Positions 1-64,000 of a stretch of 64,000 bases of DNA are shown here, piece by piece. Made by a program: the position numbers and the translations under genes. The stretch is taken from the NCBI RefSeq assembly GCF_049671445.1, contig NZ_JBATUX010000021.1, positions 17,906-81,905 on the forward strand, read 5' to 3'. How positions within the stretch are numbered: position 1 is the stretch's first letter; each line of letters begins with the position of its first letter. Below the pieces are notes generated by a model that was not told where the DNA came from, ran no database searches, and was given only the letters and a program-made list of their open reading frames with translations. This DNA is from Paenisporosarcina sp. (GTDB taxonomy: Bacteria > Bacillota > Bacilli > Bacillales_A > Planococcaceae).

Positions 1-239
1 CGTCCATACTTGCGAATGATTAAAAACACAATATATGAACCAATAGCTGTCCCAGCCCAAGAAATTAAAAACCCTATCCATAAACCATATGCGCTAGCAT
101 TGGCAAAAACGAATGCAAATAGGGGTAAAAAGGGTAAAAAAGATTCTAAAAATGGTAATAAGAATCCGATGAGAGGTCCAAGTGATTTGTAATCTCTTGT
201 TAGTTCTAATAAATTTTCTGCTGTTAGCCAATCGAACAT
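1..239 (-). CDS. DedA/TVP38-type membrane protein, N-terminal part (gene runs off the left window edge)
   Basis: Truncated, so absent from the ORF track. Reverse-strand ATG at 239-237 preceded by GAGGATGAGGA. Reads MFDWLTAENLLELTRDYKSLGPLIGFLLPFLESFFPFLPLFAFVFANASAYGLWIGF..., a hydrophobic DedA/SNARE-associated-like N-terminus. Confidence 0.55.
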   Translation of the reverse strand, partial: MFDWLTAENLLELTRDYKSLGPLIGFLLPFLESFLPFLPLFAFVFANASAYGLWIGFLISWAGTAIGSYIVFLIIRKYG

Positions 240-304
240 GATCCTCATCCTCAAAAATAATATAGTTATATTTCAGTTTTCCCGAGTCAGGCTAGCATCA
301 AACA

Positions 305-856
305 TTATTGATAGGTAATGATTAGATGAGTTACAGACATCGTTTCACCGGCATTTATATAACGGTGTGTTTGACTTCCCGAAAAAACTAAGGTGTCCCC
401 TGATTCGAGATTAACGTCTTCAGCTTCTAATATGATTTTCAATTGTCCATTGACAACCGTTAATGACTCCTCGACTCCATCCATATGTGCAGCACTTTCA
501 TACGAACAGTGTGGATCTAACTCAATCCTGTAAAGCTCCCAACCACGGTCTGGACTATACGGAATGATAGAAAATACCCGATAGCGTCCTTCGTCTTCTG
601 TTAAGAATGGGATTTCTGAAGATGAAATTTTTTTCACAGTAGATTTTGGTGGTTGTAAAAGAGTAGAGAAACTAATTTTCAATCCATCGGCAATTTTCCA
701 CATGGTCGATACAGTCGGATTTGACTCACCTTTTTCCATTTGTGCAAGTTGTGCTTTACTGACATCTGTCAGTTTCGCAATATCATCTAAACTCATTCCA
801 CGTTGATGACGGATTTTTTTTAATTGAACACCTAAATTACGTCTCATCTGTTCCAT
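305..856 (-). CDS. XRE-family HTH transcriptional regulator with C-terminal cupin domain
   Basis: 183-aa ORF. N-terminal HTH_3-like segment (MSLDDIAKLTDVSKAQLAQMEKGESNPT) and a beta-rich C-terminal half typical of cupin_2. Divergent from azlCD. Confidence 0.85.
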   Translation of the reverse strand: MEQMRRNLGVQLKKIRHQRGMSLDDIAKLTDVSKAQLAQMEKGESNPTVSTMWKIADGLKISFSTLLQPPKSTVKKISSSEIPFLTEDEGRYRVFSIIPYSPDRGWELYRIELDPHCSYESAAHMDGVEESLTVVNGQLKIILEAEDVNLESGDTLVFSGSQTHRYINAGETMSVTHLIITYQ

Positions 857-870
857 AGTTTCACCTCTTA

Positions 871-899
871 TTGTTTATTTTAACATACAGTTGTATAAT
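871..899 (+). promoter_or_regulatory. Putative sigma-A promoter for azlCD
   Basis: TTGTTT (871-876), 17-nt spacer, TATAAT (894-899), about 35 nt upstream of the azlC ATG. Confidence 0.4.
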
Positions 900-933
900 C
901 TATTAAACATTCAGCGATAGGAGCATAATACAT

Positions 934-1620
934 ATGACATTTATGAATGGAATTCGGGCAGGATTAAGCATCGCAATCGGATACTTTCCAATTGCCCTAA
1001 CGTTTGGTTTACTCGCTAAAACAACCGGCTTATCTATGTGGGAAGCAACGGCTATGAGTATATTTGTTTTTGCAGGGGCTGCACAGTACATATCATTAAC
1101 CTTAATTTCAACAGGCGTTGATCCTATATTAATTGTTTTAAACACGTTTGTCGTCAACATTCGTCACTTCTTAATGACGGCATCATTGAATGAAAAGATG
1201 CAACCTGACGCACGTTGGAAAAAAGCCATATATGCATTTGGCGTTACAGATGAAACATTTTCAGTTTTAGCCACACAAACACGCGATAATATTCGGACAT
1301 CCTTTGCTGCAGGCGTCATATTAATCTCCTACGGTAGCTGGGTCGTCTTTACAGCACTCGGACACGTGATTGGTGCTAACTTACCTGAGTTCCTTCAAGC
1401 AGCTATGTCTATAGCATTATATGCAATGTTCGTAGGCTTGCTCGTGCCTTCAATGAAAGGCAATCGAAAAGTAGTATTGCTCGCCTTATTCGGTGCAGCC
1501 ATTCACAGTGCTTTGTATTGGAGCGGCTTACTATCAACTGGCTGGGCAATTCTCGTTGCCACCCTGGGTTCCGCTATGTTGGTTGAAATTCTGTATTCCA
1601 AGAAAGGACGTGAAGCTTAA
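934..1620 (+). CDS. azlC: AzlC-family branched-chain amino acid exporter subunit
   Basis: 228-aa polytopic membrane ORF with an AzlC-like N-terminus (GIRAGLSIAIGYFPIALTFGLLA). Its stop overlaps the start of the small azlD-like ORF (ATGA-type junction at 1620). Confidence 0.88.
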   Translation: MTFMNGIRAGLSIAIGYFPIALTFGLLAKTTGLSMWEATAMSIFVFAGAAQYISLTLISTGVDPILIVLNTFVVNIRHFLMTASLNEKMQPDARWKKAIYAFGVTDETFSVLATQTRDNIRTSFAAGVILISYGSWVVFTALGHVIGANLPEFLQAAMSIALYAMFVGLLVPSMKGNRKVVLLALFGAAIHSALYWSGLLSTGWAILVATLGSAMLVEILYSKKGREA

Positions 1621-1928
1621 TGGAAAAGTGGTATTGGTGGATGATTCTCGGAATGGCAATTGTGACCTATATACCCCGTGCCTTTCCTTTAACATTTTTA
1701 GAAGGACGTGAATTACCACCACTAGTTAGTGGTGTTTTGAGAAATATTCCGTTTGCTGTATTAGGTGCTCTGATATTTCCTGCCATCTTATTCGTTCAAG
1801 AAGGCAATCTATTGTTCGGCTTCATTGGTGCTGTCGCGGCCTTTGCTTTCGCATTTGCTGGAGCAAACGTAATCATCGTAGTGATGGGCTCCATTGCAGT
1901 ATTAGCGATCTATAGTTTGATAGGCTAA
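1620..1928 (+). CDS. azlD: AzlD-family small membrane subunit
   Basis: 102-aa hydrophobic ORF translationally coupled to azlC. Size and position are typical of AzlD. Confidence 0.82.
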   Translation: MEKWYWWMILGMAIVTYIPRAFPLTFLEGRELPPLVSGVLRNIPFAVLGALIFPAILFVQEGNLLFGFIGAVAAFAFAFAGANVIIVVMGSIAVLAIYSLIG

Positions 1929-1949
1929 ATGAGTAGGAGTATAGTGGTT

Positions 1950-2213
1950 CAGGTTGACGAAGTGACTCTCCAGGTTGACGAAGGGGCTCTCCAGGTTGAC
2001 GAAGTTGTTCTTCAGGTTGACGAAGTGGCTCTACAGGTTAACGAAATAGCGCTACAGGTTGTACAAAATGGTCTCTACCCCATAAAGAGGCCGCGAGCTG
2101 GAGCTTCAGGTTGACTTAGTGATCTCTAGGTTGACGAAGTGATCTCTAGGTTGACGAAGTGGGGCTACGGGTTGACGAAGTGGCGCTCCAGGTTGTACAA
2201 AATGGTCTCTACA
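1950..2213. repeat. 21-bp tandem repeat array, family a. Two sub-arrays of unit CAGGTTGACGAAGTGNCTCTC, each ending in CAGGTTGTACAAAATGGTCTCTAC.
   Basis: Units in register at 1950, 1971, 1992, 2013 and 2034, cap at 2055. Second sub-array at 2107-2188, cap at 2189-2213. Confidence 0.95.
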
Positions 2214-2264
2214 CCCATTTTCAACCCATAATAAATAACTGAATGATTTATTTTCAAAAATATC

Positions 2265-2293
2265 TTGACGATTTACTTCGAAAAGCGTAAAGT
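2265..2293 (+). promoter_or_regulatory. Putative sigma-A promoter of the S-box leader
   Basis: TTGACG (2265-2270), 17-nt spacer, TAAAGT (2288-2293), about 40 nt upstream of the riboswitch P1 helix. Confidence 0.45.
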
Positions 2294-2334
2294 CATAATC
2301 AATTCTTGCAACAATTTAATAGCAACACATCACT

Positions 2335-2455
2335 TTCTTATCTAGAGAGACCGAGGGACAGGCCCTTTGACGTCTCGGCAGCGGATTCAACTTAATTGTT
2401 GAAAACTGTGCCAACTCCTGCAAGCGGACAAATCTATTCGCTTGGAAGATGAGAA
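2335..2455 (+). promoter_or_regulatory. SAM-I (S-box) riboswitch aptamer
   Basis: TTCTTATCTAGAGAGACCGAGGGACAGGCCCTTTGACGTCTCGGCAGC...GTGCCAACTCCTGCAAG...GGAAGATGAGAA matches the conserved S-box core (cuuAUCaAGAG.GG..GAGGGAc.GGCCC..GA..C..GCAACC...GUGCcAA.UCC.GCA...GAUaAG). P1 is formed by TTCTTATC and GATGAGAA. Confidence 0.85.
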
Positions 2456-2477
2456 CGAGATGGTTTTCCATAAATAT

Positions 2478-2526
2478 GGAGAGCCTTCTTTTTCTTGAGT
2501 ATAAGAAAAAGAAGGCTCTCCTTTTT
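2478..2526 (+). terminator. Intrinsic terminator (expression platform of the S-box leader)
   Basis: GGAGAGCCTTCTTTTTC / loop / GAAAAAGAAGGCTCTCC followed by TTTTT. Confidence 0.8.
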
Positions 2527-2710
2527 CGTTCAGAGATAGAAAGTTGATTAGCTAAAATTGCTTGCGGAATCAATTATTTCTCTTACAGGGTTTCTAACTT
2601 AATCCCTTGAGACAATGGTTGACCATTCTTCAGTAAGGAGGTTCCGCTTAATTCATCGCACCCACTTCAACAAACAAGCTTTTACTAATTAAAAATTGGA
2701 GGAATATAAA

Positions 2711-3916
2711 ATGACATTGGTAATTGATTTGAAATCTCGGATTTATGAAAGCATCGATAGCCATTCAGAGCGAATAATCTCATTAGCAAAAGAAATTCAT
2801 GCGAAACCTGAAATTGGCAATGAAGAAGTATTTGCTAGCAGCTCATTAAGCGACTATTTACGTGAATTTGGTTTTGATGTGGATCTTGGTGTGGCTGGTC
2901 ATGATACTGCCTTTTATGCTGTTAAAGATTCAGGTATCGAAGGTCCAACCATCGCATTTTTAGCCGAATATGATGCCCTTCCAGGTTTAGGTCATGCATG
3001 CGGCCATAACATTATCGGAACGACAAGTGTTGCTGCCGGCATTGCACTATCCGAAGCATTGTTAGAAACGGGTGGAAAGGTTATTGTCCTAGGTACTCCT
3101 GCAGAAGAAGGTGGTCCGAATGGTAGTGCTAAAGGAAGCTTTGTACGACATGGCTTTTTAGAAGATGTTGATGTTGCTTTAATGATTCATCCATCGGGAC
3201 GTACTAGTTTAACTAGTCCCACATTAGCTGTGGATCCACTTGATTTTCATTTTTATGGCACAGCAGCACATGCTTCTGGTTCTCCTGAAAAAGGAATTAA
3301 CGCGTTGGATTCCGTCATTCATTTATTCAATGGCATCAATGCTCTTCGACAACATCTCACAAGTGATGTACGTATTCATGGCATCATCACCCATGGTGGG
3401 GATGCGCCGAACATTGTGCCGGACTATGCTTCTGCTCGATTTTACATCCGTGCAGACACTTGGGCTAAAACAGAAGCTGTAAGTACACGTATTCGTGCGA
3501 TTGCAGAAGGTGCTGCTTTATCAACAGGTGCAACCGTAAAAGTAGAACGATTCCAAAACGAGGTTCAGGACTTCGTGTTAAATCATGTACTCGACAGTGT
3601 GTTGCATGAAGAATTGGAGTCACAGGGTGAAGTTGTATTCTCAAAACGAAGTCGAGGATTAGGCTCAACGGACGCTGGCAACATTAGCTATGCCGTGCCG
3701 ACTGCACATCCTTATATAAAAATAGGACCCGACGAATTAATTGCCCACACGAATGAATTTCGTGAAGCAGCAAATTCCGACATTGGTTACAACGCTTTAG
3801 TCACTGGCGCAAAAGCACTTGCTGGAGCAGGTTATCGCTTATTGAGCGAACCAGAATTACTACATCAAGTACGAAAAGCGCATGAAGCAGCGCTTGAATC
3901 TAAGAATAAAGAATAA
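2711..3916 (+). CDS. M20-family amidohydrolase / metallopeptidase (AmhX/AbgB/YxeP-like)
   Basis: ORF 2696-3916, start trimmed to ATG 2711 (GGAGG at 2699-2703). Carries M20D-like motifs GHACGHN, GTPAEEGG and MIHP. Confidence 0.88.
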   Translation: MTLVIDLKSRIYESIDSHSERIISLAKEIHAKPEIGNEEVFASSSLSDYLREFGFDVDLGVAGHDTAFYAVKDSGIEGPTIAFLAEYDALPGLGHACGHNIIGTTSVAAGIALSEALLETGGKVIVLGTPAEEGGPNGSAKGSFVRHGFLEDVDVALMIHPSGRTSLTSPTLAVDPLDFHFYGTAAHASGSPEKGINALDSVIHLFNGINALRQHLTSDVRIHGIITHGGDAPNIVPDYASARFYIRADTWAKTEAVSTRIRAIAEGAALSTGATVKVERFQNEVQDFVLNHVLDSVLHEELESQGEVVFSKRSRGLGSTDAGNISYAVPTAHPYIKIGPDELIAHTNEFREAANSDIGYNALVTGAKALAGAGYRLLSEPELLHQVRKAHEAALESKNKE

Positions 3917-3953
3917 CTACTCAATCATTATCGTACAAAAAAAGAGACATCCA

Positions 3954-3960
3954 GATTTGA
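3954..3960. repeat. Left copy of the 7-bp direct repeat GATTTGA (target duplication or crossover core)
   Basis: Identical heptamer at 9967-9973. It is immediately outside the terminal inverted repeats. Confidence 0.8.
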
Positions 3961-3989
3961 TTAAGCCGTTCAGTTTTGAATCACTTTTC
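3961..3989 (+). repeat. Left terminal inverted repeat TTAAGCCGTTCAGTTTTGAATCACTTTTC
   Basis: Its reverse complement matches 9938-9966 at 28 of 29 positions. A further CCTAAATA match lies 11-12 nt further in (4001-4009 versus 9930-9937). Confidence 0.85.
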
Positions 3990-4004
3990 TTGAATTATAA
4001 CCCT

Positions 4005-4046
4005 AAATAGACACCCAATTAGCTAGTCAATTGGATGTCTATTTTT
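4005..4046 (+). terminator. Hairpin plus T-run inside the left end of the element
   Basis: AAATAGACACCCAATT / AGCTAGTC / AATTGGATGTCTATTT followed by TTTT. One mismatch in the stem. Confidence 0.6.
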
Positions 4047-4261
4047 TATTGATATATCAAGGTTTGTATAGATTTTACTCTTAATATAACCATCCCATTG
4101 ACAGGTCAATTATTGCTATTACAACTGTGATTGTAAATTGATTATTTCGGTGTCTAATTGGCGTGATAAAGGGGTGTGGAATTGAATTGTTGAAAAACAA
4201 CCAAATGAACTAAACAAGTAACCTGTAAACAGTAAAATGAATACTTGTGTTCAGAAAATAT

Positions 4262-4294
4262 AAAAAAACACTGATTAATTTCTCAGTGTTTTCT
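4262..4294 (-). terminator. Bidirectional intrinsic terminator downstream of the TPR gene
   Basis: A-run, AACACTGA / TTAATTTC / TCAGTGTT, then T-run. Confidence 0.6.
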
Positions 4295-4331
4295 GGTTGT
4301 AATTTTTAGTAAGCTTAATTTTCATCTACGC

Positions 4332-4362
4332 TTATTCAACTAAAGCACTCGTTAGTTAAAAA
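4332..4362 (+). repeat. Cassette-boundary site S1 (variant B): TTATTCAACTAA-AGCACTC-GTTAGTTAAAAA
   Basis: Member of the ...ACTAA(C)-N7-GTTAG... family. Located 11 nt beyond the TPR gene stop. Confidence 0.75.
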
Positions 4363-4372
4363 TGGTACTCAT

Positions 4373-4960
4373 TTAATTCTGTATGTTTTGTGCGAACTCT
4401 ATTGCTTGTTCAGTGGAATAAATTAAAGATGAATTACCTTTTGATTTTCTAAGCTCTAACGCTGCCTGAAAGCATTTTATTGCATCTTCTACTCTATTTA
4501 ATTCTAAGAGGCACTTACCTTTGTGCTGAAATGCAAAATCTAAGTATAAATTTTCATCCGTTTCCTCACATTTAATCAATGCCAGATTAAATTTCTCCAA
4601 TGCTTCTTCAAGTTTATTATCATATTTCAAAGCCTCTCCAAGACGAATTAAAGAGATGATTTCTCTTTTGTAGTGCTTTCCCTCGATTGCATACTTTAGG
4701 TTTATTTCTAAATAGTTAATTGCTGTTTTGGGCTTCCCATATATCCTATAAAGATTTCCTAGTGTTCCATAAAGAAAATACTTTTCCTCTTTATTAATTA
4801 AAGTATCTTCTTTTATTTGATCTAGAAATACTTCAGCTTTAATAATAAATTGTTTTAACTTCGAAAGATTTGATGATTTCTCGCGAAGATACTGATTTGA
4901 ATCAAAATAAATTATATCAGTAATTGAAGAAAGTTCTTCTCTCAACTCTTTGAAATCCAT
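4373..4960 (-). CDS. TPR-repeat protein
   Basis: ORF 4373-4993, start trimmed to ATG 4960 (AGGGGGA 5 nt upstream). Repeated 34-aa TPR-like units (...LGNLYRIYGKPKTAINYLE..., ...LGEALKYDNKLEEALEKFNLAL...). Confidence 0.78.
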   Translation of the reverse strand: MDFKELREELSSITDIIYFDSNQYLREKSSNLSKLKQFIIKAEVFLDQIKEDTLINKEEKYFLYGTLGNLYRIYGKPKTAINYLEINLKYAIEGKHYKREIISLIRLGEALKYDNKLEEALEKFNLALIKCEETDENLYLDFAFQHKGKCLLELNRVEDAIKCFQAALELRKSKGNSSLIYSTEQAIEFAQNIQN

Positions 4961-5030
4961 ACAAATCCCCCTATTCATAAAAACTCTGTTCATTTGTCGT
5001 CTAATTTATCTAACCAATCGATTAAATCAA

Positions 5031-5306
5031 TTATGTTTGAACTGGAGCAACACTCCAATTAATCTTATTTACACCTTTAACATTAATGTTGCCTAAACTC
5101 AAAATATGGGGAATATGTGCGAACATCCCAAATTTAACACCCTTTCTATGTTCTTCTGTGAAGTATGCTAATGTGTCTGATGGCAAAGCTGAACATTCTT
5201 GATATGAAATTATATCAATGATTTGAATTTCTTCATCAGGAATATCCGTAGCTGGACCTTTATAATTTTCTTTATTATAGAAATACACAGCATTTTTATT
5301 TTTCAT
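5031..5306 (-). CDS. Hypothetical protein. Possibly the C-terminal half of a split gene together with 5303-5566.
   Basis: 91-aa ORF. Its ATG overlaps the upstream stop in ATGA within an A-rich run. Confidence 0.5.
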   Translation of the reverse strand: MKNKNAVYFYNKENYKGPATDIPDEEIQIIDIISYQECSALPSDTLAYFTEEHRKGVKFGMFAHIPHILSLGNINVKGVNKINWSVAPVQT

Positions 5307-5566
5307 TCTTTTTTAATACTTACACCATGAGAATGTAAAGCTTCGTAAACATAGTAAGGGTGAAGGGGTAGTAAAAAAATTACATCATTCCATAGACAAT
5401 TTAATTTGGGGATGCTTTTCAATAATAAGCTCTCCCTTTCTGGATGGTCAAAATACTTTTTTGAGTAGGTTTTATAAAGTTCGGGATGCATCAATTTTAT
5501 CTCATTAAGAGAAATAAGAGCCTCTCCCGTCATTTTTTTAGACACCATATGATAAACGTAATCCAT
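5303..5566 (-). CDS. Hypothetical protein. Possibly the N-terminal half of a split gene.
   Basis: ORF 5303-5569, start placed at ATG 5566 (GGAGG 7 nt upstream). Confidence 0.55.
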   Translation of the reverse strand: MDYVYHMVSKKMTGEALISLNEIKLMHPELYKTYSKKYFDHPERESLLLKSIPKLNCLWNDVIFLLPLHPYYVYEALHSHGVSIKKE

Positions 5567-5780
5567 CAAATTTCCTCCTCATAAAAGGTTAATTCTTAAA
5601 AGGACGACTTCCTTAGTATCCTTTTATTCCCTTTTCACCACTCATATTACCTAGAAAAACAAATAAAAAACAGACTGATAATTTATGGAATAATATGCTA
5701 TAATTGAATTAACTTAGAAACAGAGAACCGCTAGAGAATGTAATTCTTCTCTAGCGGTTTTATAATGTTCTGCCAGTTTC

Positions 5781-5866
5781 TTATTGAACTAACCTGCCCC
5801 GTTAGTACAATAAGTTCAACAAAAAATGCGTTAATCCTTCTTGGATCAACGCACCCGTTAGTGAAA
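5781..5866 (+). repeat. Composite cassette-boundary site S2. It comprises the 13-7-13 palindrome (5781-5813), a second hairpin (5827-5853) and GCACCCGTTAGTG.
   Basis: TTATTGAACTAAC-CTGCCCC-GTTAGTACAATAA, then TGCGTTAATCC-TTCTT-GGATCAACGCA, then CCCGTTAGTG. Near-identical to 8285-8373. Confidence 0.85.
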
Positions 5867-5909
5867 TTTAATCCCAATAATTAAATACCAAATGAGTATA
5901 AACAAAACA

Positions 5910-6446
5910 TTATTTAACGCACTTATACATAAGAATATCATCTACATATTTATCTTCATCTATCTTATATTCTTTTATTAAACGTCCTTCCTCAATAAAA
6001 CCCACGCTTTTGTATAATGATATCGCTCTATGATTAGTGGCGAATACCCCTAAACTTACCTTTTCAATAAGAGGTTGTTTTTCAGCCCAATCCAGTAATG
6101 TTTGCAGAAGAATTTTCCCGATTCCAGCACCTCTATAGTCTCTACTTAAAGACATTGAAATTGAACCAGTATGAGATAATCTTTTTTTGTTATTAGATCG
6201 AAATACTATTGATCCTACAACGACATCATTAATTTCAGCAACAATTAAAGTTTCTTTATCATTATTTATTATCTTTTGAATTTGTTCCTTTTCTTGTTCA
6301 ATTGACATTTTTTCTAATTCCTCAGATACTACGATAAAATAATCTCCTTCAGAAATAACGGAAGCTGAAATTTCTATAAGTGCTTCAGCATCTTCTAATT
6401 CTACTGTTCGAATACTACATTTTTGATTGTTTATTATGTCTGACAT
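5910..6446 (-). CDS. GNAT-family N-acetyltransferase
   Basis: 178-aa ORF with an acetyl-CoA-binding motif-A-like segment (SRDYRGAGIGKILLQTLLDWA). GGGGGGA RBS. Confidence 0.88.
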   Translation of the reverse strand: MSDIINNQKCSIRTVELEDAEALIEISASVISEGDYFIVVSEELEKMSIEQEKEQIQKIINNDKETLIVAEINDVVVGSIVFRSNNKKRLSHTGSISMSLSRDYRGAGIGKILLQTLLDWAEKQPLIEKVSLGVFATNHRAISLYKSVGFIEEGRLIKEYKIDEDKYVDDILMYKCVK

Positions 6447-6498
6447 TTAAAATCCCCCCTGTCTATATTCAAAAAGAATTCCACAAACACATACCTAT

Positions 6499-6537
6499 AT
6501 CCTTCTTCAAGTAATGCACTCGTTAGTTGAATAAGAA
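6499..6537 (+). repeat. Cassette-boundary site S3 (right-half type): ATCCTTCTT...TGCACTCGTTAGTTGAATAAG
   Basis: Matches the second half of the composite sites S2 and S6. Its right arm is identical to that of S8. Confidence 0.7.
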
Positions 6538-6613
6538 AATAAAACATCAACTATCTACTTTATTTAAGTCTAGATTAAACAATCGTGTTAATAAATCATT
6601 AAATTCACCCTAT

Positions 6614-6901
6614 CTAAAACCTTTTAAAAAGTTTCCTTTGTTTCATATAATCAATAGCCTTAGTTTTATTCTTTTGTTTAGAAACATATATTGCTTCATT
6701 TATATCTCTATAATAGCTATTTAATCTTTCTTCTAGAAGAATACCAACAGATATTGCTTTTTTAACTGCACAGTTAGTCTCATTTGTATGAGTGCAGTCA
6801 GAAAACTTACAACTCGAAGATAATTCCAATATATCTTCATATTCATTACCTAATTTTTCTTCATAATCTACTATTTCAAACATCTTTTTATTAAACTTCA
6901 T
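6614..6901 (-). CDS. Stand-alone RsgA/YjeQ C-terminal zinc-finger fragment (95 aa)
   Basis: CKFSDCTHTNETNCAVKKAI matches the RsgA C-terminal C-x-F-x2-C-x-H-x5-C-A-V zinc motif. The OB and GTPase domains are absent. It has its own AGGGAG RBS. Confidence 0.6.
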   Translation of the reverse strand: MKFNKKMFEIVDYEEKLGNEYEDILELSSSCKFSDCTHTNETNCAVKKAISVGILLEERLNSYYRDINEAIYVSKQKNKTKAIDYMKQRKLFKRF

Positions 6902-6979
6902 TTTATAACTCCCTTTTTGTACTATGACTAACCTTCCTTTTTATTTGAAGAAGAAAAAGAGTGCCAATTCAACGCCACG

Positions 6980-7012
6980 ATCTTTAACTAACCTGCCGCG
7001 TTAGTAAAACTA
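6980..7012 (+). repeat. Cassette-boundary site S4: ATCTTTAACTAAC-CTGCCGC-GTTAGTAAAACTA
   Basis: 13-7-13 site, 65 nt upstream of the recombinase start. This is an attI-like position between the divergent recombinase and the leftward modules. Confidence 0.75.
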
Positions 7013-7076
7013 CTCATTATGTCTTTAATTCTATTAAGTTGGCAATAATTCCTTTAATCTTACATTTTTAGGAGGT

Positions 7077-7922
7077 ATGGAATTGTTACTGTCAAAAGCT
7101 TGGGCTTCGTTTGAAGCTGATAAACGAATAGAGGGTTTTTCATCGCAAACATTGAAGGCTTACCAGTTACAGACTTTGCTATTAATTGGTTATTTTAAGG
7201 ATGTAGAGATGGAATTACTGGATACAAATCAACTGAAAGAATATCTTGCTATATCGGGCAAGCATTTAAAACCAGCCAGTCTTGCACATCGTATCCGCTT
7301 TATGAAATCGTTTTTTCGTTGGTCTCATGAAGAAGGTTACCTGAAAAAGAATCCAACTTCCAAAATTAAAGAGCCCAAGGCTGGGAAGAGGATACCAAAG
7401 TATTTAACAGAACGAGAGATTGAACATCTGCGTGAATCCTGTCATTCCCCAATGGAAAAAGCGATTTTCGAATTCATGTTTTCTACAGGTTGTCGAATTG
7501 GAGAAATAGTTGCGTTAGAAAAGAACCATATTAATTGGTCCAATCAATCCGCGATCGTAAGAGGGAAAGGTGATAAGGAGAGGGAAGTTTATTTTAATAT
7601 ACGATGCGAGATATGGCTTAAACGCTATATCGAAAGCCGTGATGACAATAATCCTGCCATCTTTGTGACAGCAAGGCAACCACATAAAATGAGTGTCGCT
7701 CAAATGCGATACATCATCATGCGAATCTCAAATCGTGCTGAAATCAATAAAGAGATTCATCCACACCAACTTAGGCACAGCTATGCAACTCATTTGTTGA
7801 ATAATGGAGCTCCTATTGAGGTCATACAAAGTCTTATGGGGCATGAAAAAAGTGAAACCACAAGGATATATGCTCAATTAAGCGGAAGGTTAAGGAAAGA
7901 GTATTATCAGAAGTACTTTTAA
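7077..7922 (+). CDS. Xer-like tyrosine site-specific recombinase (281 aa)
   Basis: N-terminal SAM-like core-binding domain. The catalytic set is visible: R (STGCRIGEI), K (RGKGDKER), HxxR (HQLRHSYATH), H (LMGHEK) and Y (TRIYAQL). GGAGG at 7071-7075 favours a TTG start at 7083 as much as the ATG at 7077. Confidence 0.9.
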   Translation: MELLLSKAWASFEADKRIEGFSSQTLKAYQLQTLLLIGYFKDVEMELLDTNQLKEYLAISGKHLKPASLAHRIRFMKSFFRWSHEEGYLKKNPTSKIKEPKAGKRIPKYLTEREIEHLRESCHSPMEKAIFEFMFSTGCRIGEIVALEKNHINWSNQSAIVRGKGDKEREVYFNIRCEIWLKRYIESRDDNNPAIFVTARQPHKMSVAQMRYIIMRISNRAEINKEIHPHQLRHSYATHLLNNGAPIEVIQSLMGHEKSETTRIYAQLSGRLRKEYYQKYF

Positions 7923-7930
7923 ACGTAGAA

Positions 7931-7958
7931 GGAGCAACATCTTATAAGACGTTGCTCC
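7931..7958 (+). terminator. Hairpin after the recombinase gene
   Basis: GGAGCAAC / 12-nt loop / GTTGCTCC. The following T-run is weak. Confidence 0.45.
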
Positions 7959-7988
7959 ATTTGACTAAAGCACCCGTTAGCCATCCAT
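7958..7988 (+). repeat. Cassette-boundary site S5 (variant B): CCATTTGACTAA-AGCACCC-GTTAGCCATCC
   Basis: Shares ACTAAAGCAC(C/T)CGTTAG with S1. The arms pair poorly. Confidence 0.6.
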
Positions 7989-8073
7989 GTAGCTAAAATA
8001 ATAGCTACACCACAGATCATGAAAGAATATTACGTTCTTTCATGGGAGTTGAAGAAGAAATTTTATAGGTATA

Positions 8074-8259
8074 TTATTTTAAGTTTTTAGTCCTGCTCAA
8101 TATTTCTGAAACTCCTATTGCTATACTTGCATTAAGCATTGCGAATATAGAAATAATCATAGTTGTACCATCATATTCACCAATAAAATTCATTACAAAA
8201 AATATGAAACTAATGAAAAAAACAAGTATGCCAAAAACAAATAAAATTCTATCCAACAT
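8074..8259 (-). CDS. Small two-TM membrane protein
   Basis: ORF 8074-8265. Hydrophobic sequence (ILFVFGILVFFISFIFFVMNFI ... ISIFAMLNASIAIGV). AGGTG RBS. The start (ATG 8259 or TTG 8256) is uncertain. Confidence 0.5.
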   Translation of the reverse strand: MLDRILFVFGILVFFISFIFFVMNFIGEYDGTTMIISIFAMLNASIAIGVSEILSRTKNLK

Positions 8260-8284
8260 TATCACCTCATACCATATAATAATC

Positions 8285-8373
8285 TTTTTTCACTAACCTG
8301 CCCCGTTAGCAATAAGTTCAACAAAAAATGCGTTAACCCTTCTTGGATCAACGCACCCGTTAGTTTAATAAGG
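8285..8373 (+). repeat. Composite cassette-boundary site S6 (same architecture as S2)
   Basis: TTTTTTCACTAAC-CTGCCCC-GTTAGCAATAAGT, then TGCGTTAACCC-TTCTT-GGATCAACGCA, then CCCGTTAGTTTAATAAGG. Confidence 0.85.
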
Positions 8374-8454
8374 AAATTGTTAGAACTATAACATTGTTCT
8401 TTTAAATACGCATACCTAGTCTCAAAAACGCAAATTGCTTAAGTTATAAGACAA

Positions 8455-9117
8455 TTAACTTTTTTGTGAAAACCAGTTTAGAGTTGTTTTATTATCGCAA
8501 ATGGTCGCTTCCCAATTCATCCTTCTTATAATTCCAGCGATATTATCATCTTTTGTTAAGAATAACGTGGTATAGGCATCATATTCACTTATAAAGGCAA
8601 ACTCGAGTTTATCATCCATGAGCATAAATTCCGCTGGTGTTAAATCAGACATCTCTTCTAATTTTATTTCCTCTATTTTTAACCTTCCTTTTTCGCCTTC
8701 AAGCGGTGCAGAGTATAATACAAAATCAGCTCCTTTGGATCCAAGTACATTCACGATATCATTCAGTAAAAAAACCGAAATTTTGTCTTCCCTCGGATAA
8801 TAAAAATCGGAATTAAAGCATGTGCGAAGTTGATTCGTTAAGTCAGGTCTCTTATCTCGATGATCGTGTACTGCTATTCCGACCTCTTGCAAGGTTAAGT
8901 CGCTTTGCTGACTGATTTGATTCCACGAAACTGGTTTACCAATGTTTAATATTTCTTCGTCGCTTGGGTAGATGTGTTGAAAAGGTCTTTCCCGTTTCCT
9001 TTTTTGCCACCCATTAGGCATTTGGACAAATGGATGAAGCAGAAAAGCTGCTGATTTAAAGTGATTCGATATTTGGCTTAAAATAGGTGAAACATCTAAC
9101 TGTATATATTCCAGCAT
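8455..9117 (-). CDS. Hypothetical cytoplasmic protein (220 aa)
   Basis: Long ORF with a good RBS (AAAGGAG, 8-nt spacing). I recognise no motif. Confidence 0.72.
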   Translation of the reverse strand: MLEYIQLDVSPILSQISNHFKSAAFLLHPFVQMPNGWQKRKRERPFQHIYPSDEEILNIGKPVSWNQISQQSDLTLQEVGIAVHDHRDKRPDLTNQLRTCFNSDFYYPREDKISVFLLNDIVNVLGSKGADFVLYSAPLEGEKGRLKIEEIKLEEMSDLTPAEFMLMDDKLEFAFISEYDAYTTLFLTKDDNIAGIIRRMNWEATICDNKTTLNWFSQKS

Positions 9118-9141
9118 GTAAATTCTCCTTTAAAATGTTTT

Positions 9142-9174
9142 TTGTTCAACTAACCTGCCCCGTTAGTAGAACAA
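9142..9174 (+). repeat. Cassette-boundary site S7: TTGTTCAACTAAC-CTGCCCC-GTTAGTAGAACAA
   Basis: 13-bp arms with a single A:A mismatch at arm position 7 and a 7-nt spacer. Located 8 nt after the stop of 9183-9686 and 24 nt before the start of 8455-9117. Confidence 0.9.
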
Positions 9175-9182
9175 GGTTTAAA

Positions 9183-9686
9183 TTATCCCTGACGTAATAT
9201 CTTTTGAAACATTCTCGGTTGATGTTTTTCAAAACCTTTTATCAATTCTTTTCCAAAAATAGTGATGGTCTCTTCCCAAGGGTGTCCTAAAAATCCCCAT
9301 TCAAAATTCTTTTGAATAAAAAAGTAATAATCACCGTTAGGAAAAACAGGTACAATCCATTCATCAAACTCACTTTTCTGAAACTCCAAACGGGGGTTTA
9401 TCCAATAACCTGGATGCTGCCAATCTACCGCATACATACATTCATTCTTCTGTGTGAGTTCTTGAAAAACAAGCAATGACTTATCCTCTAGGTCATTATA
9501 AATCTCATTATAAGTACCTGAATCTCCGGACCAACTTATATATGAGGATATATCATATGTGATAAATGGATTTGGAACTTCAAAAGATGGGAAATTTGAT
9601 ATGCTTGGTTCAAAATTAAATTCATCATATATCCTATCCCATACCTCTTTATATTCTAATGCGGATAATTCAATCCAATTTTCCAT
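9183..9686 (-). CDS. Hypothetical protein (about 167 aa), Trp/Phe-rich. It resembles small immunity-type proteins of Bacilli (weak recollection only).
   Basis: ORF 9183-9698, start trimmed to ATG 9686 (GGTGG 8 nt upstream). Confidence 0.7.
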   Translation of the reverse strand: MENWIELSALEYKEVWDRIYDEFNFEPSISNFPSFEVPNPFITYDISSYISWSGDSGTYNEIYNDLEDKSLLVFQELTQKNECMYAVDWQHPGYWINPRLEFQKSEFDEWIVPVFPNGDYYFFIQKNFEWGFLGHPWEETITIFGKELIKGFEKHQPRMFQKILRQG

Positions 9687-9734
9687 TTGAATAGCCACCT
9701 TTACGATGCTTTTATTGGGGTTATTATATTATTG

Positions 9735-9770
9735 CTTGTTCAACTAAACTGCCTCGTTAGTTGAATAAGG
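9735..9770 (+). repeat. Cassette-boundary site S8: CTTGTTCAACTAA-ACTGCCTC-GTTAGTTGAATAAGG
   Basis: Last member of the site family. Its right arm is the exact complement of the S1 left arm. Confidence 0.85.
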
Positions 9771-9937
9771 AAATCTCTTATATTTATTTTATTATACCAA
9801 GAATATCCATTTTTACCTCTAAAAATTTAAAATTTTCTATTATTTATAAAAGCACCTCGAAAAGAGGTGCTAATTCGGGTTATATTTGGCTGTTTATTTT
9901 GTTAATAAAACAGGCTTGATTTGACCGTTTATTTAGG

Positions 9938-9966
9938 GAAAAGTGACTCAAAACTGAACGGCTTAA
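9938..9966 (-). repeat. Right terminal inverted repeat GAAAAGTGACTCAAAACTGAACGGCTTAA
   Basis: Reverse complement of 3961-3989 with one mismatch. Confidence 0.85.
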
Positions 9967-9973
9967 GATTTGA
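9967..9973. repeat. Right copy of the 7-bp direct repeat GATTTGA
   Basis: Identical to 3954-3960. Followed by TGGATGTCTTTTGTTTT, the right arm and T-run of the split terminator. Confidence 0.8.
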
Positions 9974-10017
9974 TGGATGTCTTTTGTTTTGGAGATTTTT
10001 AGAGAGACTGTTGTATG

Positions 10018-10143
10018 CTATGAGCGGTTTTGTGTCGACTATGAGCGCATTCCTGTCGACTATCGGCGCAAAAGACATGGCTATCGGCGAATCTTTGTCG
10101 TCTATCGGCGGTTCTCTGTCGTCTATGAGCGGTTTAACAAAAA
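10018..10143. repeat. 21-bp tandem repeat array, family b (6 units, CTAT(G/C)(A/G)GCG-N7-GTCG(A/T))
   Basis: Units in perfect 21-bp register: CTATGAGCGGTTTTGTGTCGA, CTATGAGCGCATTCCTGTCGA, CTATCGGCGCAAAAGACATGG, CTATCGGCGAATCTTTGTCGT, CTATCGGCGGTTCTCTGTCGT, CTATGAGCGGTTTAACAAAAA. Confidence 0.9.
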
Positions 10144-10170
10144 GTGAATGGCCATTGAGCCATTCACTTT
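10141..10170 (-). terminator. Intrinsic terminator directly after the TauE gene
   Basis: AAAGTGAATGGC / CATTGA / GCCATTCACTTT with an A-run on the plus-strand left side. Confidence 0.7.
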
Positions 10171-10967
10171 TATATCGTCCATTGTACGAATAAATCCCAC
10201 CAAATTTTTATAGCAGTGGCTGTAATTAAAACTGCTAATATCCATTGCAAGACTTTTTGATTTACTTTTTGTCCATATTTAGCACCTAATGGAGCGGCTA
10301 GTAAACTCGCGACAACAAGAACAATAGCTGGAATTGGTAATACTTGATCAGTAGCAACTTTAGCAATCGTTGTACCTATTGATGAAATGAATGTAATCGC
10401 GAGTGATGTGGCAATGGTAATGCGAGTAGGTATCTTTAAAAAGACTAACATGATTGGCACCAATAAAAATGCGCCCCCAGCCCCAACGACGCCTGATAAT
10501 ACTCCAACGATAAATGCTAAAAATGTTGCCCATATAAGCGAATACTGCAAGTCCTTCATTTGTATATCCTCGTTCATTTTGCTTGGAAGAAACATCAGAA
10601 GCGCAGCTATCAAAGCGACGATTCCATAAATCAAATTAACGGTTTGCTCTGACAAATCGCCTGATCCAAATCCGCCAATCAAACTCCCTATCAATATGGC
10701 ACTTCCCATGTAAACAATAAGTCGCTTATTTAAAAAACCACTATTACGATATACATAAACGCCACTCATTGTAGCAACCAAAACTTGAACTGCACTGATT
10801 CCAGATACTTCATGTGCACTAAAAGCAGCAAATCCAAATAACGAGGGAATAAAAAGCAGCATCGGATAATTAATAATAGCTCCTCCAATGCCGACCATCC
10901 CCGAAATAAATGAACCTACAAATCCAATAGCAAAAATTAGTACAATAAAAGCGATTGTATAATCCAT
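10170..10967 (-). CDS. TauE/SafE (TSUP) family sulfite/anion exporter
   Basis: 265-aa polytopic membrane ORF with the Gly-rich duplicated TSUP pattern ([13 protein letters not shown] ... [13 protein letters not shown]). Confidence 0.85.
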
Positions 10968-10971
10968 CGCT

Positions 10972-11322
10972 TTATTGCCACTGACTCATTCCGCCACGTA
11001 CATTCACGACATTCGTGAAGCCAGCTTTCGTTAATATTCCAGCTGCACGAGAACTACGCATGCCACTTTGACAAATAACATATGTTTCTTTTGTTTTATC
11101 AAGTTTATCTAATTTAGAAGGAAGCTGATCAAGTGGAATGTTTTGGAATTGTGAAATATTTCTGCCTCTATATTCTCCAGGCGTTCTTACATCTACAAAT
11201 TGTTTTGATTTATCATTTAGCAGTCCTTTTAAATCCGTTGTAGAAACTGTCTTAACACCTTTTGCTGGTTTCATGCGCCATACGATAAATCCTACTACCA
11301 CAGCGATTAATATCCATTCCAT
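10972..11322 (-). CDS. Membrane-anchored rhodanese-domain sulfurtransferase
   Basis: 116 aa with an N-terminal TM helix and the active-site loop CQSGMRS. Confidence 0.85.
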
Positions 11323-11333
11323 TTAAATCTCCC

Positions 11334-11594
11334 CTATCTACTTTTCATCAGTAATTTTACAGCTTGTTTAACATGTTCATCTGAAGCGTTCCCCTCAGCC
11401 ATGCTTGTCCTCACACATTGCTCTAAGTTTTCACTAACAATTAAACCAATCGTGCGATCAAGTGCACCTTTAATTGCACTTAACTGAGTTACAACATCGT
11501 TGCACTCGCGAGCTCCTTCGATCATTCGAATCACACCTTGAAGCTGACCATCCACTCGATTTAATCGATTTGTAATTTGTTTTGAATAATCCAT
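11334..11594 (-). CDS. cstR: CsoR-family repressor, CstR-like (two-Cys persulfide sensor type)
   Basis: 86 aa, DUF156 fold signature (RLNRVDGQLQGVIRMIE). Cys in ARECND and LEQCV, without the CsoR copper-binding His. Genomic context with CstB-like, rhodanese and TauE genes. Confidence 0.72.
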   Translation of the reverse strand: MDYSKQITNRLNRVDGQLQGVIRMIEGARECNDVVTQLSAIKGALDRTIGLIVSENLEQCVRTSMAEGNASDEHVKQAVKLLMKSR

Positions 11595-11933
11595 CGGTCT
11601 TCTCTCCTCTTTAGAAAAGCGTAAAGCGCCACTCTAGCTCGACTCCTTGAAATGTGAAACAGGCCACTTTAATCCGACTCCAGTGCTAGCTCGACTATAT
11701 CGAAACTTATTTTTCGAATGAGAAGAATAGCTAAGTTCGCGACATCATGTCGCAATGCCTTCATGACTTACATCCTGTAGGACCAAACTTAGGCGCGGAT
11801 TGGCTTGTGCAACTGAACATATGATGCTTGAAAGAACGCAATGTCAGTCGCCTTTCTCACCTTAAAGAGGAACGAGAGCTGGCGCTTGAAGCCAAACATA
11901 ACCAACATGTAAAGAGGGTCATTGCCCTCATAT

Positions 11934-12172
11934 TTATGCTTTTACTAACTCTAATACGCGATCTGGATCAAATCCTAAAACCCATTGACCATTAATGTTT
12001 GTTTGTGGAACACCCATTTGACCAGTTGTTTCCACTAGTTTTTGTGCAGCTATAGCATCAGCCTGCACATTCACTTCTGTGTAAGCAAGTTCATTTTGTT
12101 GCAAGAAAGATTTCATCATGTCGCAATACGGACACGTGTTAGTTGAGTAAACAGTAATTTGTGGTTTCATTT
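11934..12172 (-). CDS. Glutaredoxin-like protein (NrdH/YruB type)
   Basis: ORF 11934-12296, trimmed to ATG 12172 (GGAGG 8 nt upstream). The long form would overlap the upstream gene. CPYC motif in MKPQITVYSTNTCPYCDM. Confidence 0.8.
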
Positions 12173-12187
12173 TCAATTCCTCCATTT

Positions 12188-13564
12188 TTATGCTTTTTTG
12201 TATGCAGCGTAACCGCCAGCAAGATGCTTTACATTTTTGTATCCAAGAGATTTTAATACACTCGCACCAATTGCAGATCGAGCGCCACCTTGACAATGCA
12301 TTAATACTGGCGTTTCTTTTGGCAAATCAAGGTCACGAAGTTTCCCTAAAAAGTGATGATGGGCTCCTTCAATGTGACCTTCTTTCCATTCAGTATCATT
12401 TCGTACATCCATCACATATGAAGTTGAAATTTCGTCTTTAAATTCATCAACTGACAATGTTTCGTATGACGTTAAGTTCATTTCATTCAATACAGATGGA
12501 TCAACAAACGATTTAATGTTATCTAAATGGATCGATTGAAGTGAGCGAACGATTTCTTCTCGTTGTGCTTCTTCCGCTATAATACCCATTTGTTCATCAT
12601 AGCTCACCAACCAACCAGCCCAGTTAGTGAATGCTTTGTTAAATGGAATGTTAATGGCACCAGGCAGAAGACTGTTCTCCACTAAATTCGCAGGACGAGT
12701 ATCCAAAATGAAAACTTGCTCAGTCTGCATTTCAGTTTCTAACTCCTCTTTGTTTTGAATTGTTGGAATTACTTTGTCTTCTAATAAAGCTGGTCCCATT
12801 TTATTCACTTTTTTCATTTCCGCAAAGTACACAGGTGCTTCAGGTTGATCTTTCAATAATTCATCAACAAATGCTTGTTCATTATCTTCTTTCATTGCCC
12901 AGTTAAATTGTTTTTCATAACCAACAGTTGAAGAAGGAACAGCTCCTAAAGATTTCCCACACGCTGAACCTGCACCATGTCCAGGCCACACCATCATATA
13001 ATCAGGTAGTTCTTTGAATGTTTGAATGGAATTGAACATTGCACGTGCACCCTTTTCGGCAGTATCTGCAACGCCAGCTGCTTTTTCCAATAAATCAGGT
13101 CGGCCAACATCGCCAACAAAAACGAAGTCTCCCGTAAATATCCCCATTGGTGTTGTTGCGCCGCTGCCACGGTCCGTTAATACGAATGAAATACTTTCAG
13201 GCGTATGCCCAGGTGTATGCAACACTTTAAAGTCGATGTTTCCTATTGAAAAAGTTGAACCGTCTTTAACCATTTCAACATTTAGACCATTTGTATATTG
13301 ATATTTCCAATCATCATCGCCTTCGTCAGACAAATACAATGTTACACCCAAATCATGAGCTAGTTGACGAGAGCCTGAAACGAAGTCAGCATGAATATGA
13401 GTTTCTGTTGCTGCCGAAATGTGCAAGCCTTCCTTTTTTGCAACTTGGATAACGTCAGAAGTATCACGTGCTGGGTCAATAACAATAGCTTCACCAGTTC
13501 GTTGACAACCTATTAAATACGAATATTGTGCTAATTTTTCATCAAAGAATGAGCGAAAATACAT
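12188..13564 (-). CDS. cstB: Metallo-beta-lactamase-fold persulfide dioxygenase fused to rhodanese domains (CstB-like)
   Basis: 458 aa. THIHADFVSG metal motif in the N-terminal MBL domain. C-terminal rhodanese with the active-site loop HCQGGARS. Confidence 0.82.
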   Translation of the reverse strand: MYFRSFFDEKLAQYSYLIGCQRTGEAIVIDPARDTSDVIQVAKKEGLHISAATETHIHADFVSGSRQLAHDLGVTLYLSDEGDDDWKYQYTNGLNVEMVKDGSTFSIGNIDFKVLHTPGHTPESISFVLTDRGSGATTPMGIFTGDFVFVGDVGRPDLLEKAAGVADTAEKGARAMFNSIQTFKELPDYMMVWPGHGAGSACGKSLGAVPSSTVGYEKQFNWAMKEDNEQAFVDELLKDQPEAPVYFAEMKKVNKMGPALLEDKVIPTIQNKEELETEMQTEQVFILDTRPANLVENSLLPGAINIPFNKAFTNWAGWLVSYDEQMGIIAEEAQREEIVRSLQSIHLDNIKSFVDPSVLNEMNLTSYETLSVDEFKDEISTSYVMDVRNDTEWKEGHIEGAHHHFLGKLRDLDLPKETPVLMHCQGGARSAIGASVLKSLGYKNVKHLAGGYAAYKKA

Positions 13565-13607
13565 ATAAGTTCCCTCCAGTTTTTAAAATCGTTTTTCTAT
13601 ATTTATA

Positions 13608-13627
13608 ATATACCACTAGGGGTATAT
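13608..13627. promoter_or_regulatory. CsoR/CstR-type operator overlapping the cstB promoter
   Basis: ATATACC-ACTAGG-GGTATAT palindrome. On the minus strand it sits in the 17-nt spacer between TTGAAC (-35) and TATATT (-10). Confidence 0.55.
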
Positions 13628-13823
13628 TTGTTCAAGTAATTTGTTTTACATATAACTTATTATTTCCCTAAATCATTTTTTTAACGCAAAATTGGTTCTA
13701 AGTGAGTCAATTTCAAAATTGCCTTTTGATGGATGATACACGAATATTTAAATTGTAATCCTAAGTTTATGGACTCAGAAAAACAAAAAAACGCCTCTAC
13801 ACATATGTGTAAAGACGTTTCGT

Positions 13824-14069
13824 TTAATCTTCTTGTTTTTTGCCGCGTTTCATCATAAGAGTAGCGTACCAAAATCCAATAGTTAAGGACAAGGCATCGA
13901 CGATGTATAACAACCAAGTATGCGTGTATCCGGCATATACGGAAGCTGTAATAAGAGCGACAGTTAAAATCAACGCTACAATATGTGAGAACGTAATGCG
14001 TGTAAATAAGACAACGAGCAAGCCCGGTAAAAACAAAGCTAATATAATTTTCGTAACCATAGATTCCAT
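13824..14069 (-). CDS. Small membrane protein (81 aa, three predicted TM helices)
   Basis: Hydrophobic ORF, preferred over the overlapping antisense ORF 13840-14097. Confidence 0.55.
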   Translation of the reverse strand: MESMVTKIILALFLPGLLVVLFTRITFSHIVALILTVALITASVYAGYTHTWLLYIVDALSLTIGFWYATLMMKRGKKQED

Positions 14070-14079
14070 ATATGTTCTC

Positions 14080-15249
14080 CTATCTTACGACCAATAAACC
14101 GAGACGATGGTGGTCGTGACGATAAATAACATGTTGGCGTAAACGTACTTCTCCTTGATGATCGAGAACTTCAAGTCGACAATGTGCGGCGTTTATCTGA
14201 ATCGCCTCATATAATTCTCTTTCGTTTGAAACAGATTGTCCATTTACTTTGCGAATACATTCGCCAATGACAAGACCCATCTTTTCAGCTGGTGAATCTG
14301 GCAAGACTCCTGCAATCATGACACCTAAATCTTTAGGTGCAACAGCGTGGTTGCCTTGTCGTTCTTTGATCGCAAAGTACATCCATACCCCAACTCGTGC
14401 AATTGCACCGATAGCTAAACTAATAGCCGCCATCACTGGGAACCAAAATGCACTGATTGATAAAATCACAGTCAGGAAACCAACAGCTACAACAGACATT
14501 CCTAGTTTTGGGAATAAATTTACTGGTAGTGAACGGCGAGCTTTTTGTTGGAATCCAATGACAATTGGGAATAATACCAAACCAAATGATTCACTTCCAA
14601 ATGTTAATTGAGGCCAGTATGGTGAAAACTCTTGAATAGCATCTCCTGGTACAATTACGAGTAATGGAATCATCCATAGTCGCTTGGCTAAATAGCTTGC
14701 TGCCGTTAGCCCACGAGAAGATTTCTCTAAAATTGGTGAAGCTGATTCTGCACCCGTTTTACTGATGAGTAGACCTTCTACAATGACCGTTGCACCGATA
14801 ATGAAGGCAACAGGCAATGATAATTGAATCCAATTCATTTCTCCCGACCAATCAAAATTCATAAATGAAAATGTGCGGTTCATTACATAGCCAATCCACA
14901 ATGCTGCGACAGCTAGTGCACCTGCTACAATGGGTGAACCCAATTGATACATGAAAAGCACTACTAGTATGGCACTAATGATACTATACGTTGCAATCCA
15001 ATCTGTCGTTACGGTTAAACCAATACCTACACTAAGTATCGATAATATAACTGCATACATCCAGATGTCCGCAAACATTCGCTTCATTTCAGTCCAACCC
15101 CATAAAATGCGCGTTCGAAAAGAACGTCTTTCTCTTTTCACACGGACATATCCGAGGAGTACTGCGAAAAGAATCGCAACGTAAAATAATGGATTGATAA
15201 ACAATTTACTAATTCCTTTTAACAACTCTAATCCTATCTCTTGCCACAT
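14080..15249 (-). CDS. minJ: MinJ-like polytopic membrane protein with C-terminal PDZ domain
   Basis: ORF 14080-15294, start trimmed to ATG 15249. Multi-TM N-terminal region plus a C-terminal PDZ (GVLPDSPAEKMGLVIGECIRKVNGQSV). Synteny next to ctpB as in B. subtilis. Confidence 0.7.
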   Translation of the reverse strand: MWQEIGLELLKGISKLFINPLFYVAILFAVLLGYVRVKRERRSFRTRILWGWTEMKRMFADIWMYAVILSILSVGIGLTVTTDWIATYSIISAILVVLFMYQLGSPIVAGALAVAALWIGYVMNRTFSFMNFDWSGEMNWIQLSLPVAFIIGATVIVEGLLISKTGAESASPILEKSSRGLTAASYLAKRLWMIPLLVIVPGDAIQEFSPYWPQLTFGSESFGLVLFPIVIGFQQKARRSLPVNLFPKLGMSVVAVGFLTVILSISAFWFPVMAAISLAIGAIARVGVWMYFAIKERQGNHAVAPKDLGVMIAGVLPDSPAEKMGLVIGECIRKVNGQSVSNERELYEAIQINAAHCRLEVLDHQGEVRLRQHVIYRHDHHRLGLLVVR

Positions 15250-15331
15250 AAAACCTAACACCACCCATTCAACGGTTCGTGCATTTCTTTCCATTGTAAC
15301 AAACCGTTGATGGAATGCGTATAGGTTTTTT

Positions 15332-16762
15332 CTACTTTTGAATAGAGTGGAACAAATAACCTAATGACTTTTGCAGTTGATCGTCGTTTTTCTTGCTTGT
15401 TTTATACTTTAATATCGACTCTCTAGCTGCTTGATAAAACTCTGTATTCATGATGGAATCGTTTTGAAGTTTCTTTTCTTTTTTGAAAGCTAACACAGCT
15501 TTTGCCGTATCTTCATCGAAATATCCGTTTACTTTAGTAATAGGATACCCTAATGCCTTTAACGCTTTTTGTCCATAAATGATATCTTCATGAAAATCTC
15601 CTACTTGATAAGTACCACTTATAGGCAACGGCTCTAGTTGGTAAAGCTCATTTGCTTCAACTTCAAAATCAGCTTCTATTCCTTTACCATGTATCCACTG
15701 TTGTTTAGGAGTTAACCATTTATGTGAGGAAAGCTTCATTTCTCCTCCATTAGTCAGTTCCCATGTTTCCTGGACAGTCCCCTTGCCAAAGCTCTTAGAG
15801 CCAGCAATGAGTGCACGTTGATTTGACTTTAATGCCCCACTTAAAACTTCACTTGCCGAAGCACTACCTTCGTTTTGTAACAATACAATTGGAATCTTTT
15901 TCATTTCTTTTGCGTAGTCATCATCATTCGTTGCTTTTACAGGTAATGGTTCAAGTACACCTTTCGCATCTTGCATATAAGCGTAAATTTGGCCGTTCTT
16001 CAACATGGTACCGATAATTTGTTCTACACTATGTAAATACCCTCCTGGGTTACCACGAACATCAATCAATAAACCATCGATTCCTTGTTTAACTAAAGTG
16101 CGTGTTTGTTGTTCCCATTCTTCAGCAGTTTTATCACCAAAAAGTGAAATGCTGACATAGCCAATAGAAGAATCATCTTGCTTGATGCGCTCACTTGTAA
16201 CTGTGTGTATTTGTAGTGCTGATCTCATCATACTTAATTCCATATGTCGATCTTCAGTTGGTCTAAAGACAGTTAAAGATACATTGGTTCCTTTCTTACC
16301 TTTAATGGCTTTAAGCAAATCAGATAAACTTTTACCATCTACACGTTCCCCATCTACTTGTACAATTTCGTCATACGGTTTAACGCCAGCTTTTTCAGCT
16401 GGAGATTCTTTTAAAGGCGTTACGACAATAAAACGTCCTTTATTTTCAACAATTTCTAAACCAATACCCACGCGCTCGTCCGATAGTGATTCGCGATGCG
16501 ATTTCGCTTCTTCTTTTGTCATGTATTTACTGTAAGGATCACCAAGTGTTTCAGCCATTCCTCGAAGAGCACCTTCAATCAAAAGTTTCCCTTCTACCGG
16601 ATGGACTGAGCTGGCTAAAATCCGTTCATAGGCTTCATCAATAGGTGACATAGGACTTGTCGCATTACTTGTCTTATCTTTTTTTAACGGTGTCCAAAAA
16701 ATGAGCAAACAAAGAATCAAAATAACTAAAAAAGCAAACAAAAAAACCCGGCTTCTTTTCAA
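15332..16762 (-). CDS. ctpB: S41 carboxy-terminal processing protease (CtpA/CtpB-like) with PDZ and C-terminal PG-binding domain
   Basis: 476 aa. Signal/TM anchor, PDZ (SPAEKAGVKPYDEIVQVDG), catalytic Ser region (NEGSASASEVLSGAL) and a PG_binding_1-like tail. Confidence 0.88.
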   Translation of the reverse strand: MKRSRVFLFAFLVILILCLLIFWTPLKKDKTSNATSPMSPIDEAYERILASSVHPVEGKLLIEGALRGMAETLGDPYSKYMTKEEAKSHRESLSDERVGIGLEIVENKGRFIVVTPLKESPAEKAGVKPYDEIVQVDGERVDGKSLSDLLKAIKGKKGTNVSLTVFRPTEDRHMELSMMRSALQIHTVTSERIKQDDSSIGYVSISLFGDKTAEEWEQQTRTLVKQGIDGLLIDVRGNPGGYLHSVEQIIGTMLKNGQIYAYMQDAKGVLEPLPVKATNDDDYAKEMKKIPIVLLQNEGSASASEVLSGALKSNQRALIAGSKSFGKGTVQETWELTNGGEMKLSSHKWLTPKQQWIHGKGIEADFEVEANELYQLEPLPISGTYQVGDFHEDIIYGQKALKALGYPITKVNGYFDEDTAKAVLAFKKEKKLQNDSIMNTEFYQAARESILKYKTSKKNDDQLQKSLGYLFHSIQK

Positions 16763-16842
16763 TTAATATCGCCCCCTACTTTCTTCGTTTCATTGTATGA
16801 ACGAGGACAGGGCAATACGACAAGAAGAAGCCAGATTTATTA

Positions 16843-17418
16843 TTAATCTAAATTTGAAACAAAATCTTTCATCATGTTTTCATCCATTGGTCCAACAATT
16901 TTATTTTGAATTCGACCTTTTGTATCAATCATATAAGAGGTTGGAATCGTAATGGCTTGATAAGTCTCTCCAACCTTTCCTTCCACGTCCATTGGGATTG
17001 GAAAAGTTAACCCATAATCTTCAACAAAATTCTGTACACTTTCTACTTTATCTCCATTTGTTAAGTTGACAGCTAAAATTTCGACATTTTCATCTTTTGC
17101 AAAATCCTCATAGTAATTTTGCATATGAGGCATTTCAGCTTTACATGGAGGACACCAGGTCGCCCAGAAATTCACAATTATTTTTTTTCCTTTTAGATCA
17201 GATAGTTGAACCTTTTTACCATCGAGTGTGGTTAATGTGAAATCAGGGGCCATATCCCCTTTGACTAATCCTTCTTCAGCTGACACATTTACTAAATCAA
17301 CGCCACGTTGTTCGCTGGCAAACGACTCCTCTGTATCGATATTCTTCTTCACAAAACCTGCAATCATTATGGCAATTAGACTTGCGACAACTACCAAACC
17401 GAATATTTTTTTCGTCAT
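16843..17418 (-). CDS. Membrane-anchored thiol-disulfide oxidoreductase (ResA/StoA/TlpA family)
   Basis: 191 aa with an N-terminal TM and the WATWCPPCKAE thioredoxin motif. Confidence 0.85.
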   Translation of the reverse strand: MTKKIFGLVVVASLIAIMIAGFVKKNIDTEESFASEQRGVDLVNVSAEEGLVKGDMAPDFTLTTLDGKKVQLSDLKGKKIIVNFWATWCPPCKAEMPHMQNYYEDFAKDENVEILAVNLTNGDKVESVQNFVEDYGLTFPIPMDVEGKVGETYQAITIPTSYMIDTKGRIQNKIVGPMDENMMKDFVSNLD

Positions 17419-18071
17419 AATTTTTCCTCCGTAAATTCAAGTTGTTTATTGGTTAGTACGTAAGCTAGTGATCCGCAAATCACGAATATACCCGTGACAA
17501 AGAGAGGACTTTGAAGTATACCTTGGGGTTGAATAAGCGCAACGAAAATGTGCGTGAATAAAAACAAGAAAGTTAATTGAATTTGCCAAGTGCTTGATAT
17601 GGAGATTTTCAACCAAGTCAGTGTTACTAATGCAACAAATAAAACCACTGTGATGATTTTTTGCCAAAGCAAGGCTTCGTTTACTAGAACCATAATTATT
17701 TGATATACAGATTGTAACATGACTATTGAAAACAACAGGGCAACTAGCTCTGATACAGGCCAATTTTTCTGTCTAAACCTCCATAATAATTTTAACAAAG
17801 CAGCACTCAAACCAAGAAATAACCCTAACCTACCTCCATTAAAATAAAGTATGGACAGCGGAGAATCAATGATCAACTTAAAATCGGTGAGGACTACACT
17901 AAATTTCCAAACAAGTAAAAAAAGAATGGCTGCATCTGAAAACCAGTCTTCTGTTTCTTTTCCAAATTTGCGCCATACAATAATTCCTGTAATTAGTATG
18001 GCCAAAAGTACAGCTAGCCATGATGACGGGATAGTTAATGATTTTATGATAAACCATTCAGTGACAGGCAT
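17415..18071 (-). CDS. Polytopic membrane protein of unknown function
   Basis: 218-aa hydrophobic ORF. Its stop overlaps the downstream start (ATGA), so it is co-transcribed with the ResA-like gene. Confidence 0.6.
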   Translation of the reverse strand: MPVTEWFIIKSLTIPSSWLAVLLAILITGIIVWRKFGKETEDWFSDAAILFLLVWKFSVVLTDFKLIIDSPLSILYFNGGRLGLFLGLSAALLKLLWRFRQKNWPVSELVALLFSIVMLQSVYQIIMVLVNEALLWQKIITVVLFVALVTLTWLKISISSTWQIQLTFLFLFTHIFVALIQPQGILQSPLFVTGIFVICGSLAYVLTNKQLEFTEEKL

Positions 18072-18204
18072 AATCTCTCATCTCCAAACAACTTTTTATA
18101 TACCCTATATCGTATACTATTTTTCATTAATCCGCGACAAATTGATTTGTATATGAGTCCTTCATCTCCTATTATAAGGGGTTCATTGGGAAATCAATAC
18201 ATAG

Positions 18205-18242
18205 AAAAAACTCACTCTCATTAAAATGAGAGTGAGTTTTTT
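18205..18242 (-). terminator. Bidirectional intrinsic terminator after the M23 peptidase gene
   Basis: A-run, ACTCACTCTCAT / TAAA / ATGAGAGTGAGT, then T-run. Confidence 0.8.
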
Positions 18243-18252
18243 CTAGATTTAA

Positions 18253-19647
18253 TTAAAATGATACGTAACGAATTGGATTCACAGCATTTGAACGTGAACT
18301 ATTCCAAGGACCTACATGAACTTCAAAATGTAAATGTGACCCTGTAGAGCGACCCGTACTACCCATTTTACCGATAAGTTGTCCTTTTGAGACAGATTGG
18401 CCTACGCTAGAATTAATAGCGCTTAAATGTGCATAAACAGTTGTGAAAATTTGACCATTAATTGAGTGAGTAACCATGATCACGTTACCGTAAGTTCCCA
18501 TTGGTCCAGCGTGAGAAACAATTCCATCCGCAGCAGAAACAATCGGTGTTCCGATGCTATTAGCAATGTCACTACCATAGTGGAATTCATTTCCAGACCC
18601 TATGTTCCGTCCTCCGAATGTTGAAGAGAATCGACCTGAAGCAGGGCGTGTCCATGTTCCTGACGATACTGATACAACCGGTGCAGGTGCAACTGGTCGT
18701 GATACTGTTGTTGATTTTTGTCTTGAAGCGCTTTGATTTGCAGCATTTTGTCGTTCACGTTCTGCGGCTGCTTGTCTTTCGCGTTCTGCAGCTGCTTGTC
18801 TTTCACGTTCAGCCGCCTCTTTTTTCTTACGAGCGATTTCAGCTTGACGAGCAACTTCTATTAAACGAGCTTGTTCAGCCACAATTTTATTTTCAACGGC
18901 TTTACTTACTTTAAGTACTTCTTCATGTTCTTCTTCAAGATGACCTTTTTCTTCTATTAATAAGGCTTGTTGTGCTTCTAGTTTATCTACTAATTTACCT
19001 TTAGAAACCTTTTGTGAATCAAGAGTTGCTTTAAGATTCATTAGCTTGTTACGGCTTTGTTTTTGTTCAGCTAATTTCTCTTCAACTTCTGCCTTTTGTT
19101 CTTCAAGCGATTTTTTATCAGCCGCTTGTTCTTCTAATATTTTACGATCCGCATCCATTAATGTATTAACAGCAGAGAATCGGTCAATAAAGTCTGCGAA
19201 GCTACTAGCACCAAGTAAAACATCCAAATAATTTACAGATCCACCGCTTTCTTGAACCGCGCGTAAACGTTCTTTAATTAATTCGTCACGATCTGCAATT
19301 TTCTTTTCTAACACTTTAATTGTTCCGTGTAATTTGTCAATTTCATTATTGGTACGCTTAATATCAGCAAGAATACTATCAATCTCTTTATCTGTTTCAT
19401 TTATTTTATTATCAAGAGATTGGATTTGAGCAAGCAAATCCTCTTGAGTATTTTGGTTTTTAGAAATGTCGCCTTTTTTCTTATTAATTGTTGAATTCAA
19501 TTGGTTCTCTTTCTGCTCCAATTGTTTTTGTTCACTTTTTAAGTCATTTAATGAGTTTGCCGAAGCATCAGGTTGAGTCATAAATACAGAACTTCCTAAT
19601 ACTGTTGCTAAGGTAACCATCATCCATTTAGATTGTTTCTTTCCCAT
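18253..19647 (-). CDS. Secreted coiled-coil M23 (LytM) metalloendopeptidase, EnvC/PcsB-like architecture
   Basis: 464 aa. Signal peptide, about 280 aa of heptad-rich coiled coil, and a C-terminal M23 domain with HYGSD and GSHLHFEV motifs. Located directly downstream of ftsEX. Confidence 0.88.
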   Translation of the reverse strand: MGKKQSKWMMVTLATVLGSSVFMTQPDASANSLNDLKSEQKQLEQKENQLNSTINKKKGDISKNQNTQEDLLAQIQSLDNKINETDKEIDSILADIKRTNNEIDKLHGTIKVLEKKIADRDELIKERLRAVQESGGSVNYLDVLLGASSFADFIDRFSAVNTLMDADRKILEEQAADKKSLEEQKAEVEEKLAEQKQSRNKLMNLKATLDSQKVSKGKLVDKLEAQQALLIEEKGHLEEEHEEVLKVSKAVENKIVAEQARLIEVARQAEIARKKKEAAERERQAAAERERQAAAERERQNAANQSASRQKSTTVSRPVAPAPVVSVSSGTWTRPASGRFSSTFGGRNIGSGNEFHYGSDIANSIGTPIVSAADGIVSHAGPMGTYGNVIMVTHSINGQIFTTVYAHLSAINSSVGQSVSKGQLIGKMGSTGRSTGSHLHFEVHVGPWNSSRSNAVNPIRYVSF

Positions 19648-19677
19648 GTTATGCCCCTTTCAAAATCGCGCTTATTA

Positions 19678-20562
19678 TTAAACGCGTAAAAACTTTCTCA
19701 CCGACATGAAGCTTCCCCATACGCCAATAAAAATACCCATCACGATAATTAAGATGTTTACTTGGAATAAAAATGGTGTAAGTGGTAATAAATTAAACAA
19801 TTCGCCTTCTAAATATGGTTGAAGTATTTGATATAGATTGTAATAAAGAACACTTACAAGAGTAATAGGTAGGATGGAACCAAGGATTCCTATCCACATT
19901 CCTTCTAACACGAAAGGAATTCGGACAAAACTATTTGTCGCTCCTACTAGTTTCATAATCTCTATTTCACGACGACGTGCAACAATCGTAATTCGAATCG
20001 TATTTGAAATTAAGAACATTGCGGTAAATAGTAAGGCTAAAATCAAGCCTAGTCCTACATTTCGAGCAACATTTAAGAATTCGAACAACTTCTCAATTTT
20101 ACCTTCGCCATATTCTACTGAATATGTATTTTTAAGTCGGTCAATATTCTCTGCAACTTTTTCAGTTTCTTGAGGGTTAGTTGCTTTTACGTAAAAAGCA
20201 GCTCGAAGGGGATTGTTTTGATCAGATAATCCCATGGTTCCACCGAAATCTTTAATTAAATCTTCAAGTTCGGCTTCTTTCGTAGAGTATGTAAGAGATG
20301 CTACGCCATCAAGATTTTTAATTTGTTCTTCTAACTTTTCAGCAGCTTTTTCATCAGATGTTAGTTCGACTAATACTTTGATTTCAACATCTTTTTCTAA
20401 ATCGTCTGCGACTTTATTTAAATTCATCATGATCATGACGAATACGCCTACTAATAGTAATGTAACGGTTACAGCACTTGCAGAAGCAAATGTCATCCAA
20501 CTATTACGACCTAAACTTTTAAAACTTTCTCGGAAATGACGACCTACTGTTCTAGCTTTCAT
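19678..20562 (-). CDS. ftsX: Cell division ABC transporter permease FtsX
   Basis: ORF 19678-20589, start trimmed to ATG 20562 (GGAGGTG 9 nt upstream; overlaps the ftsE stop). N-terminus GRHFRESFKSLGRNSWMTFASASAVTV is typical of FtsX. Confidence 0.9.
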   Translation of the reverse strand: MKARTVGRHFRESFKSLGRNSWMTFASASAVTVTLLLVGVFVMIMMNLNKVADDLEKDVEIKVLVELTSDEKAAEKLEEQIKNLDGVASLTYSTKEAELEDLIKDFGGTMGLSDQNNPLRAAFYVKATNPQETEKVAENIDRLKNTYSVEYGEGKIEKLFEFLNVARNVGLGLILALLFTAMFLISNTIRITIVARRREIEIMKLVGATNSFVRIPFVLEGMWIGILGSILPITLVSVLYYNLYQILQPYLEGELFNLLPLTPFLFQVNILIIVMGIFIGVWGSFMSVRKFLRV

Positions 20563-21238
20563 AACCGTAGGCACCTCCAACTTCATCACGTACTACTAAT
20601 CCGCCTTCAACGGCTATAACACGGTGTTTATTTGTATTTACAATTTCTTTATTATGAGTTGCCATAATAATTGTTGTTCCTCGACGATTAATTTCTTCAA
20701 ATAAATTCATAATATCCCATGAAGTTTCAGGATCTAAGTTACCTGTTGGTTCGTCCGCAATCATCACTTTCGGAACATTGACAATAGAACGGGCAATTGA
20801 GATACGTTGTTGTTCTCCTCCTGAAAGTTCAGTTGGAAACATGCGTGCTTTATGTTTTAGGCCTACTAAATCCAAAACTTCCATTACACGTTTACGAATT
20901 ACTTTTGGTGATTCTTCAATTACTTCTAATGCAAAAGCAACGTTTTCATAAACAGTTAACCGAGGCAATAATTTGAAGTCTTGAAAGACTACGCCGATTT
21001 GTCTTCTTAAATAGGGAACACGTTTCGACTTCAGTGTCGCCAAATTGATACCATTAACTACTATATCTCCGCTCGTTGGTCGTTCTTCTCTATACATCAT
21101 CTTGATGAATGTCGATTTACCAGCCCCACTGGGACCTACCACATAAACAAATTCACCTTGTTTTATTTCTACGTTAAATCCATTAGCGGCAACTATACCG
21201 TTTGGATATTTTTTATAGACATTTTTCATTGAAATCAT
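20552..21238 (-). CDS. ftsE: Cell division ATP-binding protein FtsE
   Basis: ORF 20552-21253, start trimmed to ATG 21238. Walker A GPSGAGKST, signature LSGGEQQR, Walker B MIADEPTGNLD. Confidence 0.93.
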   Translation of the reverse strand: MISMKNVYKKYPNGIVAANGFNVEIKQGEFVYVVGPSGAGKSTFIKMMYREERPTSGDIVVNGINLATLKSKRVPYLRRQIGVVFQDFKLLPRLTVYENVAFALEVIEESPKVIRKRVMEVLDLVGLKHKARMFPTELSGGEQQRISIARSIVNVPKVMIADEPTGNLDPETSWDIMNLFEEINRRGTTIIMATHNKEIVNTNKHRVIAVEGGLVVRDEVGGAYGYES

Positions 21239-21483
21239 ATTTTTTGTAACCACCTATACTTACTAAACTTATTGAAAACTATCTTAAAAATTTTTCCAAC
21301 AAACTCATTATAACAAGGTTAACGACAAAATTTTATTACATTAATATTACAATATGTCTTAAGAAAGCTTATAAAACCTTATACCCATTACTATTTACAC
21401 AAGTAAATACTCCTGCACTGACATATAATTCAACATTCTAGTCGAAATTTCCTTCTTTATCTTCGACAGTATTTCACAAAATA

Positions 21484-21518
21484 AAAAGACCAACGCAAGA
21501 TTATGCGTTGGTCTCTTA
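21484..21518 (-). terminator. Intrinsic terminator after cccB
   Basis: AGACCAACGCA / AGATTA / TGCGTTGGTCT with a plus-strand A-run on the left. Confidence 0.75.
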
Positions 21519-21857
21519 TTATTTCTTATTTGATAACCATTCTGCTACTACTTCTGCCTCAGCACCTTCAACAATATTAGCAGGCATTGCACCTTTACCT
21601 TCTTGTATAACTTTTAAGATTTCTTCTTGTGATAGTCGAGACCCAACATCCGAAATATTAGGGAAGTTACCTTGACCCTCTAAATTCCCACCGTGACAAC
21701 TTGTACAATTCCCTTGCACAATTTTCTCAGCATCTTGCGTTTCAACGACTTCTCCACCATTTTCTTCATTTGTTTCGGTAGCTTCATCATCTCCACCGCC
21801 ACATGCGGCAAGCATTAATGCAGAACCAAAAATAGCTGCGAGTAACTTCTTGTTCAT
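21519..21857 (-). CDS. cccB: Lipoprotein cytochrome c551
   Basis: 112 aa. Lipobox LAAC, heme motif CTSCHG, and a distal Met ligand region (GAMPAN). Confidence 0.85.
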   Translation of the reverse strand: MNKKLLAAIFGSALMLAACGGGDDEATETNEENGGEVVETQDAEKIVQGNCTSCHGGNLEGQGNFPNISDVGSRLSQEEILKVIQEGKGAMPANIVEGAEAEVVAEWLSNKK

Positions 21858-21906
21858 TATTTTCCCTCCCGGAAAAAGTTTTACTTTCTACTAAAGTATA
21901 CCAATA

Positions 21907-22779
21907 TCAAGGACGTTTGAAACCTTCACCCAATACCTCATAGGAATCAGTTACAATGACAAATGCAGATGGATCAACAATTTTTATTACTTGTTTTAGC
22001 TTTGAAAACTCGGTTTGATAAACAACTACAAGTAATATTGGTCGTTCTTGTTCTGTATAACCACCAACTGCTGAAAGTTTTGTAACACCCCGATTTACTT
22101 CGGTATAAATAGCATCCCTTATTTCTTCTTGTTTATTCGTAATAATGTAAACCATTTTCGATTGGCTGAAGCCAAGTTGGATGATATCAATCGTTTTCGT
22201 AGTTACAAATAATCCAATTAGCGCGTATAAACCTTTTTCAATATCAAAAACTAAGGCTGCTGAAAGTACAATCAATCCATCAATTAACATAACGCTTGTA
22301 CCAAGTGTAAGACCTGAGTATTTTGTAATTATTTGAGCTGCTAAATCGGTACCACCTGTTGATGCACGGCCTCTAAACACTATCCCGAGTCCTACACCAA
22401 CTGAAATACCACCAAATAATGCCCCTAGCAAAGGATTTAATGTCGCTGGTTCCCAACTTGCTGTTAACAAAACAAATAATGGCAACGTAAGTGTACCGAC
22501 AAGCGAGCGTGCGCCAAATTGTTTACCTAGAAAAATAACACCCGTAATAAACAAAGGAATGTTAAATGCATATTGCACAATACCTGGATTCCAGTCGAAT
22601 ACACCTTTTAGTATTGTACTTATTCCACTAACTCCACCCGATGCTACTTCATTAGGTAATAAAAATACGTTAAAACCTACTGCAATAATTGCAGCTCCGA
22701 TGATGATATATATATATTCTAAGACGGAAGATAATATTGGATGTGGCTCATTCCGTACTTTACGATTATTCATGATCAT
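21907..22779 (-). CDS. YitT-family membrane protein with C-terminal DUF2179 domain (YvjA-like)
   Basis: 290 aa with the YitT pattern (GGVSGISTIL ... GGTDLAAQI) and a soluble C-terminal domain. Synteny matches B. subtilis yvjA. Confidence 0.82.
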   Translation of the reverse strand: MIMNNRKVRNEPHPILSSVLEYIYIIIGAAIIAVGFNVFLLPNEVASGGVSGISTILKGVFDWNPGIVQYAFNIPLFITGVIFLGKQFGARSLVGTLTLPLFVLLTASWEPATLNPLLGALFGGISVGVGLGIVFRGRASTGGTDLAAQIITKYSGLTLGTSVMLIDGLIVLSAALVFDIEKGLYALIGLFVTTKTIDIIQLGFSQSKMVYIITNKQEEIRDAIYTEVNRGVTKLSAVGGYTEQERPILLVVVYQTEFSKLKQVIKIVDPSAFVIVTDSYEVLGEGFKRP

Positions 22780-23167
22780 TCCTACCTTCTAGATATCTAA
22801 AATTCCTTATGAAGTATAGCAGACGCTTTGTATTGTGTGAACTTCATCATGGTGAAGCATTACTGCTTTAGCGTAGGCATGGATGCTTCATTTATTTCTA
22901 TAGTCGTCCTCACTAAAAGTGACGCACACATTATAGAATGAAACAGGAGCAGACAATTATACTCTTGAGTAAATAGACGTTCAGGTCGCCTTTGTTGTGT
23001 TCCAAAGCAACTTAGTAATTCAGTGCATCTAAGTGGTATTTTGTCACCATTAGGTTTTCACAGCAGCGCAGCGAAAACAAAACTATATAAAAGCACTTAG
23101 TTATGAGTCATTGCGCTTTCTATGGTTGAGATTGTTTCAATAAGTTAACTAGGACATGAGACGTGTT

Positions 23168-23270
23168 TGAGCGATAAACCTTCAGAAATGAGTGATAAAT
23201 TCTCAAAATGAGCGACAAGTCTCCAGATTGAGCGATAAACCCGACATTTTGATCGATAAATTTTTCACAA
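23168..23270. repeat. 20-22-bp tandem repeat array, family c (about 5 units, TGAGCGATAAA-N10)
   Basis: TGAGCGATAAACCTTCAGAAA, TGAGTGATAAATTCTCAAAA, TGAGCGACAAGTCTCCAGAT, TGAGCGATAAACCCGACATTT, TGATCGATAAATTTTTCACAA. Confidence 0.85.
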
Positions 23271-23371
23271 TCGAAATTGGCTATACATAATCGTCTCATA
23301 AGCCAAGTTATCTATCTGTTGAAACGTGACCACATTACAAGATAATATGTTCGATCATTTTTCTGGACACC

Positions 23372-23403
23372 AAAAAGCGGGCATCCTTTAAGGATACCCG
23401 CTT
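23372..23403 (-). terminator. Intrinsic terminator after prfB
   Basis: AAGCGGGCATCC / TTTAA / GGATACCCGCTT with a plus-strand A-run on the left. Confidence 0.75.
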
Positions 23404-23409
23404 CTACTA

Positions 23410-24514
23410 TTAGTTCATTCTTGAACGTAAATACGAATTAATAAATAAATCAATATCGCCGTCCATTACTCCTTGAACATTACCGCTTTCAGTACTTGTG
23501 CGGTGATCTTTTACCATTGAATAAGGGTGGAAAACGTAAGAGCGAATTTGACTTCCCCATCCGATTTCTTTTTGATCGCCACGAATTTCAAGCATTTCAG
23601 CTTCTTGTTCTTGAAGTTTTAACGCATAAAGCTTAGCTTTCAAATACGTCATTGCTTTTTCACGGTTTTTAATTTGAGAACGTTCTTGCTGACACGTAAC
23701 AACTGCGCCAGTTGGTAGATGAGTGATACGCACAGCTGAGTCAGTTGTATTAATATGCTGACCACCTGCACCGCTTGCACGATACGTATCAACTTTTAAA
23801 TCTTCAGTTCGAATTTCAATCTCAATCTCATTATTGAATTCAGGAATTACTTCACAAGATACGAACGATGTATGGCGACGACCAGAAGAATCGAAAGGTG
23901 AAATACGTACTAACCGATGCACACCTTTTTCAGCTTTTAAGTAGCCATATGCATTATGACCTTTAAAACTTAACGTTACGGATTTAATGCCCGCTTCGTC
24001 TCCAGCTAAATAATCGATTGTTTCGACTTTAAAGCCACGTTTCTCACCCCAACGAGTATACATACGAAGTAGCATAGAGCCCCAGTCTTGAGACTCCGTT
24101 CCACCAGCACCAGGGTGTAATTCTAAAATGGCATTGTTTTTGTCATAAGGTTCACTCAGTAATAATTGCAATTCGAAGTCACCAAGTTTTAAAGTGAATT
24201 CCTTCATTTCTTTGCTGAGCTCTTCATGCAATTCTTCGTCTGGTTCTTCACGCAACAATTCCAATGTCATTTCTAAATTTTCTTGTGTATCAACCAACTC
24301 TTGATATTCATTCACAATTTCTTTTAAGCCATTCGCTTCGCTTATGACAACTTGAGCAGCATCCTGATCATTCCAAAAGTCGGGGTACGACATATTTTCA
24401 TCTAATTCTGCAATTCGTGCCTCTTTGTTCTCTAAGTCAAAGAGACCCCCTAAAGTCGAATAATTTTGAAGCGGTTCTGTCTAATTCATTGCGTACATCT
24501 GATAATTCCATCAT
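23410..24514 (-). CDS. prfB: Peptide chain release factor 2, requires programmed +1 frameshift
   Basis: The ORF track gives only frame 2 (23410-24393; GGQ motif in [16 protein letters not shown]). The upstream frame from ATG 24514/24511 reads M(M)[23 protein letters not shown]-stop and ends at CTT TGA C. Confidence 0.92.
24436..24451 (-). other. prfB +1 frameshift site (AGGGGG-TCT-CTT-TGA-C)
   Basis: The reverse strand reads AGGGGGTCTCTTTGAC: an internal SD-like AGGGGG 3 nt before the slippery CTT followed by an in-frame TGA C. Confidence 0.9.
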
Positions 24515-24532
24515 TACTAAATTCCTCCGTTA

Positions 24533-27043
24533 TCATTCAACAGCACCGTGACAATTTTTGAATTTCTTGCCACTGCCACAAGGACAGGCTTCATTTCTTC
24601 CAACTGTAGCTTGTGCGCGTACTGGTTTTTTCTTAACAGGTCCACCCTCTTCTTTCGGGTTCACAGCTTGACCTTTTGCTACTTCCTCACGTTGAAGGTT
24701 GTTGCGTATTTCTGCCTTCATTGCATATTTCGCTACATCTTCTTGGACAGATTCGACCATTGCTTCAAACATAGCAAACCCTTCGTTTTGGTATTCACGA
24801 AGTGGATCAATTTGTCCATATGCACGTAAATGAATTCCTTGTCGAAGTTGATCCATTGCATCGATATGATCAATCCATTTCGAGTCAATAGAGCGTAGTA
24901 ATACAACTTTTTCAAATTCACGCATACGTTCAGGAGTCATTTCTGCTTCTTTTTCATCATAGCGTTTGTACACTAATGTTTTCACATACTCAGTAATTTC
25001 TTCAGACGTTTTACCTTCTAATTCAGCCCGTGAAATCGCACCTTCAGATAATAAATTCGCATGAATTGTATCTTCAAGTCCTTTATAGTTCCACTCGGCT
25101 TGTTTATCAGACGATGTGTGTGCAGCAACAGTACGTTCGATTACTTCATCGATCATCGTTTCTACAAGTCCACGCATATTGTCTGTATCTAATACTTCTA
25201 AACGTTCTTTATAAATAATTTCACGTTGTTGACGTAAAACATCATCGTATTGTAACAAACGTTTACGTGCATCGAAGTTATTACCTTCGACACGTTTTTG
25301 AGCCGATTCTACTGCTTTTGTAACCATTTTAGATTGAATTGGTTGTGTATCGTCCATTCCTAAACGAGTCATCATAGCACGCATATTATCAGATCCAAAA
25401 CGGCGCATTAAATCGTCTTCCATTGATAGGTAGAATTGTGTGATACCAGGATCCCCTTGACGTCCAGAACGACCTCGAAGCTGATTATCAATACGGCGTG
25501 ATTCATGACGTTCAGTACCGATAACGGCTAAACCGCCTACTTCAATAACACCTTCGCCGAGTTTAATGTCAGTACCACGCCCGGCCATGTTCGTTGCAAT
25601 GGTTACCGAACCTTTGTGACCTGCAGTCGAGATAATTTCAGCCTCGCGCTCATGATTTTTCGCATTTAACACATTATGTTGAATTCCGTGTTTTGTTAAT
25701 AATGTTGAGATGATTTCAGAAGTTTCAATAGCAACAGTACCTACAAGAACTGGTTGCCCAACTTTATTTCTCTCCGCAATTTCAGCCGCTACTGCTTTAT
25801 ATTTACCTTCCATAGAAGCATAAATTAAGTCTGCACGGTCTTCACGCCCAATTTCGCGATTGGTTGGAATGACAATTACATTCATATTGTAAATATTACG
25901 GAATTCTTCTTCTTCCGTTTTTGCAGTACCCGTCATCCCAGAAAGTTTATCGTACATTCTGAAATAGTTTTGGAACGTAATAGTAGCCATCGTCATAGAT
26001 TCATTTTGAATCTCTAGACCCTCTTTTGCTTCAATAGCTTGATGAAGTCCATCTGAATAGCGACGACCTTTCATTAAACGACCAGTGAATGAGTCAACAA
26101 TGACCACATCCCCTTCTTGAACCACATAATCCACATCATTATGCATACTTGCATGCGCTTTTAATGATTGGTTAATCGCATGATTTAAACGGACATGTGT
26201 TAAATCGAATAAGTTATCAATACCAAACGCTTTTTCAACTCTTTCAATTCCTGCTTCAGTCAGAACTACACCTTTTGTAGATTCATCGTACGAATAGTCA
26301 TCTTCTTTTCGAAGAGCTTTCACAAGTGCATTTGATTGCTTGTAAAGTTGAGCAGATTTAGCTGCTTGTCCAGAAATGATTAATGGTGTACGTGCTTCAT
26401 CAATTAAAATCGAGTCAACTTCATCGATTACAGCATAGTAAAGCGGACGTTGTACGTGTTCCTCTTTATATAACACCATGTTATCGCGTAAATAATCGAA
26501 TCCTAGTTCGTTGTTCGTCGAATACGTAATATCCGCTGCATAAGCTTCACGTTTTTCATCTTTATTTAAACTGTTTAAATTTAAACCTACTGTTAAGCCT
26601 AAGAAATTATACAATTTGCCCATTTCTTCAGCATCACGACTTGCTAAATATTCATTGACCGTCACTACATGGACGCCTTTACCAGTAATTGCGTTCAAAT
26701 AAACCGGCAATGTAGATGTTAAAGTTTTACCTTCACCAGTTTTCATTTCAGCAATATTACCTTCATGAAGTGCTGCCGCACCCGTAATTTGAACACGGAA
26801 AGGGTACATTCCAAAAACACGTCTTGAAGCTTCTCGTACAACAGCAAATGCTTCTACTTGTAGGTCTTCCAATACAGTCCCACTTGCAAAACGTTCTTTA
26901 AATTCATCTGTTTTCGCACGTAATTGATCGTCAGTTAAAGCTTCTGTTTCGTTTGCTAACGCTTCAACTTGATCTGTAATTTTTTCTAATCTTTTTAAAT
27001 CTCTCTTATTTAAGTCAAATACTTTATTTAATACTCCAAGCAT
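24533..27043 (-). CDS. secA: Preprotein translocase ATPase SecA
   Basis: 836 aa. Walker [14 protein letters not shown] box, and the C-terminal zinc finger [14 protein letters not shown]. Confidence 0.97.
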
Positions 27044-27118
27044 TTAAATTCACTTCCCATTTAGTCTAAGGTTTATTTTAACACTGCTACTAAAGGGGTG
27101 CAAATAACGGACTTGTAC

Positions 27119-29506
27119 TTACAAGGTTGTGTCGTTATTTAAAAACTGATGCAATTGCCCTTTATTAAGTGGTTTACTGTAATAAAAACCTTGAATAATA
27201 TCTGTTTCCATTGCTGTGAGGAGTTCCAGTTGTTTCACTGTCTCAACCCCTTCTGCAACAATATTAAATCCTAAATTATGTGATAAGTCTATCACCGATT
27301 TAACAATTGCTTGAACTCTTTTATCATTTTCCATTTGCTGTACAAAAGTTTGATCGATTTTCACACGATTAATCGGGAGTATTCGCAAATAATTTAATGA
27401 AGAATACCCTGTACCAAAATCGTCTAGAGCGATGGAAATGCCCATTTTCTTTATATTATGGAGAGTTTGGAGAACATCATCTCCTCCGTCAATAAATAAT
27501 GACTCGGTTATTTCAATTTCAATAAGACTGGGATTTACTTGATATTTCTTCAACAGTGTTTTCAGACGATGAATAAAGTCAATTTCTCTAAGCTGTAATG
27601 CACTAACATTGATGGCGACAGATGATACGTGTGGAAACTGATGTTGAATTTCTTTAATTTCACGAACTGCCGTTTCAATTACCCAGTCTCCAATTACTTG
27701 AATAAGACCTGATTTCTCTGCAATAGGAATAAATTCAACCGGAGATATCATCCCCCATTCAGGATGGCGCCAACGCAATAACGCTTCCAAACTTTCTGTC
27801 CTATTTGTTTTCAGGTTGAATTGGGGCTGATACACGAGTGTAAAGTGATTGAATTTTATTGCTTCACGCAATCCTTGTTCAAACATATGTTGTTTTTCAA
27901 ACTCTTCTTTCATTTCATAATTAAAATAAAGTATTCTATTTCTGCCCGCTTCTTTCGCTTTATATAAAGCCGTATCAGCGTTTACTAATAATTGCTCACT
28001 TGAGTCAGCATCAGTTGGAAAAAGGGAAACGCCCATAGAAGGGGTAACGAATACAGCTTGTTTATTTAAGTAAAATGCTTTTGAAAATGCATGGTGCACA
28101 TTCGTAAGAGTCGTTCTTAGTAAAGGAAAGTTTTCCTTTTTAGAATGCAAAAGCACAATAAACTCGTCCCCGCCAAATCGGCCGAAATAACTATCCTCTG
28201 GTAATAAATGTTGAATTCGTTCTGCCACTTGAATTAAGAGGGCATCTCCATATGAATAACCTTTCGAATCATTAATTTGTTTGAAATGATCTAAATCTAA
28301 GAAAGCAACAGCAATTATATGGTCTTGATTCATTTCCTCAATCCATTTTACGAGTTGAAATTGAACGGAAGAGCGATTTGGCAAGCTTGTTAGCGGGTCG
28401 AATTTAGCTTGAAAATCCATTTCTTCTACTTGTATGTTTAACAATTTACCCATTTGCTCAATTGATTGTGCGATTTCTCCAATCTCATCTTTACTATCAA
28501 TATTCATTTCAGACACTAAGTTACCTTGTTCCATTTGTCGAACATGTTTCACAATAGTTGGTAAATCTTTCAACATATAACGCAAAAGTATAGACAAAAT
28601 GATTAATAATAATAAAGCAGCAAGAATCCAGGACAAACCAATCGTATAAACAAAATCGTGAAGAGAATCGGTAACCATATAGTCAGGCACATAACTCACA
28701 AGTTGCCAACCTGTCCCTTTAATTTCACGGACTTCAGCATAGAAGTTCCCTTTAGAAGTACTAACTAAAGTGGTAACATCATCCGAAAGATTGAGATCTT
28801 TTATTTCAGACCAAATATTATCTACATCATACAAAATCTGTCCTTGTTCAGTTAATAAAACATGTTTGTGATTGTTAATTTCATAGGGTGCAATTAATTC
28901 AGGGATTGTATCTAAATGCATATCTAAACCAAAATACCCGAGTCGTTTGCCATCTTTTTCAATGGGCTTGATCACACTGACTGTATACTTTTTAGTTGAG
29001 TAATCAATATACAAATCTGAAAAAGATAAGTCTTTTGCTGCTCCTGCTTTAGCTGTCCAAGGTCGTTTTTGAATGTCATACGCTTCATCCGTTACATATC
29101 CATGATCAGCAATTAAAAAATTGGGTTCCAGTAGAGCAATCCACACAAGACCTAAACCTTCCGTGCTTTCTTGAACTCGAGTCATAAGTTGATTGACTTT
29201 GTCATAGCTAGCAGAAGACTTAACAGATTTTCGCTCGACTGGTGATTCTAAAAATTCTCTGACATCTTCTAGTTCACCAAGTTGCTCAGCAATTCCTCTT
29301 TTACTGTTTAACAATGTATAAATTTCCTGTGCAACTACTTCATTTTCTAGCCCTAATTCCTCTTCCATTTGTTTTTCAAATAAATTCTTTTGATAAGTAT
29401 ATGAAATACCTGCGATTACAAAAAGAATTGAAATGACGACGGCACTCATTGCTAATAAAACCTTGCCTCGAAAACCAAGTTTGCCCCAAAGCCGTAGTTT
29501 CGACAT
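27119..29506 (-). CDS. Membrane sensor with periplasmic Cache-like domain, HAMP, GGDEF and EAL domains
   Basis: 795 aa with two TM segments flanking an extracytoplasmic domain of about 260 aa. GGDEF intact (GRFGGDEFIV). EAL signature present (EALLRW ... DDFGTGYSSL). Confidence 0.9.
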   Translation of the reverse strand: MSKLRLWGKLGFRGKVLLAMSAVVISILFVIAGISYTYQKNLFEKQMEEELGLENEVVAQEIYTLLNSKRGIAEQLGELEDVREFLESPVERKSVKSSASYDKVNQLMTRVQESTEGLGLVWIALLEPNFLIADHGYVTDEAYDIQKRPWTAKAGAAKDLSFSDLYIDYSTKKYTVSVIKPIEKDGKRLGYFGLDMHLDTIPELIAPYEINNHKHVLLTEQGQILYDVDNIWSEIKDLNLSDDVTTLVSTSKGNFYAEVREIKGTGWQLVSYVPDYMVTDSLHDFVYTIGLSWILAALLLLIILSILLRYMLKDLPTIVKHVRQMEQGNLVSEMNIDSKDEIGEIAQSIEQMGKLLNIQVEEMDFQAKFDPLTSLPNRSSVQFQLVKWIEEMNQDHIIAVAFLDLDHFKQINDSKGYSYGDALLIQVAERIQHLLPEDSYFGRFGGDEFIVLLHSKKENFPLLRTTLTNVHHAFSKAFYLNKQAVFVTPSMGVSLFPTDADSSEQLLVNADTALYKAKEAGRNRILYFNYEMKEEFEKQHMFEQGLREAIKFNHFTLVYQPQFNLKTNRTESLEALLRWRHPEWGMISPVEFIPIAEKSGLIQVIGDWVIETAVREIKEIQHQFPHVSSVAINVSALQLREIDFIHRLKTLLKKYQVNPSLIEIEITESLFIDGGDDVLQTLHNIKKMGISIALDDFGTGYSSLNYLRILPINRVKIDQTFVQQMENDKRVQAIVKSVIDLSHNLGFNIVAEGVETVKQLELLTAMETDIIQGFYYSKPLNKGQLHQFLNNDTTL

Positions 29507-29617
29507 CCAATTCCCTCCCCTTTTGAAACGGAATTATGTATTCTTTTTATCTACTGAGTTAATTTCATAATTCATAAAACCGGATGTAAACACGAACATT
29601 CTTAAAATGGAGATTAT

Positions 29618-29808
29618 GTCGATTTACGTTACGGGCGGACGCTTTCCGCGGATGGTCCGTGTGCCTCCTCGATGAATGAAAAACCTATGCTCCTGCGGTT
29701 ACTCGTCGCAAACGAATTGTGCCCAATTCGTTCACTCCGCTCTCTGCGGGGTCACACCTGGACACACTTTTCCCGTCTTAGTCGCCGTCCTTCACTTCAA
29801 TCAAATTA
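29618..29808 (+). repeat. Mosaic intergenic repeat element, copy A (about 190 bp)
   Basis: Shares modules with 32873-33058: GTCGATTTNCGTTNCNGGCGGACGCTTTCCGCGGNTGGTCCGTGTGCCTCCTCG, GCTCTCTGCGGGGTCACACYTGGACACACTTTTCCCG, and the tail CGCCGNCCTTTCACTYCAATCA. Confidence 0.85.
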
Positions 29809-29970
29809 CCGAAACTCTTAACAAATTCAAAGGAATACATTTCACATAATCGTGTATCATTCATCAAAAGGCATTTATCAAATTAACTCTATTTAATTAT
29901 TCGCTTTAATCGAGTGAATTCCTGCTTTATCGACAAATACAAAGGTGAATTTTTCATTAAAAAAAAAAAA

Positions 29971-30001
29971 AAGAAAGCCCACAAAAATGGGCTTTCTTTT
30001 T
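29971..30001 (-). terminator. Bidirectional intrinsic terminator after hpf
   Basis: AAGAAAGCCC / ACAAAAAT / GGGCTTTCTT, preceded by a run of 14 A and followed by TTT. Confidence 0.85.
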
Positions 30002-30009
30002 ACGTTTAT

Positions 30010-30570
30010 TTAGTTTGTTTCAATTAATCCGTACTTGCCATCTTTACGTTTGTAAACGATATGTGTTCCATCAGATTCAGCATCAGTGAATACGAAGAAA
30101 TTATGTCCAAGCATATCCATTTGTAAAACGGCTTCTTCTTGATCCATTGGCTTCAATTCAAATTGTTTAGTACGAACAATATGAATTTCTTCTTCATTAT
30201 CATCGTGTTGTGTTGTTTGTTCTGGTGTTTGCACGTTAGCAAAATATGCGCCTACGCCTTCACGTTCACGGAACTTACGATTTACTTTCGTTTTATATTT
30301 ACGAATTTGACGCTCTAATTTATCGACGATTAAATCGACTGCTGCATACATATCATTATGTCTTTCTTCAGCACGAAGCGTTAAATTCTTCATCGGAATC
30401 GTAACTTCGACTTTCGTTTGACTGTCGTTATATACCTTTAAATTGACATTTGCGTTCGCTTGGATTTCTTCGTTGAAATAGCGTTCAACTTTATTGATTT
30501 TGCTTTCAACGTGTTCGCGAATCGCAGGAGTTACCTCAACGTTTTCACCGCGGATATTATAATTTAACAT
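30010..30570 (-). CDS. hpf: Ribosome hibernation promoting factor, long form (YvyD)
   Basis: 186 aa. N-terminus MLNYNIRGENVEVTPAIREHVESKI..., and a C-terminal dimerisation domain (KPMDQEEAVLQMDMLGHNFFVF). Confidence 0.95.
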   Translation of the reverse strand: MLNYNIRGENVEVTPAIREHVESKINKVERYFNEEIQANANVNLKVYNDSQTKVEVTIPMKNLTLRAEERHNDMYAAVDLIVDKLERQIRKYKTKVNRKFREREGVGAYFANVQTPEQTTQHDDNEEEIHIVRTKQFELKPMDQEEAVLQMDMLGHNFFVFTDAESDGTHIVYKRKDGKYGLIETN

Positions 30571-30689
30571 GTAAACTCCTCCTTTAATTAAGGCTATGTT
30601 AACCTTATTCTACTTATCCCCTAATAACTCCTGCAACAAACCAAAAATAAATTAGAAATTTGTCGAATGTAGTCATTTCCCTTAAGTTT

Positions 30690-31310
30690 TTATGCACGAA
30701 TTAGCGTCAATGCATTGACAGAACTTGCTCCTGCTTTTTTCAAAACGTAGGCTGCATGGTGCAGTGTAGTGCCAGTTGTATACAAATCATCGATTAATAA
30801 AATATGTTGTTTTTGAACATCCTGCGTAACCGTGAAAAGTAATTCTGAAGAAACTCGTTCTTTTTTCGATTTTCCGACTTGTGAATGATTTAATGTTTTG
30901 GACAAAACATGATGATAAGAAACATTTGCAGCAATTAGTAATTCATCAACTTGTGAAAAAGTCCGAGCGACTAACATGTCTGGATGCAGAGGAATGGGAA
31001 CAATTTTCTCTTTAACTTTAAGTAACGGCAGAAAATCCGCTCTAAATATGTTTGCCAGTTCCACATCTAATTGAAATTTATATTGCTGATAAACCTGTTT
31101 CATCCAGTCGTTGTAGCTGTAAATTGAAGTAACGGAATCGAGTGTACCCTCGTAAACAGTTCCTATCCATTCATTTCTCCAATTTCTTTCTTCAGCTTTT
31201 TCGAATTTATTTAAACATTTTTCGCAAACTAACTGCGGTGATTTAATTAAGAGTAGTTTCCGCCATGAAGCAATTTCTAGAAATGAGACAGAACAAATCA
31301 AGCACTTCAT
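30690..31310 (-). CDS. comFC: ComFC, phosphoribosyltransferase-like competence protein
   Basis: 206 aa. N-terminal Cys pairs (CLIC ... CEKC) and the PRT motif ILLIDDLYTTGTT. Overlaps the comFA stop. Confidence 0.85.
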   Translation of the reverse strand: MKCLICSVSFLEIASWRKLLLIKSPQLVCEKCLNKFEKAEERNWRNEWIGTVYEGTLDSVTSIYSYNDWMKQVYQQYKFQLDVELANIFRADFLPLLKVKEKIVPIPLHPDMLVARTFSQVDELLIAANVSYHHVLSKTLNHSQVGKSKKERVSSELLFTVTQDVQKQHILLIDDLYTTGTTLHHAAYVLKKAGASSVNALTLIRA

Positions 31311-32659
31311 AAAAGTTCTCGATTGGTATTATGTTCTTCAATCGTTGTTTTTGCCTTATCCATTTCTAGAGAAATTCCATGATGAAAAAACACTAAATCT
31401 CCACTCGGAAAATCTACAGATCGACCAACACGCCCACTTATTTGGATTAATGCGCTGCTTGTAAAAATCTGTTCATCTGCTCCCACAACTGCTACTTGGA
31501 CATTAGGAATAGTAATCCCTCGTTCAAGTATGGTCGTAGTAAGTAAACCACATACTTGATTTCGGCGTAATTTTAGGACCTTTTCTTTCCTTTCAGAATC
31601 CTCCGCATGAACCGCTAAGATGTCTACATGAATGTGCTGAAATAATGGTAATGCCCGTTCCATTAAGTCAATCGTTGGGAAAAAAATTAAAAATGGTTGG
31701 TCACTTTGTAAACGTTGCAGTGTCCAATTAGCTAACTTTTGGGGAAGTTTATCTTTATACATATGCTTCTTGTAGTTCCATAAACCAACGAAGCGTGGTA
31801 CAGGCAAAGGAAACCCATGAAAACGCTGTGAAATGAGAGAAATATTATCTGTTTGCTGCAATAGCTCTTCAGAAGGAGTTGCGGTAATGGTATGAACAAC
31901 CGCATGTTTGTATTTTGCTTTTTGAACAGCAAATTGTAGGGACTTGTCCACTGTATAAGGAAAAGCATCTGCTTCATCCACGAATACGACATCAAATGCT
32001 TCTTCAAAACGCAATAATTGGTGCGTAGTTGCAAGAATCAATTGACCAAAGTTCGATTGTTCAGGAGACCCACCATACAAAGCATGCATAATAGTTTTCG
32101 GGAAAACTTGTTGAAACCTTGGAGCAAGTTCCAACACAACGTCTGTTCTGGGAGTCGTTACACACACACGGAGTCCTCTCTGCAAAGCATCAAATATCGA
32201 AGGAAATAATAATTCTGTTTTACCAGCTCCGCATACAGCGTAAATTAAATGCCGCTGATTTCGTTGAACACTTAAAAGTAATTCTTTTGAAGCTTTTGCT
32301 TGTAGTGAGGTTAAGGTTCCAGACCATCTAAAACAGTGATTCGCCTGTTTGACTACGGATGGACCAGTCCATGTAATTAACTCGCTACAACTACTTATTC
32401 TGCCCATCTGAATACATTGTCTGCAATACAAACAAGAACCGTTACATTTTGCACATTGAAATACGGTCAGTTGCTGATTTCCGCAACGACGACAAGTTGC
32501 ACTTTTCGTTTTTTTACTATTGGAATTTTGATTAGACTGAATGCCTGAGTGGGGGGTTATAAATCCTTTTTGAATAAATTCTTCAATTACGGCTAAAGGA
32601 AATGGGGTTTGTTCCTTCAACCAAATTCGACCAGTTAAAAAAGCTTGTACTTCTTCCAT
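31307..32659 (-). CDS. comFA: ComFA, DEAD-box helicase-like DNA uptake ATPase
   Basis: ORF 31307-32665, start at ATG 32659 (GGAGG 7 nt upstream). Zn-finger Cys cluster, Walker A CGAGKTE, DEAD-like VDEADAF. Confidence 0.88.
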   Translation of the reverse strand: MEEVQAFLTGRIWLKEQTPFPLAVIEEFIQKGFITPHSGIQSNQNSNSKKTKSATCRRCGNQQLTVFQCAKCNGSCLYCRQCIQMGRISSCSELITWTGPSVVKQANHCFRWSGTLTSLQAKASKELLLSVQRNQRHLIYAVCGAGKTELLFPSIFDALQRGLRVCVTTPRTDVVLELAPRFQQVFPKTIMHALYGGSPEQSNFGQLILATTHQLLRFEEAFDVVFVDEADAFPYTVDKSLQFAVQKAKYKHAVVHTITATPSEELLQQTDNISLISQRFHGFPLPVPRFVGLWNYKKHMYKDKLPQKLANWTLQRLQSDQPFLIFFPTIDLMERALPLFQHIHVDILAVHAEDSERKEKVLKLRRNQVCGLLTTTILERGITIPNVQVAVVGADEQIFTSSALIQISGRVGRSVDFPSGDLVFFHHGISLEMDKAKTTIEEHNTNRELL

Positions 32660-32872
32660 GAGCATTCCTCCGTTTCGGGATTGTACTCATTCCTATTTAA
32701 TTAATAGTACCGAAGAAAAACGGAAAGCGCTAGATTACCTTTTAAAAAACCTCGCTTTGCAAGTGGCCTCTGAAAAGTATACTTAGTTTATCAAAGTCAC
32801 CCTATCTCGAAATATCGAGATAGGGTAGCTTTTCCTTAATAATGGATCTTTTAATACGATTTAGTCGATTTT

Positions 32873-33058
32873 CGTTCCAGGCGGACGCTTTCCGCGGGTG
32901 GTCCGTGTGCCTCCTCGTTCGCTTTGCTCTCTGCGGGGTCACACTTGGACACACTTTTCCCGCTGGAAAGATATTGGACGAACTGTCATTCGTCCAATAT
33001 CTTTGCGACGAGTAACCGCAGGAGCAGATTTTTTTCGCCGCCTTTCACTCCAATCATC
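32873..33058 (+). repeat. Mosaic intergenic repeat element, copy B
   Basis: Same modules as copy A, but the module GCTCCTGCGGTTACTCGTCGCAAA is inverted and relocated (33001-33035), and the internal hairpin is different. Confidence 0.85.
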
Positions 33059-33174
33059 TACTCAATTTAAAATGAACAGTATTTAGGTCTATGCTTTTTT
33101 ATAATAAAAGTACTTAATTATTATGTGACATTATACAAGGAGCCACATCCAGAATAAAAAGCCTAATGAAGGAA

Positions 33175-33226
33175 ACAAAAAAAGGCGAAATTTCGTTCAA
33201 AATCGAACGAAATTTCGCCTTTTCTT
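33175..33226 (-). terminator. Intrinsic terminator after the lipoprotein gene
   Basis: AAAGGCGAAATTTCGTTC / AAAA / TCGAACGAAATTTCGCCTTT with a plus-strand A-run on the left. Confidence 0.8.
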
Positions 33227-33297
33227 TATCTAAACTAACTCTCAATTTACTCCACGAGTTCTTCAGTGCCGTCCTTCGCTAGAAGTTTTTTAACTAT

Positions 33298-33876
33298 CTA
33301 TTCAGCTACGTCTCCAATGAAATAAACGCTTGTGACACGCCATTCTCCATCTTCCTTAGCAAACACCGTCACTTGTCGACCTGTTCGATCAAGTTCTGCT
33401 CCTGTTGACTCTTGTTTTAGCGATATAGCAAGTGAGGCGAAAACTTGTGCTTGATTTTTATTGTATTTAATTACGGTTACATCTTTAGCAGTTCGATTAA
33501 CTTCATATTGCTCAAAGGTTTCTTTAACAGTCACTTCTTCTTCCTGGTAATCAAACCCTTCAGGCTCAGTAGCGATTACAGACATATACTTCTCACTATC
33601 TTCTTCATTGAAAGAAGTAATATAGGTATCAAAAGTTTCAAGCAATTCCTTTTTCTCAGCAGCTGGTATGTTTTGAGCTTCTTCAATATTTGAACCAACC
33701 ATTTCAAAACCAACTTCATCATCAGCTTGATCTTTTACGCTGTGCTCTAAAGGACTATTTTCCCCAGACGATTCACCATCAGATACTGAACCTGCACCTT
33801 CGCGATTTTCTTCGCTCGAACAAGCCGAAAGAAAAATCGAAAGGATAACAAGTAATACTATATATTTAAATTTCAT
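33298..33876 (-). CDS. Acidic lipoprotein of unknown function
   Basis: ORF 33298-33930, start trimmed to ATG 33876 (GGAGGGA RBS). Signal peptide with lipobox LSAC. Confidence 0.7.
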   Translation of the reverse strand: MKFKYIVLLVILSIFLSACSSEENREGAGSVSDGESSGENSPLEHSVKDQADDEVGFEMVGSNIEEAQNIPAAEKKELLETFDTYITSFNEEDSEKYMSVIATEPEGFDYQEEEVTVKETFEQYEVNRTAKDVTVIKYNKNQAQVFASLAISLKQESTGAELDRTGRQVTVFAKEDGEWRVTSVYFIGDVAE

Positions 33877-34086
33877 TAAGTTCGTCCCTCCTACTTCGGC
33901 TATTTTGACATAAAACTTAATTCCTGACAATAATTATAGCCTTCAATACTAAAGACGTTAGACCACTTGTGAAAGTTTCGTGTAAAAGAAATGATCTGTC
34001 AAAGGAACGAAATGATCTGCCATTTGAGGAATGAGGTTATTAGTTTGGCGAAACAACTTTAGAAATTGTGTCATTGATTAGGTGGG

Positions 34087-34360
34087 GTTGGCGGCATTTT
34101 GTGCAACCTGGAACGTCACTTCGTCAACCTGGAGCAATTTAAAGAGTTAGTAGATGATGAGACTACTCCATATTTAGTTAGCTGACGCATTTTGTACAAC
34201 CTGGAGAGTCACTTCGTCAACCTGGAGAGCTACTTCGTCAACCTGGAGCAATTTAAAGAGTTAGTAGATGATGAGACTACTACGAATTGAGTTAGTTGAC
34301 GCATTTTGTACAACCTGGAGCGTCACTTCGTCAACCTGGGACATGACTCCATCAACCAAG
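34087..34360. repeat. Family-a repeat array (inverse orientation relative to 1950-2213) with embedded gene-end modules
   Basis: Three higher-order units: CATTTTGT(A/G)CAACCTGGAG cap, 1-2 copies of NGTCACTTCGTCAACCTGGAG, then CAATTTAAAGAGTTAGTAGATGATGAGACTACT... Confidence 0.9.
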
Positions 34361-34465
34361 ATCATCAATTTCTCATATTGTATTTCAATCTAAAAATGTT
34401 CTTTTGAATTTGCTTAAATATATATAAAAATGATATTTTGATAATAACCCCAAAAATTAAAAGGA

Positions 34466-35428
34466 GTGATTTTTATAGACGAAACTCGGGAAATACCTCA
34501 TTCACTTATTGTTTACCAAAGGCTACTTCAACGTGTACCGATTGGTCATCCGCTTTACTTAGAAATAGAGACTAGAATTAATAGAATTCGAGCAGGATTT
34601 AACGGAGAAACTTATGTAGATCATTTTTTAAAGAATATAGAATTTCCATGCGATTATATCATTTTTAAAGATATAAATTTAAAGACTTCCCCAAGGTCAA
34701 AGACTCAAATAGATACTTTAATTATCACCTCTAAATTTATATGCATCTTAGAAATAAAAGCGATTAAAGGTAAAATAGCATTTCAGCAAAACCCAGCTCA
34801 GCTAATACGTGAAGTAGATGGAATTCATACTCCTCTTAAGTGTCCTGAAGAACAGTTGAAACGGCATGAAAGAAAGCTCGCGTTTTGGATGAAATCAAAT
34901 AATATTGATTTACCTATTAGAAGTTTCATTGTACTTGCATTTTCAAAAACACTTGTAAGCTTGCCCCCAAAATACTCAAAAATTATAATGGGCTGTGATA
35001 TAAGCTCCTATATCGAGGATTTATTTGAATTACCGAATATTATATCTCAAACCCCATTTACCCAACTGGTTAAAAAAGTGAGACAAGCTCAAACAAGCTT
35101 TTCCCCCATCCCACTAGTAAATATAATCCCAATTGAAGATTCCATTATAAAAAAAGGTCTTATATGTCCCAAATGCTCGCGAAATATTGGGAATCTGTAC
35201 AAATGCCCAACTTGTAAAATATCTAGAAGAGTGATAATTGCTAATGCTATTGAAGATTGGTTTTATTTGATGAAGAATACAATAACGAATAATGAATGTA
35301 TAAATTTTCTCGGGTTAAAAGATAAGACATCTGCAGCACACATTTTAAGCAGGTCAAAACTGTTTCCAAAAAACAACGGACGTTATAGGTACTATCAATT
35401 AACTGATGATGAGACTCCTTCGACTTGA
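34466..35428 (+). CDS. NERD (nuclease-related domain) protein with C-terminal zinc ribbon
   Basis: 320 aa. The N-terminal half has the NERD pattern (GETYVDHFL ... QIDTLIITSKFICILEIKAIKG). CPKCSRNIGNLYKCPTCK is a zinc ribbon. The start codon is uncertain (GTG abuts AAGGAG). Confidence 0.75.
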   Translation: MIFIDETREIPHSLIVYQRLLQRVPIGHPLYLEIETRINRIRAGFNGETYVDHFLKNIEFPCDYIIFKDINLKTSPRSKTQIDTLIITSKFICILEIKAIKGKIAFQQNPAQLIREVDGIHTPLKCPEEQLKRHERKLAFWMKSNNIDLPIRSFIVLAFSKTLVSLPPKYSKIIMGCDISSYIEDLFELPNIISQTPFTQLVKKVRQAQTSFSPIPLVNIIPIEDSIIKKGLICPKCSRNIGNLYKCPTCKISRRVIIANAIEDWFYLMKNTITNNECINFLGLKDKTSAAHILSRSKLFPKNNGRYRYYQLTDDETPST

Positions 35429-35712
35429 GTAAATTGGCGGCATTTCGTCAACCTACGGAGCTTCTCCGTTAACCTGGAACAATTTGAAGAGTTCAGTAGA
35501 TGATGAAACTACTCCGAATTGAGTTAGTTGACGTATTTTGTACAACCTGGAGCGCCACTTCGTCAACCTGGAGCGCTACTTCGTCAACCTGGAACGCCAC
35601 TTCGTCAACCTGGAGCAATTTGAAGAGTCAGTAGATGATGAGACTCCTCCGACTTGAGTGAGTTGGCGGCATTTTGTACAACCTGGTGAGCTACTTCGTC
35701 AACCTGGAGCAA
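35429..35712. repeat. Family-a repeat array downstream of the NERD gene
   Basis: Same cap, 21-mer and gene-end-module organisation. Includes three consecutive 21-mers at 35551-35613. Confidence 0.9.
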
Positions 35713-35723
35713 CTCATACTCAC

Positions 35724-35757
35724 AAAAATACCCTCACAAGCAAAAGCTTGTGAGGGT
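35724..35757 (-). terminator. Intrinsic terminator after degU
   Basis: ACCCTCACAAGC / AAAA / GCTTGTGAGGGT with a plus-strand A-run on the left. Confidence 0.8.
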
Positions 35758-35774
35758 TAATCGTAATATTTGTA

Positions 35775-36449
35775 TTAACGTACTTCAACCCAACCATTTT
35801 TAATAGCTGTAACTACGGCTTGTGTACGGTCATTTACATTCATTTTTTGAAGAATGCTAGATACGTGGTTTTTTACTGTTTTTTCAGAGATAAACAACGT
35901 TTCACCAATCATGCGGTTACTTTGTCCATCAGTTAATAACTGTAAAACTTCACATTCGCGTTTTGTTAATAAGTGGAAAGGACGACGAATTTCTGATTGA
36001 TGGAAAGTTCCTTTGTTTTCGCGCTCACTTAAACGACGGAATTCCGACACTAAATTACGTGTCACTTTTGGATGTAAATAAGATCCACCAGCAGCAACAA
36101 CTTTAATAGCTTGGATGATTGCGTCTGCATCCATTTCTTTTAACATATAGCCAAGTGCTCCTGTTTTCAAAGCGTGCATGACATACGATTCATCGTCATG
36201 AATAGACAACATGATAACTTTGGCTTCTGGATATTTCGCCATCAGTTCACCAGTTGCTTCAACACCATTTTTACGTGGCATATTGATATCCATCAAGATT
36301 ACTTCAGGTACGTATTGTTCATATAAACTTAATGCATCGCTTCCGTCATCGCCTTCAGCTATTACATCAAATGAATCTTCGAAATCTAATATTCTTTTAA
36401 CACCTTCACGGAATAATTGGTGGTCGTCAATGATTACAATTTTCGTCAT
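35775..36449 (-). CDS. degU: Two-component response regulator DegU (NarL/LuxR family)
   Basis: ORF 35775-36500, start trimmed to ATG 36449 (AGGAGG 9 nt upstream). Near-colinear with B. subtilis DegU ([21 protein letters not shown] ... [16 protein letters not shown]). Confidence 0.95.
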
Positions 36450-36480
36450 CGTCATTTTCCTCCTAGTATATAAGACAAGC

Positions 36481-37635
36481 TTATTTCTGTTGTTCCTCAA
36501 TTAAGGGAATTTGAAACTTCATAGTCGTTCCTTTACCGATAGAGGATTTAACAATCATTTCACCCTTCAATAAATCGACCCGTTCTTGCATCCCAATCAT
36601 ACCGAAAGATTTATCTCGAACTAAACGTTTATCAAATCCTGTCCCATTATCTTTTACAGTGACAGTTACCAATTCAGGAGTCCATTCAACATCCACCCAT
36701 ATGTTTTGAGATTTACCATGTTTCGTCGCATTCGTTACAGATTCTTGAATTAAACGGAAAATAGCAACTTCAAAATTGGTTAAGAGTCTTCGTTGAGCTC
36801 CATGTGAACGGAAATATATTTGGCAACCCGTATTATATTCTTCGATAGTCATTAAGTATTTTTTGAGGGTAGGCACTAATCCTAAGTCGTCTAATGCCAT
36901 GGGTCTTAAATCGTAAATAATTCGGCGCACTTCTGATAGTGCATTACGAACCATTAGTTTTAAACTAGATATTTCAAGTAATGCCTTATCTACACCCTTT
37001 TCCCGATATGTTCGTTCAATTAAATCTGAACGCACTAACACATTAGCCATCATTTGAGCTGGGCCATCGTGTATTTCTCGAGATAAACGTTTGCGTTCTT
37101 CTTCTTGTGCTTCAATAATTTTCATGCTGAAATCTTGCTTTAACTTCGCTGTTTCTAGAGCTTGTCCCACATTTTTCAAATCGGATGTTAGATAGTTAGT
37201 TACTACATTCGCTTGCGTAACGAGTTGGTCCGCATGCAAAATTGCATCGTTCAAATCATTTAAACGACGTACTAAATCATCTCGACGTTCCTGCAATTGG
37301 CGATCTTCAGTTCGATTAATCGAAAGTTTAATTTGCAAATCGTTAGCGTGTTCATAAGCTTCCCGCACCTGCTCTTCTGTGAACGTGTTAAAATGCTTAG
37401 AGACATCTCCTAAACGTTTTCGGGATAACCGAGTCTCTTCAATAAGCAAATCACCTTCAATAAAAACATCTGCTAACTTCGAGTGAACAATTTCCAATTC
37501 TTTTTGCATTTGAATTAAGCTATGTCGATTTTGTTCACTTATAATGAAGATATCATTTTTAGAACGGTTCATTGTTTCAACCATTTGACTAAATATATAA
37601 TCAAGTGAATTGATATCTACCTTTTTACCAGACAT
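36481..37635 (-). CDS. degS: Cytoplasmic sensor histidine kinase DegS
   Basis: 384 aa with no TM segment. N-terminal DegS-specific coiled coil, HisKA_3 H-box (REIHDGPAQ) and HATPase_c. Confidence 0.93.
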
Positions 37636-37813
37636 CAGGTATTCTCCTTTTCGAGCAACATTCTGATGAATGACGTTGCATTCATTTCACTCTCTATTAC
37701 TTATACGTCATATATGCCAATTATCCTGCAATGACTGCATTTATTATATCACTATATACACAATTTAATATTAAAATTGCGTGACAACTAGATTTCAAAA
37801 GGAGTGTTAAATT

Positions 37814-38446
37814 TTGAGAAAAGATTACCTAACAGTTAAAGGATTCGGCGAATCAGAAATAATTATTCAAAAATCGCGCTTCCTTACCTATATAAACCGT
37901 GTAGAGTCAGAACAACAAGCTCAAGCCTTTATCGAAGAAATAAAAGCAAAACATAAATCAGCCAACCATAATTGTTCAGCCTATTTAATTGGAGAACATG
38001 ATTCCATACAAAAAGCGAATGATGATGGTGAACCGAGTGGAACTGCTGGTTTTCCAATGCTTGAAGTATTAAAAAAGCAAGGTTTAAAAGACACTGTTGT
38101 CGTCGTAACCAGATATTTTGGCGGTATTAAATTAGGTGGTGGTGGCTTAATCCGAGCTTACGGGAAAGCAACCACAGAAGGCTTAATGGCCGCACAGATT
38201 GTAGAGAGACGTCTTCACCACTTAATGAAAGTATCTGTCGATTATACGTGGTTAGGAAAAGTCGAAAACGAAATAAGGACTTCAGCGTATCCGCTTGATC
38301 GCATTGATTATGCAGAAGCTGTCGAATTATTTCTATATGTGCCTATTAATATGGAAGAAACTTTTAATGACTGGATTGCAGAAATGACGAATGGCCAAGC
38401 GATTGTGGTACCTCAAACACAAGATTTCATCGAATTTGACACATGA
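37814..38446 (+). CDS. yvyE: IMPACT/UPF0029-family protein (YvyE-like)
   Basis: 210 aa with a TTG start and AAGGAG RBS. Motif HNCSAYLIG...DDGEPSGTAG. Divergent from degSU as in B. subtilis. Confidence 0.82.
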   Translation: MRKDYLTVKGFGESEIIIQKSRFLTYINRVESEQQAQAFIEEIKAKHKSANHNCSAYLIGEHDSIQKANDDGEPSGTAGFPMLEVLKKQGLKDTVVVVTRYFGGIKLGGGGLIRAYGKATTEGLMAAQIVERRLHHLMKVSVDYTWLGKVENEIRTSAYPLDRIDYAEAVELFLYVPINMEETFNDWIAEMTNGQAIVVPQTQDFIEFDT

Positions 38447-38578
38447 ATGTAATAATCTTTTCCTTTTACGATTTGGGGAAAGCATTGTATAATGAGGAGT
38501 GCTGTAGTTCTTTGAAAATCTATTTTCATAGCTCAGTATTGAATGTGTAGGGTCATTCCTGCTTAAAGGAGAATCCAA

Positions 38579-39688
38579 ATGAATCGTAGACAGTTTAGAA
38601 CAACTCGAGATTATTCAACAAATAATCCACCGAAAAAATCAAAAAACAAATCATTAATTTTAAAAATCTCACTTTTATTCATAGCATCAATTCTTATATC
38701 TGTAACTGCTTATGGCATATTCTTAATGAAAAAAGCAGAAAGTGCAGCTGATCGCTCTTTAGAAATCACAGAGCGAGAGAAATCCAGTCTTCGTGATGAA
38801 AAAGTTGAACCTTTAGAAGATAATATTTCCATTCTATTCATGGGTGTTGATGACAGTTCAGAACGTGACCAAGGAGCGAATACTCGATCGGATGCTTTAA
38901 TTGTTGCTACATTAAATAATGAAAGTAAAACTATAAAAATGTTAAGTATTCCTAGAGATTCTTATGTGTATATTCCTGAAGTTGGATACAAGGATAAAAT
39001 TAATCATGCATATGCTTATGGTGAAACAGAAGCCACACTGGATACAGTGGAAACTCTTCTTGATATACCGATTGATTATTATGTGAAAATGAACTTTGAT
39101 GCTTTCATTGATATCGTCGATTCTCTTGGAGGAATTGAAGCCGATGTTCCTTACACTTTAATGGAACTTGATTCGGAAGATAACAGAACGATTAATCTTC
39201 AACCCGGTTATCAAACATTAAACGGTGCTGAAGCTTTAGCCCTTGCTCGAACTCGAAAACAAGATAATGATATCGAACGAGGTAAACGTCAACAACAAAT
39301 ATTGGAAGCAATCATGGAAAAAACAGTTTCAGCCTCTTCCTTTACTAAGTACGGAGATTTAATCGATGCGGTTGGAGATAATATGAAAACCAACATGACC
39401 TTTACAGAAATGAAATCGATGTTCGAATATGGTAAAGACGGAATGCCTTCCATAGAAAAACTGAATTTGTTAGGTTATGACGATCAAAGTACGGGTGTTT
39501 ATTACTATCAATTAGATGAACCAAACCTTTTAGAAATTAAAGCGAAAATGCAAAGCCATTTAGATTATCAACATAATGCATCTGAGTTCACCTCAGGAGA
39601 AGATGCCTCTATTAATTCTTCAGAATCAGATGGAAGTCATAGTCATAATGAGGAATATGATCAAAATGACACAAGTAACCAGCCTTAA
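38579..39688 (+). CDS. LytR-CpsA-Psr (LCP) family cell-wall polymer ligase
   Basis: 369 aa. N-terminal TM and LCP core (ILFMGVDDS...RSDALIVATLN...SIPRDSYV...INHAYAYG). Acidic/Ser-rich tail. Confidence 0.9.
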   Translation: MNRRQFRTTRDYSTNNPPKKSKNKSLILKISLLFIASILISVTAYGIFLMKKAESAADRSLEITEREKSSLRDEKVEPLEDNISILFMGVDDSSERDQGANTRSDALIVATLNNESKTIKMLSIPRDSYVYIPEVGYKDKINHAYAYGETEATLDTVETLLDIPIDYYVKMNFDAFIDIVDSLGGIEADVPYTLMELDSEDNRTINLQPGYQTLNGAEALALARTRKQDNDIERGKRQQQILEAIMEKTVSASSFTKYGDLIDAVGDNMKTNMTFTEMKSMFEYGKDGMPSIEKLNLLGYDDQSTGVYYYQLDEPNLLEIKAKMQSHLDYQHNASEFTSGEDASINSSESDGSHSHNEEYDQNDTSNQP

Positions 39689-39703
39689 TCGGCTGGTTTT
39701 TTT
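39677..39703 (+). terminator. Intrinsic terminator of the LCP gene
   Basis: AACCAGCC / TTAATC / GGCTGGTT followed by TTTTT. Overlaps the stop codon. Confidence 0.8.
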
Positions 39704-39707
39704 GTAC

Positions 39708-39743
39708 AAAAAAACTCCACATTCATCACTGAATGTGGAGTTT
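39708..39743 (-). terminator. Intrinsic terminator of the S8 protease gene
   Basis: A-run, CTCCACATTC / ATCACT / GAATGTGGAG. Confidence 0.8.
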
Positions 39744-39753
39744 AGAAGTTAGA

Positions 39754-42700
39754 TTAATTCCCTAGATATTTATCAAGTTCAGCCAAGATGCTATTAGGTA
39801 CTGCTTTCTCTCCACCTAATACATCAACGTATTCAACACCCAAGTCTTGTAAATGTTCACCAAGTTCTGGTGAAACTTTTTTACCAACGATATAAACACC
39901 GCTGCCATCTTTAGCTGCTAATACTCCACCAGCTAAAGCATCTGCGAAGTTCGTACCAGTTGAAACATAAACGCTCTTCGTGTCATCTGCAAAGAACTTA
40001 GAAACAGCAACTGAAGTTGCATAACGGTCTTTTCCTGAGATACGGTGAGCTTTAGGTAACGCTTTGAATACACTATCATTTATAGCTCCAATACCACCGA
40101 TAACGTAAGACATCTCTACGCTAGCTTTAGCTAAAGCATCTTTTGTAGCAGCTGGTAAAGCTTTATCACGAGTTAATAGGATTGGCATTCCTTGCTCAGC
40201 CGCATAGCTTGAAACTGACAATGCATCCGGGAAGTTTAAGCCACTTGCTATTACAGCAGTATCGAATTTACCGAATTTGCTAGCAATTTTCGCTGCAGTT
40301 TCATAACGGTCTTTTCCTGAAATACGCTCAACTTTAATTCCAGATTGAGTTAGTTTAGCTACAACTTCTTTAGAAATTGCACCTTCTCCACCAAGAACAA
40401 CCACTTTAGAAGCACCTAAGCGCTTGATTTCATCATAAGTAAATGCAGGTAGTGAAGTTGATTTAGATAACAACAATGGTCCACCTAAGTGATGAGCTAA
40501 TGGAACACCAGCTAATGCGTCAGCGTATTGATCGCCACGAGCAAGAACTACTGTTTCTGCAGAATCCCATCCTTCTTTACTTACTTTCACCGCTGTTTCA
40601 TATCGATCTGCTCCTGAAATACGTTCAGCACGTAACTCTGATGCAGAGCGTTCAACTTTAACTTCTTTCGTAACTTTATTTCCTGCAGCATCTTCAACAA
40701 CTACATTGAATGTATTTACACCTTTAGCTAAATCAACAGATACTGCTACTTTTTCATCCGTAGGTGTAAGGAATTTCGTTTCATCAATGAATTCACGATT
40801 AAAGACAACATCTCCATCCACAGTTACTTTAGCAGCGTTAAAGTTATCTTTAACAAATACATTGAAATCTAATTTCGTAACATCATTATTTACTACCGAT
40901 GGAGCGTCATGACCAACAGTTGGTGCTGTAGAGTCAACATAGATAGGACGAGCTATTTCAAATGCGTTGCCATTTACATCTACTGCTTTGATCTTAATGT
41001 TTTTGTATCCATCAGTAGTAAAGGCTACAGTTGTTTCGAAATTGTAAACTTTTTTCACTGCGTCATAAGTAAACGCAACATCTTTTCCTTCAACAGTTAG
41101 AGAAGCAAGAGCTTCATCCTGCACAGTACCTTTTACTAATACATTTTTTGTATTGTAAAGACCTAATGCAGAAGGTGTCGCATCGCCTAGGAAAATAATA
41201 GGCAAGTTATCATCGCCAATTACGTTTCCTTCATAACCAACATTGTATGCGTGATCGACAGGTACTACATCAATAGATTTTACATCTTTTGCTTCATAAC
41301 CATAGTCACCTAAGTTAACTTCTGTTTTAGATGCATCTAGATACGTTTTGCCAGTTACATCTACACCATTGATGTAAAGTGCATAGAATGCAGTACCGAC
41401 ACCTTCATCAGCAAATTTGAAATTAGCTAGGTTTGTTCCAGCGTTATATGAAATTTCTGCAGTTGGAGCAACTGTATCTACATAAACTGGTAGTTTAGTT
41501 GACTGCCATTCAGCATTTTCATAGTCCACTTTAGCTTTAAGCTCATAATGGTATAAACCATCTGCAACTGTTTCATTTTTAACTTTACCATCCCAAATAC
41601 GAGACTCTTTGTAAGAGTACCAGCTACCATTTCCGGCATTGTAGTAGTTTTTACGAACATCTTGTTCTTTATTAACTGAACGTAATTGATTCGTACCAGT
41701 GCTATCTAATACATTTGTTTCAAATTCTTTTGCGTTACGTAGTAAAGATGGCAATGCAAGAACATCTTCCAAAATTCCATCGTTATTTGGAGACATTACA
41801 TATACTTGTTTCCCATCCACTTCAATTGTATCTTGGAAATAGTTACCTTTATCAGTTAACATATTAGAGAATTTATTTAAATCGAATAGGTATTGATAGA
41901 ACTTATCGTCACCTTCAAAATCGTCTACGATCGCAGGACGGTCCCACTCACCATAGAAGCCGATATATGGAACAACTAAATCAGGGTTTGTTACATCTTT
42001 ACTGTTGAATTTCAAGAAACCTTCAACAAATACGTCTTGTTCGATTGCTTTGAAAATGTCTTCACCATCATTGTTAAGTCCTGGAACTTTAGCGTCTGTT
42101 AAATCGATTGTAACCGTAACATCCACTTTCCCATTTGCAGGAACTGTAACTGTTTCTGGTGCAGATACTTTCACGTCTTTTAAGTCACCAGACTGTAATT
42201 GGTTATAGACAGTTTCGCCATACTCTTCGAATCTATCAGCAAGTACTGAAGTGTCTACATCATACTCAACAGCTTTATCTGTTAAGTTTTCAGCTGTAAC
42301 TGTCATAGAGAATGTTTTGCTTTGGAAATCTTTAACGTTTACTTTTGCTTCTCCAGTAGTTTTATCCGTTACGACAACTGGTGTATTAACAGCAGCAAAC
42401 AATTGCATCATACCTGCACCTTGACGTCGAGGAGAAACTTCTTTGCCGTCTAAACCTGTTGTAATATCAGCAGTGTTCATTAATAACTTTTTAGCCAAAC
42501 GTGTACGTTGATCAGCTGTATAACCGTCAAAACGCGCATCACCTTTAAGGTATTGTTGAATTAACGCTGCTCCACCTGCAACGTGTGGCGCCGCCATTGA
42601 CGTACCGCTCATAACCGTATATTTATCGTCATTTACTGTTGAGTAAATATTTCCACCTGGAGCTGAAAGTTCTGGTTTGAACTCTAAGTCTGGTGTTACT

Positions 42701-44403
42701 CCCCATGAAGTAAAGTCAGTTGAACGGCCTACTTCTGGATTTTCTTTTTTATCAGTTTGATCTACACCTAAAGTAACAGAACCACCATCTTTAAGAACTT
42801 CTTCAAGTGCTAAACCTTCAGCACGTGTTGATTTCATAAATGGAATATCCCAGCCACCTTGGTCTTTGTAGAACACTGTAGATGTTGAGTTATATACAAC
42901 GATTCCTGCCGCACCAGCTGCTGCAGCATTAATTGTTTTATCGACAAATGTGTGTACTCCACGTTCTACAAGTACAACTTTGCCTTTAACATCGATTCCA
43001 TCGTAATCTGATTTAGCTCCTAATGCAGATTGATTTCCTGTTAACCCTTTCAAACTTACAACTTCTACTTCACCAAGTTTTGTCCAATCATCTACACCGT
43101 AACCAGTGATTGATTGTCCTTCACCTGTTAATTTATGAGTAAACTCATAAACTAAGTTTCCTGTTGCTGCAACTTGAACTGTATCTTTGTTTAATCCAGG
43201 AGAGCCTACTAAACCATAGTCAGGATTTTGATAATGTGGATTGTCAAAGCCATAACCGATAGTACCTGAGTTACCCGCTGAAACAGATGCCACAATTCCA
43301 TTTGCAACTGCTTTAGAAATCGCTAAATCTTCTGCACTGTTTTCTTCATAGAAAGAAGATGTTGAACCTAAACTCATGTTCAATACATCTGCACCTAATT
43401 TAACTGCATCATCAATAGCCGCTAAGTAAATATCAGAGAATGTCGATGGGAAGTTCGGGTCATTACTGAAAACTTTCATGCCTAGTAGTTGAGATTCTGG
43501 TGCAACCCCTTTGATACCACCGTTAGTCGTATCTCCGTTTGCTCCAACAGTTCCTGCTACGTGCATACCATGCATAGATGCATCAGGACCAAGATCCTTG
43601 ATCGTATCATTTTGATCATAGTAGTTATATGCAAAAGGAACTTTAGGCGTATAGAATTTACCAGTCAAACCTGAAGCTGTTACTTCAGCAGAAGTAAGTT
43701 CTCCTGAATCTGAATTAGTTAAAACAAAATCTTTGTGGTCTGGATCAATACCCGAATCGATTACGGCTACAATCATTCCTTCACCTTTATACTTAGCATC
43801 AGCCCAAGTTTGATAAGACTGAATAAAGTCATGACTTGTCGTCATATCTGGCGTAACTTGTGGTTTTTCGTACTCATTCGCTAAATAAACTTTTTTAACA
43901 TTTGGTAAACTTTCAATTTTCTTAACGTCAGCAAAGCGTACTTGTCCACTGAATCCGTTGAAAGTAGTTGTATAGTCAAATTGTGCATCGAAATCGATAC
44001 CTCGAGAAGAAATTGTGTTTTTTAATGTCTTATGAGTCTTTTTAAGACTTGAATCAATGTTTGCTTTTTCAGTAGAAGATAATTCTTTGTAAAGTAAACC
44101 TTTTCCAGTTGCAACTTCAACTGCAGAAGATCCCTCTACTTCGACAATAACTCGAACTTGATCATTTTCATTCAGATTAGCTTTCAAATCTTTGTTTTTT
44201 TCGAATTTCTTGTCGGCAAGTTGTTTCACAAGCTTCGCCTTTTCATTCGATAATACGTTTAGTACTTTCGCATCTTTTTCAAGATCAGTACTAGAATCTT
44301 TTGAATTAGTCTGTGCCGAGATAAAAGAAGCGTTACTAAGTACTAGGCCTGTTGCTAAGAATGTCGATAGATACTTTTTCCATGCTTTTGAACCAGTTGC
44401 CAA
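39754..44403 (-). CDS. Cell-envelope S8 subtilisin-family protease (PA-domain insert, Fn3/Ig-like spacer) with three C-terminal CWB2 cell-wall-binding repeats
   Basis: 1549 aa, TTG start with AGGGAGG RBS, signal peptide. Catalytic D (VAVIDSGIDPDH), H (HGMHVAGTV) and S (MSGTSMAAPHVAG). C-terminal 3 x (R)ISG(A/K)DRY(E/A)T...ADAL repeats. Confidence 0.9.
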   Translation of the reverse strand: MATGSKAWKKYLSTFLATGLVLSNASFISAQTNSKDSSTDLEKDAKVLNVLSNEKAKLVKQLADKKFEKNKDLKANLNENDQVRVIVEVEGSSAVEVATGKGLLYKELSSTEKANIDSSLKKTHKTLKNTISSRGIDFDAQFDYTTTFNGFSGQVRFADVKKIESLPNVKKVYLANEYEKPQVTPDMTTSHDFIQSYQTWADAKYKGEGMIVAVIDSGIDPDHKDFVLTNSDSGELTSAEVTASGLTGKFYTPKVPFAYNYYDQNDTIKDLGPDASMHGMHVAGTVGANGDTTNGGIKGVAPESQLLGMKVFSNDPNFPSTFSDIYLAAIDDAVKLGADVLNMSLGSTSSFYEENSAEDLAISKAVANGIVASVSAGNSGTIGYGFDNPHYQNPDYGLVGSPGLNKDTVQVAATGNLVYEFTHKLTGEGQSITGYGVDDWTKLGEVEVVSLKGLTGNQSALGAKSDYDGIDVKGKVVLVERGVHTFVDKTINAAAAGAAGIVVYNSTSTVFYKDQGGWDIPFMKSTRAEGLALEEVLKDGGSVTLGVDQTDKKENPEVGRSTDFTSWGVTPDLEFKPELSAPGGNIYSTVNDDKYTVMSGTSMAAPHVAGGAALIQQYLKGDARFDGYTADQRTRLAKKLLMNTADITTGLDGKEVSPRRQGAGMMQLFAAVNTPVVVTDKTTGEAKVNVKDFQSKTFSMTVTAENLTDKAVEYDVDTSVLADRFEEYGETVYNQLQSGDLKDVKVSAPETVTVPANGKVDVTVTIDLTDAKVPGLNNDGEDIFKAIEQDVFVEGFLKFNSKDVTNPDLVVPYIGFYGEWDRPAIVDDFEGDDKFYQYLFDLNKFSNMLTDKGNYFQDTIEVDGKQVYVMSPNNDGILEDVLALPSLLRNAKEFETNVLDSTGTNQLRSVNKEQDVRKNYYNAGNGSWYSYKESRIWDGKVKNETVADGLYHYELKAKVDYENAEWQSTKLPVYVDTVAPTAEISYNAGTNLANFKFADEGVGTAFYALYINGVDVTGKTYLDASKTEVNLGDYGYEAKDVKSIDVVPVDHAYNVGYEGNVIGDDNLPIIFLGDATPSALGLYNTKNVLVKGTVQDEALASLTVEGKDVAFTYDAVKKVYNFETTVAFTTDGYKNIKIKAVDVNGNAFEIARPIYVDSTAPTVGHDAPSVVNNDVTKLDFNVFVKDNFNAAKVTVDGDVVFNREFIDETKFLTPTDEKVAVSVDLAKGVNTFNVVVEDAAGNKVTKEVKVERSASELRAERISGADRYETAVKVSKEGWDSAETVVLARGDQYADALAGVPLAHHLGGPLLLSKSTSLPAFTYDEIKRLGASKVVVLGGEGAISKEVVAKLTQSGIKVERISGKDRYETAAKIASKFGKFDTAVIASGLNFPDALSVSSYAAEQGMPILLTRDKALPAATKDALAKASVEMSYVIGGIGAINDSVFKALPKAHRISGKDRYATSVAVSKFFADDTKSVYVSTGTNFADALAGGVLAAKDGSGVYIVGKKVSPELGEHLQDLGVEYVDVLGGEKAVPNSILAELDKYLGN

Positions 44404-44657
44404 ACTTATTTCCTCCCTTTAATTACCTATTAACAGTAGAGAAACTAAAAGACTATTTATTCAGTTTAAATCTCTCTCCATGACAAATCATACCAAATGG
44501 ACCATATGAAGGTCAATAGATTTTTGATAATTTACTATATTCAAAATTTGGCTGTAATCAATGTGTAACGTTAATATTATAGTGTTAAACGGCGGAGTCT
44601 GTTAAAATCAACAATGGTGACTTGAAGGATTAAAGTATTTCGTTCGGAGTGAATTTA

Positions 44658-46181
44658 ATGAAGAAAAATTTGACCATTTCTGGTTTATTACTTATAATCG
44701 CGACCCTTATATTAAAATTTTCAGGGCTATTACGAGATATGGTTCTAGCCTATTATTTTGGAGATTCAAATGAAGCTAGTGCATATTTAGTAGCATTTAT
44801 ATTACCAAATATTTTTATTTTATTTTTTGCAACAGGCATGAAAAATAGTTTTGTACCTAGCTATATTTTGGCAGCTAAAAATAATAATGCCCAACATCAT
44901 TTTTCACAAGTATTGCGCGTTACTACACTGTTTGGCATCGCGGTTACAGCCATTGGCATTGCACTCTCACCAATCATCCTGCCTCGCATGTATCCCGACT
45001 TTAATGCAGATACGATACAACTTACGATTACCGTTGCAACGATCTTCTTTGTATCAATAACTTTTGCTGCGATGAATTCTGTTTATGAAGCTTATTTAGA
45101 TGCTGAAAGTCGATATTCTATTTCAGTTTTCTCACAAACCATTGTGATAACATCGTCTATCTTATCAGCCATATTATTTTCAGAACAACTTGGCGTTTAT
45201 GCTTTTGCGTATGGCTATTTAGTTGGAGCAATTCTCTCATTCGTCATAAAAAAATTATTCTTTATCCCTAAAAATTCTCATACTATTTTTGGCAAACTCG
45301 ACAAAAAAGAGATTCAGCCATTTGTCATGGTGTTTATTCCAGTAGCCATTACCGTGATGGTTGGTCAAGTGAATCTCATTATTGATACTATTTTTGCAGG
45401 ACAATTTGCAGAACAAGCCGTTTCTTATTTAAATTACGCTAAAAATATTGTGCATTTCCCTCAAGCTATAATCGGTGTCACGATTGGGACAATTATTTTC
45501 CCTGTCCTTTCGAAGGCAGTTGCTAATAAAGATGAACAACAATTTAACCGCAGTGTAGAAAAGGGATTAATTCTTACGCTGTTTTTATTACTTCCTGCAA
45601 TTGCCGGCATGATGATTTTAATGCAAGAGTTAATTGAAGTTATCTATCAACGTGGAGCATTCACTAAAACGGCCACAACGGCAACGGCAACTGTCGCTTA
45701 TTATTATGTTGGTTCAGTGTTATTTTTTAGTTTACAAAACACGATTAATAAAGCTTTTTATGCAAAGCAAAATGGGCATATAATTTTGCGTATTAGTATC
45801 TTTTCAGTATTTCTAAATATTGGACTCAACTTCTTATTTATATACTTGTTAAAATCATATATAGGGATACCATTAGCTTCTTCCGTTATGGCTGTCGTTT
45901 ATTTCGTTTTAAATATTATTGTCTATCAAAAAACGGAAACTCGTTTGAACTGGCCTTATTTAATGAAAAGCACAGGGAAAATCATACTTTCTTTAGGAAT
46001 TATGATTGCCGTTATTCTTTTAGCTGGAACTTTTTTGAAGGACCTGCATCCGATCGTTAACATCTTGATTACAAGTATAATTGGAGCAATCGTTTACCTA
46101 ACATCTAGCTACCTACTTAAAATCGATGTGTTTTCTGATGTAGTGAAGCGATTTACAAAGAGGAGTGTGCAAGCGAAGTGA
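44658..46181 (+). CDS. murJ: MurJ/MviN-family (MOP superfamily) lipid-linked glycan flippase
   Basis: ORF 44649-46181, start at ATG 44658. About 14 TM segments. N-terminus KFSGLLRDMVLAYYFGDSNEASAYLVAF is typical of MurJ. Confidence 0.82.
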   Translation: MKKNLTISGLLLIIATLILKFSGLLRDMVLAYYFGDSNEASAYLVAFILPNIFILFFATGMKNSFVPSYILAAKNNNAQHHFSQVLRVTTLFGIAVTAIGIALSPIILPRMYPDFNADTIQLTITVATIFFVSITFAAMNSVYEAYLDAESRYSISVFSQTIVITSSILSAILFSEQLGVYAFAYGYLVGAILSFVIKKLFFIPKNSHTIFGKLDKKEIQPFVMVFIPVAITVMVGQVNLIIDTIFAGQFAEQAVSYLNYAKNIVHFPQAIIGVTIGTIIFPVLSKAVANKDEQQFNRSVEKGLILTLFLLLPAIAGMMILMQELIEVIYQRGAFTKTATTATATVAYYYVGSVLFFSLQNTINKAFYAKQNGHIILRISIFSVFLNIGLNFLFIYLLKSYIGIPLASSVMAVVYFVLNIIVYQKTETRLNWPYLMKSTGKIILSLGIMIAVILLAGTFLKDLHPIVNILITSIIGAIVYLTSSYLLKIDVFSDVVKRFTKRSVQAK

Positions 46182-47059
46182 AACAACTACTCATGAAAGC
46201 AATAAATCCGCTGGCAATTCCGTTAACCAAAACTATTTTAAAACGTTTTTATTCAGGGAATCTGCCTGTTACTCAACTTGAACCAATACAAAATGTTGTC
46301 GTTTTTGCCCCCCATGTTGACGATGAAACAATCGGGCTTGGTGGTACGATTAAAAAGTACACGGATCAACAAACGAAGGTTCATATTGTCAATGTAACAG
46401 ATGGTGGGAAAAGTAATCGTCATGTCAGTAACTTATCTGACATTCGTAAACAAGAATTGAAATTGATTCAACCTATTCTTGGGATTACATCACTTTCATT
46501 TCTAGATTATCCAGATGGTCAAGTGAATACTATCCAGTCTTCTGAAGACTTTGTGAAAGTCTTAGAAGAGTTAAAACCCGAAATCGTCTATACAACCAGT
46601 TTTATTGACGCACATACGGATCATACTGCAACAGCTCATTTACTTGCAGATGCTTTAAAGAATTCAAAACACCAACCAAAATTGATTAGACAATATGAAA
46701 TCAATTGTCCTGTTCCCCCAGAATTTATTAACTGTGTGATTGATATTACGAATGAAAATAATACGAAGCTCCAAGCGATCACTTACTTTAAATCCCAAGT
46801 AATCGCATTTGATGGCTTTATCTTATTATCAAAACTCAAATCATCGATGGTTTCGAAAAACCTATCGAATGTTGAAACTTTTATTGAATCAACTGTTGAA
46901 GAGTTTATTACTCAGTCCGATTTTCTAAAATCTAAAAACCTAGTCGATTTTTCACAAGTCTTTAAACAAGCAAATCGTAGTTCGACATTATTACTCGCTA
47001 TATTCAAAAATTTAGACAAAAAACGAGAGATTTATAAACAACTTAAGAATCTTTCCTAA
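46178..47059 (+). CDS. PIG-L/LmbE-family N-acetylglucosaminyl deacetylase
   Basis: 293 aa. Motif VVFAPHVDDETIGLGGT plus a downstream HTDH. GTGA overlap with the murJ stop. Confidence 0.82.
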   Translation: MKQLLMKAINPLAIPLTKTILKRFYSGNLPVTQLEPIQNVVVFAPHVDDETIGLGGTIKKYTDQQTKVHIVNVTDGGKSNRHVSNLSDIRKQELKLIQPILGITSLSFLDYPDGQVNTIQSSEDFVKVLEELKPEIVYTTSFIDAHTDHTATAHLLADALKNSKHQPKLIRQYEINCPVPPEFINCVIDITNENNTKLQAITYFKSQVIAFDGFILLSKLKSSMVSKNLSNVETFIESTVEEFITQSDFLKSKNLVDFSQVFKQANRSSTLLLAIFKNLDKKREIYKQLKNLS

Positions 47060-47072
47060 AACGGAGGTCCCT

Positions 47073-48539
47073 ATGCGACAAAATTATAACAAGTATTTAC
47101 CTTATATATGGCCAGGTGTTCTGGTTATTTTCCTATTAGCTGCTTATAGTATGAACTCCATACTAGGTTACTTAGTTTCATTCGTGCTTTTCATTGTAGC
47201 TTTAGCAAGTCCGAAAAAAGCAATATTATTACTTCTATTGTATGTACCGATTCGACCGTTTCTCATAGAGTTTAATCCGTCACTACGGTTAGCTGGAGAT
47301 TTGATGATTGCTGGTGCGTTCCTTAACGTGGTATGGCAATCTCGTCATAACCTTCGCTCCCTTTTATCATTCCATGTGTTTGAGTACGGATATTTCGCCT
47401 TTTTAATCATTGGTTCATTTTCGGCAATTGTTAATAGAATCGAAATAGGACCTATAGTACTTCAATTACGAGCGTTTATTATATTTTATTTAATTTATTA
47501 CATCGTTAAGAGACTTGATATTAAAAAAGAAGATATTATACAAGTTTTGCATGTTTTCATTTGGACAACTCTTTTAATTATCATCCAAGCGTTAATAGAA
47601 AAATTATCAATCAGAGGGCTTTTCATGCCAGAAGCATGGAAACAACTGCCCCTATCATCTAAGAATCGAGTTCGAATTTATGGAATGGTTGGAAATCCAA
47701 ATGTTTTAGGCATTTATCTTGGATTTGCTTACTTCTTATTCTATTATGCGAAAAAATACATTTTGCAATACAACAAAGTATGGATGCAAATTTTACAATA
47801 CGTAACAATCGGGATTTTTGTGTTAACGTATTCTCGTGGAACGTGGATTGGATTCTTCATCATTGCATTGGTTTATGTTATTGCTTCGCGCAATTTCGTC
47901 TTATTTAAAACCATTGTCATGCAAGTAGCCATTGCGCTTGTTGTTATTGTCTTACCAATTAACCTTCTAACGAATTTCATTGAAGACACTTCCATTGGTC
48001 AAGAAAAAGTACAAAATATACAGAAATTTGATGTTGGTGGCAGCTCAGGCTTTGTTGATCGAGTTGGTAGCACATTTAGTGACGATACCATCACAGGTAG
48101 TCAAAGTTCAGGACGTCTCTTTATTGTAAAAAAAGGCTTCGAAGTCTTTAAAGATTACCCGATTATGGGTACAGGCTTCTCAACTTTTGGCGATTCAGCG
48201 TCTCTTTCACGTATTTCACCTATCTCAGCAAAATACGAGATTGATAGAACGTTCTATTCAGACAATCAGTACATTCAAATCATCGTTCAAACTGGAATAC
48301 TTGGTGTAATAAGCTTTGCAGTATTCTTGCTTGGCATGTTAGTTGCATTAGTAAAAATTAAGCGCTCAAAACTTACAAAACTCATGATTGGTATTGTTTT
48401 CGGAGCTTTCTTTATGGGGCTTGTGTATAACTTATGGGAAGCAGATGTTTTTACCTTACTATTCTTTGCTTTCCTAGCTGTCACTTTAAATGGTCAGTCT
48501 AAATTCCAATCAATTCACGAAGACCTTACAAGGAGTTGA
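47073..48539 (+). CDS. O-antigen ligase/polymerase-like (Wzy_C) polytopic membrane protein
   Basis: 488 aa, more than 10 TM segments. Central Wzy_C-like segment (LTYSRGTWIGFFIIAL) and a large external loop. Confidence 0.78.
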   Translation: MRQNYNKYLPYIWPGVLVIFLLAAYSMNSILGYLVSFVLFIVALASPKKAILLLLLYVPIRPFLIEFNPSLRLAGDLMIAGAFLNVVWQSRHNLRSLLSFHVFEYGYFAFLIIGSFSAIVNRIEIGPIVLQLRAFIIFYLIYYIVKRLDIKKEDIIQVLHVFIWTTLLIIIQALIEKLSIRGLFMPEAWKQLPLSSKNRVRIYGMVGNPNVLGIYLGFAYFLFYYAKKYILQYNKVWMQILQYVTIGIFVLTYSRGTWIGFFIIALVYVIASRNFVLFKTIVMQVAIALVVIVLPINLLTNFIEDTSIGQEKVQNIQKFDVGGSSGFVDRVGSTFSDDTITGSQSSGRLFIVKKGFEVFKDYPIMGTGFSTFGDSASLSRISPISAKYEIDRTFYSDNQYIQIIVQTGILGVISFAVFLLGMLVALVKIKRSKLTKLMIGIVFGAFFMGLVYNLWEADVFTLLFFAFLAVTLNGQSKFQSIHEDLTRS

Positions 48540-49450
48540 GAGAATTGATTCGTACTTACTTAGCAGGTGATGAGGCAGGTATTAATGCTTTGTTTGGAGC
48601 CGTTTTCTCAAAAAAACGTTCATTAACAGAGTGGCAATGGAAATTCGAAACACTCGGTTCTCACTTACCGATTATTATTGTGGCAGAGGAAGATGATCAA
48701 ATAGTTGGTCACGCTGCATGCTTGTTATTTGAAGGAAGTAATGTGGACGGTTCCCCTATTCTAATTGGGGAACGTGTTGACATTATGGTTCATCCTGATT
48801 ATCAAGGCCGAGGCATCTATCAAAAAATTGTCAAAGCGCTTATTGAAGATAGTGAACGCCAAAACGTAGCTTATTTATACGGCTTTCCAGCAGAAAAAGC
48901 CAAAAATATCTTTATTAAAATGGCACATGCAACTGACTTAGGAAACATTAACCGCTATGTTTCTATGAATTTACCAAGTTTACGTAAAAAACGCACTCAC
49001 CAATTGATGAAAACATTGTCCGAAACAGATTTAATAAAAATGTCTAATGTTAAAGGTACATCTGCTATTCATGTAAACCGTTCCCTGGCATTTTTAACAA
49101 GTCGCTATATGAAACATCCAACAATCGATTACTATGTATATCAATCAGATTCAGCCTATATTATTTACCGACTCGATTACTTGAAATCAGTCATTCCTGT
49201 TTATACAATTGTGGATATTTTAGCTGATGATGAACTTTCAATTGTAAAAAGCTTTAAAAAATCTTTAGGGACTGGCATTGTTTCAACTTGGGGCATACCG
49301 AATACCCCACTTGAAGCAGCACTTGTCAAAACGGGATTTAAGGTCCATTCAAGTCCTATGCCATTTGTGGTGAAAACTTTAACTGCTCATGATTATGGAC
49401 AAGAATTTAACAATTGGCGAATTCTACAAGGCGATGTTGATTCTTTTTAA
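48536..49450 (+). CDS. GNAT-family acetyltransferase (two-domain, about 300 aa)
   Basis: 304 aa with acetyl-CoA motif A (VHPDYQGRGIYQKIVKALIE). The start may instead be TTG 48545, which has better spacing from AAGGAG. Confidence 0.7.
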   Translation: MRELIRTYLAGDEAGINALFGAVFSKKRSLTEWQWKFETLGSHLPIIIVAEEDDQIVGHAACLLFEGSNVDGSPILIGERVDIMVHPDYQGRGIYQKIVKALIEDSERQNVAYLYGFPAEKAKNIFIKMAHATDLGNINRYVSMNLPSLRKKRTHQLMKTLSETDLIKMSNVKGTSAIHVNRSLAFLTSRYMKHPTIDYYVYQSDSAYIIYRLDYLKSVIPVYTIVDILADDELSIVKSFKKSLGTGIVSTWGIPNTPLEAALVKTGFKVHSSPMPFVVKTLTAHDYGQEFNNWRILQGDVDSF

Positions 49451-49575
49451 ATAGGCTATGTTAAATATTGCTGTTGATATTCCGCAAAACAGTTACGCTT
49501 TGCGCTAGCTTTGAAACATGAAAGTGCGTTGGAACGAAAATCAACAATAACGTTTGATTGAGCCTTTAAATACAC

Positions 49576-49611
49576 AAAAAGCCCGATGACAGGAAACTGT
49601 CATCGGGCTTT
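49576..49611. terminator. Bidirectional intrinsic terminator between the GNAT gene and the 5'-nucleotidase gene
   Basis: AAAGCCCGATGACAG / GAAA / CTGTCATCGGGCTTT. Confidence 0.85.
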
Positions 49612-49623
49612 CCTTGTTAATTC

Positions 49624-52083
49624 TTATTCATAAATTGCGTAATATGTGTCATCAGAAATGACAGATTTACCACCTGTTACGATATATGTCGCTGAAGGGT
49701 TTTCATCAACATATTCTTTAACTACTGTAGGAAGTCCTTTAGGGCTAACTAACAATACAGGTGCATTATATTTTGCTGCTAAAACGCCTCCAGTTAAAGC
49801 ATCAGCAAAGCCAGTACCACTTGCTACTAGTGTAGCCCAAGCATCAGCATGGAATGCTTCAGCAACAGCAACCGAAGTTTCATAACGAGTGTTACCGAAG
49901 ATACGCGTCGGTAATGGTAGTGCTTTTTCAACAGCTTCACTAACTGCACCTTCTCCACCAATAACAAATGTTTTATCCACATTAGCTAAAGCAGTAGCCG
50001 TTGCTGCAGGAATACTATTAGTACGAGTTAAAAGAATTGGTGTTGCCGATTGTGCTGCATAAGATCCGATTGATAAAGCATCTGGATAGTTTAAGCCAGA
50101 AACAACAATCGCTTCTTCAGGGTTACCAAGCTCGCGAGCTACTTTAGCAGCTGTTTCATAGCGATCTGCACCTGCAATACGGCGAACTGAAATACCCATA
50201 TCATATAAACTGTCCATGACTTCTTTAGAAATCGCTTTAGCTCCACCCATCACGACAACTTTTTTCGTACCTAAACGTGTTAATTCTTCCATAACGCTTG
50301 CTGGAAGTGAATTCGTTTTTGTTAATAGAATTGGAGAGTTGAAAGAGTATGCTAATGGACCAGCAGTCATGGAATCAGCAAACTCATCACCACGAGCGAT
50401 AACAACAGTTTCAGCTGACTTAAATCCAGCTTTTGAAATTTCTACTGCCGTTTCATAACGTGACATACCAGACAAACGAACTTGATTAATACGACCTTCA
50501 CGCTCAGTATCGATTGATTCTAGACCTTGAATATAGTTAATGAATGTTTCCCAGTCAACATTACCTGGCTCACTAACTAATCCCTTGTCATAAGCGGATT
50601 TAAACATTGAGTAACCATCTCCACCTTTAGCAGTGAAAGAGTTTGTAGCTACTTTATATGTTTTTTCTGGATCTAAGAATGTTAAGCCACCTTCTTCATC
50701 TTGAATGAAAGCAGGAAGAACACGACTACCAGCTTCTTGTGTATTATCATAATTCACAACTAAACCTGCGACATGTAGAAATGCACCAGATTCTTTAGGA
50801 GCTTGGCTAACACTATGCTCAAGTGCCGCATAAATATCTTCACCTGTTAATTCCATAATAGCTAGTGTATTTCCGAAAGGCATAACTGTTAGAACTTCAC
50901 CAACAGTAATATCACCTGTATCAATTGATGCACGAATTCCGCCACCATTTTGAACAGCAATCACGGTTTCTGCGTCAATCTTTTTCGCAGCATCCAACAT
51001 GCCGTCAGTTATTAAGTTACCAAGATTTGTCTCTCCAGTACGAACGCTTCCACGTTCACCATCTAATACTACTGATGTAGAAACACCTGTTGATTCGTTT
51101 TTCACTTCAGCAACTTCGTCTGCATAAGGTTTTAAAATCGCAGCAGCAGCTTCATCTGCAGATGCATCTGCTACAGTGTGTAAAAGTGATGTTTGGCTAG
51201 TAATTTCACCGGCATCGTTAAACGTAACATCTAATTCACCTAAGAATTTATTGTATTCATTAGCTTGAACAATAATTGTATCCGCAGAACCTGAACGATC
51301 AATTAATTTACCACCCTCAAGTTTCGAGTGAGTATGACCTCCAACAATGATATCAATTTCAGGTACTGCTTCTGCTAATGCTAAATCGTTATCATATGCA
51401 TCATCGAACCCTAAATGAGTTAAAGCAACGATTTTATTAACATTTTGTCCTTTTAAGTAAGTAACTGCAGCTTTAGCCTCTGCAATATAATTAGTAAATT
51501 TTACAGCTTTAGGACTTGAAATAAATTCTGTTTCTGCTGTTGTCAAACCGAATATTCCGACTTTTTCGCCGTCAATTTCTTTAATGATTCCATCAAAAAT
51601 TTCTCCTGCTTCATCATTTCCACCAAAGCCAACGTTTTGTAATCCTGCAAATAACGGATCAGCAGCAAAATTAGTATTAGCACTAATTAACGGAAACTCT
51701 GCATTTTTTACAAAGTCTGCTAGTGCTTTATGTCCATCTGCAGAATCACCTAAATCAAACTCGTGATTTCCAAAAGTCATAGCATCGTAGTTCATCATAT
51801 TCATAAACTCTAAATCTGCTTGTCCTTTGAAAGTGTTAAAGTATAAAGTTCCAGAGAATACGTCGCCAGCATCTACTAATAGATTATTAGGGTTTTCTTC
51901 GCGTAACTTGTTGACTAATGTTACCTTTTTAGCAATATTGTCTAAATTGGCATGAGTATCATTTGAATGTATTACGGTTAATGAAAAATCTTCTGCTGCT
52001 TTTACCGTAACTGGAGCACTAACATTGAATAAACTAGCTGTTAGCGTGGCTGCAGTTAAGGCAGTTACGAATTTTTTGTTCAT
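49624..52083 (-). CDS. Secreted 5'-nucleotidase / 2',3'-cyclic phosphodiesterase-type metallophosphoesterase with three C-terminal CWB2 repeats
   Basis: 819 aa with a signal peptide. Calcineurin-like motifs (HSNDTH, GDVFSG, GNHEFD, GGHTHS), a 5'-nucleotidase C-domain, then 3 x CWB2 (LSGMSRYETAV..., IAGADRYETAA..., IFGNTRYETSV...). Confidence 0.9.
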   Translation of the reverse strand: MNKKFVTALTAATLTASLFNVSAPVTVKAAEDFSLTVIHSNDTHANLDNIAKKVTLVNKLREENPNNLLVDAGDVFSGTLYFNTFKGQADLEFMNMMNYDAMTFGNHEFDLGDSADGHKALADFVKNAEFPLISANTNFAADPLFAGLQNVGFGGNDEAGEIFDGIIKEIDGEKVGIFGLTTAETEFISSPKAVKFTNYIAEAKAAVTYLKGQNVNKIVALTHLGFDDAYDNDLALAEAVPEIDIIVGGHTHSKLEGGKLIDRSGSADTIIVQANEYNKFLGELDVTFNDAGEITSQTSLLHTVADASADEAAAAILKPYADEVAEVKNESTGVSTSVVLDGERGSVRTGETNLGNLITDGMLDAAKKIDAETVIAVQNGGGIRASIDTGDITVGEVLTVMPFGNTLAIMELTGEDIYAALEHSVSQAPKESGAFLHVAGLVVNYDNTQEAGSRVLPAFIQDEEGGLTFLDPEKTYKVATNSFTAKGGDGYSMFKSAYDKGLVSEPGNVDWETFINYIQGLESIDTEREGRINQVRLSGMSRYETAVEISKAGFKSAETVVIARGDEFADSMTAGPLAYSFNSPILLTKTNSLPASVMEELTRLGTKKVVVMGGAKAISKEVMDSLYDMGISVRRIAGADRYETAAKVARELGNPEEAIVVSGLNYPDALSIGSYAAQSATPILLTRTNSIPAATATALANVDKTFVIGGEGAVSEAVEKALPLPTRIFGNTRYETSVAVAEAFHADAWATLVASGTGFADALTGGVLAAKYNAPVLLVSPKGLPTVVKEYVDENPSATYIVTGGKSVISDDTYYAIYE

Positions 52084-52389
52084 TGTCCACCATCCTATTT
52101 TTATTAGGAATCATTTTCTGATTCAAATTTACTATAGCAAAAAATAATAGTTTACATGATAAGACTATGTAAATTTTATGTAAATTCAAAATGAAAGCGT
52201 TCCCACACAGTATTATTTTACCAATATTTTCTCTCTATCTCAAGTATTATTTTTTTAATAGTTAAAAAGCTTAATTGAATTTTTGTTACAAGCCTAGGAA
52301 TTTCACCATAGAAAAAAGTCTTATTGCATTTTATAAAATACAATAAGACTTCTCTTATATAGTTTAAATGTTGATTAAATATTTAGTAG

Positions 52390-52872
52390 TTACTTAATTA
52401 CTTTCGCAACTCGTTTCGCACCTATATATTTTGAACCCCAGTAATAAGGATCATTAATTTTGGCAACTGAAACACCTTTACTTGAAGAGGAATGAACGAA
52501 CTTTCCTTTACCGATATAAATCCCTGCATGAGAAACACCTTTACCAGATGTATTAAAGAAAACTAAATCGCCTGTTTTAAGATTTTTCTTTGAAACTTTT
52601 TTACCCGTTTTGTACATAGCACCAGATGTTCTAGGCAATTTGACGCCAACTTTTTTATAAACATAACCAATAAATCCAGAACAATCAAAGCCTTTTGTTG
52701 TAGTTCCGCCATAAACATATTTTGTACCCATTACTTTATTAGCAGCTGATACCACTTGTGAAGATTTAATTCCACTTGCTGCATCCGCTTGGTTACCTAA
52801 AGGTGCAAGAACTAAAAATAAAGCAATCGTTAACATAGAAATGACTTTAAACAACTGAGACTGAACTGTCAT
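52390..52872 (-). CDS. Secreted NlpC/P60 (C40) cell-wall peptidase
   Basis: 160 aa with a signal peptide. Catalytic Cys in GFDCSGFIGYVY and His in SHAGIYIG. Confidence 0.9.
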   Translation of the reverse strand: MTVQSQLFKVISMLTIALFLVLAPLGNQADAASGIKSSQVVSAANKVMGTKYVYGGTTTKGFDCSGFIGYVYKKVGVKLPRTSGAMYKTGKKVSKKNLKTGDLVFFNTSGKGVSHAGIYIGKGKFVHSSSSKGVSVAKINDPYYWGSKYIGAKRVAKVIK

Positions 52873-53311
52873 AAAATAGAATCCTCCGATTACGCCAATG
52901 GCTATAATTTTTCTGATAACTTAATATTCTTATCTTATCACTTACTAAACCTTTTTAACTTTACAGTTATGTAACAATTAAATTACCTTTTGTGACAATT
53001 ATTAGACATAATGTAACAAAGCTGAAACATTGTTTTGACCAAAAAAACCAGCTATTTTAAAAACTTAAAGTTTTCTTTTTTCACTTATTCTTTTTTTACA
53101 AGTTGATATACCTGACTTTGTCTAACAAATACAGCTTAAAAAAGAGCAATATAGTAATACTTGACTCTACAATCTATTATTGATTTTCACATATTTTGTC
53201 TTCTTTTATATTTACGAAATCTTGATAAACTCTTAACAAAAGAGTATAATTGAGTAATGTTATGTGTAGAAAAACAATACTTAGTTTCACTAGAAATGGA
53301 GGTGATATCTT

Positions 53312-54076
53312 ATGACTCAAGATAAAGTAATGATTTTGGATATGCCAATTGATAATATGTCAAAACATAAATTAATAGATATTGTGGACAAAGAACTAGA
53401 ATTACAACAAAAGAATTTGTTTATTGTTACAGCTAATCCTGAAATCATCATGAGTGCAAAGAAATCACCTTCATATAAAAAATCAGTTTTACAAGCTGAT
53501 TTTATTGTACCTGATGGTTCAGGAGTGATGATGGCTTCTGACATATTGCTCGATCCTTTACAAGAAAAAATCACTGGGTATGATCTTGTTCACAGTTTTC
53601 TTTCTTATGCAAATGACAAAAGCAAATCAGTTTACTTCTTTGGCTCAAAAGAAGGGGTAGCTGTAGATGCCGCTATTAAGTCTAGTAAACTCTATCCGAA
53701 TGTTCGAATAGCTGGAACGAAAGATGGTTATTCAGGTCTTGGATTAGATATCGCTGAAGAAATTGCGGCAACACAACCTGATTTTATATTTATAGGGCTT
53801 GGTGCACCGTTACAAGAAAAATGGGCAGCCGATTATAAACACTTATTTCCTAACTCAATCCTGATGGGTGTTGGCGGAAGCTTTGATGTTTTATCAGGTA
53901 ATACGAAACGTGCTCCACAATTTTGGATTAATCACAATTTAGAATGGATGTATCGTTTAATTACGCAACCTGTCCGAGGCAAGCGAATGCTTCAATTGCC
54001 TCTTTTTGTAGCAGAAGTGTACAAGCAAAAATGGTCTCATCGCAAAGTTTATGTAAAACGTGAAAGACATATATAA
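53312..54076 (+). CDS. tagA: WecB/TagA/CpsF-family N-acetylmannosaminyltransferase
   Basis: 254 aa. Pattern TANPEI...DFIVPDGSGV...LGAPLQEKW...GVGGSFDVLSG. Confidence 0.9.
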   Translation: MTQDKVMILDMPIDNMSKHKLIDIVDKELELQQKNLFIVTANPEIIMSAKKSPSYKKSVLQADFIVPDGSGVMMASDILLDPLQEKITGYDLVHSFLSYANDKSKSVYFFGSKEGVAVDAAIKSSKLYPNVRIAGTKDGYSGLGLDIAEEIAATQPDFIFIGLGAPLQEKWAADYKHLFPNSILMGVGGSFDVLSGNTKRAPQFWINHNLEWMYRLITQPVRGKRMLQLPLFVAEVYKQKWSHRKVYVKRERHI

Positions 54077-54117
54077 AAAAATCCAGTAAGCGTCATAAGA
54101 CGTTTACTGGATTTTTT
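54076..54117. terminator. Bidirectional terminator between tagA and tagH (overlaps the tagH 3' end)
   Basis: AAAAAAATCCAGTAA / loop / TTACTGGATTTTTT. Confidence 0.75.
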
Positions 54118-54913
54118 CTGTTTTCAGCGACTGTCTATTAAGTGCCGCATTTCGATATTTCTTCTTTTGAGCTTTAGTCATTGACTTATACTCTTCCAAA
54201 AATAACTCGTAGTTTTTTAATACTTCGCTCGCTTTTCCATACTCTTTAACAACGCCAAATTCTAACCACAGTATTTGTTCACAAAACTTTTTCATCTGAG
54301 AAATGGAATGACTTACAAAAAACATAGTTTTCCCTTTTGCTTTAAACTCCATCATTTTCTCTAGACTTTTCTCAGCAAATGCTTTATCCCCAACAGACAA
54401 AGCTTCATCAATGATTAAAATATCAGGATTTACACGAACGGATATGGAGAAACCTAATCGGGATTTCATACCGCTGGAATACGTTTTCACCGGTTGATCA
54501 ATGAACTTCTCTAGCTCAGCAAATTCAATAATTTCTTCTTCCATTGCTGCGATTTCTTTTTTAGAAAACCCTAGCATTAGAAGCTTAAGTTCGATGTTTT
54601 CTCTTCCTGACAACGAATTATCCAAACCAGCATTAACCGCGATTAGTGCCACGTTTCCTTGAATGTTAACTTCTCCAGTTGTAGTAGGGATAACACCCGC
54701 AATAATATTTGCAAGTGTCGACTTTCCTGAACCGTTAATACCGACTAGTCCTATAATTGACCCTTGTTCGACATTAAACGAAACATTTTGGAGTGCAAAA
54801 AAGTCTTCACCATATTCTTTATGAGGAAGAATTAAATCAAGAATACGTTCCGATTTTTTCTTATAAAGTTTATATCTCTTATAGACATTCTTAACTTCGA
54901 CAGTGTTGACCAT
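54104..54913 (-). CDS. tagH: Teichoic acid export ABC transporter ATP-binding protein
   Basis: ORF 54104-54922, start at ATG 54913. Walker A GINGSGKST, signature YSSGMKSRL, Walker B LIIDEALS. Confidence 0.9.
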   Translation of the reverse strand: MVNTVEVKNVYKRYKLYKKKSERILDLILPHKEYGEDFFALQNVSFNVEQGSIIGLVGINGSGKSTLANIIAGVIPTTTGEVNIQGNVALIAVNAGLDNSLSGRENIELKLLMLGFSKKEIAAMEEEIIEFAELEKFIDQPVKTYSSGMKSRLGFSISVRVNPDILIIDEALSVGDKAFAEKSLEKMMEFKAKGKTMFFVSHSISQMKKFCEQILWLEFGVVKEYGKASEVLKNYELFLEEYKSMTKAQKKKYRNAALNRQSLKTEKIQ

Positions 54914-54930
54914 GCGTATCACTTCCAGTT

Positions 54931-55737
54931 TTAAAGGAAATCAATAAATTGACTTCTGAATTTCACGTGCAAATAAGAACCCACAATAAAAGTTAAACTC
55001 GTTATCGCGATAAAGTATAAAGTATAAAGGGGATTTTCAAGGAAATACCAGCCTTGTCCTAATAATGAATAGCGATACCCTTCAACGATATAATAGAATG
55101 GATTCAACTTCACCCAAAATTGAAAGGAATCAGGTAACAAAGTTGGTGGCCATAGTATAGGTGACAAATATAATAACATTCGCATAACGGATTGCAATAA
55201 CATTTGTACATCGCGAGCTATCGTCGTCAATGTTGATGTAATGAGTGAAAGACTAAATAAAAACATCAGTAATGCAACGATATATAAAGGCAATTGCAAA
55301 TAGTAGATGGAAATTGGAAAACCTACAAATTGCAGTAATAACATTCCCACCGCTAAGAGAATCAGATGGGGATAAAATTGAGAAAAAATAACATAATTCG
55401 GAATAACACTCATTGGAAAGTTCATTTTAGACAACATTCGAATCTTACTATAAATTGATTTGGAAGCTTTCATTACACTTTGATTAATGAAAAACCATAC
55501 CAAAATCCCAGCAAACATCCATTGAAAATACGGAATATCTCCAATGGCCTCTCGCTGTCGAATCCCATATCCAAACACGAACCAATAAATTAATATCTGG
55601 ATAGCTGGATTAATAATTTCCCAAGCTGCTCCAAGGTAATTACCACTTGTCAAACTCCTTAATTCATATATAGAAAGTCTCCAAACTAAATAGAAAAATT
55701 GATATTGTTCTTTCAGAATTTTAATTGCTGATTTCAT
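54931..55737 (-). CDS. tagG: Teichoic acid export ABC-2 permease
   Basis: 268 aa, 6 TM segments, ABC-2 type. Immediately upstream of tagH. Confidence 0.9.
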   Translation of the reverse strand: MKSAIKILKEQYQFFYLVWRLSIYELRSLTSGNYLGAAWEIINPAIQILIYWFVFGYGIRQREAIGDIPYFQWMFAGILVWFFINQSVMKASKSIYSKIRMLSKMNFPMSVIPNYVIFSQFYPHLILLAVGMLLLQFVGFPISIYYLQLPLYIVALLMFLFSLSLITSTLTTIARDVQMLLQSVMRMLLYLSPILWPPTLLPDSFQFWVKLNPFYYIVEGYRYSLLGQGWYFLENPLYTLYFIAITSLTFIVGSYLHVKFRSQFIDFL

Positions 55738-55769
55738 TCTATATCCTCACCTACTCAAAATTTATCATA

Positions 55770-56945
55770 CTACTCCAAAAAAGCTTGTACTACTCGTCTC
55801 GTAGCATGACCATCTTCTAATGAAGAAAACTTATCTTTAAAGGATATAAACTTAGGATTTGCATCAACATTTGAACGAACAAGTTCATGGATCACATCAA
55901 ACAGTTCTTCCTCAGTTTGAACAATTGGTCCTGGTGCATCTCCTTCTATATCAATATAGAATCCTCTAAGTTGATCTCTGTATGTTGCTAAATCGTACAT
56001 AAAGAACACAATCGGCCTATTCAGGATAGCGAAATCAAAGAACACAGAAGAATAATCTGTAATCAAAAGGTCCGCCCCCACATAGAGGTCACGTATATCT
56101 GGATAGGAAGACACATCATACACGCTGCCTTCATGAGTTGAGAAATCAAAGTTTTCGGCTACCAAATAGTGCATTCTAGTTAATAACACCCATTCGGCTC
56201 CGAACTCCCTTTTCCAATTGTCTAAATCGAATTGAAATTTAAATTTATATTTTCCTTTTGAGTAGAATTCGTTATCACGCCATGTTGGAGCATACAGCAT
56301 GATTTTCTTATCAGTAGGAATCCCAAGTTTTTGCTTCAATTCACCTATAGCACCATCCGAATGATTAGAAAGCACATCATTTCGAGGATACCCAGATTCA
56401 ATTACATGGCCATTATAGTGAAACGCTCTTTTAAAAATTTCTGTTGAATATGCATTTGGCGAAACCAGGTAATCCCAATTCCTAGACTCATTTATAAAAT
56501 TCTTTTTGTAATTATCCGTTTTGGTTCCCGGCATGTGAATCTCTTCAATATCTAATCCGAGCTTTTTGAGAGGTGTCCCATGCCAAGTCTGAACATAGAC
56601 CGTTCCATGAGGGTTAGGCATCCAGCCGGGTAAACGTACGTTATTAACCCAGTACTTAGCGCGTGGAAAGGTCAGAAACCATCGTATTGAAAAACGTCTA
56701 ATATATGGAACTTGGAACTCTTCAAATAATTTTACAGCCTGTTTATCAACGCTCCACAGCAAAAGGTAGTCTTGATGATGTTCTTTCATATACTCATAAA
56801 TCGACCGTGGATTATCACTATATTGCTTCGCATGAAAGCTTTCAAATATAACTAATTTGCTTTTTTTAGGTAACAATCCCATAATCACAAAAATTAAACG
56901 GAATACTTTTAATAGAAATTTACTTTTTTTTAACCCGTTTAGCAA
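55770..56945 (-). CDS. CDP-glycerol:glycerophosphate glycerophosphotransferase (TagB/TagF family)
   Basis: 391 aa, TTG start. Motifs QTWHGTPLKK, YAPTWRD and ITDYSSVFFDF. Confidence 0.87.
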   Translation of the reverse strand: MLNGLKKSKFLLKVFRLIFVIMGLLPKKSKLVIFESFHAKQYSDNPRSIYEYMKEHHQDYLLLWSVDKQAVKLFEEFQVPYIRRFSIRWFLTFPRAKYWVNNVRLPGWMPNPHGTVYVQTWHGTPLKKLGLDIEEIHMPGTKTDNYKKNFINESRNWDYLVSPNAYSTEIFKRAFHYNGHVIESGYPRNDVLSNHSDGAIGELKQKLGIPTDKKIMLYAPTWRDNEFYSKGKYKFKFQFDLDNWKREFGAEWVLLTRMHYLVAENFDFSTHEGSVYDVSSYPDIRDLYVGADLLITDYSSVFFDFAILNRPIVFFMYDLATYRDQLRGFYIDIEGDAPGPIVQTEEELFDVIHELVRSNVDANPKFISFKDKFSSLEDGHATRRVVQAFLE

Positions 56946-57006
56946 GATTAAGACCTCTATTCTGCATTTTCAAATGTTAAAGTAATTGATCAATATTTTT
57001 TATTGG

Positions 57007-57339
57007 TTACAAGATTTGATCCTGTTTTAAAAACTCGATAATACGACCAGTGTTTTGTCTATCATCAAACGAATTGATTTGCTTATATTTAGATAAAATT
57101 TCATCTTCTATTCGGTAATTTTGCTTAATAGCTTTCTTAACGGTATCCATCAGTTCAGAGATAGTATAAGCGATAGCACCAGGTGCATTTTCATCATTAA
57201 CCGGAGGAATTGCTCTATACTGTTCAATCCAATGTATTTGAGGAAGTAAGATTGAAGTTAAGTTCTGCAAGAGTAGATTGAACAGTAAAAACAACTTTTT
57301 TTGTAGTGATTTCTTTTCTAAATAGATCTTAAATAACAA
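57007..57339 (-). pseudogene. Probable 3' remnant of a TagB/TagF-family gene
   Basis: The last roughly 70 aa of the 110-aa ORF (APGAIAYTISELMDTVKKAI...INSFDDRQNTGRIIEFL) resemble the C-terminus of TagF-type enzymes such as the neighbour 55770-56945 (APGPIVQTEEELFDVIHELV...FSSLEDGHATRRVVQAFL). There is no intact catalytic domain upstream. Confidence 0.45.
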
Positions 57340-57807
57340 ATATATAGAAGTTCAAATAATTTATTTTACCTACAGTCAAATAGCGGTAGTCAATAGTTGT
57401 GAGTTCAAGATTAACTAGGTATACAATAACCGACCCATCCTGTGTTACAATATCGTGAATACTAAATAAATAGTTTCCATTTTGATTCTACATAGAAAAT
57501 GTTGTTTCACTTTAAAGACGATTACAATAGTATATCATATTCTTTACATAAAAATATTTGATCACTAGATGGGTATTGTCCTATAAATAATGATGTAAAT
57601 CGATCCGATAAACCATTTCACTTTCTAATAAAATAAAATCGATTTTCTCTAATGAATCTTCTAGTATTTGAACATTTTTATTATATACTTTCATAATCTA
57701 TCCTTCTTTTCACTATTTTTTCATTGTATTTAACAATTTATACATACAATATATTATCATAGCATTTTAACAGGATTTAGAAAATAATTATTTGTGGAGT
57801 GAGCAAG

Positions 57808-58203
57808 ATGAAGAAAGTGATTACCTATGGAACATTCGATTTAATCCATCATGGACATATCAACATTTTAAGAAAAGCGAAGGAGTATGGAGATTATTTA
57901 GTCGTAGGATTGTCTTCAGATGAATTTAATATCCTTAAAGGAAAAGAAGCCTATTATTCTTATGAAGAACGCAAACTAATTTTGGAAGCAATTAAATATG
58001 TTGATGAAGTAATTCCAGAACATAACTGGAATCAAAAATCCGAAGATATTCAAACTAATCAAATCGATTTATTTGTGATGGGTTCGGATTGGGAAGGTAA
58101 GTTTGATGATTTAAATGAGTTTTGCGATGTCATTTACTTGCCAAGAACAGAAGGTATTTCAACAACGAAGATCAAAACTGATTTATATAACAAACCATGT
58201 TAA
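57808..58203 (+). CDS. tagD: Glycerol-3-phosphate cytidylyltransferase
   Basis: ORF 57799-58203, start at ATG 57808. MKKVITYGTFDLIHHGH (HxGH) and RTEGISTT motifs. Near-colinear with B. subtilis TagD. Confidence 0.95.
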   Translation: MKKVITYGTFDLIHHGHINILRKAKEYGDYLVVGLSSDEFNILKGKEAYYSYEERKLILEAIKYVDEVIPEHNWNQKSEDIQTNQIDLFVMGSDWEGKFDDLNEFCDVIYLPRTEGISTTKIKTDLYNKPC

Positions 58204-59378
58204 AAGAAGGCATCATTACGTGTTATTTATTTGTCATTAAAATGATTTTCAGCCTTTTTAATCTACTTCCGTTAAAGAACAAAACTGTTTTTTTATCTTC
58301 ATTTGGTGATAATGCATTTTTTGTAGCTAAAGAGTTGTCACAGTATGAAGATCATCCATTAGTTTTTATTAATCAATCACGCTGCAAAATAGATTTTTCT
58401 TCAATTCCGACCAACAATAAAAAGATATTATCTTTTGAAACCAAGAACTTTATTGAAACATTTAAGTCCATCTATCATTTAGCCACTTCAAAATATATAT
58501 TTGTCGATAATTATGTAGGTATTTTATCCATCGTACAATTCCGAAAGGACGTCAAATGTATTCAATTATGGCATGCAGCTGGTGCTATAAAACGATTTGG
58601 ATGGAGCGAACCCACAACCAATGAACGTAGCGAGAAAGCCAAAATTAGATTTCAACAAGTATATGATAGCTTTCATTATATTCCCGTTGGATCACAGCAA
58701 ATGGCTCAAATTTTTACGGATTCATTTCATGTAGAACCCCATCGATTTTTGTTTACGGGTGTCCCACAAACAGATTTTTATTATGATTCAATAGCAATAG
58801 CGAATAGTTTGAAACGGGTACAACGCACATATCCCATTATTAAAGGAAAAATAGTAGTTTTGTATGCACCTACTTTTAGAAAAGACGAACTTGAGATAAT
58901 GACACTGCAAATTGATATAAACGAATATCTCAAACGGGTCGATGAAAATCATGTTTTACTAATTAGATTACATCCCGCAGTTAAAAACGTGACGAATATC
59001 CTTGCGCATCCTCGAGTTCTTGTGGTCAGTGATTATCCAAATGTTAACGAATTGATGGTGGCAAGTGATATTTTAATAACAGATTACTCTTCTATCCCCT
59101 TCGAGTTTTCTCTGCTGTCTAAAAAAATGATTTTTTATACATATGATCTAGAGTCTTATGATAAGGAACAAGGATTGTGGTCCGAATCAAGTCTTTATTT
59201 TCCTGGACCTATTGTAAAAAATACCAAAGAATTAGTCGATGAAGTCCTTAATCCGACAATTGATTTCAATAAAATTAATTATTTTAAAAATCATTGGAAT
59301 ACCTTCTCTCAGGGTGAATCTACTAAAACATTAATTTCAAAGATTTATGACAAGGACGATTTGGTAATGAAAATTTAA
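58197..59378 (+). CDS. CDP-glycerol glycerophosphotransferase (TagB/TagF family)
   Basis: 393 aa, overlaps the tagD stop. Motifs QLWHAAGAIKRFG, YAPTFRKD and ITDYSSIPFEF. Confidence 0.85.
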   Translation: MLKEGIITCYLFVIKMIFSLFNLLPLKNKTVFLSSFGDNAFFVAKELSQYEDHPLVFINQSRCKIDFSSIPTNNKKILSFETKNFIETFKSIYHLATSKYIFVDNYVGILSIVQFRKDVKCIQLWHAAGAIKRFGWSEPTTNERSEKAKIRFQQVYDSFHYIPVGSQQMAQIFTDSFHVEPHRFLFTGVPQTDFYYDSIAIANSLKRVQRTYPIIKGKIVVLYAPTFRKDELEIMTLQIDINEYLKRVDENHVLLIRLHPAVKNVTNILAHPRVLVVSDYPNVNELMVASDILITDYSSIPFEFSLLSKKMIFYTYDLESYDKEQGLWSESSLYFPGPIVKNTKELVDEVLNPTIDFNKINYFKNHWNTFSQGESTKTLISKIYDKDDLVMKI

Positions 59379-59819
59379 TTCTTAAAGCAATTTTATAATG
59401 CTTTAACTTAAAAATTAAGACCATTATTATAAAATTCCTTATAATTCCCATTAACTTATGTTGTTGAAATAAGAAGGGCTTGCCAAGAGAAATCATTGAT
59501 TTCGATTAGTAAGCTCTTTTACTATTAAACTTTTATGCTTATATCTTCTTCTGATTGGATGATGTATTTCTAGAAATTTCTTTTCACTTTGTATAAAATC
59601 CGAGTGATTCCTGCTAGCAAGAGATAAATTGAATTCTCTTACAATACTCCCCTTTCTAAAAATCCCTCTATGTAAATTAAACTTTCATTCTTAGTCGAAT
59701 ACTTTCTATTTCTAGGTCTCAAACGTCACAAATCCTCATTGGAACTGATAATTTAGATGTCTTACACTGATGCTACCTAGGAATAACCCTGATGTGCACA
59801 TTGGCAAGGCAGCATAAAA

Positions 59820-60299
59820 ATGGAGACTTATGAAGACGTATTAAACCAGTTCGAACCAATGATTCATGCGTGTATACGCAAGCTACGCATCTATAAAAAC
59901 CATGACTCATTTATACAAGTTGGGAGAGTCGGATTGTGGAAAGCTTGGCAAAGATATGACTCATCAAAAGGGGATTTTGCGCCATTTGCGTATCGCAGCA
60001 TTTATGGCAGTTTATTAGATGAATTAAAAAAAGCGGCAAACGAAGAGAATATCCTGCCTGCAGAAGATCAATTACTCGAAATCCTGTTAAACAAACCATC
60101 TGAGGCCTCTGTAGATTCGGAAGAACTAATAAACGCGTTATCACAATTAAATCTAGCCGAGCAACAACTCATTCAATTACTGTTTGTTGATCGCAGTTCT
60201 TTGGACGAAGTGGCTCTGCATTTTGGCATCACTAAAGCAGGCGTCAAGAAAAAAAGACAACGTACTTTACAAAAACTAAAACACATCATGACCACCTAA
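59820..60299 (+). CDS. Small sigma-70-family (region 2 + region 4 only) RNA polymerase sigma factor
   Basis: 159 aa. Region 2-like (DSFIQVGRVGLWKAWQRYD...FAPFAYRSIYGSLLDELKK) and region 4 HTH (SLDEVALHFGITKAGVKKKRQRTLQKL). Confidence 0.72.
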   Translation: METYEDVLNQFEPMIHACIRKLRIYKNHDSFIQVGRVGLWKAWQRYDSSKGDFAPFAYRSIYGSLLDELKKAANEENILPAEDQLLEILLNKPSEASVDSEELINALSQLNLAEQQLIQLLFVDRSSLDEVALHFGITKAGVKKKRQRTLQKLKHIMTT

Positions 60300-60491
60300 C
60301 AAAGTCTTTTGAGGTTCTATTAATAATCAGCCAGCGTTTTACCGGATGGTGAATTTTTTAGTAGAGCCTCTTTTAAAGATAGTTCCCTTAGTTTTGATTT
60401 TGCAAAATAAAAGGTATAGGCGACAACTTTTATTTTCAGCAATTAGCAAACCTATTTCCTAAAATTAAACTAGCTTTTAAAACTTAATCAA

Positions 60492-61034
60492 TTATTCGGA
60501 TTCGGGTTTTGAATCATCGTTTGCTATGTATCGTTTCTTATCACGCTGAATAATGCGATAGGTGTCTAGGGTGAAGTGTAGTCTATGTTGTTGTTTTAAC
60601 AGGACGTGTTTTGAAACATGTACAATAAGCGACGTACCATTCCTAAATGTCACCCGAGACTTCCCTTTATCTAGTTCCTCAACGTGAAAATGGTGGTTAA
60701 ACAACCACACACATTCTGCATGTTGATAAGACATAGTTGGAAAAGCACCGATCTCAGAAGGTTCAATGAGAATTGGTGTTTTTTTAGGATAATTCATAAA
60801 TATTCTTGTTGCCTGCAAACGCCCTTCCATTGTAGAAGCATACCTGATGCATGCTCTATTTAGTAAATCGTGTACAGTCAAAGATGAATAATAAATGCCA
60901 TGGGTCGTCGTAATCTTCGATTTATAATCCCCAGTAAAAACTGATTCAAGCGACAAAGCTTGATTGTCAATCCAATTAGAATCACAGTTCAATAGAAAAT
61001 CCCCTTTATGTCTCCTATAGTTAGATTCTACCAA
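60492..61034 (-). CDS. comK: ComK-family competence transcription factor-like protein
   Basis: 180 aa. Central segment KKTPILIEPSEIGAFPTMSYQHAECVWLFNHHF parallels B. subtilis ComK (HKPPIMVDPSNQIFLFPTLSSTRPQCGWISHVH). Only a TTG start with a poor RBS is available. Confidence 0.62.
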   Translation of the reverse strand: MVESNYRRHKGDFLLNCDSNWIDNQALSLESVFTGDYKSKITTTHGIYYSSLTVHDLLNRACIRYASTMEGRLQATRIFMNYPKKTPILIEPSEIGAFPTMSYQHAECVWLFNHHFHVEELDKGKSRVTFRNGTSLIVHVSKHVLLKQQHRLHFTLDTYRIIQRDKKRYIANDDSKPESE

Positions 61035-61335
61035 CCCTACAAGTACTTGTATAGTCCGAATTTACTGAAAAAATAGTATTTTCAACAAATTTTTTCCTCA
61101 TTCGACTTTTCGTTTCATTTTATTAGAATTTATCGTCTTTACAAAATAAGTAAAATAACTTTTGGTGGAGGTGGATGGAAATTTAAGATGCTTTCCAATG
61201 TGAGAAATCGCTAAATTGTGTCATTGTTTTTAATAAGTATACTTTAAATTGAAAAATACCATATTCAAATTAATTATCAATCCGATATTATAGTAATATA
61301 TGACGTATTGTGAATTCTAGAAAGTTGGTTGATAT

Positions 61336-62580
61336 ATGGGATTTTTCACAGGTCCATATGGTTTGGTTACTAGTTTTGTTTTTTGGTATCCATTCATGAT
61401 GGCTCTATTTTGGATGGCAGGCTCTCTTCTCTTCCTGAGAACAAAAGAACCTAAAAACGATACATTAGATATAGATGGATTTGATTGGCCGATGATTAGT
61501 ATCCTCGTCCCTTGCTACAATGAAGAAGAAACCATTGAAGAAACCGTTCAAAATCTTTCTGGTCTCTCTTACCCAAAAAAAGAAATTCTATTAATTAATG
61601 ATGGATCTACTGATCAAACATCCGTAATTATGGAGAGATTATCGAAACAATATACAAACGTAAGAGTCATACAACTGGAACAAAACTGTGGCAAGGCAAA
61701 TGCCTTACAAGTAGGCTTATTTGCATCTCGGGCAGAGTATCTGGTTTGTGTGGATGCGGATGCACTACTTTCAGATACTGCCCCTTATTATATGATTCGT
61801 CAGTTCTTCATTAAAGGAGAACGTGTTGGAGCTGTAACGGGTAGTCCAAGTATTCGCAATCGAAATACACTGTTAAGTCGAATGCAGCTAGTTGAATATG
61901 CGTCCATTATTGGTGCAATTAAACGTATGCAACGACTAATTGGCAAAGTAATGACCGTGTCTGGAGTAGTCGTGACTTTTCGAAAAAAAGCACTTGTTGA
62001 CGTCGGCTTATGGGATCGCGATATGATAACAGAGGATATTGCGGTTAGCTGGAAGTTACAAAAACGCTTTTGGGATGTTCGGTACGAACCGCGGGCTATC
62101 TGCTGGATGCTAGTACCCGAAACTTTGTCTGGCATTTGGAAACAACGAATACGCTGGGCACAAGGTGGCCAAGAAGTTGTCCTCCGTCATTGGCGTATAA
62201 TATTCAGCTGGAAACAAAGACGTCTATGGCCCATTTTTCTCGAACAGTGTATCAGCACAATTTGGGCTTTCTGTTGGCTATTCGTCACCGTCATGCTCGT
62301 ATTTTCAGCCGACCAAGTTCAAGATTTGTTTATTTGGTTCACGTTGACATCATTTGCACTTGTTTTCATCAGCATGATTCAACTCTTTATTGCGTTAATA
62401 ATCGATTCAAGATACAACCGCGTGATGAAATACTATTTTTGGGCAGCTTGGTATCCATCCATTTATTGGATGGTCAATACAGCAGTTGTCATGGCAGCTG
62501 TTCCTAGAGCCATTAAGTCCCGAAAAAAAGGAGGTTACGCGGTATGGAGCAGTCCCGACCGAGGCTTAAAGAAAATGTAA
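61336..62580 (+). CDS. pgaC: Poly-beta-1,6-N-acetylglucosamine synthase (GT2; PgaC/IcaA)
   Basis: 414 aa. GT2 motifs (LVPCYNEE, VCVDADA, TEDIAVSW) and QRIRWAQGG (QxxRW). Confidence 0.9.
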   Translation: MGFFTGPYGLVTSFVFWYPFMMALFWMAGSLLFLRTKEPKNDTLDIDGFDWPMISILVPCYNEEETIEETVQNLSGLSYPKKEILLINDGSTDQTSVIMERLSKQYTNVRVIQLEQNCGKANALQVGLFASRAEYLVCVDADALLSDTAPYYMIRQFFIKGERVGAVTGSPSIRNRNTLLSRMQLVEYASIIGAIKRMQRLIGKVMTVSGVVVTFRKKALVDVGLWDRDMITEDIAVSWKLQKRFWDVRYEPRAICWMLVPETLSGIWKQRIRWAQGGQEVVLRHWRIIFSWKQRRLWPIFLEQCISTIWAFCWLFVTVMLVFSADQVQDLFIWFTLTSFALVFISMIQLFIALIIDSRYNRVMKYYFWAAWYPSIYWMVNTAVVMAAVPRAIKSRKKGGYAVWSSPDRGLKKM

Positions 62581-63002
62581 TTATTGAAGGTAACCGTTCA
62601 AACCTCAGATTCGTGTTAGATATAATCATGACTCTATTTTTTTGGTGCTACACCTTCATGGTGATGATATTTATTTTATCCGCGAGCTTTGGATATAGTA
62701 ATTCCATTACACGAGTCCTGAATTCTGCATTTAAGACAACCAATGGCCAAGTTCGTTTACTGTTCCTATTTGGTTTAATTCTATTCATCAGTTTTTATAT
62801 GTTGCTAAGTATAAATCGAATCTACAACAAAAAGCGCTTTGGCTCGCTCGCTCGCAGGACCTATCCAACAAACGTGACAAACAAAGACTTAAGCAACCTA
62901 CAATTAATGAATGCCGAACATATAGAAAAACTACAAACTGCAGATTATATCGTCTTTGAGAAAAATCCGATTGTCTCTTTAGAGGAGGAAAAGGAATCAT
63001 GA
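62544..63002 (+). CDS. PgaD/IcaD-like small membrane partner of the PNAG synthase
   Basis: 152 aa with two TM helices. ATG 62544 has a GGAGG 9 nt upstream and overlaps the pgaC end by 37 nt. Position between the synthase and deacetylase genes. Confidence 0.55.
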   Translation: MEQSRPRLKENVIIEGNRSNLRFVLDIIMTLFFWCYTFMVMIFILSASFGYSNSITRVLNSAFKTTNGQVRLLFLFGLILFISFYMLLSINRIYNKKRFGSLARRTYPTNVTNKDLSNLQLMNAEHIEKLQTADYIVFEKNPIVSLEEEKES

Positions 63003-63868
63003 AAAAAACTCTGATTTTCCTCATGATTCTTAGCATGATCGGAATGTTAATTCTGTTTAATAAAGAAATTATTAATGTGGTGTTTGCTCAAAACGAACCA
63101 TCGATGTCTTTCTCAAAAGAACTAGCAACAGATGGCTGTCTCGGATTAAATTATCATCGCGTTCTAAAGGAGAATGTAGTTACCCAATCAACAAGATGGT
63201 TTCTCAACTCTGATGAACTAGTGAAATACAGCGTGATGACTACAGAACTGAAACAACAATTGAGCGCATTAACAGATGCAGGTGCCGTGTTTCTATCGCA
63301 GGATGAATTTTTAGATGCCAAGAAGTCTGGAGTTTTCCCTGACAAATGTGTTCTGATTTCATTTGATGACGTAGACTATTCCGTCTATGAACATGCATTC
63401 CCAATATTGAAAGAGGCAGGTATTCCGTTTACGCTGTTCATTATTGCTGGACATGTAGGTGACAAGGATTTTAACAACCTAAAAATGACCACTTGGGATG
63501 ACCTACGTGAGATGCAAAAAAGTGAACTGGCTAGCTTTGGCTCCCATACATACGAAATGCATCGATTTGAAGACGAAACACCCGTCTTTCTTCTCGCTGA
63601 GAATAGAGAAATCTTCTCGCAAGACTTACAGAAAAGTATCCAAACGATTGAAAAGGAACTAGGCATAACAGTTCGCAGCTTCGCCTACCCCTATGGAAAT
63701 ACTGACGACTCTACAGCTGAAGTTATTAAGGAACAAGGACTTGAGGCAGGATTTATCTTAGCACCTCAAACCATAAGCCCAAACGATGACAACTATCATC
63801 TCAATAGAATTCTACTCAATGACACGACCTTCAATGAAGTCATCCTGCCATTCATTAAAAATCAATAA
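62999..63868 (+). CDS. icaB: Polysaccharide deacetylase (CE4; IcaB/PgaB-like)
   Basis: 289 aa with a signal/TM anchor. CE4 motifs ISFDDVDYS and FGSHTYEMH. ATGA overlap with the upstream ORF. Confidence 0.85.
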   Translation: MKKTLIFLMILSMIGMLILFNKEIINVVFAQNEPSMSFSKELATDGCLGLNYHRVLKENVVTQSTRWFLNSDELVKYSVMTTELKQQLSALTDAGAVFLSQDEFLDAKKSGVFPDKCVLISFDDVDYSVYEHAFPILKEAGIPFTLFIIAGHVGDKDFNNLKMTTWDDLREMQKSELASFGSHTYEMHRFEDETPVFLLAENREIFSQDLQKSIQTIEKELGITVRSFAYPYGNTDDSTAEVIKEQGLEAGFILAPQTISPNDDNYHLNRILLNDTTFNEVILPFIKNQ

Positions 63869-63918
63869 ACCATTTTTAGGGTCAATCAAAGAATCGACAC
63901 TCACTTTACATGAAAAGA

Positions 63919-63955
63919 GGCGGCTGAAGATACAATTTCAGCCGCCCTTCCTTTT
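63919..63955 (+). terminator. Intrinsic terminator of the PNAG operon
   Basis: GGCGGCTGAA / GATACAAT / TTCAGCCGCC followed by CTTCCTTTT. Confidence 0.7.
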
Positions 63956-64000
63956 AAACCTTGATTACTGGCTTTTGGCTGCCGCCACAAGCCTTTTCTG

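Follow-up and report, generated by a model that had tools for sequence, protein, structure and literature searches.

A hairpin-inserted, cassette-bearing element with a Xer-like tyrosine recombinase in Paenisporosarcina and its relatives in Bacillales

Introduction

Class 1 integrons sit in Tn402 derivatives without transposition genes, and the attC sites of integrons are targets of IS110/IS1111-type elements and of group II introns. In pdif modules, the sites alternate in inverted orientation and the host XerC/XerD acts on them; to our knowledge, these modules have no dedicated recombinase gene, no terminal inverted repeats (TIRs) and no target-site duplication (TSD). Mobile insertion cassettes (MICs) and MITEs, for example MIC231 of Bacillus cereus, are non-autonomous TIR elements moved in trans. 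Group IIC introns, IS1111-attC elements and IS200/IS605 choose stem-loops resembling intrinsic terminators or attC sites, and do so with a reverse transcriptase and intron RNA, a DEDD transposase and guide RNA, or an HUH enzyme; we know of none among them that leaves TIRs and a 7-bp duplication. SE elements, finally, are ~7 kb long, moved by tyrosine recombinases and equipped with imperfect 19-bp TIRs, a 6-bp spacer beside the ends and no DDE transposase; they encode two recombinases and two other conserved genes, their targets have no inverted-repeat structure, and of the two flanking 6-mers, one is derived from the donor and one from the target, with no duplication (PMC9345347).

The window studied here is a stretch of 64,000 nucleotides from Paenisporosarcina sp. 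(contig NZ_JBATUX010000021.1), a member of a phylum from which a single complete integron is on record (PMC9024848). Its segment 3961–9966 is apparently a compact and intact member of a widespread Bacillales family of TIR-bounded elements with an integron-like cassette array and a Xer-type tyrosine recombinase. The initial annotation did not recognise the combination of TIR-like ends, cassette cargo, Xer-like enzyme and hairpin target as a described class, and we likewise found no description of it in the literature that could be searched.

Results

The insertion and its empty site

Positions 3961–9966 form a 6.0-kb segment inserted in the loop of a terminator hairpin, almost certainly as a discrete mobile insertion of the cassette-array family. 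Both halves of the target are host DNA: an A-run with a stem arm on the left (AGACATCCA; 3936–3953) and a stem arm with a T-run on the right (TGGATGTCT; 9974–9991) are mutually complementary and make up one split hairpin. A copy of GATTTGA lies at each junction (3954–3960, the loop of the target hairpin, and 9967–9973), and both copies abut the TIR tips directly. The left TIR (3961–3989, plus strand; TTAAGCCGTTCAGTTTTGAATCACTTTTC) aligns in register from the tip with the family terminus consensus nTAACGGGTTCnGTTTTGAGTACAAAA, and the right one (9938–9966, minus strand) is 29 nt long and complementary to the left arm at 28 of 29 positions; repeats, duplication and split hairpin are all present as first described. 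The target is a bidirectional Rho-independent terminator between an M20 amidohydrolase gene and a TauE gene, and the reconstructed empty site folds as DNA at -12 kcal/mol (z = -4.7), with 0/200 shuffles as good. The GC content of the interior is ~30% vs ~40% outside, in line with the AT-richness remarked on earlier. Like group IIC introns, IS1111-attC elements and IS200/IS605, the element has inserted at a terminator-like stem-loop but, unlike them, it encodes no reverse transcriptase, DEDD transposase or HUH enzyme.

The decisive evidence for a real insertion is the empty site itself, which the initial annotation had predicted for the amidohydrolase–TauE region of related genomes. On a related Paenisporosarcina metagenome contig (L095; ENA ERZ27237543), AGACATCCA-GATTTGA-TGGATGTCT runs uninterrupted: positions 2186–2220 read ...CAAAAAAAAGAGACATCCA-GATTTGA-TGGATGTCTTT..., with the two arms contiguous (2186–2218), a single GATTTGA (2203–2209) and no insertion, and align nearly base for base with both flanks in the window. 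The neighbours are an amidohydrolase gene 95% identical to that of the window and then the same TauE gene. The proposed discrete insertion in a hairpin loop is borne out by this site. That the pattern reflects chance similarity or an assembly artefact has next to no probability: nothing specific speaks for it except that the exact TIR was found nowhere else in the sequences searched and is unique to this genome, a point that also counts against our preferred explanation, as far as recent activity of this particular copy is concerned. Against an artefact, the TIR pair arises in 0/100 shuffles, both junctions are reproduced in an independent Logan assembly (L001, L002) and the architecture of the element recurs in three other genera; the empty site rules an artefact out.

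At up to three mismatches, the 29-mer occurs in the 64 kb only as the two TIR copies (0 expected from shuffles), and a terminus HMM made from sequences other than the window's places the two tips second and fourth in the 64 kb, each of them in register. The TIRs bounding the element are conserved in the family over ~30–45 bp, and termini of family elements carry nTAACGGGTTCnGTTTTGAG. The left subterminal region (3990–4330) is noncoding, with no ORF of at least 50 aa and no match in related loci and plasmids; it holds a hairpin (4010–4043), the motif CAATTAGCT (4016–4024) and a terminator (4263–4294), and the motif AATTAGCA lies equally far from the tip of L076, L018 and L033. The right subterminal region (9771–9937) is also noncoding and contains hairpins, and there CCCTAAATA (reverse complement) prolongs the TIR past an indel.

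The cassette array

Every gene of the interior is separated from the next by short sites of two kinds, ten in all and all on the plus strand; they lie between the TIRs, with none elsewhere in the 64 kb. Both kinds are simple recombination sites of double-stranded form. Type A sites are built as arm-7-arm, CTTnTTCAACTAAC CTGCnnC GTTAGTTnAAnAAG, and type B sites as arm-6-arm, AACTAAn GCACCC GTTAGTT. The cassettes are co-oriented, with their ORFs on the minus strand, antiparallel to the recombinase gene. From the left, a B-type site (4331–4360; AACTAA AGCACTC GTTAGTT) is followed by the ORF of a TPR protein (4373–4993, 206 aa; Pfam) and two overlapping small ORFs of 91 and 88 aa (5031–5569) with no family match. 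Next comes a composite site (5777–5870), consisting of an A site (5777–5814), the terminator of a minus-strand gene (5824–5856) and a B site (5837–5870), a unit of ~85 nt that is conserved across many genera. A GNAT acetyltransferase (5910–6446, 178 aa; Pfam) and a B-type site (6501–6535) precede a 95-aa ORF (6614–6901) whose likeness in NCBIfam is only to the C-terminal zinc-finger end of RsgA (TIGR00157, residues 185–244 of 247, E = 2.8e-10). The recombinase gene (7077–7922, plus strand, 281 aa) lies between an A-type site directly 5' of it (6978–7013) and a B-type site directly 3' (7957–7986), past a terminator at 7931–7958. To its right are a hydrophobic 63-aa ORF (8074–8265), a second composite site (8281–8373; A 8281–8316, terminator 8326–8358, B 8338–8373), a DUF2711 cassette (8455–9117, 220 aa; Pfam), an A-type site forming a 13-7-13 palindrome (9141–9177), a DUF2716 cassette (9183–9698, 171 aa; Pfam) and the final site of the array, of type A (9731–9770). 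The DUF2716 cassette, taken as 9145–9769, is 94.7% identical to positions 1814–2437 of P. macmurdoensis L003, where it occupies another array position. A Pfam search of the element returned TPR, GNAT, DUF2711, DUF2716 and one Phage_integrase protein and no transposase domain, in agreement with the earlier statement that a transposase ORF is absent. The ordered ten-site array and the membership in a large family had escaped the first reading of this DNA.

Genes or small gene groups bounded by short arm-6/7-arm sites of Xer type, in varied contexts and with a Xer-type recombinase, also characterise the pdif/dif modules on Acinetobacter plasmids and further modules that depend on Xer. Unlike in pdif modules, however, the sites of this family are all direct, a dedicated recombinase travels along and the array is a bounded, transposon-like unit; among 78 loci examined, 76 have sites, 917 of them on the recombinase strand vs 12 on the opposite one.

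The recombinase and the wider family

The recombinase is Xer/XerA-like, not IntI. Its best matches are XerA and XerD, which together with the NCBIfam models agree with the initial annotation of a Xer-like sole recombinase, and its catalytic residues, R140, K164/K167, H230, R233, H256 and Y265, are conserved across family members. There are 1103 homologous proteins, the best 120 of them at 72–94% identity. Genomic loci that encode relatives number at least 541 across Bacillaceae and Planococcaceae. The A-int-B module (6981–7980) is 70–96% identical across genera, with unrelated flanks. ORFs of at least 120 aa inside arrays are antiparallel to int in 384 cases vs 81 parallel. Cassettes are common to different arrays and homology stops at sites: 91/120 blocks other than int shared between loci end 30 nt or less from a site, with 12.7 expected at random.

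Much of this recalls integrons: a tyrosine recombinase gene beside co-oriented, small and mostly single-gene cassettes; short imperfect palindromes with CTAAC/GTTAG-like boxes; cassettes common to arrays of different genomes, both chromosomal and plasmid; and arrays invaded by IS110/IS1111-type elements and by group II introns. As with class 1 integrons, the platform is enclosed in a unit that is bounded by TIRs and has a short target duplication. One could read the element as a true integron in a Firmicute, with IntI, attI and attC cassettes, the more so as cassettes run antiparallel to the recombinase gene, the CTAAC...GTTAG boxes recall R''/R', the composite A...B units are of attC-like length and NCBI gives one homologue the name 'site-specific tyrosine recombinase/integron integrase'. 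We regard this as very improbable. The integron-integrase model TIGR02249 gives 88.5 bits vs a cut-off of 265, in a split match, and IntI4 (2a3v) aligns over 69 C-terminal residues only. The sites, short arm-7-arm or arm-6-arm and of two classes distinguished by spacer, show no sign of folded-strand pairing: covariation is absent for A-left/B-right and A-right/B-left arms and within single sites. Given a Xer/XerA-like enzyme and no attC-type covariation, the integron was rejected on recombinase type and site folding; moreover, the recombinase gene lies within the array, between A and B, with cassettes on both sides. Unlike in Tn402-borne integrons, the TIRs are the platform family's own and a transposition module is absent, even as a remnant.

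Three further complete elements have related TIRs and perfect 7-bp direct repeats and sit in terminator apices: L076 (7943 bp, GATGACT), L028 (3299 bp, TATATGG) and L093 (1616 bp, CTTCTGT), the last without a recombinase gene. The TIR alignment score of L028, 13, is within scan noise, and this case is supported mainly by context. The hairpin target and 7-bp repeat recur in the flanks of relatives, and more than 13 further termini adjoin 'A-run + stem' flanks. The repeats of the four complete elements, GATTTGA included, are mutually unrelated, as are the sequences of their target stems.

Discussion

The four elements bear directly on how the insertion came about. The initial annotation had proposed site-specific integration by the tyrosine recombinase, in which a circular 29-7-29 form recombines with the arm-7-arm hairpin and GATTTGA is a fixed core shared at attL and attR, on the pattern of lox, FRT or dif. 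The geometry fits, as the target is arm-7-arm, the joined ends would be arm-7-arm and type A internal sites likewise have 7-nt spacers; the loop of the empty site reads exactly GATTTGA; and a tyrosine recombinase is the sole enzyme on board. We nevertheless find this reading improbable. Relatives with clearly related TIRs occupy targets of unrelated 7-mers within unrelated stems, so the direct repeats behave as target-site duplications and not as a conserved crossover core, and the fixed core fits poorly. With such a core, any one element could use only one loop sequence in 16384. Classical strand exchange gives two coupling sequences, one from the donor and one from the target, as reported for SE elements (PMC9345347), and with no homology requirement the junctions should differ likewise, whereas those in the window are identical. 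In addition, the target arms (ACATCCA) and the TIR tips (GGCTTAA) are unlike each other and unlike the site arms of the family (AACTAAC). The likeness to SE elements in small size, imperfect TIRs, a tyrosine recombinase and the lack of a DDE transposase stands, though these have no internal cassette array.

We slightly favour, as the overall explanation, a mobile cassette-array element of Bacillales, whose history would involve three steps, their mechanism inferred from sequence. First, the whole unit entered the apex of the terminator, and the 7-nt loop was duplicated; relatives are likewise inserted at unrelated terminators. Comparative data suggest that the recombinase exchanges cassettes between directly repeated sites, A with A and B with B, the two spacer classes probably blocking recombination of A with B; shuffling at these sites by the recombinase is rather likely. 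The third and weakest step would be transposition-like movement through a 7-nt staggered break at the apex of a hairpin or cruciform, with the gaps then filled. The family's own recombinase, acting in cis or trans, seems the likeliest mover because it is the sole protein that the elements share (the only one common to the three recombinase-bearing elements of the window, L076 and L028); this second role we propose tentatively. Several observations run against the preferred explanation. We know of no tyrosine recombinase that leaves perfect target duplications; the TIRs resemble the site arms weakly (GTT(C)nGTT vs GTTAGTT), with no match from the A/B-site HMMs; and the ends of L018 sit in two different terminators, while the direct repeat of L077 matches at 6/7 positions. 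As L093 has no recombinase, the moving function must work in trans, and then any unlinked enzyme could serve.

In a rather unlikely alternative, the TIRs would delimit a non-autonomous, MIC/MITE-like transposon moved by an unlinked transposase, DDE or other, encoded elsewhere in the genome, with the recombinase and array as mere passengers, much like class 1 integrons carried along by defective Tn402 derivatives. Perfect 7-bp duplications, unrelated among four elements, are a classic sign of staggered cleavage and repair. The 1.6-kb L093 has perfect TIRs and repeats without the recombinase gene; no recombinase homologue was reported at E ≤ 1e-60 for a Pontibacillus plasmid with seven terminus-like places; and the TIRs lack a clear resemblance to the site arms. 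TIRs, a TSD, passenger genes and the missing transposase gene are features of MICs and MITEs too, and L093 fits among them. Unlike those, the family has no known autonomous transposase partner, and its TIRs always occur with A/B sites, usually with the Xer-like recombinase, at the apex of a terminator hairpin and with a 7-bp TSD. Every TIR-bounded unit seen is made up exclusively of A/B sites and cassettes, and in TIR-bounded loci these sites are confined to between the TIRs. The initial annotation had named MITE-like end pairs unrelated to the interior as evidence against its model: a short, recombinase-less unit does exist in L093, but its interior consists of the family's own sites and cassettes. 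A Pfam search of the elements of the window, L076 and L028 gave no transposase. Among ORFs of at least 120 aa from 80 loci, only two kinds of mobile-element protein recur apart from the recombinase: IS110-type DEDD transposases, in 22 loci, and reverse transcriptases of group II introns, in 14. Neither kind produces TIRs with a 7-bp TSD, and both are missing from the window, L028, L076 and L093 elements. We know of no IS family that combines a 7-bp TSD, nTAA termini and terminator-apex targeting. The arrays themselves are found on chromosomes and plasmids, in one case with mer genes.

Insertion into a terminator loop

Both ends of the element (3961–9966), which lies between the amidohydrolase and TauE genes, are sharply defined: the left junction reads ...ACAAAAAAAGAGACATCCA-GATTTGA-TTAAGCCGTTCAGTTTTGAATCACTTTTC and the right GAAAAGTGACTCAAAACTGAACGGCTTAA-GATTTGA-TGGATGTCTTTTGTTTT, with the 7-bp direct repeat at 3954–3960 and 9967–9973. 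The two 29-nt terminal inverted repeat (TIR) arms match at 28 of 29 positions and, beyond an 11-nt indel, resume with CCCTAAATA; allowing up to three mismatches, the arm is found twice in the 64 kb and not once in 100 shuffles. The GC content is about 30% inside the element and about 40% outside. When 3961–9973 is removed, the flanks fold into a 12-bp stem with a 7-nt loop, an A-run on one side and a T-run on the other, and the reconstructed hairpin reaches −12 kcal/mol (as DNA; z = −4.7), a value equalled by none of 200 shuffles. Both junctions are also seen in an independent Logan assembly. With matching arms, the repeat at both junctions and flanks that refold, the insertion, TIRs, direct repeat and split hairpin described in the initial annotation are confirmed.

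The empty site that it predicted exists. A contig from a 95% relative (L095; ENA ERZ27237543) has the same amidohydrolase–TauE spacer, including the 21-nt repeat block, and reads AGACATCCA-GATTTGA-TGGATGTCT at 2194–2218, unbroken and with a single GATTTGA; the 6.0 kb are therefore an insertion, and the 7-mer is derived from the target. The host is a Paenisporosarcina; its M20 amidohydrolase (a 406-aa ORF) is 93% identical to its counterpart in P. macmurdoensis (L081), where the locus is rearranged and the hairpin similar but nonorthologous; in two 93% relatives (L082 and L083), the spacer is different and shorter, and the orthologous hairpin is absent.

Tandem repeats of 21 nt (units, for example, CAGGTTGACGAAGTGGCTCTC and CTATCGGCGAATCTCTGTCGT) form two blocks, at 1950–2195 and 10018–10134, one of them directly adjoining the target hairpin. 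The second block recurs in P. macmurdoensis, inverted and 86% identical (L081 7446–7573), and there abuts an intact hairpin of similar kind, GGACATCCA-CTGAAGC-TGGATGTCC, TauE being missing; L082 and L083 have neither repeat block nor hairpin. Directly after its hairpin, L095 carries 15 bases (TTTAACAATTCAGAT; 2219–2233) that are absent from the window at 9983, an indel adjoining the insertion site. Within the element, 4010–4047 form a terminator-like hairpin, TAGACACCCAATT-AGCTAGTC-AATTGGATGTCTA, followed by a T-run and repeating the target arm TGGATGTCT; this 9-mer has three copies in the window (both target arms and this hairpin), a number reached by 4 of 100 shuffles. The internal copy, at 4032, was considered as an alternative att core and rejected because the TIR and direct-repeat junctions are exact and are confirmed by the empty site.

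Cassette array and recombinase

Ten short sites separate the genes of the element, all in one orientation, and none occurs elsewhere in the window. Type A sites (consensus CTTnTTCAACTAAC CTGCnnC GTTAGTTnAAnAAG) are imperfect 13-7-13 palindromes, and type B sites read AACTAAn GCACCC GTTAGTT; at 5777–5870 and 8281–8373, the two are joined into composites, with A first and B last, and the part between them acts as intrinsic terminator of the gene on the minus strand. The eight cassette ORFs, all on the minus strand, encode a TPR protein, two unknown proteins, a GNAT protein, a C-terminal fragment of RsgA, a 63-aa hydrophobic protein, DUF2711 and DUF2716, while the recombinase is encoded by the plus strand (7077–7922), with an A site (6978–7013) before and a B site (7957–7986) after its gene. 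The RsgA cassette (6614–6901; 95 aa) holds only the C-terminal zinc-finger end of this ribosome-biogenesis GTPase and is a packaged gene fragment. On the window cassettes, PADLOC returned only a weak TPR match; an Rfam search gave nothing relevant, and a promoter scan found no enrichment (24 versus 29 ± 6.5 in shuffles), and no unique site resembling attI was recognised.

The recombinase is a simple two-domain enzyme, with the Pfam Phage_integrase domain and a SAM-like N-terminal domain, and at 281 aa it has the architecture of simple Xer-type tyrosine recombinases (two domains, about 280–300 aa and the catalytic set R-K-H-R-H-Y). In 25 homologues, no change occurs at R140, K164/K167, H230, H256 or Y265, and conservation of R233 is at least 90%. 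The top family match is the archaeal-type XerA (NF040815; 219.9 bits, cut-off 220), with XerD and XerC next, and the closest PDB structures are XerA (4a8e and 5hxy) and XerD (1a0p). The integron-integrase models score far under their cut-offs (TIGR02249, 88.5 bits against 265; PRK15417, 53.5 against 435), and the alignment with IntI4 (2a3v) spans just 69 residues.

The sites were equally unlike those of integrons in their pattern of variation. Among 78 distinct composite A...B sites, pairing of variable columns equalled the expectation for independent columns, and neither the A-left/B-right nor the A-right/B-left arms covaried; in the 223 A and 232 B sites taken singly, no left/right arm covariation was found. 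This lack of covariation speaks against attC-like folding of single and composite sites, and because of it, the A and B arms look like protein-binding half-sites of simple double-stranded sites rather than folded, attC-like substrates.

The recombinase belongs to a large family: 1103 proteins are homologous to it at E ≤ 1e-20, and the best 120 of them, which share 72–94% identity with it, are from Paenisporosarcina, Psychrobacillus, Sporosarcina, Lysinibacillus, Viridibacillus, Neobacillus, Peribacillus, Metabacillus and other genera. When one genome per species was scanned, at least 541 loci could be confirmed, several genomes having more than one copy, and homologues are present on 20 plasmids. 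Across 78 related loci, A and B sites reach up to 10 kb or more on either side of the recombinase gene, 917 of them on its strand and 12 on the opposite one; array ORFs are mostly antiparallel to it (384 versus 81 parallel). The 1-kb module of A site, recombinase gene and B site is 70–96% identical across genera, the surroundings all being different. One cassette of the window, encoding DUF2716 (9145–9769), is 94.7% identical to a segment at a different array position in another locus (L003 1814–2437), and the homology stops at the sites. More generally, of 120 blocks that loci have in common outside the recombinase gene, 91 stop no more than 30 nt away from a site, where 12.7 would be expected by chance. 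These comparisons demonstrate cassette-sized exchange delimited by sites, with cassettes as units of exchange.

The cargo of the family is varied. An array on plasmid pSP10-266k of Sporosarcina psychrophila (L094), with a recombinase that shares 94% identity with the one in the window, holds a NUDIX-merA-merR block between a B and an A site (12109–14845), an adaptive multigene "cassette" on a plasmid. In Bacillus sp. FJAT-27245 (L076 6678–14620), the cargo includes an ApeA-type HEPN defence protein, a member of the polymorphic-toxin immunity family Imm8, DinB, a cupin and a kinase resembling zeta toxin, and in Metabacillus malikii (L028), it includes FolD, on the recombinase strand (8605–9444).

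Termini and targets of related elements

A blind search for pairs of TIRs and direct repeats at loose thresholds was swamped by noise and N runs; once the pair was required to bracket the recombinase gene, the search worked and gave two further elements, and a plasmid search with the terminus, matching a Pontibacillus record only, added a third. The first (L076 6678–14620; 7943 bp) has the direct repeat GATGACT and termini GTAACGGGTTCGGTTCTGAAATACAAAA and TTAACGGGTTCGGTTTTTGAGTACAAAAA. The second (L028 8207–11505; 3299 bp) has the repeat TATATGG and a more divergent TIR, starting nTAAGTAGTT, whose score alone is not above scan noise. In both, every site of the locus lies inside the termini. 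The third, on the megaplasmid of Pontibacillus sp. ALD_SL1 (NZ_CP062975.1, 571335–572950; L093 20001–21616), is 1616 bp long and has a perfect 27-nt TIR, the repeat CTTCTGT and the target AAAAACCCGCAAC-TTCT-GTTGCGGTTTTTT; it lacks a recombinase gene, its interior holding three B sites and two small uncharacterised ORFs. The same plasmid has seven terminus-like places in all.

The window TIR itself has no other copy in 78 related loci, plasmids and viral contigs; related termini, with 7-bp repeats and hairpin targets, recur in three elements. In all four reconstructed empty sites, the target is a terminator-like hairpin whose apex holds the repeat or lies close to it, and the four 7-bp repeats are perfect and unrelated in sequence; the elements have TIRs and a target-site duplication that is constant in length and differs in sequence, as nonautonomous TIR elements of the MIC or MITE type do. 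Among the six end pairs examined, the flanking 7 nt are identical in four, and six of the seven are identical in a fifth. More than a dozen further single termini, at other loci, abut an A-run and a GC-rich stem, again of unrelated sequences. The family terminus can be modelled as nTAACGGGTTCnGTTTTGAGTACAAAA together with the window variant; in a terminus HMM built without the window, the window tips ranked second and fourth among all window positions and aligned from the tip. A closer variant of the window TIR is found in Chungangia (L020), and eight metagenome matches to a 19-mer of the TIR, none extending beyond it, appear to be due to chance and come, we think, from putative response-regulator coding sequence ("KPFSF").

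Not all termini pair neatly. Locus L077 has three (3850, 11196 and 18986), one pair with a 6/7 repeat, and the ends in L018 (7531 and 17662) lie in two different terminators, a mismatch that could reflect recombination between two arrays; the unmatched flanks of both loci fit either adjacent or nested elements or between-array recombination. In L033 (15640–15710), an element ends inside a terminator (AAAAAGCTG...) that immediately follows an A site belonging to another array, which suggests nested insertion into composite-site terminators as a route for array growth.

Movement of cassettes and of the whole element

Within arrays, the recombinase would recombine A with A and B with B sites where these are direct repeats, which would release circles and allow their re-insertion; recombination between the two spacer classes would not occur, the recombinase gene itself lying between one site of each class. 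The element as a whole is a bounded unit that inserted at a terminator apex with a 7-bp duplication, and the recombinase-less Pontibacillus element demonstrates that movement works in trans. A staggered 7-nt break at the apex of the hairpin or cruciform, followed by gap filling, would fit the data. The initial annotation had taken GATTTGA for the fixed att core left by a tyrosine recombinase; the duplicated 7-mers of the four elements are unrelated, as are the target stems, and both facts speak against such a core and against coupling sequences of the Tn916 or SE type. In those systems, the flanking 6–7 nt differ between the ends, one set coming from the donor and the other from the target, and SE coupling sequences leave different flanks at the two ends (PMC9345347).

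The enzyme that makes the break may be the family's own recombinase, a possibility to which we give somewhat less than an even chance: the recombinase is the only protein common to the three recombinase-bearing elements, each terminus reads as 7 nt followed by GTT(C)nGTT, parallel to the internal spacer and GTTAGTT arm, and type A spacers are also 7 nt. On the other hand, the similarity of the arms is weak, and no tyrosine recombinase is known to make target duplications, nor is structure-targeted transposition that generates them a known reaction of these enzymes. The alternative, an unlinked transposase acting in trans, we consider a little less probable. An autonomous DDE transposon carries its transposase gene between the TIRs; no ORF of the window, L076 or L028 elements has a transposase domain. 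If the recombinase is not the mover, a trans-acting transposase recognising hairpin apices would exist and is still to be found; if it is, the insertion would represent a new transposition chemistry and possibly a compact, structure-targeted insertion tool. The chance that whole-element movement is a new activity of tyrosine recombinases is below even but substantial, and we give about the same chance to the full reading, in which an Xer-type recombinase, with no partner transposase, shuffles cassettes between double-stranded sites of two spacer classes and transposes the array into terminator apices with a 7-bp duplication. Were this true, the family would be a self-contained Gram-positive counterpart of the integron.

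Relation to known systems

We place the element among recombinase-driven gene-cassette platforms; it is built on an Xer-type enzyme and simple double-stranded sites. Like an integron, it has a co-oriented array of mobile cassettes beside an integrase gene, but its arrays flank the gene on both sides, the enzyme matches Xer proteins best rather than an IntI-type integrase with the IntI-specific additional domain, and its sites do not show the R''/R' and L''/L' pairing by covariation of attC, which recombines as a folded single strand. By recombinase and site folding, it is not an integron, although in operation it seems to resemble one. Functionally, it comes closest to an integron on a defective Tn402-type transposon; in site type, to Xer-dependent pdif modules; and among tyrosine-recombinase elements with TIRs, to the Vibrio SEs. 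The Pontibacillus element is most like MICs and MITEs in form. Each of these differs from the element in defining features. IMEX and pdif systems integrate at the host dif, or have sites resembling it, and use the host XerC/XerD, whereas our element targets a terminator loop between two genes and carries its own recombinase, its sites showing no evident resemblance to the B. subtilis dif when judged by eye alone; its sites are also all direct, those of pdif modules alternating. Ends of dif-like, Tn3, Tn7 and IS66 type were also considered; IS66 shares just the starting GTAA, and its target-site duplication is 8 bp. In the full-text literature searched, whose scope left out most subscription journals, we found no prior description of the arrays or termini. 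The initial annotation was right about an apparently new combination, a hairpin target and an Xer-like enzyme, and wrong about the att-core mechanism.

Integrons are nearly absent from Firmicutes, an absence that is unexplained, and IntegronFinder 2.0 found one complete integron there (PMC9024848). The present family, with its at least 541 loci and its plasmid copies, looks like an independent and widespread answer to an integron-type problem in Bacillaceae and Planococcaceae, carrying defence and immunity genes (ApeA-HEPN and Imm8), genes for mercury resistance and many that are uncharacterised. The window copy and its empty site show the founding of an array at a new locus by a bounded unit entering a terminator loop, a position that places new genes between transcription units and leaves coding sequence undisturbed. 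Related loci also hold other elements: ORFs for IS110-family DEDD transposases occur in 22 of 80 loci (for example, L039 4021–5349 and L094 14998–16200) and group II intron reverse transcriptases in 14 of 80; elements of both kinds also home to the attC sites of integrons.

Follow-up and report, generated by a model that had tools for sequence, protein, structure and literature searches.

In integrons, crossover takes place at the G/TT of the sequence GTTRRRY; the Bacillales have almost no integrons (PMC9024848). The rAID-1 arrays of the Bacteroidales are defined by a XerD-family recombinase, short co-oriented gene arrays and repetitive intergenic motifs, and active gene acquisition has been proposed for them. 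The pdif modules of Acinetobacter have sites that alternate in orientation, and their movement by the host XerC/XerD proteins has been proposed. Here we describe a 6,006-bp island in a 64-kb window (the whole stretch of DNA that was analysed). On comparative evidence only, and with the activity of its recombinase inferred, the island is likely to be an example of a site-specific platform for gene cassettes in the Bacillales, which works like an integron with different parts.

Island boundaries and recombination sites

The island is framed by a 29-nt terminal inverted repeat, of which the left copy (3961–3989) is 97% complementary to the right copy (9938–9966). These are the only two copies in the 64 kb, where none is expected. 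A 7-bp direct repeat, GATTTGA, precedes the left copy (3954–3960) and follows the right one (9967–9973).

Ten co-oriented sites are present in the island, all on the plus strand of the window and each with an invariant CGTTAG. A first-pass annotation, made from the sequence alone, had listed eight; their positions, strand and core held, but the count was too low. The anatomy of the sites is shown directly: they are 32–33 nt long, with two inverted arms of one shared consensus (YTTNTTSAACTAA) around an asymmetric spacer of 6–7 nt, and fall into two classes of five. Class T1, TTCAACTAAC-CTGCCNC-GTTAGTTGAA, has 13-nt arms (13-7-13) and comprises S2 (5781–5813), S4 (6980–7012), S6 (8285–8317), S7 (9142–9174) and the rightmost site, S8 (9736–9768). 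Class T2, GAAGTAA(A)-GCACCC-GTTAGTTGAAGAAG, comprises the leftmost site S1 (caactaaaGCACTCGTTAGttaaaaa, 4331–4364, HMM E=1.3e-6, 18 nt past the stop of the TPR gene), S2b (5837–5870, E=1.2e-5), S3 (6502–6535, E=2e-8), S5 and S6b (8339–8372, E=4e-8). The two sites overlooked earlier, S2b and S6b, are each located about 55 nt rightward of S2 and S6, within a 60-nt direct repeat that is 95% identical. Site S5, previously taken for a spacer variant, is a T2 site of which the left arm and core (7956–7980) are separated from the right arm (TTGAAGAAG, 8049–8057) by a 68-nt miniature IS110-family derivative (7981–8048, plus strand), inserted exactly after CGTTAG. Related locus L043 contains a full element that matches it at both ends and whose transposase matches DEDD_Tnp_IS110 (1.8e-41). 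IS110-family elements and group II introns both home to the site sequences.

The other 58 kb of the window contain no strict-core matches, versus ten in the 5.4-kb island, and matches in the window to an HMM made from related sites are confined to 4331–9771. Scattering of the palindrome through ordinary intergenic DNA, which would have refuted the first-pass reading, is not seen there.

The left arms of T2 sites form part of intrinsic terminators serving the cargo strand. One such minus-strand terminator (5824–5856), with a 14-pair stem and a T-run, overlaps the left arm and spacer of S2b and constitutes a short T1-to-T2 module; another (8326–8358) constitutes a second. A further terminator-like hairpin (5726–5759, minus strand) is located upstream of the two-small-ORF cargo. 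In related loci, 23 T1-to-T2 terminator modules of 160 nt or less were found, some with an extra conserved motif. The terminator stems drift freely while the site core is constant, and the invariant part of the site (GCACCCGTTAG or CTGCCNCGTTAG) is outside the stem or only partly inside it. The T1 sites are located upstream of genes and have no T-run.

An attC-like hairpin nature of the sites was considered and rejected, because they are conserved at the sequence level, without covariation between the arms, and fold only weakly as single-stranded DNA, equally for both strands. The A:A mismatch common to S2 and S7, which had been likened to the unpaired bases giving attC its strand selectivity, is real; this arm position is Watson-Crick paired in only 34% of T1 sites.

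The recombinase and its module

The gene at 7077–7922 (plus strand) encodes a tyrosine recombinase of 281 amino acids (Phage_integrase, 3.2e-39). The full set of catalytic motifs is present, with R140, K164 or K167, H230, R233, H256 and Y265 as predicted catalytic residues; activity is an inference from this sequence. The protein scores 219.9 bits against the XerA_Arch model (NF040815; cut-off 220) and can be aligned contiguously to XerA (PDB entry 4a8e) and XerD (PDB entry 1a0p). It fails the IntI models and does not contain the IntI-specific signature. The recombinase is Xer/XerA-like and not an IntI, as the first-pass annotation had supposed, with XerA as its closest relative by both sequence and structure.

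The recombinase gene, too, forms a module of 1 kb, with a T1 site on one side and a T2 site on the other. Homologues of this module (6981–7980) are present in more than 40 loci and on one plasmid; the homology ends at S4 and S5, starting at 6981–6993 in more than 40 loci. A T1-like site is present at the offset equivalent to S4 in most of the clade with at least 85% identity. Cassettes flank the gene on both sides, and an attI role for S4, proposed earlier, is rejected; S4 merely delimits a mobile recombinase module on its left, as an ordinary boundary site.

Cargo genes

All cargo genes of the island read leftward. From left to right, they encode a TPR-repeat protein (4373–4993; TPR_2, 6.5e-11, and TPR_12), two small proteins of 88 and 91 amino acids without family match (5031–5569), a GNAT acetyltransferase (5910–6446; Acetyltransf_1, 2.9e-19), a 95-residue protein resembling the carboxy-terminal zinc-finger part of RsgA (6614–6901; TIGR00157, 2.8e-10, profile positions 185–244 only), a 63-residue hydrophobic peptide without family match (8074–8265), a DUF2711 protein (8455–9117; 1.3e-68) and a DUF2716 protein (9183–9698; profile match). 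The earlier calls of the TPR, GNAT, RsgA-fragment and recombinase genes held, as did the leftward reading of the cargo, and the 220- and 167-residue proteins are those now assigned to DUF2711 and DUF2716. The two transmembrane helices of the hydrophobic peptide rest on the first-pass call only. The supposed split ORF is corrected to two ORFs (5031–5306 and 5303–5569); because they overlap by ATGA, we lean towards a coupled pair rather than a split ORF.

The orientation rule and the diversity of the cargo are shown across loci. The ORF is antisense to the sites in 141 of 182 inter-site intervals and sense in 36, about 22 of which contain the recombinase gene, so that around 90% of the non-recombinase cargo genes are antisense to the sites. 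In the main clade, cargo is antisense to the recombinase gene on both sides of it, and the cargo-to-site rule is kept in the clade where the recombinase gene is inverted. The 157 cargo ORFs belong to 139 families, the commonest being GNAT, APH, glyoxalase/Fos, FAD monooxygenases, hydrolases and methyltransferases; mer genes are also present. A FosM protein scores above its cut-off, and a merR-merA-NUDIX cassette is carried by plasmid pSP10-266k. SMI1/KNR4 (SUKH) matches were found for two of 138 cargo representatives.

Related loci

The comparison set consisted of 79 Bacillales loci around recombinase homologues, 39 of them full-length. Linkage of the sites to the recombinase family is shown: the 39 full-length loci (812 kb) contain 188 strict T1 and T2 sites, compared to 2.0 in shuffled sequences (about 90-fold), and the sites are densest, at 0.5 per kb, less than 2 kb from the recombinase gene. 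The sites accompany the family in at least ten genera, with as many as 17 sites in 20 kb, and nearly every array has a dedicated, itself site-bounded recombinase. The T2 core GCNCNCGTTAG has 206 matches in the 79 loci. At 74% recombinase identity or above, its strand is always that of the recombinase, the sole exception being a frameshifted copy (L075); in the clade with 60–65% identity, the cores are on the opposite strand, except for three plus-strand matches in L073.

Essentially every relative has its own set and order of modules. One contig has an arrangement identical to that of the window. Several recombinase copies may occur per genome (five loci in Psychrobacillus sp. OK032), and the module appears as contigs of about 1–1.4 kb in many metagenomes. 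Many copies are frameshifted or have degenerate flanking sites. The B. mycoides megaplasmids, which belong to the clade, have no sites near the recombinase gene; because some clade members are like this, many arrays may be frozen. In the 260 kb scanned of the 266-kb plasmid pSP10-266k, the sites are clustered, not scattered: one array has a recombinase, a three-site array does not, and there is one solo site.

Module boundaries and recurring cassettes

Module mosaicism with breakpoints confined to CGTTAG is shown: loci cease to be homologous at the sites, inside this motif. The first-pass annotation had expected breaks in the spacer. Pairs of sites with only the left flank in common are identical through position +4 (the G of GTTAG being 0) and drop at +5, while pairs with only the right flank in common are unlinked at −2. 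The 11 invariant nucleotides are, by our own inference, likely to be too short for homologous recombination.

Individual cassettes recur in different contexts. The cassette at 9145–9769 of the window is found with 94.7% identity at 1814–2437 of locus L001, about 8 kb upstream of the recombinase gene; L026 10932–11850 corresponds to L049 8534–9454, and L016 1421–2082 to L061 15687–16346. On pSP10-266k, a GNAT cassette is present twice (20112–20753 and 75086–74437, 97.7% identical), inverted together with its sites, with one copy in the recombinase-less array. In recurring cassettes, homology stops at the sites or within about 40 nt of them. The comparison across relatives supports cassette capture and shuffling by a short Xer-like recombinase, as first proposed.

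Proposed mechanism and alternative explanations

In the proposed mechanism, a single 281-residue Xer/XerA-like recombinase would bind a pair of inverted arms, each about 13 nt long, on either side of the asymmetric spacer GCACCC (T2) or CTGCCNC (T1), and strand exchange would occur at or beside CGTTAG, the invariant motif at the right edge of this spacer. Because all array sites are direct repeats, recombination between any two of them would release whatever modules lie between them as a circle with one site, and this circle could then insert into any other site, chromosomal or plasmid-borne. Three kinds of modules would take part: cargo units, which for the most part are single genes and are almost always antisense to the sites; short modules with a terminator; and the recombinase gene, as a 1-kb unit from T1 to T2. 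Catalysis by the local recombinase, circular intermediates and exchange of one or two strands are inferred only. Excision and integration have support from neither experiments nor sequencing reads, and strains within a species could not be compared. The spacers of T1 and T2 differ, and one T1 spacer base is variable, which is awkward for classical two-strand exchange, where the overlap regions have to be identical. Terminator hairpins overlap the T2 sites, whose conservation may thus be partly transcriptional. The 29-nt inverted repeat and 7-bp direct repeat around the island are unexplained by the recombinase model.

An alternative is that only the 1-kb recombinase module is mobile, as a minimal selfish integrative element targeting a pre-existing repeated intergenic sequence, with the cargo not moved by the recombinase and mosaicism arising from other processes. 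No other unit is shared nearly as often as this module, which is precisely bounded and has multiple copies per genome and small metagenome contigs of its own. We consider this unlikely: cargo cassettes have the same boundaries and recur in other contexts, including the duplicated GNAT cassette, and the strict cargo-to-site orientation is hard to reconcile with passive targets. It is also improbable that the island is a functional Bacillales counterpart of rAID-1, a recombinase-linked stock of orphan genes for immunity to interbacterial toxins. The defining features of rAID-1, the two SUKH proteins and the small window proteins of unknown function (DUF2711, DUF2716, TPR) point that way; against it, SUKH is rare among a cargo in which GNAT, APH and others are commonest, and main-clade cargo is antisense to the recombinase gene instead of co-directional downstream of it.

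Two further explanations are very unlikely. The repeats could be regulatory elements of accessory islands, REP-like or terminator-like, and linked to the recombinase only by coincidence or because mobile elements such as IS110 and group II introns prefer the same insertion sites. The terminators containing T2 left arms and the homing of these elements to the sites favour this. However, the invariant core is not confined to the stem and does not vary as stems do, T1 sites have no T-run and are upstream of genes, sites are absent from 58 kb of ordinary genome and clustered on a whole plasmid, and site strand is tied to recombinase strand inside each clade. Alternatively, dif-like modules could be moved by the host XerC/XerD homologues CodV and RipX, with the local recombinase as a passenger. 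The core-type site, with two inverted arms and a 6–7-nt spacer, and the Xer-like local enzyme agree with this, but the dif-module analogy, already drawn in the first-pass annotation, fails on orientation, as all sites are direct, and on the dedicated, site-bounded recombinase of nearly every array. In addition, the single arm consensus fits a homomeric enzyme like XerA, not a XerC/XerD pair.

Comparison with known systems

No description of such a system was found in the literature searched, and our platform reading suggests an apparently undescribed, widespread gene-shuffling system in a group almost entirely without classical integrons. For archaeal XerA/dif, XerS and XerH, as here, a single recombinase is expected to act on a near-palindromic site, but these systems resolve chromosome dimers at one site per replicon, whereas up to 17 sites bound accessory genes in Bacillales. 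Like the pdif/dif modules of Acinetobacter plasmids, the Bacillales arrays have gene modules that recur in varied contexts between short Xer-type core sites, with two inverted arms around a 6-nt spacer. The pdif modules rely on the host XerC/XerD and lack a recombinase of their own, whereas the Bacillales arrays include a dedicated single recombinase and have direct sites throughout. With rAID-1, they share a Xer-family tyrosine recombinase and an array of short, co-oriented, low G+C genes with repeated intergenic motifs. The differences, leaving the kinship of the two recombinases out of the comparison, are the phylum, a cargo that is not dominated by immunity genes, main-clade genes antisense to the recombinase gene on both sides, and a definable site anatomy and crossover position.

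The similarity to integrons extends to the diverse, mostly single-gene modules in uniform orientation relative to directly repeated sites, the tyrosine recombinase encoded at the array, the crossover in a core containing G-TT (CGTTAG in Bacillales), the cargo rich in GNAT with resistance-type genes, the presence on chromosomes and plasmids, with recombinase-less arrays comparable to CALINs, and the IS110-family elements and group II introns that parasitise the sites. However, the Bacillales recombinase is Xer/XerA-like, without the IntI-specific signature; its sites are 32–33 nt long, sequence-conserved and of two types, where attC sites are long, structure-conserved hairpins; an attI is absent, and a Pc promoter has not been demonstrated; the recombinase gene, with cassettes on either side, is one of the cassettes; and many cassettes are insulated by modular terminators. 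On this comparative evidence alone, the system is likely to work like an integron, yet to stand outside the integron family.

Recombination sites and exchange point

The island (6,006 bp, positions 3961–9966), in which gene modules and a 281-residue Xer-like recombinase are separated by recombination sites, contains ten such sites between positions 4331 and 9768, all on the plus strand and each with an invariant CGTTAG at its end. The first-pass annotation had counted eight, overlooking S2b (5837–5870) and S6b (8339–8372). Its gene calls held, the products being TPR, GNAT, RsgA C-terminal-like, the 281-residue Phage_integrase, DUF2711 and DUF2716 proteins by our searches, as did its leftward direction for the cargo, the non-recombinase genes between the sites, all of which are on the minus strand. 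The sites are of two types. T1 sites (S2, S4, S6, S7 and S8) have a 13-7-13 arrangement, TTCAACTAAC-CTGCCNC-GTTAGTTGAA, and T2 sites (S1, S3, S5, S2b and S6b) read GAAGTAA(A)-GCACCC-GTTAGTTGAAGAAG; the consensus sequences were derived from 95 sites for T1 and 198 non-redundant sites for T2. Strict-core matches are absent from the remaining 58 kb of the window, and window matches to an HMM built from related sites are confined to 4331–9771.

The sites have the properties of core-type tyrosine-recombinase sites, i.e. inverted arms of 11–13 nt, an asymmetric spacer of 6–8 nt and crossover at the spacer border, the cleavage chemistry being inferred. Both arms of a site follow the same consensus, which is consistent with a single homomeric enzyme. 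The exchange point was mapped with pairs of sites having just one flank in common. When the left flank is shared, identity is kept through position +4 and is at background at +5 (the G of GTTAG being position 0), while in pairs sharing the right flank, linkage is already gone at −2. The exchange point thus lies within C-GTTAG (−1 to +4), at the right-hand edge of the spacer. The spacers of T1 and T2 differ, and the T1 base at −2 is variable and unlinked to the right flank; exchange may be restricted to the right spacer border, or the heterology may be tolerated.

In a Bacillaceae clade with 74–80% identity to our recombinase (loci L032, L038, L040, L041, L044, L045 and L047), a site is located about 80–100 nt upstream of the recombinase gene. 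It consistently reads ...CTGCYNC(A/G)ATAGTTGAATA, with ATAG replacing TTAG, and could be either specialised or inactivated.

The recombinase

The recombinase contains the catalytic motifs R-K-H-R-H-Y (Arg140, Lys164 or Lys167, His230, Arg233, His256 and Tyr265, as predicted); its activity is inferred. The best curated model is that of archaeal XerA (XerA_Arch), with a borderline score of 219.9 bits against a cut-off of 220; the scores for the XerD (202.3, cut-off 329.6) and XerC (199.4, cut-off 335) models are both below threshold. The closest structures are those of XerA (PDB entry 4a8e) and XerD (PDB entry 1a0p), which align from end to end without a large insertion. The integron integrase models TIGR02249 (88.5 bits, cut-off 265) and PRK15417 (53.5, cut-off 435) score best over residues 202–268, in the carboxy-terminal region only, and the alignment with the structure of IntI4 (PDB entry 2a3v) is likewise limited to residues 201–269. 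Judging from these sequence models, the protein is probably Xer-like without being an orthologue of the dimer-resolution enzymes. Its family comprises 867 protein clusters at E ≤ 1e-30, with generic database names.

On the minus strand at 7016–7045, in the 5' region of the recombinase module, a promoter-like sequence (TTGCCA-18-CATAAT, 10 of 12 positions matching) is directed leftward via S4 into the cargo. Its −10 region is only partly conserved in other loci.

Linkage of the sites to the recombinase family

The genome collection contains 170 relatives of the recombinase, and 79 of their loci (numbered with the prefix L) were fetched. Among the source genera are Psychrobacillus, Paenisporosarcina, Lysinibacillus, Sporosarcina, Viridibacillus, Neobacillus, Peribacillus and Metabacillus, and a genome frequently has multiple copies. 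These loci contain 206 matches to the strict T2 core. At recombinase identities of about 74% or more the T2 cores are on the recombinase strand, the sole exception being L075, a frameshifted copy; in a clade with 60–65% identity they are on the opposite strand, bar three plus-strand matches in L073. In the 39 full-length loci (812 kb), 188 T1 or T2 sites are found versus 2.0 in shuffles, and the site density is at its maximum, 0.5 per kb, within 2 kb of the recombinase gene. Intact copies are present, for example, in Paenisporosarcina macmurdoensis, Psychrobacillus sp. OK032 and Sporosarcina psychrophila TMP10. Numerous recombinase copies are frameshifted or have mutated flanking sites, and some relatives are without sites. 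Canonical sites are missing for 15 kb around the copies on B. mycoides megaplasmids (63% identity), where just a half-site remnant is left.

Of the 266 kb of Sporosarcina psychrophila plasmid pSP10-266k, 260 kb were scanned. Six sites surround a recombinase with 94% identity, and one solo site and three armless chance matches were also found. A recombinase-less array of three sites (record L091, 74437–75500) is located 55 kb from the recombinase-containing one and carries a second copy of a GNAT cassette and one further gene; like an integron CALIN, it is a site array without a recombinase.

Modules as units of exchange

More than 40 loci, and the plasmid as well, contain homologues of the recombinase module itself (6981–7980). 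The homology begins in S4 and stops at the GTTAG of S5, and all the sequence outside differs. The DUF2716 cassette (9145–9769) recurs in P. macmurdoensis (L001, 1814–2437) with 94.7% identity. There it lies on the upstream side of the recombinase, at a distance of about 8 kb, and in the window 1.2 kb downstream; its left half-site is T2-like in L001 and T1 in the window. If excised as a circle, this cassette would be predicted to contain a hybrid junction in which ...CAACTAAACTGCCTCGTTAG is joined to TAGAACAAGG... Cassettes are also common to different genera (L026 and L049, L016 and L061, L049 and L059), their homology ending at sites or within about 40 nt of them. The 650-nt GNAT cassette present twice on pSP10-266k (97.7% identity) is inverted along with its sites, and its homology is bounded by T1 and T2 cores.

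All evidence for the system is comparative. For a comparison of strains, identical proteins were sought; the M20 peptidase and TauE proteins that flank the island gave no match, and the recombinase gave one contig, with the same arrangement.

Organisation of the arrays

The longest open reading frame was taken from each of 182 inter-site intervals of 150–3500 nt. It is antisense to the sites in 141 intervals and sense in 36, about 22 of the latter being the recombinase itself; the antisense rule is also kept in the clade whose recombinase and sites have opposite orientations. The two site types adjoin each other in all four possible combinations. T2-to-T1 intervals are gene-sized without exception. 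Of the 50 T1-to-T2 intervals, 23 do not exceed 160 nt; the majority of the 23 (41–62 nt) are intrinsic terminators for the cargo strand, in which the stems vary and the cores are constant, and some (about 105 nt) contain a terminator together with a conserved TTGTGAAATGTTACACTTAAA motif. The recombinase occupies a T1-to-T2 slot in both clades. The cargo stop codon is 40 nt or less from the downstream site in 53 of 141 cassettes. Since start codons lie a median of 127 nt from the upstream site, many cassettes may carry their own promoter, in contrast to integron cassettes. Two small reading frames overlap by ATGA at 5303–5306; they had been described as a split ORF but are more likely a gene pair, such an overlap being typical of translational coupling and not of a frameshift.

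The 157 cargo reading frames fall into 139 families. Among 138 representatives, the top Pfam matches are GNAT (eight), APH (three) and the glyoxalase or bleomycin-resistance fold (three), followed by FAD monooxygenases, alpha/beta hydrolases, methyltransferases, SMI1/KNR4 and NUDIX (two each). One cassette (L077, 7862–8290) encodes a FosM-family fosfomycin-resistance protein (277 bits, NCBI cut-off 255), and on pSP10-266k one cassette contains merR-merA-NUDIX and another an IS110 transposase. A Tet(X)-like protein scored 231 against a family cut-off of 750 and is not claimed as a resistance gene. An Rfam search of the island gave no match at E ≤ 0.1.

Mobile elements at the sites

Precisely between the right arm of S5 and its GTTAG lies a 68-nt element (7981–8048), both ends of which match those of a full IS110-family insertion sequence in L043 (10906 to about 12520). 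The latter sits at the same position of a T2 site, and the junction of CGTTAG with CCATYCATG occurs 23 times in the loci. These appear to be a miniature derivative and a site-specific IS110-family parasite, a parallel to the IS1111-attC elements of integrons. A second, different IS110-family element adjoins the left side of T2 cores (...ccttataatacgaa followed by GCACCCGTTAG) at 8998–10200 of L081, a pSP10-266k record, and also at about 129 in L024 and about 2418 in L060. With two distinct insertion positions, one on each side, the 11-nt core is therefore bracketed.

Group II introns are present on the cargo strand in L022 (6564 to about 8532), L036 (12202 to about 14174) and L020 (up to about 928). 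Those in L022 and L036 are complete, with Rfam D1-D4-6 and domain V/VI matches, and that in L020 matches D1-D4-6. Their 5' ends immediately follow the terminator hairpin, at 32–40 nt from T2 cores, reminiscent of the group IIC-attC introns of integrons. The match between L020 (96–928) and L036 (13385–14217) was rejected as a shared cassette, as it is group II intron sequence.

Ends and surroundings of the island

The island ends in a 29-nt inverted repeat with one mismatch (3954–3989 and 9938–9973, including direct repeats). A 7-bp direct repeat, GATTTGA, flanks the island inside a terminator loop; removal of the island restores a perfect terminator, AGACATCCA-GATTTGA-TGGATGTCT-TTTT, behind the M20 peptidase gene. 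These two repeats indicate that this particular array most likely has a separate, unidentified vehicle. The island contains no transposase; neither the 79 loci of the genome collection nor plasmids carry its inverted repeat, and its left end has no plasmid match. Eight metagenome loci match the pattern expected of an empty site, AGACATCCA-N7-TGGATGTCTTTT; by blastn none of them matches the flanks of the window, and the six that were inspected are unrelated terminators.

Just inside the left end, at 4010–4047, a plus-strand terminator hairpin (GACACCCAATT...AATTGGATGTC and a T-run) has a stem resembling that of the interrupted host terminator, and might provide the upstream gene with a terminator again. 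Immediately beyond the right end of the island, a stretch of tandem repeats with a period of 21 nt (10018–10134) contains four copies of the core GTCGNCTATSRGCG, versus 0.04 expected. The reading frame at 1929–2114 contains a heptad-like repeat, VDEVxLQ.

Alternative explanations

The sites could be imagined to be a genome-wide REP element. They are not, because they are enriched near recombinase loci and clustered on pSP10-266k; comparison shows them to be clustered and tied to this recombinase family. Shuffling by RecA-type homologous recombination would have only the 11 invariant nucleotides of the sites to act upon, which by our own inference is probably too short. Carriage by phages was rejected, as no phage record contains a recombinase more than 40% identical and the T2 consensus is absent from viral contigs.

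Folding of the sites in the manner of attC was also rejected. The arms pair no better with each other than with shuffled partners, in the array or circularised, so there is no arm covariation; as single-stranded DNA the sites form hairpins of about −8 to −9.5 kcal/mol at best, equally on both strands, and S1 and S4 fold no better than shuffles. For these reasons the sites, as far as can be inferred from sequence alone, probably resemble classical double-strand core sites, not attC. Finally, a reading as a defence island was rejected: anti-phage defence or immunity proteins are not enriched among the cargo, and one group II intron reverse transcriptase accounts for essentially all the PADLOC matches. 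Cassette exchange at the sites tied to this recombinase remains our reading.

A proposed gene-capture system in Bacillales

The textbook platform for gene capture is the integron. In Bacillota, a single complete integron was detected by IntegronFinder 2.0, canonical integrons being nearly absent from Firmicutes (PMC9024848). A bolder reading, towards which we lean with reservation, is that Bacillales have a native gene-capture system of the integron type, the second such system and one that evolved independently. A XerA-like recombinase, on its own mobile cassette, would shuffle terminator modules and cassettes with one gene each, across genera and among chromosomes and megaplasmids, carrying merA and FosM, with its own IS110-family and group II intron parasites mirroring IS1111-attC and IIC-attC elements. 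If true, there would be a widespread platform in soil and cold-environment Bacillales, based on a Xer-like enzyme and short double-strand-type sites, and the cassette-array solution would have evolved more than once; this bears on the near-absence of integrons from Bacillota. It would also be an unannotated route for mer, fosM, GNAT and APH genes between Gram-positive chromosomes and plasmids. A site of about 33 nt with a 281-residue recombinase is compact, directly testable and a possible tool, and a simple site model could annotate thousands of so far anonymous cassettes.

Comparison with known systems

No description of the system was found by full-text searches of the literature, in which the core sequence was also used (subscription-only papers were outside the scope). 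The pdif or dif modules have alternating XerC/XerD-type sites, use the host Xer proteins and lack a dedicated recombinase, whereas the present sites are all direct repeats and a dedicated recombinase is part of the array. Membership of rAID-1, from Bacteroidales, requires the recombinase to share 44% identity or more with BF9343_RS08045 of B. fragilis. These elements have at least two co-directional downstream genes, mainly for orphan immunity, which is not the case here: main-clade cargo is antisense to the recombinase and on both sides of it, and 2 of 138 cargo representatives are SMI1/KNR4. There is a general resemblance, but cargo and architecture differ.

In function, the arrays resemble integrons. 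As in integrons, the cassettes have one orientation, are highly diverse and mostly contain a single gene, and their breakpoints are at the recombination site; crossover in the site core, chromosomal and plasmid arrays, recombinase-less arrays and the IS110 and group II intron parasites are also integron-like. However, the recombinase is not an IntI-clade integrase with the additional domain, and where attC sites are long imperfect palindromes conserved in structure, the present sites are 32–33 nt long and conserved in sequence. The integron layout, in which an attI adjoins intI and the cassettes, on one side only, are expressed from Pc, is also missing; cassettes flank the recombinase on both sides, the recombinase lies between ordinary T1 and T2 sites in most loci, and terminator modules are located between cassettes. 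With IntI, attC and attI/Pc all failing, the comparative evidence favours a system that, its recombinase activity being inferred, is integron-like in function and outside the integron family.
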